Shown here in pieces: positions 1 through 64,000 of a stretch of DNA of 64,000 nucleotides. Both the position numbers and the translations under genes were made by a program. Source of the stretch: Trichosphaerium sp. ATCC 40318 (taxonomy: Eukaryota; Protista; Tubulinea); assembly GCA_038496445.1 (NCBI GenBank), contig JALMLS010000057.1, positions 62,001 to 126,000 on the forward strand, written 5' to 3'. Numbering within the stretch: position 1 is the stretch's first letter; each line of letters starts with the position of its first letter. The notes beneath the pieces are model-generated. The model was not told where the DNA came from. It made no database searches and worked only from the letters and a program-made list of their open reading frames with translations.

Positions 1-2858
<2,858 letters not shown>

Positions 2859-2983
2859 AGTCTTTGAATCAGCTGCCACTCCAGGCTAGTATCTCAAACA
2901 ATTTAAAACTCTAGAAGCATGTTTTAACGAAATTGACCATTGTTTTTCGTTCATTTTTTCTTTCGGACTATTAATCGCCACAT

Positions 2984-5025
2984 ATGACACCACTAGTATC
3001 CTTTTTATTATTCATTGGATTACTCATATGTAGTAAAGGTATTTACGAACCCTTTCAAATCGTTTACAAAAAATGAAAGCAATCACGTGCTAACGAATTC
3101 AAAAATACAGCTGCTTTTGTTGCGAGATACCACTTTAACGGTACAGAAGTTGGTGCACCTTATAGGCACGAGATTTTTAACCTCGTTTTATGTTTTATAT
3201 TTCTACAATTCTTTAACGCCATAGCTTCATAGTGAGGACGATATCATTGATGATTTAAGTGGAAATGGAAATATTTTGTCTCCGATTGGAGATGACGTGC
3301 GTGTCGCAGGTACATACGATTATATGGTATGTACGAAGTAACTGATGAGTTTAGAGGATAGAGACATGATGCCTACTGCAATAGGCGTAGGTATAGCTGA
3401 TTATTTATATTCTCAAGATGAGATAACAATCAGCGCTGGTAAGGCTTTGTAAGTATTAATAATCAATGTTGACGGTTATTCGAAAGCCACTACGTATACT
3501 GTAAGTGCAGTTTATAAATGTCGCGAAGCCTGTACAATTGCCGTTGTAGCTGATGCATTTGGTACTACATTCTGGGCCATCAAGTACGTAAACGTGTACG
3601 CAGATGACACCAAGTAATATTGTTCCAAGGATCGAAGCGGAAGGTGTTATTACTGCTGATATTGTACGCGCTGGCTCTTTGGCTATAGATGTAGCATCAC
3701 GTACGACATCAGCGTTAGATGGTGAATGGCATGTTGTAGGCGTTATTAGGAAACAAGATAGCATTCAAGTGCGTCATAAAATCCTTGGAATGAATCCTTA
3801 TTTTCTTTCAAGATTTTCTTCGATGACAGGCTTGTTGGAGAGGTATGACTGCTAGCAACGTTGTAGAAATAATTAAAATAATCAAAAGGGTACTCTACCA
3901 ATGCAAAGTGATTTTAATGGAAGACTATCTCTTGGTGGTACAGGTGAAATAATATTTGACATATTCAGCATCCAAGATGTAAGTGTTTATATTAAAAAAA
4001 AATTGAGGCCGCCCAGTCCATCCAAACTAACCTAATGTTTAGGGTGACGCATCCGCTATTGAAGGTATAGATTTTAGTGCAGTATATTTAATGCACATGT
4101 GACTAAAATATACATTTTACAGATCCACATTTGGAGACCTTTGACGGCAGAAAATTTGGTACGAAGAAAGAAAATGGTTTCAATAAGACTAAATTTTTTG
4201 AAAAATAGACTTTATGGGTGCTCCTGGAAAATACTATGCTTTGTACACAGATAAATACGCACAAGTAAATTGTCTTCTTGCGCCATGGGAAATATACGGA
4301 CCAGAAGCAACAGTACGTTAACAACATGCTTTGATAGGTTTTTTTGCTAATTTTTTCTAAGGTGATAAGTGAGATTGGTATCATGACAGAGAATGCTAAG
4401 CTAAGTGCACATAGAGCAGGAGAATTCATGATGAATGGAAAGTTTTTAGAAAAGGTTAGTTAGTATCCTTGTAAAATCTCTTCTCATTACAATAGGGCGT
4501 GACGATTGATTTTGAAGATGGAACACTAGGCAAGTTTTCAAAAAAAAAAAAAAGGGATAAAAAAACCCAGTTTATATCAACCCGAAGAGAGCCACTGTGT
4601 TTTTTTCTAATACAATATCTCTAGAGACAACTGAAAATAAAATGAAGATATCCACAGAAGCAATTTACGCTGAAATTGAAGTAGCTAAAGATGACTTTGG
4701 TAGCTACTTAAACATAGCAATTAGGTTCGTCTAAAAAAATTCCCACGTGATTTGGTTTAATTGAGCTGCTTAGGCTTGGTACAAAGGTTCACAATCCACA
4801 TGGACTCCTTGGTCAAGTACGTGATGAATGTAGTCTGAATAAGTTATTTACAAGGTTGATAGAGCTCTGAGAATAGAAGTGAAGACGATCCTTTTGAGGG
4901 AAGTGCAGATGATTACCTTGTAGAAGAACTATTTAATCACCAATTTCGTTTCTCCAGGTACTTTATTATTTGGGACATTAAGAATGTATAATAACCGAAT
5001 ATACAGGTTCAACAGGAACGACTAA
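2984..5025 (+). CDS. Secreted protein with LamG/ConA-like N-terminal part and vWD-like 'DPH..FDG..FDF.G' domain
   Basis: Hand splicing gives signal peptide MTPLVSFLLFIGLLICSKAA, then FVARYHFNG...DDLSGNGN and later DPHLETFDGRKFDFMGAPGKYYALYTD. Confidence 0.6.
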
Positions 5026-5250
5026 ATGAAAAAACACAAAAACTTACCGGTTAATTATTTGTTCAATAAATTCTTGTTTTTAATTTTTTGTTAAATCAGA
5101 GCTACCAAAGGCTCCCAACCTTGAAGAATGTTATTTTGTTATCTAGTACAGTGTCCTTAATCCAAGATTTACGGAAATACTTTGTATTGGCTCGCTCAGC
5201 GAGCACAAGAACAACGATAAAGTTGGAAAGAAATTAAATTTTTTTATTAT

Positions 5251-7427
5251 TTACTCTGTTGGTTGTTGTATTGCTTCCGATACTACTGTTACCAATTTAT
5301 CAATGTTTTGCTTCCAAGTCTTCAAGCGACCTTGAAGGTCTTTCCATTCTGGTGGACCAAAAGAACGCAACAATGAGTGCCTAAAGGAAGAAAAATTAAT
5401 CAAATGAGAAAAAAAAACCACAGCGAAAAAGGAAGGGCAGTTGTTCTTTGAAAGAATCGTTTTTCTTGCGTACGTTACAATTACAGATGACGTGTTCTGG
5501 TCGAGTCTGGCTGTAATGACCTTTGCAGCGATTGCTTTGATAACCCAACGTTCTACGTTTTCTTCATCGGTCTAGTAAATCAAAAGTCAGAAAAAGTTCT
5601 TTAACTGAAGCGATCACGAATTTTTTTTCTTGGCTTTTGTTTTGTTTTAGAAAAAAAGTCTGACAGAAATTAAAACTCTCATCAATCGTATGAATAATCA
5701 GTAATCAGGGGATCGGACGAAAAATAATCATAGAGTTAGAACCAAGACAGTTTTTTCTTAATTTTTTTCAAATACGAAAAAAAAAATTTGAAAGAAATTT
5801 GTTGTCTTACCTGCAATGCTTGTGCAACTTTTGAATAAGGTAGTGTAGATTCAACACTGCATAATGTAATAAGAGATATCAAACGCATTTTCTCCAATAG
5901 TTGTTCGGAGTTCAAGCCTACATATAAATAAATAAACTAAAGATGACACAACGGTCATTTCCAAAACTTCTTTTTTTTTTTGAATAAAAATTTCACACAT
6001 TCTCTAAGAGAAGATTTGAAGACTTTTTTAACAATTATGTAATAAACGCGCGTGTTAATGACTAATTTATGAAAAAAAAAATTGTTGTTCAAGCTGTACC
6101 TGTTTTCTCCAAAAATGATTTGTTTGCTTTTTCAAACTCCATGAAGCTAGATGTATCTTCCTTTGTAAAAATCTCAACAATTCTGTAATACAAAGCGTCA
6201 TCTCCACCCTTCTTTTTAAGTCCTTCAAGTAATTTGCAAGAAAGTAAATCATCGAATCTGTAGGACACTAAAACAAAGCCGTTGAGCATCACGAACACGG
6301 GGGAAAAAAAAAAAAAAAGTAAACAACTCTTCTAGTGCGGCTTTGAGACTTTATGAATTCCTGTCTAAGATTCTTACCTTTAAGCGCTAGAATAACAGCA
6401 TTTCTCATACACTCAAGAGCAGTTTCAAAGGAGTCACTGGCTTCATCTGGATCTTCGAAATAATCAAAGTATTTCTTCATAAAAGTGAGTGTTTCTTCAG
6501 AACTAAACGTTTCTCATTAGTTCTGTTCTTTGGTTTTAAAGCAATTAATTGCAAGTCTTTCTGCAAGTGTTTTTTTCACGCTTTAGACTATAAGACGCAC
6601 TCTGCGTTTTGTTGCTGACCAATGTTGGCAATCAATTTGTATATCTGGCGTTTCTGTGCTGTATCTGCTTGCCAACCGCTCAAACGTGACTCTATGTTAC
6701 TAAAATCACCAGACACTTCAGATCCTGTATTGGATTCAAGCGCAAATGCCAATAAACGTGAGTAAATAGCGAAACCTTGTTTTTTTGCGTCAAATAAATT
6801 GTACAAGCTAGCCAAACTAAAGGACGTGAGTAATTGAGCGTGAAAGCAGCTATAAGCGTTGTTTAAAGTTTATATGATTTTTCTTTTTCTCTAACGCGTG
6901 AAGTAGTTGATATAGAGACACGCACACATTGAGTTTAGCTTTAGGTGTAGTTTTTGGTTCTATCGCGATAGTATCCAACAAACGAGGTGTCATTTCAGCG
7001 ACGAAATCAGCGTCTTCTTTCAAGAGTATAGAAGTGAATAAGGTGAGTGCTTTTAATGCGTCTAGTGAATAATAAGTATTGTTTAACGTAGGAAAATATT
7101 TAGCGGCGTAAATAGCGAGCAATAGTAGATACAAAGCTACGTTTACGCATACACAACGTTTTTTGTACAGAACTAAAAAAATCGAGCATTTCGTTTGTTA
7201 CCTTGCTCTCCGCCCTCTACCCATAACAATTTATGGTGTTCTAACAGTTTTTCAAGGATATCACGGGCATTTTCGTTCTGTAATAGCTGTTGGAATTGCT
7301 CAGAAAGAGAGGTATCTTTATCTCCACCAGCTTGCTCATCGTCTGAATTAGCGAGGCGCTCATATAATGAAGCTAATAGCAATACTTGATCTCCATCGTC
7401 AGCAAGGTCCACTACACAAATCGACAT
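5251..7427 (-). CDS. EIF3M: Eukaryotic translation initiation factor 3 subunit M (PCI domain)
   Basis: LASLYNLF..., FDDLL, EKMRLISL..LPYSKVAQALQ..VERWVIKAI..ARLDQ..RSFGPPEWKDLQGRLKTWKQNI follow the eIF3m/CSN7-type PCI pattern. Confidence 0.85.
5674..5737 (-). ncRNA. Candidate box C/D snoRNA in an eIF3m intron
   Basis: Terminal stem AACTC/GAGTT; C-like ATGATTA; guide TTTTTCGTCCGATCCC then D' CTGA; C'-like CTGATTA; D-like ATGA. The guide is complementary to GGGATCGGACG, which resembles the SSU rRNA segment ..ACTAGGGATCGG.. Confidence 0.55.
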
Positions 7428-7746
7428 GGTGCTAGAGTTCTATAAACTATTACGCTTAAGGTAAAGCAGTGGCTTGAGCGACCTGAGAATACAGCAAGAA
7501 AAAACCAAACCAACCAAAAGTGTTTAGCAACACTCGTTCAAAAAAAACCCAGTTAACTTTTTCTTTCGTTGTAGCTCCCGTGAAACAATAAATACCCAAT
7601 ATTGTGATTGCACGTGGTGAATATGTAGCACGTGGATCGTTAAAAACGTTACAAATGGGTTGTAGTCAAGCGTGAGTTGACCAATCTTCACTTTGATTGT
7701 AGATTTTTATTTGGTTGGAACAAAAATTGCAACAACTTTTTTCTGT

Positions 7747-10700
7747 TTACTCTGATGGTAGAACGTGAACGCCAAATTTGACGGTGTATGAAGCGCCGTT
7801 TACATTCAAAGTCTTCTCAGGATCTAAAAGAAGAGATCAGAACAAAAAAGATGAAACAATAATACACATTTTTTGTCCTTTTTGTAGTAAAGCTACGTAC
7901 TGCTTTTGAACTCGTCCAGAAGTTTACCGTAATTGAGTACACTCAATACTTGTGTTAGTTGGTCTCGTTTTTTATCATCAGACTCAAGTTTTGAAAGTTC
8001 CTTCACATCAAACAAAAAGGAAGGACGTATCATCGTCAAGAACACTTTGCATCCACGGATAGTGTCTACAGCCTCTGAAAGTACGGTATGGTACTGAGGA
8101 AGATTACACTCAGGATGCAAAGGTGTAGCTGTACTGGCAGCAATTTCAGCACCATTAGTAGTTATGGCATCCGTGAGATCTTTTACAGCAGCGGCTTTAC
8201 CTTGCAAGCGGTAAAATACGACAACTTTGTCTCCAACCTCGAGTTTTGCCTAAAAAAGATACAAGTTAGATTCAACAGCCGAAAGGAATGGATCTAGAAT
8301 CCCGAAAAGATGGATTTTTCGAGAGTTCAACAAAAGTACAAAGAGAAAACTCTCTTTTGACTTGATGCGTGATTATGTACCTGTTTTCTCAGTTTCTGTA
8401 CTCTATTAACCATTTCACGTGTAAGACCTTCACGTAAGACTTCTGGAGTCATTGTTGTATCAATAGCAACAACACAACTTACATCCTTGTGGAATACAGC
8501 GACCAAGTTTTTACTCTTACCGGCTGGCTCACGTCTTAGATCAACATCAGCAAGTGTTATCTTGTGGCCTAATACTTCAATAGATTGGTCCTTCAAGAAT
8601 GCTTCAACTTGATCTTTTGATAACTCTAGAAGCAAAGTGTAAGTTCTTCCGTTTTTCTGAGAAAAACAAAAAAAACAAAAAAATAACTTGAGACTGAATT
8701 CGATGCGTACCCTTCAAGGCTTGGCCTACTTTCTTGGTGTCACCGCGTAGTCTTGAACTGAGTTTTCTAAAGTCTGGTACAATTATGGTGTTTATGGCCT
8801 CGCTATCGCGTGAATAAGTGATTTTCTTGGTGTTCATCTCCTTGAGTAGGTATGGCTCCAATTTCTGCAAATCAGCAATGTACTGCTCGTCACTTGTGTA
8901 TACAACACAGTCAATAGTAGGGTACTAATCACAAAAGAGTAAGAAACAATTTTCTTTGGGTCAAAGAAAAAAAAACAGGTTTGTTTGTGCTTACTCTCAA
9001 AGATCTCTTTGCGTCGTCTCTGGCTCTACGGTTTAGTTCAATGACTTCTTGCATTCTAGTTACAGCGCGTTCAATATCTTCATCAATGAGATCTTCTTTT
9101 GCTTCTGGGAATGACAAGTAGTGGACACTGTCTTGTCTTTGTTCTTCTGGAAGTGCCAAACGAAGATTTTGGTAGATGAACTCAACAAAGAAAGGTGTGA
9201 ATGGAGCCATGGCTCTCGATAGTGTGTAAAATACTTCAAACATGGTATTCAATGCATGTCTTTGGTCTTCAGGACCTTCATCACCCTTTAACAAGATTAG
9301 ATTAAAACTTTTCTGAGCTGACCTTTTTTGTACCTTTATGATTCTTCCTCTGTTCAATCGGATATACCAATTAGCAAGTTGCATTATGAACTTGATGAGT
9401 AATGGTACGACAGTGTATAAATGGTATAGACCCATCTCAGTTCTCACAAGCTTGATTAGAGACTGGAGAGAAGCGAGAATCCACTTGTCAGTGATATTAG
9501 GCGATTTACCAATAGCAGAAGCGTCGAATTGGTATCCGCCCTCTAGTCCAATAGCAGCTGTAGCAAACATACGGTATCCATGGAACCAACGTTGGAATAC
9601 ATCACGACGCATAGCTTCTACGCCTTCTTCTTTGAACCTCAAGTTCTCACCTCTTACAACAGGTGATGTTATGAGATACAAACGAAGAGAATCAGCTCCA
9701 AGGCGGTCTAGCACACCAGTTGGATCTGGGTAATTCTTTAAGCTCTTGCTCATCTTTTTACCGTCACTAAAAAGAAAATCAATCTCGGCCAAAAACAGTA
9801 GGTTGAGCAGAGCAGCGCGATCGATAAAATAAATTTGTTGTTGACGTACGCGGCCATAACGAGTCCGTTTACGATTAGATTCTTGAAAGGTGGCTTATCG
9901 AAAAGTGCTGTTGAAAGTACTAATAAAGTGTAGAACCAACCACGAGTTTGGTCAATACCCTCAGCGATGAAATCAGCAGGGAATAATTCTGTTTCGAAGA
10001 TGTCCTTGTTTTCATGTGGGTAATGTTGTTGAGCGTATGGCATAGAACCAGACTCAAACCAACAATCGAAAACTTCTTCTACACGACGTAGAGGCGGGTT
10101 TCCTGGAGTAGCAGACGGAATTGTCAAATGATCAATGCTAGAAACAGTTTAAGAATACATTTAAACAGAGAAAATAAACTTACTTGTGACGATGGAGATC
10201 AGTTACTTTTTCACCTGTAAGCTCTTCTAGTTCGGCTACTGATGAGATAACCTTAATCTCTGAATAATCTTCATTCGTCCAGAGAGGAAGTGGTGTACCC
10301 CAGTACCTAAGAAGACATGTGAGCCGCCTTCACTTTCAAAAAAAAAAAAACAAGACAAACAATAAGATCATTCTTTCAACCGTACCTATTACGGGAGATG
10401 GCCCAGTCGCGAGCATCCTTCAGCCAGTTTGTGAACCTCTTTTCTTTGACAGTATTTGGTACCCTAGAATAGGTTAAACGCGCATATTGTTTGAATCAGT
10501 GCTTACCAATAGGTGTTTTTGTTATTTACTAGCAAACGGTCTTTGATTGCTGTTACTTTAACGAACCAACATGGTACTGCCTTGTAAATCAATGGTGTCT
10601 TACTACGCCAGCAGAATGGGTATTCATGAAGTATTTGAGACTGAAGAACTAAGCTTCCATTTGCCTTTAACATTTTCATAATATTTTTGTCTGCTTCTTT

Positions 10701-12371
10701 CACATGTTGTCCAACAAAGTCTGTTACAACATCAGTGAATCTACCTTTAAGGAGAGATTAGTATTAACAACAATCAAACAAGAAATCATCAAAAAAAAAG
10801 ACGTACCATCAGCATCGACAGGGCAAGGAAGCTCTGCCTCTGAAATAATGCCTGCTGCTTTACAAACACGGAAATCGTCTTCACCAAAAGCTGGTGCTTG
10901 GTGTACTACTCCTGTACCGCTGCTATCTGTAACATATGTGTCTACCAAGACCTTGTATGCTTTACCAGTGTACTCTTTGGCAAAATATGGGAATAATGGT
11001 TCGTAGGTTAAACCTTCAAGATCAGCTCCCTTCATTCTTGCCAAGATTTCATAAGGCTTCTTTTTGTTGAACAAGTAGGACAAGCGAGACTCTCCCATGA
11101 TATATACATTACCACTTTTAACGTCTATAGGAAGGTAAGATTACTACCAGACAAGAACATACGACAAAAAAAGACAACCAAAACTGTTAACGTTTTGTTT
11201 TGAAATCAGAAACTCCGATCATACTCAAAGAATTTCATAAGGCTCTGGAGATAGTTTCATCATGTAAAATAGATAATTTGAAAGAAAAATTTTTTTTAGC
11301 TCAGGGAGAAGAAATTAAAATAAAAAACAGAAGCTTAGTTTTACCTTTTACTTTGACGTAATCGAGCTTTGGGTGTACGCATAGTGCCAAGTTGGATGGA
11401 AGGGTCCACGGTGTGGTCGTCCAAGCAACGATCTTTACGTTAGGATCGCTTGTGAGTGCAAAAGAGACTACAATTGCCGGATCGGTTACGTTTCTGTAAT
11501 CTTGCTTTGCCTCAAAGTTGGATAGTGGTGTAGTACATCCAGTAGAGTAAGGCATGACCTACAACAACAACTTAGAGCGATTGCGGGAGCGATATAAGTG
11601 GCTTTAAATTAAATTACCTTAAAACCGTGGTACACGAGGTCTTTCTTCCATAATTCGCTCATTACCCACCATACGGACTCCATAAACGATGTGTCCATCG
11701 TTTTGTAGTCGTTTTTAAAGTCTATCCAACGTCCCAGCCGCGTTACGACTTTTTCCCATTCGCCTGAGTATTTCATGACAATACCACGGCAAGCTTCGTT
11801 GTAGTTATCAATACCGAATTTCAACACTTGTTCCTTCGTTTTGATGCCTTCTTGTTTATCTATCTCAAATTCGATTGGCAGACCTAATACGTAATATTGA
11901 GTACATTGACTATCGTTCAAGAGCGTTTTGGGTGACACTTACCATGACAATCCCAACCGAAGCGTCTTTCGACGTAATGCCCCGTTTGGTGAGCGTAGCG
12001 CGTAACAGTATCCTTAATGGTACCTGCAAGGATGTGGCTACGTTTGTTTAGTAAACGTACTGGTTTGTTTAATTTAAAGGTGTTTTGAGTACGCACCCAT
12101 AATGTGGTAAGCCAGTAGCGAACGGTGGGCCATCATAAAAAGTAAATCGAGGTTTTCCTTTTCATTATTAATGTTTATGCTAGTGGTGTTGATTTCTAGT
12201 ACCCTCTGATAATTTTATGCTTGTTTTGAATGCATCAACTTTCTTCCAATGTTCAAGTATCTCTTCCTCAACGACAGCGAAGTCGTGAGAGGACTTCACT
12301 GTAGGCGAGTATTAGTATCTTTGTACATCATCCACGTTATTATTATGTGTAGTTGCCGTACCAGGTTGCAT
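7747..12371 (-). CDS. IARS1: Cytoplasmic isoleucyl-tRNA synthetase
   Basis: [16 protein letters not shown] (HIGH), [69 protein letters not shown]. Confidence 0.97.
11206..11263 (-). ncRNA. Candidate box C/D snoRNA in an IleRS intron
   Basis: Perfect C box ATGATGA (11257-11263) and D box CTGA (11206-11209) in an over-long intron, same strand as the host gene. Confidence 0.45.
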
Positions 12372-12557
12372 TATTACTCTTCTACTGTTCTTCTTGAAGC
12401 GTGTTAGTGTATTGAACGTATTTGAATTTTATAAACATACTTTTAGCTGTTCACCTCAGTGAAAAAAACGTACGCGTTGCAAACTAAGAAATTAACAAGA
12501 AATAAAAACTTGTGACAACATAAACGGCTTTATTTCTTTTATACAAGTTTTCCCATA

Positions 12558-13298
12558 TCACCGCCAGTGATGCAACGAATACCAACGTGTCATTAACTTC
12601 AGTGAAGAGACAAGTCCTGGACCTAAAAAACTCAAGATGATTCAAATCAGACGCATAATGTTGTCTAGGCGAGCTAGACGTTTTTCATCAGGAGTCATCT
12701 TTCGTATCCATGTAGTTCTACGTCCAATTGATCCAGTTACTTTATATCTACTGCTTTTTGATCCCATACCATTGCACCACGCGACAAGATCACATTCGTT
12801 TACATAAAGCTGTCCTTTTATACAAGTAGCATAAATCTTCCTTGGTTGGCTCCTCTTGAAGTCATCAAAAAGTGCATATGAAATTCTATCAACATCGAGT
12901 AACTCTCTTAATACTTGACCAAGCTGTGGCATACAAAAATGTACACCTTTGGAATCCAAAAGAAAGACACGTGTTTTAGCAGTATTTTGTACACTAACGG
13001 CTCAAGTTAGTTTGGAATACTAGTGGATTCCGTACGTTGAATCTACTGAGCTGTACGCGTTTTGTAAACCCAATTTTGCCTTGCTTGGTAAACTTTTTGA
13101 TAACTTTCTTCGGCTGTTCTCAGCACCAATCCGTTCGTAGCCCACTATTTTAAGGCTTATTGACTTACCTTCTGCAATGTAGGGACGCGGTTTCGGGTCA
13201 TAAACTTTGCGATGACCCGAAAGACTTAGCTTTTTTTTAACCTTTTGAGCATGTACTTTATGCTCATGCCACGTGATTGATGCTACATAAATCAACAT
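12558..13298 (-). CDS. Hypothetical basic protein (2-3 exons; 3' end uncertain)
   Basis: Two adjacent ORFs (13020-13298, 12642-12959) joinable by a short intron; no family recognised. Confidence 0.45.
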
Positions 13299-13432
13299 AT
13301 TTTAAAAATAATCGAGGAGACACGCACCAGTCACACCCATATAGCCAGACACATCACTGAATTTGCCATCAGATTTTAAAATATTCACTCGTTCTGGTTT
13401 AAATAAAATATATTTCTTGTCTAGAGCACGTG

Positions 13433-13958
13433 TTAGAAGAGTCTACAAAGCTGAGAATCCGTACCCAACTTTGTAACACTACCAATGTAATTACGACACT
13501 TTGCACATGTAAGTTCGTTATCCTTACGCCCATGCATTACAGAAACACCGAAATATTCTTGCATGTATTCCTTTTTCGCTTTTGGGTTGTTTTCTTCGAT
13601 TATCACGTGACCTCCTTTGTGAGCTAGAATTGCCAATAAACGAGCAGGAACCAATGGCACTTCACAAACAGCACACACAAGATATGGTTCGGCTTGGAGA
13701 ACGTTAGAAACATCAAAGGGTAGACGGCGTACTGTTTGGTACAACTGAATTCGTTTTCTTTTTTGGTTTTGGAACTAGTGGTATTTCATCATCTTTTGTT
13801 ATTCTTCGTTGATCACCTAGGCGCTGAAGGTTTTTTTTCATGTAGCTTGGGTTATTTTTATTTGATTTTGCAGCTTTTCGTTTATTAACAATGTCGTCAA
13901 TGCTTGTTGACAATCTTGAATGCTTGCTGACGCGCCACTGCTCCCTAAGTGCTGCCAT
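13433..13958 (-). CDS. Small protein with Yippee/Mis18-like zinc-binding domain
   Basis: One intron joins a basic N-terminus to YLVCAVCEVPL...LTCAKCRNYIG (two CxxC about 50 aa apart). Confidence 0.5.
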
Positions 13959-14492
13959 TTTTCCCTAAGATTATTCATGAGACTCGTTTGGGTTATAACG
14001 CAAACTCCAAGTGATTACTGCACGCAGGGCGCTATTGTTTTTCTGATTGTTGGTCTTTATACCAAAATCAGCAAGGAAGGTATAAAACTTCCACAGTTGT
14101 AGCTACAATCTTACCTTTTAAGATTTACAGAGCGGAGAAAACGCTTATCGTATGTGTATGTGAGTATTCGCACCAAACTCCCTTTTTTTTGTAGCAGGTT
14201 TTAGCACGTGGTGTGATGAGGTACGCGTGAATTTTTCAGGTAGATTATACTGATTCAAGCGACTTAGTATCGTGTGAATGATTTGTAAACTTTTTGGATT
14301 GTTAGTGTTTTCGTCATTACATTCACCTGAAGGCGGGTAATTATTACAGCTAGTACTTAATTATATTCAACTAGAGTGATTAGGCTGTAGTATGAACATA
14401 TTTGAATAAAATTAACTAAAAATCATAATTCTTGTTTTGGTTGTAACCACTCACCATACTTGTAATTCCATCAAATAAGGCCATCAAAACTC

Positions 14493-16492
14493 ATGGAAGA
14501 CTCTGTAGACGTAGCTAAGGCAAAAGAGGAGGCCCGTCTAGCGGCCTCCATGCAGAGGATCAAAAATAGGGGTAGCATGAACCTAGTACGCAAAAAGGAC
14601 GTCGCTGCGCGTAAGCCACAAATAAAAGCGCCGTCTGTAAAAGCGGAAGAGAAAAAAGACTCCACGGCCAATAAACCAGTACCAAATTGGCGCAAACAAA
14701 GAGAAGAGAGAGCTAGGCGAGACAGAGAGGAAGCTTTACGGCGCCAAAAGGACAAAGACGCCAAGATTCACGAGATCGCTGCGCGTGCCGCTCTAATACG
14801 GGAGCGCAAGCCAGAACACGACGCCATACTTGAAAAGATAAAAACTGGTGGCGCAGTACGTCCTATACGAGCGTATTCGCGTTTTGGTTTCGGCGATCCT
14901 GAAAAGGACGCTACTACGCGTAAAGGGGGCGCCACAGGGCCAAAACTGAAGTCTAGCCCAAAAGAGGCTAAAACTCCCACCGTTACGAAAACCAAAAAAG
15001 ACACGCAATTGGATGTACAAGCTGACAAGGTACTTTTACACGCGTAACAGGCACTAAAACTGAAATTTCAATTTTTAGGATAGTACAAAGCAATCACCTG
15101 GAAAGGATATAGACGATTTTGTAGTGGTCGAGGTACTAGTTATAGCAACTTGCTTTTGCAGTAGCGTGGAGTGTAGCCAAAAGAATTCCGTTTGATCTTA
15201 TTTCGCCTCTGTAGGACGGTGGTGCTCACGAAGAAGAACCTCCTGGTTATGACAAGTTAGATACGTCAACTACAAAAGAAGAAAGCAGCACAGAAGATAA
15301 AGAAGATGTCAACGAAGAAAACGACGTTGACGAATCGGCTTCAGACTCCGAAGATGCGTCACCAGAGGAATCACCAACAGAAGAGCCTGAAGAATCCCCT
15401 GAACCAGAAACTAAGAATGAGACTCCAGTAGCATCTCCAGTAGCATCTCCAGAGCCATCGCCTGAAGCATCACCTGTGGCTTCACCTGAGCCATCACCAG
15501 AACCTTCTCCAAAAGCTTCACCAAAAGCTTCACCTGAGCCATCACCAGAGCCTTCACCAGAACCCTCACCAGAAGCTTCGCCTGAGGCTTCTCCTGAGCC
15601 GTCACCGGAACCTTCACCAGAGCCATCACCAGAACCTTCTCCAAAAGCTTCACCAAAAGCTTCACCTGCGCCGTCACCAGAGCCTTCACCTACTCCTTCA
15701 CCAAGAAAGAGTCTTAAACTTGACCTTAGTGCTGATGCACAGTCTGAAGAAGATGAGCCTATAGCTCAAACAACATATCGTTCCGATGCATCAGACTCAG
15801 GTGAACCTGTAGTCTACGGTGATGTAGAAACACCTAAAACAGAACCAGCTACACCAAAAGCTATAGAGTACGTTAAAGAACACTTTCTAAGGTTGTTATA
15901 ACAATTACTAGGCCTGAGCCTGAAGACGAGGTACCATTATCTCCTCGCGGAGGAACAGTACAAGAGACATACGCATACGAATCAGAGTATTCTCTGGAAG
16001 GTATCGGTGCTGTTGAAGCAAATAGTAGCGGACGAGAGTATGAAGATGAAGATATTACAATAACATATGGAGAACCTGATATTATGGAGACTCCAGAACC
16101 TCAAGATGAGTCTGATGAAGAGGTTGAAGATAATAATGATGAAGAAGTAAATACAGATAAGTCTGAAGAACCGAAGCCTTCATTAAAATCAAAGAGAAGT
16201 ACAAAGGAGAAGAAGACAAAGAAAAAATCCAAGAAATCTAAAAAAGGTGCTGAACCTTCTACAGGAAAGAAGAAAGGGTCTAAAAAGAAAAAAGGAAAAG
16301 AAGACCTTGATGCATCTGGTTCAAAAACAAAACGAACGAGTACGTCCTGTCTAGCTGAAACAAAGAAAACTTGCTTTTTTTTTTCTTCTGCTCTTTTACT
16401 TTTTCTTTGTTCTTCTTTTTTTCTCACCTTTTATGATAGAGAACTCTAAACGTAAAAAGACAAAAAAGAAACGAGATACAAGGATGGAATGA
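14493..16492 (+). CDS. Low-complexity, probably disordered protein (coiled N-terminus, SPE[P/A] repeats, acidic and Lys-rich tail)
   Basis: Exon ORFs 14493-15029, 15215-15869 and 15912-16339 linked by GT-AG introns. Confidence 0.7.
15422..15701 (+). repeat. Coding 12-bp minisatellite (TCACCAGAGCCA-like) encoding S-P-[E/K/V]-[P/A] tetrapeptides
   Basis: More than 20 degenerate 12-nt units with a duplicated higher-order block. Confidence 0.9.
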
Positions 16493-16579
16493 AATACGGC
16501 TGCTCATTTGAGCAGAAGGGGGCTATTGTAAACAATAATAATTTAAATTTTTTTTTTCTTTACAACGTATTTACGCCGT

Positions 16580-19500
16580 TTATTCGTTCGATTTCTTAAT
16601 AGTTTCAAAGTAGTGATTGAGGTATTTTTTACTTATAGGTGGAGAATATAGACCTACAAAACAGTGAGCGAAGCCAAAAAATATTTGAAGGCACCTGTCA
16701 CATGTGTCATGTTTTGTGTTTTGAACACGTGGTTTTTTGCTGGAAACAAAATTTTTTCGATTGGCGTCTTCCTGAGTGAAACTTCTGTAGCTAAAGGAAG
16801 AAATACCGAAAATGGACCTCCTTAGAGCAGGTTTAGAAATGATTGAAAGAATATCATTTGTTGTTAGGAGTGTACCTGATTGTTGTAAAGATTTAGACCA
16901 CATTTCAAAAGGTATAATTTTGGTTTGTACTCTGCTGTATTGTGAATGAGCTTGACACAATTCCTTTAGGTTAATGTGCCCATCGTTGTTAATATTGAAT
17001 ACAATAACGCCCGTTTTCAACGGTGAACTAGAATGTGCATGGTGTACTTTACGTATAACAGTAGTAGCATGATTAACCTCAGGTAAGTAAGTTCATTCAA
17101 AGAAAATACCAGAATGACGTACAGGGCAAATGTCTGTCTCAAAGTATTCCAAGTCAGGAATACCTTGCATGCTTATTGTTTGTTTCAGTAACCTGGATAG
17201 CCAATCATCGGGCGTATCTGCTATAATAGAGTGACAAGATATCAAGCTAGGACGATAAATGTAACCCTACTTCTTGTTAACAAGCAAACAAAAATCAACT
17301 TTTCTAAATGGTTGTAGAGCGTACTACTAATCCTCTAGTATTACAAGCTTCCTCAATAACTGCTTCAGCAACTAATTTAGAAGCTGCATATCCACCGTAT
17401 ATAACACCATCATGTTGTACTATCGAGGTAGCAGTGATAGTCTCATCAACGACCTAACAATCATGAGATTTTGTTGTTGCTCCTGAAATACCTTAGGTGC
17501 AATACTTGTTGCTGTAACTACTGATAATGTTGATACATAATGCAAGTATTTTCGTTTTGTTGTCAAACACAATTTAAGTATAGTCTCAGTCCCATCAACG
17601 TTTGTAGATTTTATCGAAGAGAATGGCTTTAAAACATTCACTTCTGCTGCTACATGAAAAACTACATCAACCTCACTACATAATTTATCCCAACCTAATG
17701 CACAATATATAAGCCAACATTAATCTTAACATGTTTAGGACTAAGCTATTTTTTTCTATCTCGACGTTTGATCTATCAATCTCAAAAACAAAGTTTCTTT
17801 ACCTTCAGTACATAGGCCAAGGTTGTTTTTACTTAGATCAGTCTTAGTAAGAACTGTGACACGCTCTTCAAATGCTTCTTTCGTAATATAACCATAATGT
17901 TTATTCAATTCCAACCACACTCGGTCTTCTATCTCGCCTCTAACCTATTCAATCAAATCAAAAAAAAAAAAAACAATGAAGCGACGTACTGTGCAAAAAA
18001 ACTTGAGCTTAGTGTTAATCAATAAATCTGCTAGTAGGTGCTTTCCAAGAAACCCTGTAGCTCCTGTAATCAATGCTACTTTAGGTGCATCAGTTTTTTC
18101 TACAATTGGAATATCAGACAGTTGTTCAAGTCTTGCGGTTATTTCAGACTTTACGTCATCAAGATACGAAAGTCTTATCTCAAAATTATCTTCCTATCTC
18201 GGATTTAGAGGCTCCAAAACTTTGAACAACTTCGTTGTGTACCTTTCCTTCACTATCTTGTGTAAGTTTATGTAATGACTGTATCGTTGGATCATTTAGA
18301 AATGAGTGAATACCAATATTGATGCCTTTCTCCGAAAGTGTATTCAGGAGCATTACAATTCCCAATGAATCTAGGCCTTGTTCAATCAGGTCAATATCCT
18401 CATCGATATCGCTACGTTGAAGGAGCTTTGTGCAAGTATCTTTTATCAAACCAAGTACACTTCGTTCTGTATCTGAATTCTTAGTCTTTTGCTCTGTTTG
18501 TCTGCTCTTAAACAGTCTCAAAAGCTCTTTCCTGTCAATTTTTTCGTTTGTGTTCAAGGGAAAAGTATCTATGTCTATCAAGATTGCAGGCACCATGTAG
18601 TTGGGTAGTTTTGTTGCAAGAAATTGTCGCAACACCTTAGGTTCAAAATCACGTGATTTAACTTTAACAAATCCAACAAGTTGGTGTGTTTCAGTTTGAT
18701 CTCGCTTGACAGCAATAACGCAACTCTAAACACAGTCAAACTTGACGTTAATATACTGGTTCGTACCTGTAGTACATCATCATGTGCCAACAAAACAGTA
18801 TCTATTTCACTAAGTTCTACTCTGTATCCTCTAATCTTTACTTGACTGTCTTTTCGTCCAAGAAATTCAATACCATTCCTGTAAACAAATGCTGTGTTCA
18901 GAATTTGATATGTATTTAACAACTTATTGTACGTACTTCGTTAATCTACCTAGATCCCCTGTGCAATACATTCTTGTACCATCGAATAAGCAAGGGATAA
19001 ATTTATGTTTGGTGAGCGCAGGTCGATTATGATAACCACGTGCAACGCCTACTCCAGAAATACATATTTCACCTTGTAAATAGATAAGCAAATACAAGTT
19101 ACTATGAATATCGTTACCTTGCTGACCTACATCTACTTTTTTGTAGTTATCATCAAGTATGTACATGTTTGTATTAGGTATAGGCGGTCCCAGGAGACGA
19201 TTAGATTGTATTTCTATGAAAAACTGTTAACTTAAAAAATAACAATTAACTTGCCTTGATGTTTATTGTACACCTTTAAAGTTGCTGCAACAGTTGTTTC
19301 GGTAGGTCCATAAACATTAACTAAGTGGACACGTTGACGCCACCTATTAAGGATATTTATAGGACACAGCTCACCGCCTATTATTACTGTTGTTAAACAA
19401 GTTGGTAAACTCGACAACGGGAGGTTAGGTAGAAAAGCTGGTGCAATAAATAAAGTTGATATTCTCATCTCTAGTACTACTTCTAGAAGTCTAGGTCCTG

Positions 19501-20644
19501 GAACCTACCTAACATTACACCTGCAGAGTAATACACCTCCGTACCTTTAAGATATCGCTATTTCTAGGCAAGAAACATAGTGTTGCTCCTGACAATAACC
19601 TAAACAAAGCTCTGAGAATAACAGAACCTTATTAAAGAATGATGTACGTTGTTCCAAATTCGGAAAACGAAGCGTCAAAGCATAAAGGAAGCAATGATAA
19701 TGATCTATGCTCTGATGACATTTTAAAAGCATTGATCTGAGCTTCAATAAAATTAAAGAGGCCTAAAAAAGAACATGTTAATATTGGTTTACAAAACTGT
19801 TGGGTGTTACCTCTATGTTCTACTTCTACACCTTTAGGTTTTCCAGTGGATCCGCTTGTGTAGATAATATAACTGGCTAGCATAAGTAGGTGTTCATAAC
19901 AATGGAGCTTACGCTAAATCAGACGGAACAACACAATGGCAATTCTCTAGACTCCATTTTTCTAATTCATTCTCGCACGTGCCCAAATCTATGCATTTAT
20001 CTGCAAGTAATGTAGGAATCTTTAAATGTTCAACTAGTGGCGATACACCTGAGCTTCTTGTTAACACAATTACAAGAGAGTTACTAGTGTTCCATACCAG
20101 GAAGCAGGGATTCTGTAGTTATGAGCATATCCGGGTTGGCATCTATGTGCCAATGAGTTTAAAATTCCAAACTACTTTAAGGCACCTTCAATAATGTTTC
20201 GTGTTCTATCTGGTGGCGCAGTTGTTGAAATAGGTATGTAAACGCATCCTACACGTGTGAGATTACTTAAAGCCCATCAAAAAGCGTACCAGCGTAAAAT
20301 ATGCCAAATAAACTACACAAGTGCCAAAATCCTCTTTCAAAGCAAGCCATAACGTGGAAAGAACGATCAATACCTCCCCGTGCGGTCTTAATTTGACGCC
20401 TATCATTGTTACATTTCATTTAACCTACAAACGCTACCAACCCTATTTGTACGCTACCACTAAGAAGTTCAGCGTAAGTATACGCACGATCAGGCATTTC
20501 GACAGCCACTTTCTTTGGCATGCTATGAGCGACGCTCACAAGCACGGAAAACATATCCCTGAACTGAGGGTTGTCCATATCTTTGTTAACGGAAGGTTAA
20601 ATTCACATTAAACGTCAAAAAATACAAAAAATGCCCGCTGTCAT
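16580..20644 (-). CDS. Single-module NRPS-like enzyme: adenylation - carrier (T) - thioester reductase (R)
   Basis: A motifs YTYAEL, YIIYTSGSTGKPKGV, FDAS, NVYGPTETT, GEICISGVGVARGY, YCTGDLG, GRKDSQVKIRGYRVELSEI, LPNYMVP, NEKIDRK; T motif GLDSL; R motifs ITGATGFLG, GYAASK, YRPS. Start is 20644 (via a GC-AG intron) or 20578. Confidence 0.92.
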
Positions 20645-20696
20645 TAAGTTGCCTTTCTTTAAGTTTTCAGCCAACGTGAACCCACCTATTTTTTTC

Positions 20697-20778
20697 GACT
20701 ACTTTATTTTCCGCACATTTGGTTCTACTGTGAAAAGCACAGCGATTAGATTTCCCAAACTTACATCATCTAGTAGCC
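20697..20778 (-). promoter_or_regulatory. SECIS element (eukaryotic type II) in the 3' UTR of the PhnD-like gene
   Basis: Helix I GGCUACU/AGUAGUC (7 bp); core A-UGAU/GGAA with tandem G.A/A.G; helix II GUAAGUUUGG/CCAAAUGUGC (9 of 10 pairs); unpaired AAA 12 nt after AUGA; helix III UCUA/UAGA plus CUGUG/CACAG closing a CUUUU loop. Confidence 0.85.
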
Positions 20779-20818
20779 ATGCATTACATTGATTGTTCCT
20801 TTGTTTATGAAAATATCA

Positions 20819-21784
20819 TCAAATGTCACCAAACGATGATAATGTCACTGTGCGTGAAGTTTGCACCACTGTTTCTATTATTGAGTAGTCTGCTTCTGAG
20901 ATTGCCACAAATCGCTCAAATCCCAAAGTCTTGAGAGCACGCTGACCTTGAGTCGTAGTGTGTAGATTGACCATTGCCTCACGGATAGCGTTTTGGTTCT
21001 TTTCTGCTACTCGCCGAGCAATGACGAATGGTTGTATTGGGAGAGGTGTTGTAGTATCTATGATGCGTACTTTAGCTTCGAAACGATGTTGTAGTCTTTT
21101 GTAGACTTGTTCGTCTACGAAAGCACATGCTGCTCCACCAGCTGATACTAAGTTTAGAGAAGCTTCATGCGATCCCTGTAAAGCGTCAGAGGGCGCTTAA
21201 ACATTAAGTGAAAGAACACGTACAGTTTCAATAGCGTAGCTGAAAAACTTATTTTTGTTACGCTGGTTTAGGTACCATTTAGCCGATAAGCATCCCGATA
21301 GCGAATTCGCATCGTTGAAAGCGACAATTTTGCCGTTTAAATCTTCAATGGAATTGTAGGCGCTATCTTCGCGCACAACCAAGTACGAGGTATAAACTGG
21401 GTGACTCTTGCCCTATATAAGGTTAAAAACAAGCGGACAAATATTCTCCGATGCTAAGTACACACCTCTAACACAGGAGCCACTAGGTAGTCGAGAATAT
21501 GCGACTCCTTAGTGGCCAAGTACGTTGGGGATCATATCCAACCAAGCTCAGCTGTATTAAACCATTTGTGTACATTAGAAGGTGTAGGGCCAGAGCAATG
21601 TGGAGAACCAGCGATGACTTCTATTTGTCCTTCCTCAAGCTTATTACTCAACGCGCCGTGCTACATGCGTTAGAGAAGGTAGCAGGTCAATAAGGGAGCG
21701 TACTAAGCCGTCTGCTAGTTCTTTCATTATGCCTGGTGGCTGTATGAAACTCACAATGGTGAGCGATGGCTCATGTATAGACAT
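20819..21784 (-). CDS. PhnD/phosphonate-binding-fold protein, probable selenoprotein (Sec70), ~273 aa, no signal peptide
   Basis: Exons 21704-21784, 21466-21660, 21224-21412 and 20819-21175 with GT-AG introns. PhnD-type motifs YTSYLVVREDS, IEDLNGKIVAFNDANSLSG, TGSHEASL, FVD, PLPIQPFV, GFERFV. In-frame TGA at 21532-21534 in ELGWI*SPTY, with a SECIS downstream. Confidence 0.85.
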
Positions 21785-21933
21785 GTGCTTCGTGATAGAA
21801 ATTGTGTGTTGGATTTCAGCGTATTTGCCTACCAAATAAACGCGTCATGACGTTTGCTGAAATGCGCGTCACGTGATGCTAAAAACCATCTAAGGCACCA
21901 GATTGTTGCACAGCTTAATTTTAAAACGCAGAA

Positions 21934-23120
21934 ATGTCTTGCTGTACGTGGCTGTTCGCTGTTGTGGCGATTTTGGTGGGTATATTGTTTGTAACAACTC
22001 CAGACTTACTACACCCTCAACGAATTGTAACAGTAGCGTTTGGGCGCTCACAGTTCATTGGTAGTATTAAGAAGGTAGTTGTAGAGTGGTTATACGACTA
22101 CATGGCATCTTCGTTTCCTCAAGACTTTTGGACATGCATGAACTACGGATACGCCGAACTAGATGATGTTGCGATCGATGAGAATAGCGATAGGCCTAAA
22201 GAGCATTTTAACTTCAAAATGTATCATCACACAGCCAGTTTAAGCCCCCATGGAGAGTCTTTTGAAGATTTAGACGTTTTAGAGATCAGTTGTGGTAGAG
22301 GCGGCGGAGCAAAATATCTAACCTCGTGCGCTCTCTAAAACGCGTGACATGTGCAACTGACGCTATATTATAGCGTATTCAAGCCAAAAAAATACTTGGC
22401 AACAGATTTATCAAACAGCGCTGTCGCATTGTGCAACAAACTACACAAAGACGTGATAGAAGACGGAGTATTAAGTTTTGATCAAGGGGACGCTGAAAAT
22501 TTAACAAAAATAGCTGATTCGTCTTTTGACGTCATTATTAATGTCGAAGCGGTGCACGCTTTTGGTAACATTGACAAATTTGTCGGTGAAGTAGAAAGAG
22601 TTCTAAAACCACAAGGTAGGATAGACAACAACCTTCCAAATCATTCTCAACAATTCTCGCTAACATACGAAAAAAGGTTACTTGTTATTGGCAGGTTTCG
22701 TTGCAACAGAAAATTTGGAATGGCTCAAGTACGCCTTTTCCTTTTTTTTTCTTGTTTCTTTATGACACTCATTATAGAGAGCGACTACAAAATGGCGGTC
22801 TAACGATAAAGAAGACTACAGACATTCGTCCTAATGTATTAAAGGCATTAGAAATTGATGAGCCAAGGCGAGCATGGCTAATAGACCAAATAAAAAATCC
22901 TTTGTTTAAATTATTTGCTACTGGATTTGCTGCAATGTACGCCTTTTCTACTCAATAGGATTACAGAAACCTTAACTTTATTGTGTAGGAAAGGAACTTC
23001 TATGCGTGCTGGATTTGAGAAAGGTGACACTGAGGTACTATTCAAGTAACCAAAACACAAAGTAACACGCCCATTTAGTATGTCTCATTTGCTCTGCAAA
23101 ACGGCCCAAAAACTCAATAG
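21934..23120 (+). CDS. Class I SAM-dependent methyltransferase with N-terminal signal/anchor (resembles the mycobacterial phthiotriol/fatty-acid O-methyltransferase type)
   Basis: MNYGY, VLEISCGRGGG (motif I), TDLS, QGDAENL, FDVIINVEAVH, VERVLKPQG. Confidence 0.85.
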
Positions 23121-23349
23121 TGAGAGCACAGTGCTTGTAATCTACATTGTAAACTTGTTAATGAATAAGATTAGTTGTAATGTAGGCCTTCAATGTTAAA
23201 GCACATGTGCAAAAAACATGCAATAATTTTGTGATAGAAGAAAGCCAAAAACAGAACAAGGCATCAAGACATTAAGTAGTAGAAAAAATTAAACGTGTTG
23301 GTGATGAAATAATAACAAAACAGTTTATTAGCATCGTTTGTTACTGGAG

Positions 23350-24819
23350 TTAGACATCTAAGTATAAATCAAATTCCTTCAGTTCGTCAACAGTCTTCAA
23401 GTTTCTAACAGAAGGTCCAGACTCTGATTCATAAAACTCCAATGGTTGCCATAGTTGTGGATCATGAGCATGCAATTTATCTAATGGCTGTGAAAAAAAA
23501 ACCCAACATAAAATACAAACCTGGAGCTTGTTGCCACCTATCGCCCGCCCACAAGTACACCGTTCCTATCGAATGATGTTAAGAAGTTATTGATGTAGTA
23601 TTCATACCATTGGCAGTATCAATGGGCGACATGAAAGCCTGCTGCGTCTGAGTACGTGATGCTCCATTAGGCAAGCTGCCAATGTTTGTCATATACTTGT
23701 ACGGACCCAAAGGGCTTTTAGCGGTCCACAAATGGGCGTCTGCTCCCTCGAGGCATATACAACATCCATGTCCGTGCGTTACATAGTAAACACCGCTTCT
23801 TTTGAACATGAGCGGCGCTTCCTTTGCCATCATGAGTTAGGAGGTACAAAAAAAACAGGTTTTTGGTGTCTTACTTGAAACTTTGCTTCGCCTGGTTGTA
23901 TTGGGAAGAAATCTGTGCCCTTTTGTGTGGAGGCATAGTAGTCATCAGTTAATTTATCAACGGCAATTTGTCCATGTGTGTTGTAAACAATGTAGGCAGA
24001 TCCATCTTCGTCCTTGAAGCCATAAAAATCGCCATGCCCAGTCTAAATGTACTCAGTTTTTTTAGCAATGGTTTTACTTACCACACCGTGTGTCATGTTG
24101 GTAGACGAGTGAACTAGGTGAAAAGGCCCAGTAGGCGTCTTAGAGGCTGCAACAATGTACGTTCCCGATATACCATCTAATGCATGACCCAGCAGACTCC
24201 ACACAACATACTCAGCAGTTTTTTCATTGTAGAACACGTAAGTTCGAAAATAAACACCACCAGGTCTGTTCGTAGTATCCAATGCGTGTCCTTCAAATCT
24301 CCACGAGTTCTGGCTGAGAAAAAAATGTCAGAAGAAACATGGCCAACTAAACTTATCAAAAAAATTACCTCATATCTGGTGAAGAGTAAATTGAAACATT
24401 GTGGTCTTCTCTAGAGCCGCAAGTACCAGGCCGGCAGGATATCTCGCTAACATTGCACTTATCGTAGCTCATTGCGTAAAAATAAAACCTGCCTCGCGGT
24501 TTCCAGCGGTGAATAACACCTATTTGAGAAACGTGATTAGCACGTGATACCAAACGGCAAAAAACTTTTGAACAACCTTCATGGGCATTGATTATGTTGC
24601 CGTTAACGTCTTTTTTCGGTTCCACGTTTGATATCGTTACCTAATAGCGAAATGAGTTTGCTATTCGTTCAGGAAGTTGTTTTTTTTAAAAAGAAAACCT
24701 TCAATGTTGTGTAGAAGCGACATTTTCGTGCACTTGAATTAACGTACTTTTTTAACGACACAAGATGTTAGCACTACCAGGAGAAGGGCCATAAAGCCTA
24801 TGCGCTTCGTTTTGATCAT
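23350..24819 (-). CDS. Secreted glycoside hydrolase family 43 (GH43_24-like, exo-beta-1,3-galactanase-like)
   Basis: Signal peptide; DVNGNIINAHEG, YSSPD, SKTPTGPF, GDFYGFKDEDGSAYIVY, EAPLMFKRSGVYY, AKSPLGPY, YLWAGDRWQ. Confidence 0.8.
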
Positions 24820-25055
24820 TACAATAATAACGGTTGTGGTGCTCTAACAATTCTTTAAACTTTTCTATTGACTTATTTTTACTTTTTCTGCCCAATATTG
24901 AGCTTATCTCCCGCTAGTACGCTACATCCAAGTACGTTCTAAATGACTACTGGCGCTTTACACTATCCTGTAGTTTGTCACTGCCCAAATTAAAGGCGAC
25001 TTTTGTTGTACAATCATTTTTCTTTACTTTACATTTAACATTATTTTAGGTTAAT

Positions 25056-26159
25056 TTACATTCTGTTTTTGTTGTTTCTTTTGCTTTTTTGCAATTTCTG
25101 TCTACGGCGTTTAAGGAATTTGGCGTGACTGGTGTGTAGAGTCCAGCTCATACGGGCACTGTCTTTGAATTCTGCCGTATCGAGAGCTTGTGACATGAAT
25201 GGATGCTTCAGCAACTCTGACGCAGTCGATGGAATATCAAGGTCTAGGCATCGCTTGACAAAGTCTTTGAATACCAAATCACAATCATTGTCATATTTCG
25301 CACAGAATCTATGGAGGGCTGTGTTGGTGTTTCTTTCGCTGCCATTAAAATAGTCTGGATCATTCATCATTGAAGGCGAAGGAAAGATTTGACGAGCAGG
25401 CATAACGAGTTGTATAGCCAGCATCCCAATTGCGTAAATATCGCTTTCTTCGTTGTATCCATCGTTCTTTACATTAGGTGATACAAAGCCGGTTGTGCCA
25501 ACAAAGTCTTTTGAATCTTCCAAGTCGGTTTTATATCCGGCGAGTCCAAAGTCAGCCAGTTTAGGGACAAAGTCTGGTGTAACCACAATGTTTTCTGCTT
25601 TGATATCGCGGTGAATGATACCAGAATCGTGCAGTTTGGAGACAGCGGTGAGGGTTGCCTTGATAACAGTTGCTATCTGAGGGCGGGTCACACACTTCAA
25701 TTCTGCAGCATCGCATATTGCCCTTGGCATGACCAAGGCTACATCTTTCCCGTCATCGACATACGCCACCGGTTCGAGAATATTATCGCATTGTACGGCT
25801 CGAGATAGCTCGTATTCGGTTTTCTAAACGATTGTAAGACAACAAACTCAAGAACAAAAAAATCGAGATAAAAAAAAAACCCAAAAAACTCATGACAAAA
25901 AATACAATGTAAAAAAGGAACGTACCAGGGTTTCTGCCAGGTAATCGATCTCCTCTTGGCTCTTGTTCGTTTTGTCCAGCACTTTAACTGCGAGTTTAGC
26001 GCCAGTTATCTTGTCTTGTGCCTTGAACACAGCGCCAAAGCCGCCTTTGCCAAGAGGTTTTGTCGAAGTGAGTTTGAAGCTCGTTTTCGGTGTCCTGCCA
26101 GTTAATCGGTAGAAAGCTGAAGTTGCACAGTTCGAGATAGCGTTTACAATTTTAGACAT
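25056..26159 (-). CDS. Ser/Thr protein kinase (STE-like), single intron
   Basis: LGKGGFGAV, AVK, HRDIKAEN, LADFG, VGTTGFVSP, SDIYAIG. Confidence 0.9.
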
Positions 26160-26809
26160 GTTGCTTCGCTGTTGTGTGGTTGAATAATTGAGAAAAGGCG
26201 GATTAAATAGTATGGAAAACTCGCTTTTTTTCAGCAATGATAACAACCATACACCAGAATTTGAGAAACCGGAATGTATCTGGTTGAGTGCCAAAACAAC
26301 ATTAGAGGCAGTTCCGGAAGTACCGGTTCAAAATGAGAAAATGAAATTGCAAATGTTAACCACAATCGACCAACGTTCGAGAATTCCCAACATAATTCAC
26401 GACGCTATCTAACCTGGATAATGTCATTACGCACTATCATTACCAAAGCATTCTACGGAGAAAACCAGAGCCAGGCAAACATTTTACTGTGTAGCTTTTT
26501 ACATTCCTTTTTTTAGTACATTTTGCAGACAGTAATAGGTACAAAGCATTGTTGTACCTTTCACAAAACACTACGACGCTATTATATAGCGTAGAAGGCA
26601 TGAACTTGTTGTTTCATAACCCTGAAACCGATCTCGGTTAAATCACGTTTCCTCAACCGAAATACGCCTGAATAAGCCGGAAACGCTGTGACGATGAATT
26701 AGGAACTGTATTCAACGTATCTAAGTGTTTGTTGAGTGAGTAACGGTTCGTAAAATAATGCTTTGGACTTTGTTTCTCCCTTTTTCCCCAAAGATGGAAA
26801 TAAACTAAA

Positions 26810-27506
26810 AATGCAAATCAATTCGATTCTAGCCACGCTGTTACGCCAACCACCAAGGATATATGTCTTCGAAAAGGATTTGTTCAGCGCGTTACAATGT
26901 TTCTACGAGTACTCTACATTCTTGGTTATCGGCCCGCAAACTGCGCAGTATATGCGTACGCACCAATAATATCTACAACAAACACAACACGCAACTCTTC
27001 TGCTCAAAATGCCTATCCGATCATCCCTCAACAACAAGACGAAACAACCTACCTCCCAAACCCTCGAGCAATTTGCGCGTAAAGGATTAAAGCATAAAAC
27101 AGTTCTCATGGTTCTAAAATCTACGGTAATACAGATTGGCGCGTTACATCAAGCAGGATATGCTTACACGCACATTGATGGACAAAACATAAAAGTCCAC
27201 CGAAAAGAACACTGCCTAATGCTCACTGGTTCGCTCAACGACGACAAGAACACTGGCTACAGCCCTCTGGGACTTGAAGAGCAACAAAGAAGCGATATTC
27301 ACAAACTCGGATGCTTGGCTACCTGGCTCACCCTTGGAGGCGAATTTGATTGCGTAAAAACACTGGACAGGCACCAACAACTTCTTGCTTTGAAAAAAAC
27401 TCGAGCATCAGCCACACTCCTCAACTTTGTATCTGCATGCTTTGACGAATCCACAACGACGCGAACCCTTTCTAGCGCACTCGAAACTGTACATGTAAAA
27501 AGATAA
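26810..27506 (+). pseudogene. Degenerate kinase-like ORF (pseudokinase C-lobe or pseudogene)
   Basis: ALHQAGYAYTHIDGQNIKV, GYSP, SDIHKLG parallel the neighbouring kinase but lack HRD and DFG. The upstream in-frame ORF is separated by TAA at 26967-26969. Confidence 0.4.
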
Positions 27507-27761
27507 AATAAAAACAAATTAATGTAAACAACTTTGTGGAAGAATAGTTTTTTTGCATCACTTCAATAAGTTCTTTCAATCTTTAGGTTATAATTGAATT
27601 GGTACGGAAAGTGTTGTGGAGCATCTCGGTTTTTAATTGCGTACGTATAACTTGAGGCTGTTGGTGTTGGTTTTCTTTTATCGCAAGGTTGCTAAAATAC
27701 AAGTATTTACAAATATTTACAAAATGTTCTACAAAGGAGGCTGATGTCAGCTGTTCCAAGA

Positions 27762-30700
27762 TTAAAAATTGTCTTCACTATGTCTCTTCAAGCGTGCACT
27801 CATTTCAGGAGACACCTTAGACAATGCAACTATCTCAGCTGTGACTTCACGTAAAAGAGGTAGTTTAAGGACATGCTCCATTGATACATCAGTAAGTTTA
27901 TCAATACGTCCCAACATGATCCTTTCTAGCTTTCTGCAATATGTACAATATTCTATCATTGTTTCATCCGTAATTTCTAAAGAAATCCAGTGAGTGAGTA
28001 CAAGTTCACTTTTGTGAAAGTTTTTGAAAAAATAAAGTTTGTCTATTACGTACTGAAACAAAAACTTAAGTCTATCATCTTTAGGTTTGTGCAAGATTTA
28101 GGTAGAGCTCTTAAAGACTCATCTGTAATGTTTGTATTACCATGCAAGGATAGTGCTTCAAGGCAAGAGCAATTCTTGAGTGGTGATACATTCGTCATGT
28201 CAAGACCATCCAGAACCAGTTCACTAACGAAAATATCAGAGAGAAATTACATTAGACAAAAAAAGAATGCAGTAACATACTTCAATTTTCCTAGGTTTGC
28301 TACGAAAGGCAATATTGCATCTACAAAAAAAAGTCAGTGGATGTCATCCCCCGTTTTCAGACACGTGATTTTTATGAAAATGTTTAAAGGAAAAAATCAA
28401 ACCAAAAAATAACAATAAAGAAGCGTACCTGTCACAGCTGTGCAAAGAGAAATATTTATGGATTGTAAGTCAGGGTTTGAGCAAGCAAACTCAATCATCG
28501 TCGTATCTAAACAAAAAGTCTTTAGATTTTTTTTCATTTCATGTTGTTTCGAGCTCCTTTTCACGCTCGTATTGACATACCTGATACAGATGTTCTTGAT
28601 AGTTCTAGAACTTGTAACTTGCCACTGTGTTTAGCGAACAGTAGCAGGTGAGCGTCTGTCACATTCGAATTAAAATTGAAATTAAGCTCATTTAGATTGC
28701 AACACTTTGTAGCCAAGTCACGGTAAAGATCATTTGTACAGACATTGTGCGATAACACAAGTTTAAGCATATACGTGCAGAAATAATTACAAAAGAATTG
28801 CAACGTAGCAGCCGAAGGATTAAGGTTCCTACAAAAAGATTAGCTCCAAAACAACAGAAAATAACACTTACCATAATATGTCATAGCACAGAGTTAGTAG
28901 TTCGCTTGAGTCATCTAGATCGCTTAATCCATTAGATGATACCAAACCTGAAGCTTGCCATTGCTTAAGGCGTAAAAGCATTTCTTTTATCTCTGACAGA
29001 AAAATATTAAATTAGCCACAAGGTTGTAACTAATTGGTACTAAAAAACATACCTGTGACGCTCCCTGCACGCTTGTAAAGGTAAAGAGCTGTTTTTAATC
29101 TATTGAAATCGAGCTTTATTTGACGGGTGAAGCAATGTTCTACCAATGCATTCGCAAAACTATTGAGTGTATTCCCTCTATGAAGAAAATAAATCAACAT
29201 AGATGTTCCTCATTTAAGCTCAAAAAAATAAAATAAGAGTACCTTGCAGGATTTAGCTTGAGTGTCTTGTTAAAGAGTTGTTCGGCGGTCTTGAACAAAC
29301 GTTCCCTTTGGTTACCTTTGGCGTTCTGAGATTGAAGGTACAACGACATGGCCTCTGCAAAAGATACAATAGTCATCTGTCTCGTCTTGCAGGACTATGA
29401 CGAGTTAAAATAAAATAAATTAAGTCAGTAATATCATACCAACTCCTCGATATCAGGAAGAACAAAGATAAATGTGTCAGGATTCTGTCTTAGCTCCATT
29501 AGTGCCTGTCGGCTTACTTTTACACCAGCAAGCTGACAAATACGCTCAATGAACATGCTTAATCCGTAGGCTTTGATGATTGCTTTAAAATAAAGTATAA
29601 GTCACAACTGATTTGTAACGGCAAGTCAATGAATGGTATTATAAAGTACGTACCAAACAAAGGATTATGGGCGGCATTCTCATCGTTGGCCACATTAGCC
29701 ATAATATTATTTAGCTTCAACGGGTCATCCACAGTACATTTTCGTGGCTTAAAGAGAAGTATAAGTAAAGTAATAAATTATTTTTCTCAAAAAAAAATAG
29801 CGAGTACATTTTGTCCTGAAGCAGATAACGATGATCCACAAGAACATCGAAACGGTGTGAATCTTTGTTCTGATAATATATGATCTCTATGACATGTTCT
29901 AGCGCATACTTCACATACACCATTATTTTTTACTAGATTACAAGTATAGCACTATCAAAGTAAATATTAGAGAAAAAAAAAAAGTCAACAAGAAGCTACG
30001 TACCGCATACCAAGCCTGTTTGATGTACTTCTTATCAGCCGCACCACCAACAGCTGATCCAACTGTAGCAGTACAACACTCACAAGCGACAGCAACGCCA
30101 ACACGGTGCCTGTAATAAAGTGAATGAGATAAAAAAGCCACGATGATATTATCTGCAAGAGTCTGTTTACCTTTGTTCACTTAATTCTTCTTTTAGCTCT
30201 TCTGTTGTTGGGAACTCTGGAAATTGCACGGCAAGTCGCTTTCTAGGCGCAAGGATAAGCTTCTTTTCTTTTTTTAATAACACTTGGTACTCACAAGATT
30301 TTGTTCCAAAATTCACGAGTTTTATCGCGTGTGCAGTCTGATTCCTCTGAACTACGTCCAAGTATGAAATTGAATACTGTAACTACACATTCGTGGTAAG
30401 GCTCAACCGCCATCTTTCTAAAGAAAGCATTTAGTAAGTGTCCAAAGTCATTATAATATACTAAAACTACTTACTCCAACTCTCTCTTTGTTTCTCTCAA
30501 AATTTGACGAATATGGTTTTTAATTGCTCGAGCTACCATCTCAATCAGTATTGTACCACGTAAATATGGTGAATTGCTGGATGCCCTAACAAGAAATAAA
30601 TACATGGGTTCACAATGTCAGTCTAAAGTTCATACCTCAAATACGCTAGATATCGAACGTTAATGCCACGTTGGTGGATGTAATCCACAATATCACGCTT

Positions 30701-33097
30701 ATTATAGTAGCTGTAGTTATTATCCAACTGTCTGGCGACATTTGGAATATGTGAATACAATAATTCGTCAGTTGCTTCATCGATATCACGTCGATTTTCT
30801 AGCGCGTCAGGATCATGAGACTCGAAGGCTTTCAGATACGCATCTAACGTTGTTAAGAAACAACCCAGTTAAAGTCAGGCCGAGTTTAACGTACCAGAAG
30901 ATAGTGGCCCGTGGTGCTGTCGCAGAAACTCAGGTCGGAATAAACGATATAAGTGGCAATTCTTTACACGTTTTGTATCTAGTTTATCTGGTAGTGTGTC
31001 TGGGTACGGCGGTAGTGTATCCGGATACGGTGTTGTTGAGAGCACAGTGTCCGTGATAGGTGTAACAGGAGCAGTAGGCCTCAAATGCTTTGGTGTTGTT
31101 GGTGGCATTATACGAGCAAAGTCTAATAAATAGAACCGATGATCTGTTCCAATATGACCTTCAATATCAGTAGGAAAATGTATCTTTGCACAATGTTTTT
31201 TTGTTTGGCCAGCAATGTGACTTTTAAGGTTTAACCCTGCCGCTGCTTGTCTCATCAACCTACAATAAACTTAATTCTAAAAAACTTGCTGTAGAGCATA
31301 AAAAAGGCGCGGACGTAGGAAGAAAAAAGTGACACGCGCCAAAAATTTAAGTGAAAATTTTTCAGGTAAACACAAAGTTCCGAACGACGAAGTAGTTGAT
31401 GACACGTACTCTGGAACTGACTTTCCATTGACATATTTACCAGCACCATCACGTACAGTTACGCCACTATCATCAGAACCGTAAACCAAAGAGGCTTTGC
31501 CTCGTATTGGCAGATATGACAGTGCTACCAGACGAAACCCTTGGTAGTCGATCTATGAGAAAATTGTTAACGACATATCATTCAACGAAGAAAAAAAGAC
31601 TCGAAGCAGTACCAAAGTCATTAAAGGTAACGATATACCCTCAATATTCAATTCTAGCAACTCTCTCAACCCTATCATCTCATGACTTGCTGTTTTCATA
31701 GCACACTCATCGCCACCATATAATCCCTGCCAATCCGTTGCAAATTTGAAGACTATACCGTGATAAATGTACTTTTCACCTACAGATCTTTTAAAACCAC
31801 AAAATAAAAAGTGAACAAAAAAAAGAACGCACCACCTGCCCGTCCACCTATATTCAAGGGTTTTACAGTTTTCATATGATCAGCCAGGAATACTTCGCTA
31901 ATAATAATTTTTCCATAAATCTCAGCTGACAGACGATTAGTGTTTTGCGAATCACGGACTGAAATCTTTTTTTCTTTTAGTGAAAAGTATTTTTACCTGT
32001 ACGCTCAAAGTTTTGCGCCACAGCCTTGATGGTATCATAACGACGTATAGCGTTTTCACGGCTTCCTTCTGCAGATATATCGTAAGCACTCTGAAACATT
32101 TCATTCCAGTTTCTTTGCTCCCCACGGTCTTCTCTCATACCAGCAATCTTTTTCTACAGCGAAAGTTCACACGAAGATAAGAAAAAAAATCAAAACTGTT
32201 TTTGGTAAAAAGTAAAGCAATAGCGCAGCAATCTGTTCTGGACAATTTTTCTTGTAAGACATGTTCTATAAATATTCCATTGGCAACATCCATTATGAGA
32301 AAAACTATTGAGGAAGTACAGGAAATGATTTTTCGGAAAAAAAAATTAAAAAACGTACCATAGATGTGTCCAATTTGTGCATGGTTTGCTTTCCTCTATC
32401 CACCAATTCGTCGTGTTTTGTTTTATTTAGCAAATCGGATGGGTGAGTATTTCTAACAAAGGTAACAAAAGCATGTGCTGTATTAACAATCTGGTAAAAG
32501 TAAGCTACAACCAATAAAAAGCGTATTGTACGTGATGTGACTCTTGTTGTAATTGCTGAAACGAGCTCAAAGGTGCTTCAAGAGCTTCAGCTTTCTTTTC
32601 TTGCTTGTCGCCATCATCGCCCTCGCTTGCTTTCTGTTCAACCCTTTGTCGTTTGGACTGTTGTAGCTCGTCCAATATTGATGGTGAGTGTGGTCGTTTA
32701 GTACCAATAGTTATAAAGTGTTGGTTTGCAATCTACCAACGTGGAAATAATCAGTACAAAGAGTCAAACGCAAACATTATCCCGTTATTAAAATGTCTAA
32801 ACGTACAATTGATGTCCGTGGTTCGTCTGCAGGGTCTGACGCCGTGTCATTGTCAGAACCGTACGCGTTTTTATCTTCTACCTCCTCGTTATTATCGTAC
32901 GCATTGTCTATTTCTGTTGCGTTGGTAGTATCTTCCATTCTACTATCAATCGTGGTCCTAGAAGACATTATTTCAACATTATTTACTTCCATCAATTAAG
33001 TATTAACGTTATAAACTAACCTGGACAATGGCAGGTGTGTAGCGGCGATATCAACAACTTCCAAATCATAGCCCAAAGCACTCGCGTTGTTGGCCAT
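27762..33097 (-). CDS. CLU (clustered-mitochondria)-domain protein with TPR-like segment and C-terminal leucine-rich repeats
   Basis: AGGEKYIYHGIVFKFA, LVYGSDDSG, LNLKSH, PTDIEGHIG.DHRFYLLDFARIMPP, LYRLFRPEF, HQRGINVRYL; C-terminal LRRs (VTDAHL, ITDESL, ITDETM, LTDVSM). Confidence 0.8.
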
Positions 33098-33495
33098 ACC
33101 AACAGCTAGTTAAGACGTAAGCAGTTGTTAATTAGTATATTCAGGCTTGTTTCTGTTGTTCACAAGGTCACTGTCGGTCTTTTCTTTAAAGGTCAGTTAA
33201 CTCAGCACTTTACTTTACGCCTACAACACTTTTGATTGATGTTTTCTTCGTTGTATAAGATGTTTTAAGACAAAGGGCGAAAACGCTTGTTAGAACGGGG
33301 TTTGCCACTGACACTTTAGATTGAAAGGTTCTCATGTTGGTATCAGCTACCTAACAACGCCACAAATGACATTTTGAACGAAGACAATAACAAATACATA
33401 CTGAACAAATCAGAGAATAGTGCTTGCAAATTCGCCAAGTCAAATTCATTCCTTTTAGCTCTAAACGACCACCGCAACGATTGTTTGATCTTGTT

Positions 33496-36400
33496 ATGCA
33501 ACCGCAATACGCTACGTAAGGATTAGATAGTATATAGCCCTTTAATGTAGTTATCAGTGCTCAACAGACAAATGCCCGCCGTGAAATTACGCACGCCATG
33601 AGAGTGGACTCGATTAAGAGATTGTACGAACAATCAATGATTTTTGACTGTTACGGTGCCAATAATTCCCAACAGGGCGGGCGTACTGCTTACAATACAA
33701 CAATTCGCGTCTGCATTAAAAGGAGAGAAGCGAACAAAAGCGAGTCTTGAAGCTGATGTGGAGACACTCGCTAAAAAACTAGAAAATGCCGTACGCACAA
33801 AACCTAGCCGTAATAAGTTTTGTCGTTTCGTTTTGGTTTTGAAAAAAAAATAACAACGTAACTCCGAATGACAGGCGTTCAACAGTGCAACTAGTACGCA
33901 ATCTTATTACAATACAATAAATGCGGCTTTGCAAAACGGCAAAAAAAAGATACAAACCTTACAAGCAGAATACAAACGTAGACTCGCTATTCAGCAACAA
34001 CCTCAGCAGCTTAAAAACAACCAACAGTTTATAGCGAACCAAGTTGGCGCTACGGGTAGACGCGTTCAGCCAACAACTGGGTTGACGATGAACCGTGGTG
34101 CCGTGCAAATACCAGGTTGGTTTCACTGAAACTTACGCAATTACAGCATGCTGACACTCATGTCTTAGGCACTCAACGCCCTATTAGCGGTCCACAAAGG
34201 TTAACTCAAGCGGCTCGAGTCAAAACAGCGCAAGAATACGCGAGGCTACGACAACAGCAACAACTTACACAAGCCCGTGGTATTCTTCAGGGTAGGAACC
34301 AGCAATTAATCGGAGTTCCTGGTCAGACTATACGCGCGCGTAATAATATTCCTGGACAAGTTAGGCTTCCTCAACAGACAACTCAACAGGCAATTCGCCA
34401 ACGGATGCCTCAAAGAATGAACCCACAAATTATTGCTCAACAAGGCCGACCAGTGTCAGGTCTGGCAGCCCAACGTAGTGTAATGTTAGATGCTCAAATG
34501 CGCGCAGCGAATGGAACTGTACAAGTCAACAATGGAGTAATTAGAAATTCTGTATGTCGTTCTACAGAATTGCGAGTGATTGACGTTTATTTAGGGACTC
34601 GGAACTACCATGGTAAACAACGGTATCAAAACGATAAACGGTGGCTCTATAGCAAAATCTATGGCGCTTGGTGGTGCTACAGGTAGAAGTGCAGTAGGTG
34701 GAGTTGCAGCACTCGGGCAGAAAGTAGCAAACAATGCCAACACACTTGCAGCTCGAACTCAGCAACAAAGAAACAATCTTGTCAATCGAACACCAGGTCA
34801 AACTCCAACCAATAACATAATTTTGAATGGCGTAAAGCCTGCTATGTCTACTCAGAATGTAATACAACAGAGCGATGTAAATGTTGCACACAACAGACAA
34901 GTACAAGCAGCAAACTATCAAAAAACTTTAAACAAGGTACTGCCGAATTATTTTTTTTTTTGGGTCTTAGACTAACATGTTCTAAAGCATGCAGATGTAC
35001 TCAAAATAACAAAAACAAATCGTGCAATGCTATTTCAAGTTTTACGCACAAGAAGTGGATCATTGACTCCAGAACAGGGGATGCATTATAAAAAAGTTGT
35101 TAAGAGAATAGATGATTTTCTGGTACGCATTTCTTTAAATCCAGTTTTCTTTTTTTGTTGAGTTCATTTTGTAGCTAACTGGTTTTATTTGTTAGGCTTT
35201 CTTGACTAAAACAATACCGAATGCTCAAGCTTCATTAGATGAACAAATAGCAGTGTATAAGAGACTCTTGCATATTGAGAAATTCAATAAAGAGGTTGTG
35301 TCCAAGTACGTTTTTTTTGTTTGACAATTTCTCATGAAACTAGACTATTTTAATGTTTTATATTATACTTACCATCTTCGATAAGTAGATTGGGAATTAA
35401 AAATCCTATCAAAGCGCATTTTGATAAAGAATTGGAGCAGTTATGCCGCTCCAAAAATGGTCATAGACTGATCAAACAAAAGTTAGTACAAATGCTAAAA
35501 GCAAGGCCCAACCCAATACCACCAAGGGAGAATTTGCTTTTTAGTAAGCTCCAAATGATGTGTAAGGTCCATAAACGAATTACAACACGCCCAGTTTGCC
35601 CACTAGGACCACGTACGGACAATACCTGAACCATAAAAGATGACGCCTATTGAATAAATTTAATGTCTTTTTATTTTCTCTTTAACCCTTTTTATTAGGT
35701 CCTAGAGAACACGTGACTAGCAGGAACCTTCAATGGTGGGTAAACACAGGTAGAGGTGTTACTAAGCGTAAACGGAGAACACCAAAGATCATTAAAGCCA
35801 AAGCTATGGTTGAAGCTTTTAATGGTATGAAAGAAGAGATATTAGTTAAAGTACTTGATGGCATGCGTATGAGAGTTGAGCAGTTTATTTGCCAAGACCC
35901 ATTCTTCAAATTGGCAGAGAGTACTGATGATAACTCGAATTCTATTATAATAATAATGCCTTCAAACTTGTCCTATGATCAAGGGTCACTACGTATATCT
36001 TTTGAACAGCCTTACTCTTCTTATGGCTTAATTCGTGACCCTAAGAAACCTATCAATTTGCTTAATATATTGCCTCAAATACTTGGTCAAGGTGGTGATC
36101 CGTTGAGCGATAATGTTCAGACATGGGTACGCTGTCATTTCTTATTAATTTGAAAGTTCCAAACTCGATTTTCAGAAAACGCGTTAGTAAGATACTTCCG
36201 CTACAAAAAAAAAAAACCCTAAGTATTGTTTGTCGTCTTTTACACGTGCAAGTTTTCGGAATCGGAACTCTATTACGATTTTTTTTATCGGAGCTCAAAT
36301 ATTCCGCCATTTCGTTTGTTGCAACGTTAACAACTTGCTAGGTGCGTGAGGCAGCGATTAACGCAGAAGAAGAGATGAACAAAGGCCTGAATGGTGCCAA

Positions 36401-36515
36401 GAAAGAAGATCTGCAAATCTTTGCTGGGTCAGCCGCTCTTGAGCGCGTTCTCTCTGACTTTAAGCAATATATTCTATCTTCAAACAAACCCGACTCAAAT
36501 ATGGGTTCAGTTTGA
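33496..36515 (+). CDS. Mediator subunit 15-like protein (N-terminal KIX-like domain, Q/N-rich middle)
   Basis: Spliced N-terminus ...AKKLENAAFNSATSTQSYYNTI resembles the KIX_2 helix 3, followed by a long Gln-rich region and a folded C-terminus. Confidence 0.5.
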
Positions 36516-36769
36516 GTTCACGCCATTATTATAATGCACAACCGCAAGACGGTAATTGTACAAATAGTAAAGACCAATAAAAACAGTAGTTTTAATGTAC
36601 AAAGTTATAAATTAGCCATTTTTTCCTCAAAAGGAAGGCAAGCGGTGGGTAAGTCTTTTATGTTCTTCAAAATAATACAGCGGGCAATATAACACTGGCA
36701 TCAACTTGCAGTATAGTTTCTGAGGCTTCTTCATAGCTATTGTTTAATACACAATGAAAAAGAGTAAGA

Positions 36770-38083
36770 ATGTCTTTGGAAACTTATCTGATCTAACGAA
36801 GAGCCCTATTAATGAATCTGAGGAGCTCATAGTACGATTTCCAACTTTTTAGAAATTACTCCGTAAAACGTTTTTTGAAGGTATCACCCTCGTCTTCATT
36901 GCAAAGAGACGCGTTTAGTATTGGTACGTTGCAACTTTAGTTGGAGTATTTTGTATGGTGTATCATGTACCATTTACTCACGTATACAGCGAGCAGCGAT
37001 GCTGCAGACGCATCTCCTACGCATAAGGTAGTACTATCTCCACAATTAGATCCACTGGCGGAATACCGCCGTCCCTTAGCCTCTAAGGGGTCTCCAACGT
37101 ATGTCAATACAAGTGGCACTAATTATTGTGGGTCTAACGCGTGATAGACTGAGTTCAAGCGACGATTCGTTTGTGACTCGTAGCAGTTCACCTAAGCGTA
37201 AACCTTCAATTGACATGTTCTCTATGGAGGGAGCAGGCATAAATAGCCCAAGGCTTGTCACAGACAAAAGAAACGTAAGCACAATCCATGTCATTGAATT
37301 CAAAGTTGGAACATACCATAACCAGCCACACCAAAAAGGAAAAGCGCACTTTAACTTCGAGGTACAAACCGCACCCAATAAAAAAACAGCTTTGTATTAA
37401 AACAAAATAACTCCCTAATCCCTTTATTAGAACAGATTATTGCGTTGGGACGCATTATCTCATCCTTTTGTAAAAATAGAAATCGGGTTTGATCAAATAG
37501 AAGAAATGAAGTTACAAGTGAATGGCGTTCTCGCTTCTCTTGAAATAGTGAGTACAGAACCTAATGTAATCGAAAGCAATAATGGTGGCGTCGAATGGCG
37601 TACAGTACCAATGGTACGACCAGTACAACACAGAAACTAGATTTTGATTTAAAATGTCCATTCTAACAACAGAGCTGCTTAGGCGTTTCCAAATTGCACT
37701 ACGTGCAGACATGTACTAACGTTCAAGTGGATAAGCTTAGAGCGCCCTTTAAAGAGGCTCCTAACGAGTGATGTACGATTAAAAGACCTTTTTTCGAATG
37801 GCAGTGAAGGTAAGAAGCAAGGAGGTGAATCTACTGCAATTAGACCGATTGCAGGAACTATATCTAGTTCAGTAGCACCACGACTATCGCCTAATCTATT
37901 CACAATACCGGATACACCAAACACAAATGATTCGTCAATATCGACGTCTGATGCATCACGTAAGAGCTATCAAACTTTTGTTGGTTATAGGAATGTTTTA
38001 TTTACGTTTGTAACTTAGAATCACGCTCTTGGATTGTCCACTCCGTGGATTTAGGATCCTTTGCATCACCCTCTAGTAAATGA
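36770..38083 (+). CDS. Ser/Pro-rich protein with a central PH-like domain resembling the plant TRF2/HOY1-type family
   Basis: FENRLLRWD..VKIEIGFDQI ... CRHVLTF..LERPLKRLLTSDVRL resembles that family's pattern as recalled; exons join by GT-AG introns. Confidence 0.45.
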
Positions 38084-38541
38084 GGCATCCACGCTTGAGC
38101 AAAGACCCATTTCAAACGAAGTCACACGGCCCTAAATGGCAATTTTCGATACTTTAGTGTAAATAAAGAGTAACAACAGCAATTTGACGTTCAGGTTTTC
38201 TGCTCAGTATTAGATACTTTGTACCACAGACCGTTCCATTGGTTTTACAGCGCACGTATTATAAGACAGCTGACAAGTGAGTAACCGAAATTCCCATTGA
38301 AGGCTGTTTCAGCTAAATAGTAGTGTAAAAGGAACAACCCTCAAGCGTTGAGTACATTTCAGGAAAGTGGCAAAGAAAAATATAAGCCTGCGACACAGCT
38401 ATTTTCGGGATGCTTTTGTACGAGAGTTATGTGATGTGGAACCCATGACGATAGTTGACGCCGCCAATAAGTGGGAAGAGGTGGATCGAGAAGATTTCGT
38501 TGAATATCACACAACTATAGTATAACTACAAAACCATAACC

Positions 38542-39675
38542 ATGAAGGCAACCAGTAAACCGAATAAGGCCCCGAAAAGCTCTAAATCGCGTAAGGGGCA
38601 GAAATCACCAAAACCCTCCTTAGAATTTACATTACTCACATATAACGTTAATTTTGCGCTTGCTGTGGCGGTACGGAGAGTTGTACGCTGTTGAAAGCCA
38701 AATTGTTTTTTAGGGCCTAAAAGATCGTGGTCGAAAGTTTAATAGCGGTGATAATGACGACCACGCACAAGAAATAGCGACTATAATTGCAAAAGCAGAT
38801 GCTGACATTGTAGTTCTTCAAGAAACAAACCAAGAGTGGCAAACGCTTTTAGAAGAGCAGCTAAAAGACCAGGTACTATTTAAAACTTGAAAGGTTTGTG
38901 TTTTTACTGACGCAGAATTGCAGTACAAATACACGTTGTTCCGACATCCAGTGGGTTCTGATAGGGAATCAGGAGGTGCAGGAGTACTAAGCAAGTACCG
39001 AATCAAAGAAATAGAGTGGATCCCGGCACATTCGAAGTGGTTCCACGGCTGGGTATTACGCGTCAAGCATGCCAAACGCGTATTCAATATTATAAACACT
39101 CATCTAAGGCCTCCGTTGGGTAAAACGTCAAGTGTACCTAATCCTGTAGAATGGAAAAAGGCTTTAAAGCACAGGGTAGCCGACTTGCAAGATTGGATGA
39201 GTTATCTTGATAAAGATGTGCCTGCTATTATAGCAGGTGATTTTAATGAAAGCCGTACCGGTGTATATAGTGGGAAGTGTATAGGGTTTTTAGAAAATCA
39301 AGGTATGTTGACGTGTAGATGGAAAAACCATTTTCAGAACATAAGTCGTGGCTTGTTTTTTTAAAAAAATTCTGAACAAGTGTTTGCTTTGACATCCGTT
39401 TTGTGCTAATAAAGAGTAAAAAGGTTATATTGATGCTGTTCACCAGTACCAAGCTAAAGTAAATACATGGGTTTGGAAGCTTCCAGTAGGCACCTTAAAA
39501 GGCAAATTTGATCACATTTTTTATGGTAAGAATGCTTTTTTTTTTGAATGTTTTATGATTAAAACCTCTCTTAGAGCCGACTAAGATGGCTTGCAAAAGT
39601 GCTACTGTTATAAAAGCTGGTCAATCAGATCATTTTCCAGTACTTTCAGAACTTGTTATTAATGCTGGCGCCTAA
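38542..39675 (+). CDS. Endonuclease/exonuclease/phosphatase (EEP) family protein
   Basis: TYNV, ADIVVLQET, INTHL, IIAGDFN, FDHIF, SDH catalytic motifs. Confidence 0.88.
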
Positions 39676-39821
39676 AAAATCCAAAATGTAAAAAATGTTT
39701 AAAGTTTGTAAATAAGAAGAAAAAAACTAAGTTGCACTATTCCTTTGTTTTTATTTTAACATTAATTTTACCACTACATCTGCTCAACGTACAGGCTGTT
39801 TGTTACATACACGTAATCTTC

Positions 39822-40563
39822 TTACTTCTTGGAGAGACAATCCTTAGGCGGAGTGAATGTATTAGGCGGCACGATTGTCGTTATACTCGTAATATCAATG
39901 AAGCAATCACGCGCTTTTTCTATACGTAGCAATCTACAAGGGTTATAAAAACACTTGGGGGAGGCTGTTACTTACTTGTAAGGTAGAGTTTGAGTAACTA
40001 TATACAAGAAACCATTTGAGGGCAACTTCCACACATTGCTAGCACCAGCAATAAGTTTTTTAAATCTTCATTGGCTAAAAAAATTTGTACCATTCCTCGT
40101 TGTTAATTCTACGAGTCCCTTCATAGAACGCAGACTTTAAGAAAGTTGGTGCGAGTGGTTCACCATCGATTGGAATGGTTTGACATAAGTCAGCTGAGAC
40201 AATGTACTGATAGCGTGTTCCCTTTGATAGTGGTGAGTGCATACGCCCAGGATTGCATAAAGACGTACAATAAGAAAGTTGTTAATCTGAACTACTGATG
40301 TCGCATTCCCAGGTCCCAAAACAAAATCTAGGCGTATTTGAAACTCTTTGTAATCGTAGTATTCAGTAATAAATGCTTAAGGTGTGTAAGTCTTCAATTA
40401 GCGCTTCCTGTAGTTCACACGCACTCTTTGATTTCCCTTCATACGATACCATTGTTCTAACGTATTGTGTAGGAAATACTGGCGTAGGCGGAACAGTGTC
40501 AACTGAAATGGCCACAGCACCAACGATTAATGCTATAAAACACAAGAACGCCCCATTCCGCAT
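39822..40563 (-). CDS. Secreted ependymin-related (EPDR)-like protein
   Basis: Signal peptide, PPTPVFPTQY N-terminus and C-terminal PPNTFTPPKDC motif. Confidence 0.5.
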
Positions 40564-40843
40564 GATGTGATTTGTTGGTGGAAGTTTCTTGCGCCGAAAA
40601 GACTTCGTGGCTTAATTGAAGAGACAAAAATATAAATAAGTCTACAAAATGATATTTGCAAAAACACGAATTCGCTGCTTTTTGTAGGATGCACACGGTA
40701 GTTAAAACTATGGAACAGTATACAATAATGATTGTGGCTAAGTCTGTTTTATTTGTATCAAAGGCGCTTGGGCCAGACTCCCATTTATGTGGTATTTAAG
40801 CGTTTTATTTTGGTTTTTTTAAAAAAAGGTGACACTTTAGAAA

Positions 40844-42837
40844 TTAAAAGATGCCATAGCTTCCGAATTCGGCTTGTTCCTTCATAAACATCTCGAAGTA
40901 TTGATAGATGATAGTAACAGCAAGTAGAATACCAGTTCCGCTTCCAATAGCACCCAAGAAATCAGCAGTAACTGAAAGAGCGCCGATGCAAAGTCCACCA
41001 AAAGCAGCTGCGGTAGGAATGTAACGTTCCAAAACATCTTCGAGCTTAGAAGCACGGTGTCCACGAACAACCATTTGTTGATCACGGAGTTGCTTGGCTA
41101 CATCCTTTGGTGCAGATCCAGATACTTCAATCCAAGTTTTGGAGAAAAGTGCGCAACACGTCAATACAAAAGTGACTAGCAAAAAAAGAGTTAGTTGAGC
41201 AGACGAACTCGTTTTTAAGTAAACGTACGGTAAAAGAACGTGTGGAACGGATCTTGCAGCAGGGCCATGAAACTTCCCGGTGGCGATACGTAGTATGCCA
41301 ATCCTCCAATTGGGATACTTTGACCTTGGTAACCAGGATGTTGAGAGTCCTAAAAACCAAAATTAGTTCACAGTACAAGTGGATTAAACGAATAAAAAGT
41401 AAAAATGTATTTTTGGAAATTATAAAAAATACGTACACGCCAGGTTCCCAAGAGTTGAATGAAAAAGTTGGTTGGGTAGCGTCTGTATAAGAGCTGGGAC
41501 AAAAAGTACAAGTTGGACACAAGTGCAGTTTGGAGGATAATTGGGATGTTTGATGTGTAAAAGAGTTTGATTGGGTATGTACCACCAGAACCTCTTTGAC
41601 GTTCGTGCCTTAAATGATCACGTTAGAAACTGAAGTGGTATATTTTATAATCCGTACTTGACAGGTAGATCTACACGGAATCCTTGGAAGTAGATGACAA
41701 CACAGAAGACCAATACGGTGGCCATGAGGTTGGTGAGATTTGGCAAGTTTTGTCTGTAAAAGGCTTCCTTCAATGCACGCACTTTATCTTGACGGGTCAA
41801 GATAAGGTGGAAAAATGCAATTAATGCGCCTTCGAACTCGATACCTTTAAAAAAAAGAGTTAATAAAATGCTTGTACATCAGATATTTAACTCGTACCTC
41901 TACCAGTGTTGATGGTTGTAGGACTGAGAGTCTTCCAAACGATAGTTTCGCAAATGTTAGTCGCAATGAAGAGAGATATGGCAGAACCGAGGCCATATCC
42001 TTTGGAAAGCATCTCATCCTTTGGAAGAGGTTAGATACAAAACTAAAAAATACAAATAAAGGCGTACGAGGCACAATACAATGATACCAGCGAAGAAAAG
42101 TTGTAAGACAATCAAAAAGGCGTTTCCGATACCGAGGTCTTCGATTTCACCTGTTAAAAATGATGAGTAAGCGAAACAGGGTAGGTTTGTGATGTGGCAA
42201 AAAAATTTATCCAATAAAATTTTGTGACACGTATAAGCACAAAAATACGCACCATACATTCCAGAGAGTACGTATGCGCTACCTTGTCCAATAGTGATTA
42301 ACATTCCGAAAACTACACGTAAAATCAGAAAACTGGTACAACAGAGAGCTCCAGACGCCTCAGTTAATCGCGTGGTAGCGAAATAAAACGCGTACGCTTT
42401 TGAGCTCCATTAAATAGTTCCCTGTCGTCTTTAATCGACTGATCAACGTCCAGGATTTTAGAACCGGCTAATAGTTGCATAACAAGACCGGAAGTGACAA
42501 TGGGCGAGATCCCAAGCTCCATCAGTGTTCCTCTGTTACTTGCCATGATAACTCGCATCCAATAGAACGGATCTGATGAATCAGAAGCGCGGATACCGTA
42601 AAGAGGTATTTGACAACAGACCAAAAAGATGAAGAGCGTGATCGCAGTCCAGAGCACCTTTTCGCGAAATTGCACCTAAATACGTTAATACTCACACTAT
42701 AGTGTTCTTTTATGTACTTTGCGCTCTGGTTGTTGGACCTCAGGCAGAATAGCCATAAAAGGCCGTATGTAGTGCAAGATTTTAACTGAGGAGCGTTAGA
42801 CATGTGTTTATAGCATAGGACAAGTACCTCCACTCAT
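40844..42837 (-). CDS. SEC61A: Protein translocon subunit Sec61 alpha
   Basis: [87 protein letters not shown]. Confidence 0.98.
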
Positions 42838-42925
42838 TGTTCCTCTATTACACGTATGAGTGACTCGAAATGTCAGAGCTGGTCAATAAAAATTTTTGAG
42901 TACGTGTAACTTGTCTTTGGCAAAA

Positions 42926-44473
42926 ATGAGTAAAGGACGGTACAGTATCACTAATGCGCCTGGAGAAGAGGACGTGTCACTTATTAAAATTGGTCAGCGA
43001 GTTTATCGCATGCCAAAGATCGACCTAGCTGACGGAATAAATGAATCCTGGCAACAAGGTCAGTAGACTATAATTCAGTACTGCTCTGGACTAATTCAAC
43101 AAAAATTATTCGCATTTACTGTTTATAATTGTTTTTTTGTTCTAAACCGCGTAAAATTAGATGGAGATGATCACATGAGCGATGATGAACTTGATATTGC
43201 CTCTACAAATTTTACAATAAATAAAGATGGCAAAAATGGCTTCTCTATCGCAATGGAAGTGCCAGAGATATTTTATAAGTTTATTATTGGTCGTAAAGGT
43301 GCAACAAAACAAAGTATTGAAAGAGACACCAAAGCACGCATAACGATACCAAGAAGAGGCTCTAAAAGCACCACAATTAGTAAGTACCTATTGCGTGTCA
43401 TACCAACCGCGTGGACTTACAACTGAATAGCCATACGCGGAAGTACTGAACGCATTGTTGTAAACGGTGCTGAACAAGTGTCACAAATTGTGGAGACCAG
43501 TATGGAGAAAACCCCGCCAACTCATTTCATATCTCTTCCACTGAATGACGCAGTGATGCAGGCGCGTATTTTATGCAAAAAATAAGTGTACTGACTGATT
43601 ACTTTAGACAAAAGTGAACGAGTTTTTTGATGAAGTAAAATCTCGATTCATTCCGAGCGGTCTTGCTACTCTATGTGGTGTAGAAACGTCAAACTTTATG
43701 ACAGTACCTAAATTTCATCTTACGAGTACGTTGGAGCTCCTTATCACCATTTGTACAAAAGAGTAACGGTTTTTCTTTACAGTTGGAGTCTTGAAGCTTT
43801 TGACACCAAACGACATTGCAAAGGCAAAGAAAGTATTAGATACGGTTTCACCAACAGTTTATGATGCTCTTGGCACACGAACACTTCTTGTAAACGTAAA
43901 AGGAATAGACTCAATGCACGGAAACCCTTCTCAATGTAATGTACTTTATGCAAAAGCTGAGGACTCTGAGGGTCTAGGACGACTAGACAAGGTATTTGGT
44001 AAGTACAACTTTGCTTGAAGTGAAACATGATCTCAACATCAATTCTCACTTTGTCGTAGCTGTCATAGTGAAAGCTTTCACAGAAGCAAATCTCATGACC
44101 GAGCAAAGGGAGTATAAAATACATGCCACTTTAATGAACACAAAGTATGGAGCATACACAAGGAATAAGGGCAAGCAAGGTGTACGTTGTCACTCTTTTT
44201 TTTTTTGAGTTTTGTTTTCTATTGTTGGCTTATATTCGTTATGAAGAGGGGTAAGAGAGTAGCAATGGATGTTACAAAGATATTAGAAAGATATGGAGAA
44301 CATGAATTTGGTAAATGTCGTGTACCAGAAGTAAGGTTGAACGAACTAGGTACGTGTTTTGTGGAGAATCTCAGCGGCGTTTTTTTTTTCTTTTGCAAGT
44401 AATTTTTTTTTTAGGTGGTAATGTCGATGCTGACGGTTACTACAAAACTATCCACAAGATTGGTTTACCTTGA
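42926..44473 (+). CDS. ASCC1: ASCC1-like protein (KH domain plus 2H/AKAP7-like phosphoesterase)
   Basis: FIIGRKGATKQSIERDT (KH GxxG), PTHFISLPL, FHLT, IHATLMNTKY (two HxT motifs). Confidence 0.85.
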
Positions 44474-44697
44474 TTTACCAGAAGAGAGTTTGTTATCAGC
44501 CTGTTAAGGTGAAACTTTTACGCTTTTTAGTGTCACATGGGCTTTGGAGGAGAAAAAGGAGCTGCCCAAAACCACTGCATACCAGCGAATTGTTTGATTT
44601 GTGATTTCGTACTTGAGTACTTCCTTATTGGAGGCAAAAATACACCGTTTTGTAAGATAAAAAAGAACATTATTTGCGTTGAAATATACACTTGTAT

Positions 44698-45841
44698 TTA
44701 CTCCTCTCTGCGTTTCTGTAGTAAAAGTTTGCCCATCTCATTAAAAGGAGCATCAACTACAAAAAAAAGTAAGAAAAAAATAGAGCAAAAAAATAGAGCA
44801 AAGCGGTAATGACGTACCACCAGTGCCCTCCTTTGCAGATGTTTCAAAGTATGGTATACCATACTCTTGGGCCAATTCCTTAATAGTGTTAAATTACGTC
44901 ACGTGATTTCAAAATGTTTAAAGTGAACATGAGTAAAAAGATATGATCTTCCGTGTTGTTGAATTACGCTTTGGAACTAAAGTAAAAACCGTTTTGTAAT
45001 AGAAAAAACTCTTACTGCAGCGTCGTCCTTAGAAACTGTCCTGTTACCCAAATCGACCTTATTAGCAACCAAAACGATTAGAACGTCTCCTTCACTATAT
45101 CGTTCAACTTCTTGCATCCAATTGGCAAGACTTTTGTAAGAGTCTTCTTCAGTAACATCGTATATTAACATAACACCTTCTGCGTCCTTGTAATACGACG
45201 AAGTAATCACGCTGAATCGTTCTTGACCAGCAGTATCCTAAGAAAATTATTTATACTATAATTGTAATATTAAATATCACGTGATAATTGTTTGAAAGGG
45301 GGTTGGGTATTTTTTTTTGGAGTGTTTGAAGTTTTACCCATTTTTTTTTTTCTTCTTTACAAAAATGGTTTCTGACTCACGTATATTTGTAAATCGCATT
45401 TATCCTTGCCACAAGTGACCTCCTTTTTTTTCTACACGAACTGTAAGCTTCGTCTTCAACAAACATGAAGCAAAAAAAAAATTAAGATCTGCCGGTACTA
45501 GCGCTCTCCACAAAAAAAAGTAAATAGCCTGAACTGAATATCACGTGAAAGAGAAAAAAAAAATTATTTTGTTGGGAAAATTTGCAGTTGTGGCTTCAAG
45601 TGTAGCGTTTTACGGTTAACCTATCACGCACAAATTCAACGCCCATTGTCAATACGTTGCCTTCACTAAAGGTACCGTCCACGTATCGTATCAGTAAACT
45701 ACTCTTACCAACCTGAGGATCTCCAAGTAATAATATTTTAAATGGCTCTCCTGGGCCAATAGGAGCTTCAGAGCCTCCACCCTTTTTCTTTTTCTTTGGC
45801 TTTTTACGTGTCTTCTTTGGTTTATTCGGCTGATTACCCAT
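44698..45841 (-). CDS. Rab1-like small GTPase with N-terminal MG + polybasic extension and no C-terminal cysteine
   Basis: GDPQVGKS, TMGVEF, DTAGQERF, ITSSYY, ANKVD, ETSAK; ends ...LLLQKRREE*. Confidence 0.88.
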
Positions 45842-46272
45842 GACGCACGAGGAGAGGTATGGTTTTTTGCGTTTAGCAGAAAGAAAAATAAAATGTACAA
45901 AAAAAGAAACAAAAAAAATACAATCGTGCACGAATAGCTCAAAGGGAAAGTGTCTTAACCCTTGGAGTAACCTGGAATCCATTCAATTGAAGCTGGTCGC
46001 GCGGTATGCGTTGATTTAAAGCGGTTTAAACGGTACAAATTTGAAAAAAAGAAAAGCTAAACAACAATGGCGGATAGCGGATCTGTTTGCTTGTAAAAGA
46101 AATAAACAAGAATTTACGGGTATAGAAAGGGGTTGAGTGTATTATTGAAGAGGTACAAGAGCGCACAGACGCCAAGATAGAATTACATATACAACTGCTA
46201 GCCAACTCCGCACAAACGGAGAAAAAGAGTGTCTCGTCCAATGAATACTGCTTCAGGCCTTTTTTTGGGCCA

Positions 46273-48149
46273 TTATGATGGGTTACATACAGTTGGTCCA
46301 TCAGCCATCTCTTCGTCTGAGTTGTAGGCTTGTCCACCGCCGCCTGAGCGACCAGCTGCGCGGGTACTTCCAAAATTGGTACCTAAGTAAAACAAGTAAA
46401 TAACCATGTTTATAAAAGCATAATGACAAAAGGGAATGCTGACGTGGTAGCAGTTCAATATTACGAACATAAAAATAATAAAAAAAATTGTGGTGATTGT
46501 GTACCTTCGTTCTTGTGAAGAGCAACGTGCTCAACTTCTGCCTCATCATAGACTGGTTTTGGGGAAAGTGTATTTGACAGGAGTGATGTGAGTTGTGTGA
46601 CTTTATCCTGGCTCAACTCTTTAGGGAATTGAACGTTGAATTTAACGTAGAGGTTACCCTTATCAAAAGGTCTCTTGTGAATAGGCATACCCTTTAAAGT
46701 AGTCAGTAAGAATGTGAAAAAAAAAAAAAAGAAATGGTTTGAACAATCAAGAATTGACAGGAAAGCGGGCATACCTCGCCAACAATTTCTCTGACTTCGT
46801 TTGGTTTAATAACATCGCCAGGTTTTACAGAAACGAGCTTAGTACGACCATCAAGGTGTGTAATTACAAAGTCGAAACCGCATAATGCATCAGCCTAGAA
46901 AGAAACATAAGTAACATGATAACTTTGTTTGAACAAAAAAAATCTTCTTTTTTGAAGCATTGTTTATTTCTTTTTTCGAAGACAAAGTATGGCGTTGGGA
47001 GCGTACCAATGTGATGTTCTTTTCCATCAATAAATCGGCACCCTTTCTTTTAAAGGTTGCGTGTTCTGTTTCGTTAATTTCGAAAACTAAATCACCAGGT
47101 GTAACACCAGGTTCTTCATTTGCTTGTCCTCTGAACATGACTTTTGATCCAGTTGTCATACCCTTTTCAATATGCACTTCAAGAACTTTTGATTCTTCCA
47201 AAACGCACTCACTGTCACATTTACGGCAGATAGCGCTTTTTTTAATATATGTGCCTTTACCTTGACACTTGTTGCACACTATAAAAAAACGTAAACATCA
47301 GTTGTTGCTTTCTGAATGTCGGAAAAAACCAACAAAAAAAAATCAAAAAAAAAAATAAAGAGCACGTACCAGCAGTTGATTGGGAGTACATGCCAGGTCC
47401 AAATTGACGGACATGAACCTTTACGCCCTTACCCTCACAATCACCGCACTCAATTACACCATTCTTTGTTTTTGCGCCTGTACCATCACAAGCTTTGCAA
47501 ATAACAGTTCTTGTAACCTTCATTTTGCTTGTTTTACCGTTGTACAAATCTTCAAGATCTACGCCAATTCTGTAACGCATATCACGGCCGCGTCGTTCCC
47601 TGAATTTGTAGTGTTAGTAAAACAGTGAACGGAGTTCCCTTGCTTTTTACTTTACTTGTATTTGCGTGTTTAATCAATGGTTGTGGTACGTACCGTCTAC
47701 CACCGTGCCCATGACCACCAAAAGGGCTAAACCCACCACCACCAAATCCTCCACCAAAGAAAGCGTTGAAAATATTGGAAGGATCCATAGAAGGTCCCAT
47801 ACCACCTTCTTTAAGACCATCTTCACCATATCGATCGTATATTTTACGTTTTTCTGCGTCGGAAAGAATCTCATACGCCTAGCAATTAATAAGCAACGTT
47901 TTTGCGGAATTTAGGGCAACGCGAAATTCTGTTACGCACTTCAGAGCATTCTTTAAATTTCTCTTCTGCGTCTGGAGCCTTATTTCTATCAGGGTGGAAC
48001 TTCATAGCGGCCTTTTGAAGAAATTAGTAAGATATCATCATTGTTAAACAAAAAATCACCTTGCGATAAGCTTTTTTAAGCGTAGCGGCGTCAGCATCAG
48101 GCTTTACACCTAGCAAGTCGTAATATTTGGTTTCCTTTGGGCGGCTCAT
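46273..48149 (-). CDS. DNAJA: Type I Hsp40 (DnaJA/Ydj1 family)
   Basis: J domain with HPD, G/F region, CxxCxGxG zinc fingers, C-terminal CaaX (CNPS). Confidence 0.95.
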
Positions 48150-48781
48150 TGTTGTTCACACAAAAGTAAAATGCTGAAAATTGCCTCCAAACTTTTTAGT
48201 TTTATGTGGATTCCAAACGACTTCTACTATTGCCTTAATGTAAATTTTGATAAGGCGTGCGTAAAAGCCAAAGGTTTGTATGGGGCTGTCCTTTAACGCT
48301 ATCAAGCATGTTCAGCAAGTGTACGCTATTCTAAAACACCGCATATTGTTATTGTGCACAGTGGTTGGGTTGTGGTGGCTACTACGGCTTATTATTATAC
48401 CATATTAACCAATTGTACACACTTGGGCGTCAAAAGGGAACTATTACAAAACAAATGGCGTACAGCCCAACTTCAGAACTAAGCGACGCGCCTATCACGA
48501 TACTGTAAAAATCGCTGTGCAGTACACGAAAACTAAACAGCTTTTTGTGCGGTTTGCGTTAACAGATGGCGCCAGTACATGCACTGTGGGTTTTTGGTAG
48601 TTCAACCCAAAATTGGGAGTACCTTGCTGCGTGTCAAAAGTTAGGAGCAAGCGGTGTGGTGGTTCAAATTAAGTTCCGTTAAAGTGTAATGCTTGACTTT
48701 TATCACATTTATTGGTAGAGGGTGACATCAAGTACTGCTAATGCATATTCGGTGATTATTGAAGCCTTCATATTACGTCCT

Positions 48782-50927
48782 ATGTCTCAGACAGTTTCCG
48801 AAAGCGCTCTCTCGTTCCCGGACTTTGAAACGATTTCTCTGTTAGAGTCAGACGCGGAGAGTTCAGCGTACCATAGATGCCAAAGCGTCAGTAGCTGCCA
48901 CAACGATGGATTAACTAGAACATTTTCTTCTCGAGCAAAACCCTTTAAAGAGGGTAGAAGAAGCTCTAAGCGATCGAAGAGCAAACACAAAAAGTCACGA
49001 GGGCCAACTGTACGTAGCTTATTTGTTAAATTGATCGTTTTTTTACCTACGTATGGGTTTTAAAGATTACCACCCCTTTCCATCGTTATTTTTGTAAACA
49101 CCTACAACCCACGTGTGCCAAAAAGGCATTATTGTTGTTTGGTTTTTTTTTTTCTGTCATCTCTTAGTACTTCCACAAATACAGTTTACGACTTTCTTAA
49201 AATAACACCTAGCCCAATGAACATAAAACGAACGTGGTGTCTACAAGTAAATTCATTGTTGAGAAGAAAGCAACGACACTTAATAATAGCGAGCCAATGA
49301 TGTATTTTTTCGAATATGACTGTTATGGTGACTATGCAAAGTATTTTCACGGAAAAGGTATATCTTTTATTGCCACAACCAACGCTTTAGCTCACGGGGT
49401 TTTGTTTTTTTAAAGACCACCTTAATTGGACCGCCTTGGATCCAAACGTCGGACCTCTTTCATTGTCTATTTCCACGAACATAGTAGAACATGAGCAAGG
49501 AGGAATGTATCGCGTGATGGTATGAAGTTAAAAAAAACCATATGCTATAAAAAGAACAAAGCAGTATTTAATTTATTGTCAATTAGATACGCTCAAAACA
49601 TGGTGACAAACGATTATTTATTCCTGCTGGATGGGCCACAGCGGGTACTATTTTTTTTCCGGAACTATCACAAACTTAATGTAAATCACGTGACCGCGTG
49701 TGAAGGCAGTATTTATGTGTTTATTTTTGCTCATGTTTTTCTCTTTAATAGGATCGAAAGACAGAGGTATCCCGAAGCCAAAGCAGTTTGTTCAATTTTT
49801 TTCTTTACGCTGTAAAGCATCAACGAATTTACAAATGTTTGCTGGCGCGCGGTATCGCTTTGTAAAGAATCCGGATTTCCCAGGAGAGTTATTAAACTAT
49901 GAGAAAAAATTAGTAAAGAACCAATTCAAAGTTGGAGTGATGTACATAAAAGGGAAACAAAAAACAGAAGCTGAGATACTGGGGAACACAGAGGTAAGGC
50001 CATTTGTTATTTTCTGTCAAATATCATTCTGTAAGAAAATAGCGCTAGTGTAGACTAATGTATCTTTTTGTTTTAGGGTAGTATTGGGCTGCGTGAATTT
50101 ATGGAGTTTATGGGAGAAAAAGTAAGATTAAAAAATTGGAAGCAATACAATGGAGGGCTTGATACAAGGAGTATGTAGAATTCTATGTTTATATTATGTA
50201 ATATGTTGTCATTAATATATTTGAATCTAGAAAATGCCGATGGTAAGTACGCTTACTACACGCGATACGATGATAAAAAAGAAGTTATGTTGTATGCAAT
50301 ATTTGACAAAAGTATTTTTCGCGAATTCTAAATGTTTGCTTTTTAGTCATGTATCAACCTTGATGCCTCTTCGCGGAGATCCAGATAGAGGTGCTGAAGG
50401 AGATTTAACAGTGCGTTTTATCCTGAGTTAACACCGTAAGCTTATGGTGCCGTAGATGTCACGCAAAGTACACATTGGCAATGATATTGTAGTTATTGTG
50501 TATTTGGATTCTAATGTGCCTGGTTTCAACCCAGATTTAATAGCGTCCCAGTTCAATCACGTGTTCATTGTAGTTCAACTTGTTAAATCAAACAAGCGAA
50601 AGATATATAGCGTCACAGTCTGTCGCAAACGAGGTAGGGAATAACAGCTACAGGTTTCTGCTTATCTAGTAACATAGGCGTTGAAGCGACTCTTCCCTTG
50701 ATTCCTGAAGGAACGCTATACGAAAGAAACGCAGAGTTCCGTAACCTCATCTTAACAAAAGGCACATATTTGATGTTGTGACTCCTCTTAGTAACATTAT
50801 TTTAGTTATAAGTGCTGAAAGGGCGGCTTATAAATCACTGTCGTTCAGAGAGTCGTTGGAACGTGCTAGGTGTCAATTACTTCTCCAGTTACACGACATG
50901 TCCGCTCGGAAGAAAAAAATGATGTAA
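48782..50927 (+). CDS. Rap GTPase-activating protein (Rap_GAP domain)
   Basis: [72 protein letters not shown]. Confidence 0.9.
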
Positions 50928-51004
50928 ACACCCACAAATAACTGTATTGTACCATACTAATAAAAAAAACCAACCGTACTGTATATATTTCGAAAAGTAG
51001 TTCC

Positions 51005-51091
51005 AGTACTTTTGAACTGCCGGAAATGCTTCTGAGAGAGCTTTTTTGGCATTTCAAGCATTTCAAGCATTTCCGGCAGTTCGATAGCACT
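51005..51091. repeat. Intergenic inverted repeat (18-bp perfect arms) enclosing a 9-bp tandem repeat
   Basis: GAACTGCCGGAAATGCTT (51014-51031) and AAGCATTTCCGGCAGTTC (51065-51082); GCATTTCAA repeated inside. Confidence 0.8.
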
Positions 51092-51194
51092 AAAAGCAAT
51101 GATGGCTCTTAAGTGCCATGTCGGGGTTTCCATAAGCTTAATTGGAAAACTAACATATATTTTTAAATCCCACTACCGTTGTATTGTTGGCGAG

Positions 51195-53542
51195 ATGTCC
51201 TACGGGTATGATAACAATGGTGATCATACACCTCTGATGAAAGGTGATATTGATGGCCCTTTTGATGACGATACGTACTGTTGCGGTAATTGTGGCAAGG
51301 TACGTTGCGTAGAGTTATGTTTCAAGGTTTAACGCGTTTAGTGCTGTTATACTGTTTGCGTTGTATTGGCAACATTGGTGATAACCTTACTTGCTCTCAT
51401 TGCGTTGGTTCTTATTGTACGCACGAAAAATCAGAAAACTATTCCATTTGTATACCCTTATTCGATTACAGGTCGCTCGTTACGGCGTCGGTAATACTCT
51501 AGCGAAGAATTCTCTAGGCTCTTCTTGTACGCAATTGTTTTTCCAAAAAATCGCTCTAATTCTTTCGCAGCTATCAATATAGGCCAAATGACCATTTCTA
51601 ATCCAAGAGACGACCAAGTAACAATCACTCACACGTTGATAATCTCTAACGCTGGGTCGTTTGAATCTTACCTTGAGGCTGTGCGTTACAAAATTGAATG
51701 TCAGTTCTTGTATTTACACGTTTTTTGTAGAGCACCGTAAAATTATCGTATAACGGTAAAGAGTTTGGTGATCTATCCCTTCCTGAGCTTAAAATTGTGG
51801 CGTATGTATTAATTTGACATCCATGATCTAAAAAAAATTCCAGATTCTTTTTTTTTCTCACGTTTTTGTTATCTTAGCTTCACACCAACCACTGTAAGAG
51901 TAGAGGCAAACTTAAAAGTAACAAATAAGGCCGTATTTCGTAATACCTCGACGGCTCTCGCTGCTGGTAAACCTGTTGTATGGCACATGGAGGTTCGTTG
52001 TTTACAAATTTTTTGAAAAGGGTAAATAGTATCGCTGATTATTTGTGTACAGGGCGATGTTGGTGTTAGGGTTTCCTTCCTTAGCTTCGGCGTGGAACTC
52101 TCTAAAGATGTTATAGTCAGCAATGAGCGTCTTGTGGATATTGTAGCCGATGACGTGAAGGTCTTAGAAGCTAGCGAAGGTACGTAAAGTATCTATTAGT
52201 TTGGCAACTAATATTTGTAACCATAGATGAATTACTCGCCCAAATGACATTGTCCTTTAACAATCCTGGCATTTTAGCGTTAACAGACATTGGAAATGTC
52301 ACTTTTGATATTTTCTACAAAGGACTAAAACTTGGTTCGTTAAATTAGCCGTTAGGCGTCTGGCTTACTCGAGCAGGTGTTGCTACAGTCAACAATTTTA
52401 CTGTAAGTGCAGGATTAAATTCTGGAATTAAAACGCTGTCACGTATCGTGCAAACGAATGAAACAAAGTCTGTTGTGGACGATTTCTTTTCTCAATGGAT
52501 TGTACGTGTTCACTAATGTACCAAACCTATTTGCTAAATACTGTTTCTAGATCGGTGCAGATATCCCAATATCTATGGTTGGCCCTACGACAGGTGTTCC
52601 TGAGTATCTAAATGATATAGTATCTTCAAACGCTACCGTGAAGGGATACAGTGGCATACCTATAGTCGGATTGACACTTTTTAACAACACAATGCGTGCG
52701 TAGAATTTAGATTGTAACTTTTTGTTAAATATCTTATTTAGCGCCTGAACTCTACCAAACGATACATAATCCATTGGGAGCTACCATTACAATGTCTGAA
52801 GTTTTACTGGAAGTAAATCTAGAGGATCGCTATGTAGCATCTGGTGCGGATAGCAATAACACAATGTATTTATCTGGTAGCCGATTACGAGATATCACAA
52901 CCGCAAGTGCTCATAAAACCGAGGAAACGTATGGCACAAATCCACTTGGAGATCCTGTTACTTTGGGTCCTTACGTGCGTTAAGAATCTAAAAGGAAAAC
53001 GATTTGCTCACAGTAGCACAGGTGACTAAGGACATCCTTGTGATACCATATGCTTCTGGTAATTCAGCTCAAAGGGACCTAATTACCAATCAAAGAACAC
53101 TCGGTCTCATGTGCTTGATTGCAGGAGCCAATAACAATACTTTACCAAAAGACAAGTACTTGTATGTTTCAGCATCTGGTAGTTTCGAGACGTCCATTAA
53201 AGGCGTTTTTAATGTCAGTATACAATACTCTCAAGTACGTCAAAACTTATTCAGCTCCCCTTTAACAATAATAGGCACATATTCCATTGTCCATTCAAAT
53301 CCCAAGCTTTATTCTCAACATTTTTTGCGAGCAAGCCACTTTCGTGAGTAACAGAGGATTGTATCCTCTGTGTTGGACACCTGAACCAAGTACCTTTTTT
53401 GTTTTTTGCTACCTTGTGCTTATGTCTGTACCTAGATCAAACTTGCAACATCCAACGTAAAATGACTTCTTTCTGTAAAGAAGGAGGAGATGGATACGAT
53501 TGCACTTGGCAGACTCCTTTGATTATTGAAAAGCATCATTAA
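51195..53542 (+). CDS. Type II membrane protein with LEA_2/DUF3712 (Tag1-like) beta-sandwich repeats
   Basis: Cytosolic N-terminus with TPLM and a Cys cluster, one TM helix, then ISNP..., FGDLSLPELKI, NPG..DIGNVTFDIFYKG repeats. Confidence 0.6.
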
Positions 53543-53577
53543 CTTGTACTACAACATGGTTTTTACTTTAAAATACA

Positions 53578-54239
53578 CTATTTGTTACTATTAAGGAATT
53601 GTTGTGGATTATATATTGTGCTTTGACCAGGATTTGCGGTAATACCCTGAGCGTTTGTTTGAAGTCGTTGCTAAGCAGAGTCGTTAGTGACGATTTGAAA
53701 TGTACATCTGAGTGAGAAAAAATGCCAATGTATTTGTTGGCTGTCATCCATGATGTAAAAATACACGCACCCTTTTAGAACGTGGTACCACCTGATAGCT
53801 GGGTGTTGTAAGCGTATTTTCACGTGGGATAGATAGGCCAGGTTCCTTAGGTGGCATAGGTATAGGTTTTTTGTTGACACGTTGTGCCAAGTCGCGTAAC
53901 GAATGACGGTGGACTGGTTGAATAAATGTTTTGCCCATTTCTGCACGAACTGCCAAACGCATGTCCGCTGGTTGAATTACATTACGTGATGCATGCTTTG
54001 CAAAATACTCGCAATTAACTAGCAATGACGACGTGTACCCTTTAAAGCAATAATTACGATATTTCCACGCATGTGTGACCATTAAGAGCGTCGCTTGACG
54101 TACTGTGCATTACTTCCATGAGTTGGCTTATAACTTGAGGCTCATAGTGCTCAATACCCATTGAAGCAAGTAAATCTTCAACAATTTTGGCTTGCATTGG
54201 CATACTATCTGCATTTGCGTTCGCCCTTCGCGATGCCAT
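53578..54239 (-). CDS. TAF9: TFIID subunit TAF9
   Basis: MPMQAKIVEDLLASMGIEHYEPQVISQLMEVMH..YAKHA..DMRLAV..LAQRVNKKPIP..LTTPSYQV. Confidence 0.88.
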
Positions 54240-54468
54240 TGTTTTTGTTCTAACCTTGTATCTTGTTCGTTGGCGTTGTAAATGAGGTAATTCAGGCGGG
54301 TTTTTAAAATAACTAAATAAAATATGTTTGACTGATTTTGAATGCTCTGTCAACTGTAATCATCAATCTACAATTACACGATCTCCACGCTACGCGCGTA
54401 TTGCGGCAAAACAGTTGGTGGCTTTGTGCAAGAGTGAAATGATTCAACGTTAAACGCAATACCAGCAA

Positions 54469-57085
54469 ATGGATTGGTTAAGGAAACATAGCTCAATATT
54501 GGAGTCGTGGGTTAAGCTCAATGTAAAACACTCAAAAGACAATACAGTTAGCCTTACAAACCTCGTACGTCTCATGAGAGAACAGATTCCGAAGGTTTGT
54601 AGCGTTGTACGTCGTTTTTGGAGTTGGCACTTGTATTCAAACTTTGTAGAATGATGTGGACGCTCCGACTTTACGAGGATATGCGGCTGAGCACCTTTTT
54701 AAAGTTTTCAAGTCAAAAATATTTAGTGGGGACGTTATTTACGATGTAGAGGTGGTTTCTAAGAAGTCAGTACGTTTATACCAACTGTCAAGCTGTTTTC
54801 GTACCAACATACTAAATCATTGACAAGAAAAAAAACGCAACACAACCTGTCGTGTTGGTAATTTCTGATGAAGACTCAGACGTAACGTCAACGCCAAGGC
54901 AGCATACAGCGGGAACAAATGTGACACCAAAACGACCAACATGTGCTATTGTGCAGCCGTTGAATACTCAATTGCCTGCCTCTGCGGTACCAAAGACAAC
55001 GCCGTCAGAGAACTACTTGGGATTGCTTGGGGCAGCCAAAAATAATTTTTCCGTTTTGGGTAAAGGCAAGAAGAACTATTTTGTACCAGCACCTGGTGTG
55101 GCTAAAAGTAAGTTTTCTGGTTTGGGTAAACGTATAGGTGTTGTTCATTTGCCCGCCAACCGCCCTAAATCACCGCCGTACCCAACCTCTCAGTGGGCGC
55201 CACCTGCATTTTTGAGCGCAGAGCAGGTTCAACGTGTTTACACCGCAACAAAATCGCCACAGAGGAGTACACAAACGCCCAAACTACCATTGCGGACAGG
55301 TGTAAGAATCAATGGTAGTTTGGCTCTAAGCGAAAGCACATCAACAACGAAGAAGAGTCCAGTGAAGTTATCATCTTCTGTTCCTCCTAAAAAAGCAACA
55401 CGTGCACCAGTTTCGAGTACCTCAAGTACATCTATAGAACCTAAGACGAGCTCTAAGAGCAAATCAAAGAGATCAACAAAGCTTGCGCGTACACAAACCA
55501 ATGGTCCTCCTAAACACACCGCAAGTTCACTAAGCAAGACCACAAGGCAAACAGTACCAACAAAGAAGTCCACGATGTCGAAATTCAATAGGCTCACTGC
55601 ACCATCTAAGGGGAAAAGCAAGGCTAGTGGGAAGGTGACCACGACACCTCTATTCCCTGCATCTTCCAAAGCGACCCTTACTGCATCATCGCCACTAAGT
55701 AGATCAGCAAAGAAGACAGCCAGAACAATGAGTAAGAAACAAAGCTCCAAACATCTTTCCAAAAAAACTGGTAAAAGCCTTCCAAAAGCAAGCTTGAAAG
55801 GACCAGCCTATAATTCATTTATATCCTCTACGGGACTGGGGCGTCCACTACATACTGCTCAAAGATATATACCGCCTAGTAAACTGGTTAAGAAGACCAC
55901 CATAACACCTACTGTCCCAAAGAAAAAAATTTGGGCAAACTTTACAAAGTATGATTGTTGCTCTACGTTATTCTAACTTATCCTGTAGACGTGCTTCTCC
56001 AACTAAGGCGCCTCTTCGATTTATAGGGCAGACAAGTAATGTAGGCACCAGCGGTAGTACTTGCAGTGCCCACCAAAGTGTAAATTTGGTAAGTGTTAAA
56101 CTTTGATACTGTATCTTCACTTGCAAACAACTTTTTTAACGTAGCAGGCTCAAGCACGAAGCAGTATTGTTCGGGGATACACAGGGCCTCCTATGCCTAA
56201 AAGATCAACTACAAACCAACAGTCACCAACAGAAATGTCATCAATACGTAATCTTGTGAAGGGTTTTTATTTTTATTTATTTCTGTGTAGGAAGAAGAGA
56301 TGATCAAATAATGACAGATGCTTCATCTAGGGGATCAGGAACTAATATTACAGTACCTATACAGGCTCGTACTAATAAACGAAAGAGAGTGCCAAATACA
56401 GCAGACGAGTCAACAGCAAAGAGACAGCAAGTCATTCGTAGCTCCTTGGGACATCATTTAGATTCTGTCAATACACCAGAACTTGGTATAACTCTAACAA
56501 GCGTTGAGAGCCAAACCACAACACCAGTGGTTAATAGCAGTGCTTTGAAGAAAGTCACAAAGAAGAACGAAGAGCTTGAAAAGGACAACGATAAGTTAAG
56601 AAAAGAAAACAAGGCATTGGAAGCAAAGCTGAGACAATTACAAGCAGAGTCAAGAGAAAGAGAAGCAAAAATGAATGAAAAAGAGAAAGAATATCAACAA
56701 GCTCTTGAAGCAAGTCGTCTAGACAAGGTTTCGTTACTTCAAAAATCTGCAGAAGAAAAAGGAAGTTTGGAGCGTGAGTTTACAAGGAGGATTGAAGAGT
56801 CTCAGAGTGAGCTTAATGAGGAGAAAACAAATCATTTATCATTCAAGAATGCTATTTTTTCTAAATTAAGTTTGGAACCATCAAACGAAATACTCAATAG
56901 TGATGAGGTACGCAATGACGCCAGTTTCTTTTTTTTTTCTTGTTTTCAACAACCGTCTAAACTCTCTTTACTAGGCTTCGTTGAATTTGATTAAAGAATC
57001 ATTTGAAGGATTGATGCCTGTTGAAAATGATGCGGAACGTAACCAGGGTGTGGACGCTGATTTACCGGATTATACGTGGTTTTAG
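54469..57085 (+). CDS. Hypothetical protein: small folded N-terminus, long S/T/K-rich region, C-terminal coiled coil
   Basis: Long exon ORFs 54852-55950 and 56311-56907 joined by GT-AG introns. Confidence 0.7.
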
Positions 57086-57799
57086 ATTATACTAATGTAC
57101 ATAATAAACAAAAAGTTGTAAAGTAACTACTGTACTGCCTTTGACAGAAATTCATTTTTTCCATTGGTTAAGCCGTGTTGTTGATGGTAAACTGTGTAGA
57201 TGTCTAGTTAGGAGGAAACAACGGTTCGATTGCCAGTAGCTTGTGTTGTTGTTGGTATGTTGATACTTTTATGAGAATGGTGAAAACAGTATCAATGCTG
57301 TCTGTCACGAAATATCATTGCAAATAAGCGTTTAAATTGAGAGCTCTGGGACAGAGAGTGCAGGCGAATATAATCGCAACCAAAATAGTCTTATTGTGGT
57401 GAAACTGATGAAGAGGGACATACATTTGTTATTGTCCTTTTGTTGTGTAGTTAGTGGTCTTTGAACTATTATTTTCTTTCTCCATTTTGGCTTAAAGCGA
57501 AATGAATGGATAGAGCAATTTACATTGGTAATAGAATTGTGTAATCAAGCAACCTCACGCCAAACTAACAAATAAACTACACAATGCTTGACGCTGAGAT
57601 TGTTCTCTAACCAAATTTTGCCACAATAATTCCCTGAATTTGTTTCGCGTCTTCACGTGGCTCCAAAAAAAGCAACCATACGTAATATTATGTAAGGTTT
57701 GATTTGACCAAAAACGGAAAGCTGTTCGTAAAATGTTCCACATTCTTTACTTTCTTATAATACAATTTTACAGTGCACGTATTTTTCTTCACTTCTTTT

Positions 57800-59336
57800 T
57801 CATGTTCTTTTTGTTTTGCGTTTCTTGGGTGAAGACCTTCTTTTTGGGCTGCTAGCCTTTCTTTTCTTGGTCGATTTTCCTGGACTTCCACTCCGCTTGT
57901 TTACTACTCTGGGACTCTTTCGTTTACTAGGTGTCTTCTTTGCCTGAAAATAAATTAAACCACTATTAACCAAAAAAACAAAAAAACAAAAAAAAATACA
58001 AACGTGCAAGTGCACGTGCTCGTTAAATTATAGCATGCTATAAATATGTAAAAATATGAATGCAATTTTTTGCAAGCTGTAATCATGTATCAACGTACTG
58101 GTTTACTAGGTGTCATGCCTGCAACAAAAAAATGAGTAGGTATTAATTAATTATTTTTTTAATTGTATTTTACGTACTCTTTCGTCGCTTTTCTAGTTGA
58201 TCTTTTCGCTTCTTTAACAACTTTGTAAATTCTTGTCTAAAAGTATCTCTGTCCTCTTTTGGCACCTTAGCAAGTTGCTCCTACAAGAAAAAAAATTGGC
58301 TACAGAGTACAAAAAATCAAACAAAAAAAAAAAAGAGCACGTGATAGCAATAGGTTTATAGACACCGTACGCTGAAGGCTTGCTTATAAGCCGCTCTTTT
58401 GACATCCTTATTTGGAGTCATAACAGTGGATTCAATGCGAGCTAGGGCAGCTTGTTGATATCTCTGCATTAGCGTTAGTCTTGTCATTGAAATAACAAAA
58501 AATTTTGAAATGAAATGTCATTGTTACCTCCGCCTTTCCCGGCGTTATTGTCTGCCATTTTGAAGTGCTGGTGCTTTCAGATACACTCTCGTCCTTCTCA
58601 GGCGTTCTGTATCGGCTGTTACGTGGTGTGGAACGGGAACCCCTTCTTGGGACCTTAGATTGCCTATTCGGCGGTGTTCTAGGCGTCTTTGGCGTTTTGG
58701 GTGTTCGTGGTGACTTTGAAACGCTTTGGCGCCTTTTTGACGCTTTTTTTTTGGGTGGCGATGGCTCTGAAAGATTGTCAAAATCAATTTCACGATCTTC
58801 ATTGCCTTTTAGCTCAAACTCCTCGTCTGAGTGGACTTGTTGGCTCAATTTTTCCAGTAATTCTTTTCCTTTCTTTGTTTCGGACTGTAATAACGCGTGA
58901 GTAACTAAAAAAGTGCATAGAATGAATGTTAAAAAAGGCGTTGGTACAAAAAAAACCAAAAAAAAAAAAACGATTAAAAAATATCTGTTGAGTGATCAGT
59001 ATGCTATAATTATACTGCTTTAACGCGCGTGTGCACGAATTTAACGGTATTAAAACAAAATATAATTTTACATACTGGTAAGCTTTTCCTTCGTTTTTTC
59101 TTTTGCTGTGATCCTTCTGGCGACTCTACAGAGTCTAATTTTGTTTTTGCTGGTTTGCTTGGTGTTTTGGCGGGGGTATTGTTCGAACGTCTTCTAGACG
59201 CGCGTCGCTTCTGCTTAGGAGTGCTTTCCTTTGGTGTACGTTTATAAGAAACAGAAACCCTTCTACTCTTGATAACTACATCTTCGTCTGGGAATAGAGG
59301 CTGTTGGCTGTCATAGTCGTCGCTCATATCAGACAT
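57800..59336 (-). CDS. Highly basic disordered protein rich in [S/T]P-x-[K/R] (CDK-type) sites
   Basis: TPKTPKTPRTP, SPKRRSSPKKR, TPSKRKSPR across several short exons. Confidence 0.65.
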
Positions 59337-59532
59337 TTTGTCAGCGTAACGGTCGGAGAAACAGACTGGTAATTTGAATCAAAATAACAGCTTTGACTGG
59401 CTTATCTCGCCCGTGTATAATTCCGAAAGTAGTGTCTCCTGAAAAGTGGCGCTGTGGTTGGTTGGCACCACATAGTTTACATTTACAATTCGCTCAGCAC
59501 AGAAATTCGACGCGCACCTAAAAAGCCCTCAT

Positions 59533-61905
59533 ATGGACCCTACGGCTTTGAGTGCAGGCTCTCACACAAATAGTATTGCTCCAAAAATCCAAAGAGACCC
59601 TATTGGATTGGCGAATAGCTGTGGTACCATTACTCGTGAGCGTACTTCGCCTGTGACTGCTTTGAGTCATAGTGCCAAGGTGTACCCAACTTATAAAAGA
59701 GACCACTCCAGAAACGCACGATTACCGCTGCAACTACTCAAGCAGATAGAAAACGACAATATTGCAAAAGAAGATAATTCCCAACGTTCTATGGAAACAC
59801 TGCAACTCGAGGTTGAAATGGAGTGGTTTGACAAAACTCTAAAAAGAAAAGATTCTGAAGATACAAATGAAGAAGAAACACAAAACACGCCCCCAAAGCG
59901 CCTTTCTCAAACCAAGTCACTTATAGAGGTACCAAATATGGGACACTTTGCCTGAATTGCGTAAGCACTATGCTAATGTCGGTTTGCAGCTTATATTTAT
60001 GGACGGGTATCTCCTTATTTGTTTGTTTTGTGACACACTCCCAATGACGGAGTGTGCGCGTTTAAGCCTTGCTATTCTAAAGGTATTTCAATACTACAAC
60101 AAGCCTATGGAGCTATTAACTTCTTTGATCCATTTTGAAGTACAAAAAACGCGTATGTGTCTCTCTTTAGCTTTACTATCTGTTTTATTTACTTGTCATC
60201 TTAATGTAGGGTTCGCTGCGACATTGTTCCGCAATAATACAGTAACTACAAATGTGATGACAAAGTTTTGTGTAAATAATGGTCGACAGTACTTGCAACG
60301 CGTTGTTGGAAGCATAATTAAAAAGCTTGGAAGCACTGATTTACTATGCTATGAGGTACATTCTATTATTTATTTAGTGTTTCTTGGTTGCATTGGACAA
60401 ATGGTGCTTACAAGACTCGTTAGGTTGAACCTTCAAGGCTAAAGGCAGGACAGTTTTTGGCTAAAAATGTAAAGAATTTAATCAAATTGACGAAAACTTT
60501 TCTTGATAGTATTGTGGGATCCTTACAGTCTCTCCCAATGTACGTATTCTCATATATATTACTGAATATGTATTGATATATAATAGGCCAATTCGTCGGT
60601 TGTGTATACTACTAAGTCAAAAAGCTATCGAACGATTTCCTGAAAGTGGCACTACGGTATGTTTTCTTTTTCCCTCACTTCTACTGAGGTACTTGACGTT
60701 AATGTTATTTAGGCTATTGGTGGTCTATATTTCTTAAGGTTTGTGTGTCCTGCAATTGTATCACCAGAAGGTTTTGGTATTGATACAGGTGCGTCACAGT
60801 CGTTTAACTAAAGGTTTTTTACTATCTAGTAAAAGCTAACTGTTTTTTTTGAATGAACATTTCTCAATTATCCTGTAGGCGGACCAATAGCCAGAGAAAC
60901 GCGACGTGGTTTAATACTAGTATCTAAAGTATTAATGACAATGGCTAGTGAGCATCATCTAGTTAAAGAAGAATATATGTTACCTCTAAAGGACTTAGTC
61001 CTTGAATACTCAGATTCTATTAAAGTATTTTTTACAGCACTGGCGGTACTATCTAGGTATTTTAATCCAATACTCATGTCATATATTTAGACACCAGCTG
61101 ACCCAAGACATGATCAAATATTTGAATCTTGGCATGTCACTAAGGCTGAATTTCTTGGTTCAATGCTTTCTATAAAACGAGAGATTCACAAGCAATTAAA
61201 TAAAGGCAAATTAGAAGAAGCGTTGAAGAAGGATTCAAATAAAGAGGTACGAGACAATAGTAATAATTCTTGACTTGTTTACTTATAATATCAAATAGGA
61301 AGGTCCACAGATCCTACGCGCTTTACGTACAAAAGCAGGGGAACAAATATGTGAAGTTCCAGAAAAAGCAATGTTCCACAGAGCAATACCAAATTACTCG
61401 TAAGTCGCTCTTTCATTTTTTTTTCAGCAGCTTGCTTTATGTTGTATATTTACTGTTCACATAGACGCGTAAGGCCAGTGACTACATCACGTGAGAGAAG
61501 AAAGAGCTCTCCTAAGCCTCGTAGAAAAGGATGGGTGCCTGCTAAAAAGCACGGAAGTGCAAAGTCCTATGATTTCGATAATCTATGGGCTGCAGCGAAG
61601 CCAATAAAGGTACCTTCAGTGGTTCAGCTGCTTGAATTTTTTTTTTCACAAACGTGCCGAATTTGACCCTTCTTTTTCAGGCAAAATCTTCTCCTTCGTC
61701 ACCAACGAATTCTCGACAAGAGCGCACAACACCTACATCACTTACACCCAAAGGTCATGTTAGGAATAGAAGTAATTGTATTGCTCCATTAATTCCTGAC
61801 ATGACTTACTTGGAAAGAAGTGCCGATAGCAATTTGCTTATCCCAATACCTTCTGTTACTGTAGAAGATAAGACTCCCACCCATGACTTTTCAAAATGGG
61901 TGTGA
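59533..61905 (+). CDS. Ras GTPase-activating protein (RasGAP domain)
   Basis: ATLFRNNT (arginine finger), EVEP, YFLRFVCPAIVSP, RRGLILVSKVLMTMA. Confidence 0.92.
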
Positions 61906-62162
61906 TTATTATTACGCATCACGTGATGTAGTTTTTACTTCACAAGCAGCATTTATCGCGTGCTGTCAAAACAAAAAAAAACCGCGAAATTTTTCTGATT
62001 TGTGTACACTATTATACAAAGCTAAATACATTCTCTTATAACTACATATTGGTTTTTTACTTGGTTTGTGGTGGGAAGAATTGTAGCTATTTTTTTCTCA
62101 TTTTAGTCAGTTTTTTTTGCCTTTAATCACTGAAGGATGTGTAAACAGTTACAAATAACAAC

Positions 62163-62900
62163 ATGGCTTCTGAAAGGTACGTATAATGATTAACGTGTAG
62201 TACTGAGTTGATTGGCTGTTGAAACAGCATAGTTTGTAGTATTAATTCGCGGCTGTAGCAAGCAATATCAATCAAAATCCGCTCTTATACTGTTAGACTT
62301 GCCTTATGAGCTTATATTAGCTCTATCGGATTACGATATTGTAGTACGCATAAAATATCCTCTCTTATGCCTTCACACAGTAAGGACATGCTTTAACGAG
62401 TCATTAAACAAACATGGCAAATTTTTCAAAACAAGCAACGGAAAATTAGTTGCCAGTTGTTACTTCTCTGACAACAAACCAGAAGGGTTGTACAAGCGCT
62501 GGAATACAAATGGCCAATTGATGGAACTGCGAAACTATGTTGAAGGCAAACTTGATGGCAGTCGCAGTAGGTGGTATGCATGTGGCTCGCTAGGCATGAG
62601 ATGCCAGTATTCTGCAGGAGTATTACACGGCAAGTACGAGAAGTGGCACATCAATGGCAAAAAATGGGTACTACAGCATTACAAATATGGTAAGAAGCAT
62701 GGCAAAACACAAAAGTGGTTCAGGTATCTCGGTTTCTTGCTCGTATAGCCTACTCATGACTTCTTTAAAGTAACGGAAAACTGTGGGAAGATTGTTGGTT
62801 TGACTGTGGCACTCTTCATGGAGAATACAAGAGATGGACGAGGGAAGGTAAGATATTATCCGCCACTACGTACATAGACGGATCGAAAGTGTATGGCTAA
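62163..62900 (+). CDS. MORN_2 (YwqK-type) repeat protein with F-box-like N-terminus
   Basis: LDLPYELIL followed by repeats of G.LHG.Y..W..NG. Confidence 0.75.
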
Positions 62901-63207
62901 TAAAAATAAATTGTATTCCGACCCGCCTGCTTTTTATGTTGTCCGCGTGGAGTTTCCAAAATGCGTAAATTTATGCGTAAATTATAACCACGTAGCGTTT
63001 TCTTTCATGGCATTGTCCACGAAAAGGAGTTATCAGGGGAGTGATTAAAAGGAGGCCGCGGAGCTCATATACTAGTTCATACTACGCAGGAACCAAGTAC
63101 GCCAACTGACGTGCCCGCCAGACAATTTTTTGTGCGTTTTAATCACCGCGACTTTGCTTTTACCGCAGAAAAAACTTCAAGATTACTCCCAACGCACCTT
63201 ACTAACA

Positions 63208-63487
63208 ATGGCTTCATCCGGAACTCAACTAAAGCGTCTACAGAACGAGAAAACCGCCCTAACAGCGGAGGTAGAGTTTACTGGCAAACTCACCCGAGTG
63301 TCCGAAGCCTGCGCAGAGTGAGTGCAAATAATCCATTTTGCTAATCGGAGCTTATTACGCTAATTTTGAAATAACGATTTTTAGGCTTGCAGCTTACATA
63401 CAAAAGACAGACGAGCCATTTGGCCCTAATCCTACTAGCGAAAATCCTTTCACAGTGCGAAAATCGAGTACTTGCTCTCTTGTATAA
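63208..63487 (+). CDS. Heterotrimeric G-protein gamma subunit
   Basis: RVSEACAELAAYI..DEPF..ENPF..CSLV* (GGL motif plus CaaX), one intron. Confidence 0.88.
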
Positions 63488-63789
63488 AGCACGCCAACCC
63501 CCTCCTCTAATTGTATGTAAATCAAGTAAAACAATTGTAGATTGCTATAATATGCGTTCGGCAAACTCTTATTTTTGTTTTTGTTCGAACACCGAAACAC
63601 AACACCAAACCAATTGCAAACGCATGATCATCATACAACCTTTGCATTTATCTTTTTATTTATTTGGGGCATTTTGCGTTTTTTTTTTATTTTTACATCA
63701 CTGTCCGTTTGGCGTTTGCAAGGCACTAAGAGCACAACGTATCAAACGCTGTCCTTCGTTTAAAATTTTTTGAAGCTAAACTATCACTT

Positions 63790-64000
63790 TCAGCTTTTTT
63801 TGTTTTCAGGCCGTAACCCATCAGGATTGCTTGGATACCATACTTGGGAAGAGGACGTTATAGCGCGAGCCCAATTAAGTTTTTTCCAAAAACCCGAACA
63901 TTCAGCAATAAATTGCTCCGCTTCGACCTAGTAAAAGTAAGTTTTTGATAGAATGTCCTTTTTTCTTCTAGTTGAGCTTTTGTTCGTACCTGTTCTAGCA
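63790..64000 (-). CDS. 3' end of an unidentified gene entering from the right edge
   Basis: Terminal exon VEAEQFIAECSGFWKKLNWARAITSSSQVWYPSNPDGLRPENKKS* preceded by a GT-AG intron. Confidence 0.5.

Follow-up and report, generated by a model that had tools for sequence, protein, structure and literature searches.

Is the TGA codon that interrupts a gene of the protist Trichosphaerium sp. ATCC 40318 a stop, or is it read as selenocysteine (Sec), and what would Sec do at that position? We addressed these questions by computational analysis of a 64-kb stretch of DNA (64,000 nucleotides, hereafter the window, to which all positions refer), in which the gene occupies the minus strand from 21784 to 20816. 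The likely answer is that UGA at codon 70 encodes Sec and that the gene belongs to a probable new selenoprotein family, a conclusion that does not yet rest on any selenium-labelling, peptide or Sec-machinery data. Most of the eukaryotic selenoproteins known so far are oxidoreductases of the thioredoxin fold. No description of a selenoprotein of the PhnD/AioX type was found in the open full-text literature that we searched, and this search was not exhaustive.

Gene model and transcripts

The gene consists of four exons separated by three phase-0 GT-AG introns, and its predicted product has 273 residues, including the one encoded by UGA at codon 70. The ATG at 21784-21782 is the first in-frame ATG because the frame ahead of it is closed by a TGA at 21847-21845. 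It is preceded by a 5'UTR (21785-21814) that is defined only as far as transcript contigs extend, with contig X1 reaching 21814 and contig L002 beginning 17 nt before the ATG. Exon 1 (21704-21784, 27 codons) is seen in spliced form in L002, X5 and X1, and intron 1 (21661-21703, 43 nt) is missing from L002. Exon 2 (21466-21660, 65 codons), which X5, X1 and X6 cover without mismatch, carries the sole in-frame TGA (21534-21532) in the context AELGWI-U-SPTY. The joint across intron 2 (21413-21465, 53 nt) is present in X5, X6 and X1, and that across intron 3 (21176-21223, 48 nt) in X5 and X1. Exon 3 (21224-21412, 63 codons) encodes the Tyr (PVY) and Ser-x-Ser-Gly pocket motifs, and the coding part of exon 4 (20822-21175, 118 codons) encodes the pocket residues His and Asp. 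The frame closes with two successive stop codons, TGA TGA (20816-20821), the family profile having ended 6 residues earlier, and is followed by a 3'UTR (20689-20815) in which transcript contigs end at 20689-20701. The position and phase of intron 3 are identical in the orthologue L001 (intron at 141-183 of L001), which is 45% identical to the window protein.

The transcript contigs X5, X1 and X6, which come from three studies, retain the TGA with no mismatch, and all three splices are seen among the contigs. The JGI transcript contig L002 is full-length, identical and spliced, and likewise retains the TGA. X1 and X6 are strain variants in which the same TGA is present, and the properly spliced mRNA is found at appreciable word depth in the transcript data. 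Because the TGA stands in spliced transcript contigs, it is neither intronic nor a sequencing error, and the presence of spliceosomal introns means that this is a genuine nuclear gene, not bacterial contamination. Taken together, these results showed that the gene is real and expressed, with an in-frame UGA in its mature mRNA.

A first-pass annotation, made without transcripts or database searches, had proposed three GT-AG introns, a frame of ~273 amino acids and a single TGA at 21532-21534 (codon 70), and all of its coordinates were correct. Its concern that the TGA might be spliced out or be a sequencing error was settled favourably by the spliced contigs. Its claim that an open-reading-frame listing fragments the gene also held, as standard gene callers divide the transcript into two ORFs. 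It further stated that UGA serves as a normal stop elsewhere in the window (ASCC1, RasGAP), for which we obtained related support only, namely that the window gene and L001 both terminate at TGA where the family profile ends. A tally of the stop codons of long open frames was tried as a guide to UGA use and was uninformative, since most frames end in introns. No tRNA genes were found in the 64-kb window.

The UGA column and the 3'UTR hairpin

Alignment of homologues placed the UGA on a nearly invariant Cys. Cys occupies the column of Sec70 in 91 of 98 full-length homologues and in all bacterial genome loci (74/74), none of which has UGA at this site; the first-pass expectation that the UGA matches the family Cys was thus borne out, with Cys and not Trp in the column. 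The family profile aligns through the site, scoring 226.4 bits with the site versus 217.1 bits for the C-terminal piece alone, so that the residues upstream of it add 9 bits. This upstream conservation is strong solely over the 8 residues adjoining the site. The N-terminal 60 residues are barely family-like (-1 bit on their own), and the N-terminal 69 residues gave no match in the PDB or in a collection of 5.8 billion proteins. No ATG occurs from the TGA up to residue 218, and the conserved 203-residue C-terminal part therefore needs readthrough of the TGA.

The TGA itself recurs outside this gene. Transcripts L016 and L017, from two other runs, are 30% identical to the window protein and have TGA at the same column, with X aligned to X. 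Conservation on both sides of the TGA, which the first-pass annotation had listed as a check, was favourable: the profile runs through the site, and the second, 30%-identical transcript shares the TGA. Truncated database proteins starting just after the Cys column were considered as extra Sec forms: P0091 proved to be a true second TGA case, and P0117 was rejected, because its start is mis-called and its Cys is intact. L001 is cut before the Sec site, and the UGA is therefore conserved in two lineages, not three. When the window protein, L001 and L016 were constrained as a clade, the likelihood was better than that of a quick free tree, and the AU test did not reject the clade (p-AU 0.97). Searches of metagenome contigs for further orthologues, with peptide patterns drawn from the alignment of the window protein and P0002 and with a degenerate DNA pattern for T-x-PLPIQPFV, found none; 9 matches to the DNA pattern were chance.

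These data bear on the simplest alternative, that the UGA is a true stop, leaving either a 69-residue peptide or a decaying pseudogene whose downstream frame is a relic. In its favour, gene callers report two ORFs and the N-terminal piece is poorly conserved. Against it, the frame runs on for 203 more codons, is kept across three introns and preserves all pocket motifs, the same TGA is found in strain variants X1 and X6 and in the 30%-identical relative, and the mRNA is properly spliced at appreciable depth. A conserved, structured 3'UTR would also be unexpected in a dead gene. We consider a true stop very unlikely.

That structure is a hairpin of type II SECIS shape (20697-20778), which occupies most of the roughly 120-nt 3'UTR. 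Its MFE fold (-22.7 kcal/mol, z -2.56) comprises a 7-bp helix I, a helix II of 11 positions, one of them an A.G mismatch, and 3-bp and then 6-bp apical helices. In the core, AUGA on the 5' side (20766-20769) lies opposite GA on the 3' side (20710-20711), and an unpaired AAA (20751-20753) follows 12 nt past the core. The UGA of the core is invariant (GUGA in L001, AUGA in L016), the GA is supported by the fold, by a SECIS-like descriptor and by conservation in L001, and AA stands at the place matching the AAA in both L001 and L016. The first-pass annotation had described 20697-20778 as a complete type II SECIS with a 10-bp helix II; the shape held in the MFE fold, and helix II has 11 positions with one mismatch. 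The hairpin resembles eukaryotic type II SECIS elements in its 3'UTR location, its helix I, its UGA/GA sheared core, its 11-position helix II, its unpaired AA(A) 12-13 nt past the core and its extra apical helix. It differs from them in its long apex (3 bp, a 4-nt bulge, 6 bp and a 5-nt loop), whose 27 nt beyond the AAA exceed the length of this part in most SECIS elements so far described, and in the L001 core, which is GUGA rather than AUGA. It also differs in scoring no match to the Rfam model SECIS_1, even at E<=10, in searches of 121-nt, 231-nt and 1.6-kb stretches that took in the window hairpin and the L001 3'UTR. Rfam at gathering score found no SECIS in the whole window, and only sub-threshold snoRNA noise was seen.

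Support for the hairpin came from its conservation. A covariance model trained on just the window hairpin gave one other match in 178 kb, a full-length match in the 3'UTR of L001 (39.4 bits, E 6e-7) that sits 90 nt after the L001 stop. In the alignment of the two hairpins 96% of cells were paired and 6 pairs were changed on both sides, versus 29-48% and 0-2 in slid controls. The outcome against SECIS models is thus a negative result with Rfam SECIS_1 together with a hairpin conserved through compensatory changes in L001. A strict SECIS-like descriptor matched 2 sites in 128 kb (both strands), one of them this hairpin, versus 0.03 expected in Markov-shuffled sequence; this descriptor was composed after the candidate had been seen, and its thresholds are therefore fitted to it. 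The second strict-descriptor site (6202-6251, minus strand) falls within a coding exon and folds no better than shuffles, and we regard it as a chance match. A relaxed descriptor, its thresholds loosened to admit L001 and L016, gave one match each in L002, L001 and L016, all in the sense 3'UTR, with 2.4 matches per 128 kb in random sequence. The L016 hairpin has a helix I of only 4 bp and was recognised by eye and by the relaxed descriptor; the two-sequence covariance model (window and L001) did not match it. An alignment of the three hairpins with MAFFT and RNAalifold was discarded as misaligned.

It might be argued that the UGA is translated as something other than Sec, through near-cognate readthrough or a lineage-specific assignment to Cys or Trp, and that the hairpin has another job, such as 3'-end formation, stability or the binding of an L7Ae-type protein. 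This alternative can draw on the lack of a match from the Rfam SECIS model and on a small hairpin that follows the UGA in both Sec-type transcripts. It can also draw on an AAUAAA, read from the sequence as a probable polyadenylation signal, which lies in the 3' internal loop of the hairpin (20703-20708); transcripts end right behind the hairpin, 2-14 nt beyond this signal. Against it, the exact SECIS spacing and unpaired motifs (UGA, 11-13 nt, AA, then GA) occur in three divergent mRNAs, and UGA terminates both the window gene and L001. UGA on an invariant Cys is, moreover, the classic signature of Sec. Decoding as another residue is in our judgement very unlikely, and Sec remains the preferred reading.

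Fold and predicted ligand pocket

The Pfam family PF12974 (Phosphonate-bd) matched exon 3 (46.8 bits, 3e-12, profile positions 83-137) and exon 4 (72 bits, 6e-20, positions 143-242) in consecutive parts of its profile, the gathering cut-off being 27. A PDB search with the C-terminal piece of the window protein returned ArrX (2.8e-18) and AioX (7e-12), and phosphonate and phosphite binders only at 9e-8 or weaker. Sequence search thus showed that the window protein is nearer to the ArrX/AioX arsenic-oxyanion sensors than to PhnD; binding has not been demonstrated. The PhnD fold that the first-pass annotation had assigned held at the level of PF12974 and was refined to AioX/ArrX rather than PhnD proper.

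In AioX, the sulphur of Cys106 is linked to arsenite, and the pocket comprises Tyr88, Cys106, Tyr131, Ser161, Ser163, His192 and Asp210 (PMC5908839). Sec70 aligns with Cys106, the numbering having been checked against the same paper. Equivalents of six of the seven pocket residues are present in the window protein, with Sec at Cys106 and with Tyr131, Ser161, Ser163, His192 and Asp210 retained. Tyr88 has no counterpart, and the window protein has an H-C-S-G-P-T insertion in that region. The first beta strand starts from residue 8 with no hydrophobic leader, and we infer by inspection, no predictor having been run, that there is no signal peptide. The first-pass proposal of a cytosolic catalytic or metal/metalloid-binding role thus became more specific in its binding part with Sec on AioX Cys106, yet it is still an inference without binding data.

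Comparison with known systems defines what is shared and what is not. AioX, ArxX and ArrX (PDB 6esk, 6esv, 6x6b; PMC5908839) are the best-matching solved structures and have the two-lobed PF12974 fold. They differ from the window protein in being periplasmic and having a signal peptide, whereas the window protein lacks one and is hence inferred to be cytosolic. The window protein is also eukaryotic, with introns in its gene and Sec in place of Cys, its identity to them is ~30%, and neither an AioS-type kinase gene nor an arsenic-metabolism gene adjoins its own. The nearest sequence relatives are uncharacterised bacterial PF12974 proteins without a signal peptide that carry an (A/G)(F/W)(I/V/L)-C-(G/A/S) motif (33-40% identity; Rubrobacteraceae, Acidobacteriota, Planctomycetota and Chloroflexota). 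They share with the window protein their length, the absence of a signal peptide, the Cys column and a P-I-Q-P motif, and a sub-group also shares the SGP insertion ahead of Cys/Sec; unlike it, all 74 loci have Cys, with no UGA, no introns and no 3'UTR hairpin. PhnD (TIGR03431; PDB 3p7i) belongs to the same Pfam family and fold and has the Ser/Thr-x-Ser and His oxyanion contacts, but the window protein scores only 87.9 bits against the TIGR03431 cut-off of 261.1, its gene encodes no signal peptide, and the transporter genes PhnC and PhnE are absent from the window. SaoB and SaoX of the SAO system (bioRxiv 10.1101/2022.07.06.499078; PMC13188914) resemble the window protein in having Sec or Cys in a solute-binding cleft, where it is thought to be a metal or metalloid ligand. 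They are, by contrast, bacterial proteins that are exported or anchored to lipid, work within an ABC transporter and depend on a bacterial SECIS, and their motifs CU, CC and UxP are unlike those of the window protein. The NCBIfam models for SaoB/SaoX (NF040727/NF040735) matched neither the C-terminal piece nor four full-length homologues at E<=0.01.

An alternative for a selenoprotein is a redox role, in which Sec70 would be catalytic and not ligand-binding; it could cycle through a selenenylsulfide with a nearby Cys, for example in reducing an oxyanion bound in the pocket. Most known selenoproteins employ Sec in redox catalysis. In the window protein Cys49 precedes Sec by 21 residues, and in L016 a Cys precedes Sec by 17, so that both Sec members have an extra Cys next to the common SGPT motif upstream of Sec, which most bacterial relatives lack. 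Against this, the fold is a binding fold, the closest characterised relatives are sensors without known catalysis, and the extra Cys differs in position between the window protein and L016. We regard a redox role as unlikely, with no data on the spatial distance between Cys49 and Sec70 to decide the matter.

A second possibility keeps both Sec and the binding role but changes the ligand, which could for instance be phosphite, phosphonate, selenite, selenide or some sulfur or metal species; the protein may then feed the neighbouring NRPS-like reductase and methyltransferase within a small biosynthetic cluster. Oxyanion binding by Ser-x-Ser-Gly, His and Asp motifs is general in the PhnD superfamily, and there are weak matches to the putative selenate-binding family TIGR04553. 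The selenoprotein gene is also flanked by an NRPS-like A-T-R gene, which begins 120 nt downstream, and by a divergent SAM methyltransferase gene upstream. Against this, PhnD has Gly at the Cys/Sec position (Gly65 at the position of Sec70; PMC5908839), and the similarity to ArrX/AioX is 10 orders of magnitude better than that to PhnD, PtxB or HtxB. Furthermore, in none of the homologues examined are the NRPS-like and methyltransferase neighbours conserved, and no gene could be recognised in the 680 nt that follow the L001 hairpin. Another ligand is nevertheless possible.

The neighbourhood gave no independent indication of arsenic metabolism. No arsenic gene was found near the window gene, and the neighbouring methyltransferase was rejected as an ArsM: its nearest relatives are Mtf2 and phthiotriol methyltransferases, and ArsM models matched only at E 1e-4 to 1e-2. 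No constant partner gene was found beside the bacterial homologues, only lineage-specific neighbours; of 75 loci, 14 have a PAS hybrid histidine kinase, 9 an ABC ATPase and permease, and the rest neither.

Proposed mechanism and significance

We propose that UGA codon 70 would be decoded as Sec by the standard eukaryotic route. The type-II-shaped SECIS in the 3'UTR would recruit Sec-insertion factors, Sec-tRNA would read the UGA, and the terminal UGA UGA, which is nearer to the hairpin than codon 70, would end translation. Sec would here replace the nearly invariant Cys of the family, which in AioX is located in the cleft between the lobes. In the cytosol, the protein may then close around a small oxyanion or metalloid, holding it via a bond between selenium and the ligand, which has been inferred and not shown. 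The likeliest ligand would be arsenite or a similar thiophilic species, and the role that of a binder, sensor or hand-off protein, not of a transporter subunit; both are inferences. In the absence of binding data, a metalloid-binding function is itself inferred and remains tentative, the evidence falling slightly short of favouring it. The gene would probably be of bacterial origin, with the Cys-to-Sec change and the introns gained after its arrival in the protist lineage.

A bolder reading, which we offer as no more than possible, is that this marine-type protist has in the window protein a cytosolic Sec-based receptor or chaperone that handles arsenite or a comparable metalloid, derived from a horizontally acquired AioX/ArrX-like sensor gene. 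Among eukaryotic selenoproteins it would then be the first to have a solute-binding fold, with Sec as a ligand residue and not a redox residue.

Because this gene is split by gene callers and its hairpin goes unseen by the Rfam SECIS model, genes of this kind will be undercounted in selenoproteome surveys that rely on such models. If transfer, which is probable, did occur, the gene would be a clean example of introns, a SECIS and a Cys-to-Sec change being added to a bacterial gene afterwards. The natural Sec/Cys pair formed by the window protein and its bacterial relatives offers a test of the benefit of a selenol for capturing arsenite-like species. If the Sec assignment is true, a solute-binding fold with Sec in its ligand cleft would widen the uses of Sec in eukaryotes, and, on the bolder reading, the use of selenium would be tied directly to the handling of arsenic.

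A single in-frame UGA in a spliced, expressed gene

Once spliced, the minus strand from 21784 to 20816 gives a single frame of 273 codons followed by two stops. Exon 1 (21784-21704), exon 2 (21660-21466), exon 3 (21412-21224) and exon 4 (21175-20816, including the terminal stops TGA TGA at 20821-20816) are separated by introns of 43, 53 and 48 nt, all three with GT..AG borders and in phase 0. The sole interruption of the frame is a TGA at codon 70, in exon 2 (21534-21532; AELGWI-U-SPTY). Exons 3 and 4 match the Pfam profile PF12974 (Phosphonate-bd; 3e-12 and 6e-20, respectively), and the matches cover consecutive profile segments.

Contigs from public sequencing runs were matched against positions 20300-22300. 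A 931-nt contig of run X5 spans 20689-21763, with the three introns gone and exon 2 free of mismatches. The TGA is also present in contigs of X1 and X6, runs from other studies, which show strain variation at other positions (A>G at 21137 and at 20772). L002, the JGI transcript contig of the gene, equals the spliced model exactly, from 17 nt 5' of the ATG to an A-run past the 3'UTR hairpin; the JGI gene caller cut it at the TGA into ORFs of 74 and 187 residues. Because the spliced contigs of X5, X1, X6 and L002 all keep the TGA, it is part of the mature mRNA and sequencing error is ruled out. The first-pass annotation, which had called three GT-AG introns and a frame of ~273 residues with a lone TGA at codon 70, was thus upheld by sequence and transcripts, and neither of two outcomes it had named as refuting, a TGA spliced out or a sequencing error, was met. 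Furthermore, there is no ATG between codon 70 and residue 218, and therefore the conserved C-terminal 203 residues require read-through of the TGA. The rival reading, in which codon 70 is a true stop, is very unlikely.

The last codon of exon 1 (21704-21706) is CTG in the X5 and X1 contigs vs TTA in the genome and L002, both encoding Leu; apart from this codon, the X5 contig is identical to the genome. The difference is unexplained, and CTG may be an allele with an improved 5' splice-site context. Separately, a 60-nt X1 contig omits 59 bases (21520-21578) that have GT..AG borders on the plus strand, possibly reflecting a spliced antisense RNA. Skipped on the sense strand, the same bases would remove codon 70 yet shift the frame.

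Cysteine and UGA at the same alignment column

Homologues were collected with exon 4 as query in a profile-free search that covered 1.84 billion representative proteins exhaustively. This recovered the C-terminal ORF of the gene itself (P0001), a fragment of 44% identity (P0002) and several hundred relatives that are 25-40% identical, of which many have 250-300 residues and no signal peptide. In a MAFFT alignment, Cys occupied the TGA column in 91 of 98 full-length homologues, within the consensus D-(L/V)-(A/G)-(F/W)-(I/V/L)-C-(G/S/T)-x-x-Y, to which E-L-G-W-I-U-S-P-T-Y corresponds in the window protein. A profile built from the homologues aligned uninterrupted through the TGA site, scoring 226.4 bits with the upstream residues vs 217.1 bits for the C-terminal piece alone. 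The N-terminal 60 residues had hardly any similarity to the family, yet aligned in the correct order. In the nearest sub-family, all 74 loci from bacterial genomes had a Cys codon at this column, and none had TGA.

A second TGA case was found behind P0091, a database fragment that begins shortly past the Cys column. Its source contigs, L016 and L017 (transcript-like contigs from two further runs), carry the in-frame sequence AEVAFM-TGA-GPPYV; the N-terminal part of the family precedes the TGA, and TAA closes the frame where the family ends. Over 229 residues, L016 shares 30% identity with the window protein, and the stop-interrupted positions of the two align together. The two proteins also have in common an S-G-P-T insertion ahead of the Sec, of which S-G-P occurs in a bacterial sub-group. 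A quick tree set L016 apart from the pair formed by the window protein and L001, a 1.4-kb metagenome contig with a 45%-identical orthologue that has an intron at the position and phase of intron 3 of the window gene. Constraining the three together improved the log-likelihood by 126 units, showing that the free tree search had missed this tree, and the grouping was not rejected by the AU test (p-AU 0.97). The expectation that homologues carry Cys or UGA at codon 70 therefore held; conservation on both sides of the UGA, likewise expected, held through the site but barely for the N-terminal end.

Both Sec-type mRNAs have a 4-bp hairpin a few bases 3' of the UGA, CCAA-CGUAC-UUGG in the window (21516-21528, minus strand) vs CCAC-CGUAC-GUGG in L016 (226-238), with one A-U pair replaced by C-G. 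This could be a small element of the Sec-redefinition type, or merely follow from the conserved P-x-Y-(L/V) codons.

SECIS geometry in a conserved 3'UTR hairpin

The minimum-free-energy fold of 20697-20778 (minus strand) has -22.7 kcal/mol (z -2.56). Helix I has 7 bp and leads into an internal loop whose 5' strand carries AUGA and whose 3' strand carries GA. Helix II follows, with 11 positions of which one is an A.G mismatch, then G-AAA left unpaired, and finally apical helices of 3 and 6 bp that are separated by a 4-nt bulge and capped by a 5-nt loop. Type II SECIS elements are laid out in this way, as had been claimed from sequence alone, with helix II then given as 10 bp. An AAUAAA lies within the 3' internal loop of the hairpin and transcript contigs end 2-14 nt beyond it, so that the 3'UTR is hardly more than the hairpin.

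L001 has the same hairpin shape 90 nt past its TGA stop (z -3.49); a covariance model made from the window hairpin alone, run on 178 kb, matched only this hairpin besides its own source (full-length, 39.4 bits, E 6e-7). When the two hairpins were aligned, 96% of cells were paired and 6 of 26 pairs had changed on both sides, compared with 29-48% and 0-2 pairs in slid controls. Both hairpins keep the unpaired UGA, GA and AA without change, with GUGA in L001 vs AUGA in the window. The L016 element (950-1008) contains AUGA and GA, a helix II in which 9 of 10 positions pair, CCAA left unpaired and an apical helix of 3 bp, but its helix I has only 4 bp; a covariance model of the window and L001 hairpins did not detect it.

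A strict SECIS-like descriptor, composed after the candidate hairpin was known, matched 2 sites on both window strands, the hairpin and one other, vs 0.03 expected. The other site (6202-6251, minus strand) was rejected as a chance match, lying in a coding exon and folding no better than shuffles (z +0.44). A relaxed descriptor matched once each in L002, L001 and L016, always in the sense 3'UTR, with 2.4 matches per 128 kb of random sequence. The Rfam SECIS_1 model matched none of the window, L001 and L016 hairpins, a point against the first-pass annotation, which had named failure in SECIS models as refuting.

In eukaryotes, a UGA together with a 3'UTR SECIS is the signal for selenocysteine insertion. 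Taken together, these results showed a spliced and expressed gene with a single UGA on a near-invariant Cys (91/98; 74/74), a UGA at the same column in the distant relative L016, and, in the 3'UTR, a conserved hairpin whose geometry is that of a SECIS. The gene at 21784-20816 likely encodes a selenoprotein with Sec70, as inferred from sequence and transcripts in the absence of selenium or peptide data. The alternative, SECIS-independent read-through or a non-Sec reading of the UGA, is unlikely.

Pocket, neighbourhood and putative function

The fold claimed by the first-pass annotation, that of PhnD (a phosphonate-transporter binding protein), held at the level of PF12974, with the nearest structures elsewhere. 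In NCBIfam the family scores 88 bits, far below the PhnD cut-off of 261. For the window C-terminal piece, the nearest solved structures were the bacterial arsenic-oxyanion sensors ArrX (2.8e-18) and AioX (7e-12), with phosphonate/phosphite binders at 9e-8 or weaker; a bacterial homologue gave 3e-24 to ArrX and 1e-23 to AioX. The family Cys aligns with the Cys of 'AWICGYPF' in AioX and of 'AFICTYSF' in ArrX. The AioX pocket comprises Tyr88, Cys106, Tyr131, Ser161, Ser163, His192 and Asp210, with arsenite bonded to the Cys106 sulphur and Gly at this position in PhnD (Badilla et al., PMC5908839). Counting residues along AioX reproduced this list and identified the Cys aligned with Sec70 as Cys106. 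Equivalents of Tyr131, Ser161, Ser163, His192 and Asp210 are retained in the window protein (motifs PVY, NSLSG, GSHE and FVD), as in L001 and L016, whereas Tyr88 has no counterpart in the window protein. The homologue profile places the first beta strand from residue 8, leaving no room for a signal peptide, whose absence had been noted before.

An NRPS-like gene (16580-20578, minus strand) with adenylation motifs, a PP-binding domain, a reductase-like tail and many short introns begins ~120 nt past the hairpin. Upstream, a divergent class I SAM methyltransferase gene (21934-22800, plus strand), its first exon covered by X1, X6 and X10 contigs, has as its closest relatives Mtf2, a fatty-acid O-methyltransferase, and phthiotriol methyltransferases, not ArsM. 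Nothing was found that links these two neighbours to the selenoprotein gene or to each other. An open frame at 15476-15901 (plus strand) encodes Ser-Pro-Glu-Pro / Ser-Pro-Lys-Ala repeats; acidic stretches and lysine-rich ones extend beyond them as far as 16449. The NRPS-like and methyltransferase neighbours were found in no homologue examined, and no gene was recognisable in the 680 nt past the L001 hairpin.

Signal-peptide-less PF12974 proteins with the invariant Cys are common in Rubrobacteraceae, Acidobacteriota (Thermoanaerobaculia), Planctomycetota, Chloroflexota and Acidimicrobiia (bacterial loci L018-L093). A PAS hybrid histidine kinase is nearby in 14 of 75 bacterial genome loci (Acidobacteriota and one Planctomycetota); in 9 of the 75 (Rubrobacteraceae) the gene follows an ABC ATPase and permease, though the protein lacks a leader peptide. 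The remaining loci have housekeeping neighbours. Five further metagenome contexts were consistent, and no constant partner gene was found across these 75 loci and five contexts.

By analogy with AioX Cys106, Sec70 would bind a thiophilic oxyanion or metalloid in the cleft, most likely arsenite, and the protein would then serve as a cytosolic binder or sensor. This keeps, as an inference, the earlier guess of metal or metalloid binding and narrows it to an arsenite-like ligand. Without binding data, a metalloid-binding function is a tentative proposal that may well not hold. Its two main rivals, that Sec70 is redox-catalytic instead of ligand-binding, or that the protein binds a different ligand, are both possible.

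No selenoprotein of PhnD/AioX type was described in the open full-text literature searched, and the statement that no eukaryotic selenoprotein with a solute-binding fold is known stands uncontradicted there. 'The algal selenoproteomes' (PMC7539508) covers 42 families, and its text mentions neither phosphonate nor arsenic; a 2026 review covering prokaryotic selenoproteins names SaoB and SaoX, which are substrate-binding, along with a BtuF form, and no member of this family. Within that literature, the recoding system is standard, and the protein family and fold are new for eukaryotic selenoproteins. That Sec probably serves as a ligand-binding residue is inferred, and such a use would likewise be new for eukaryotes.
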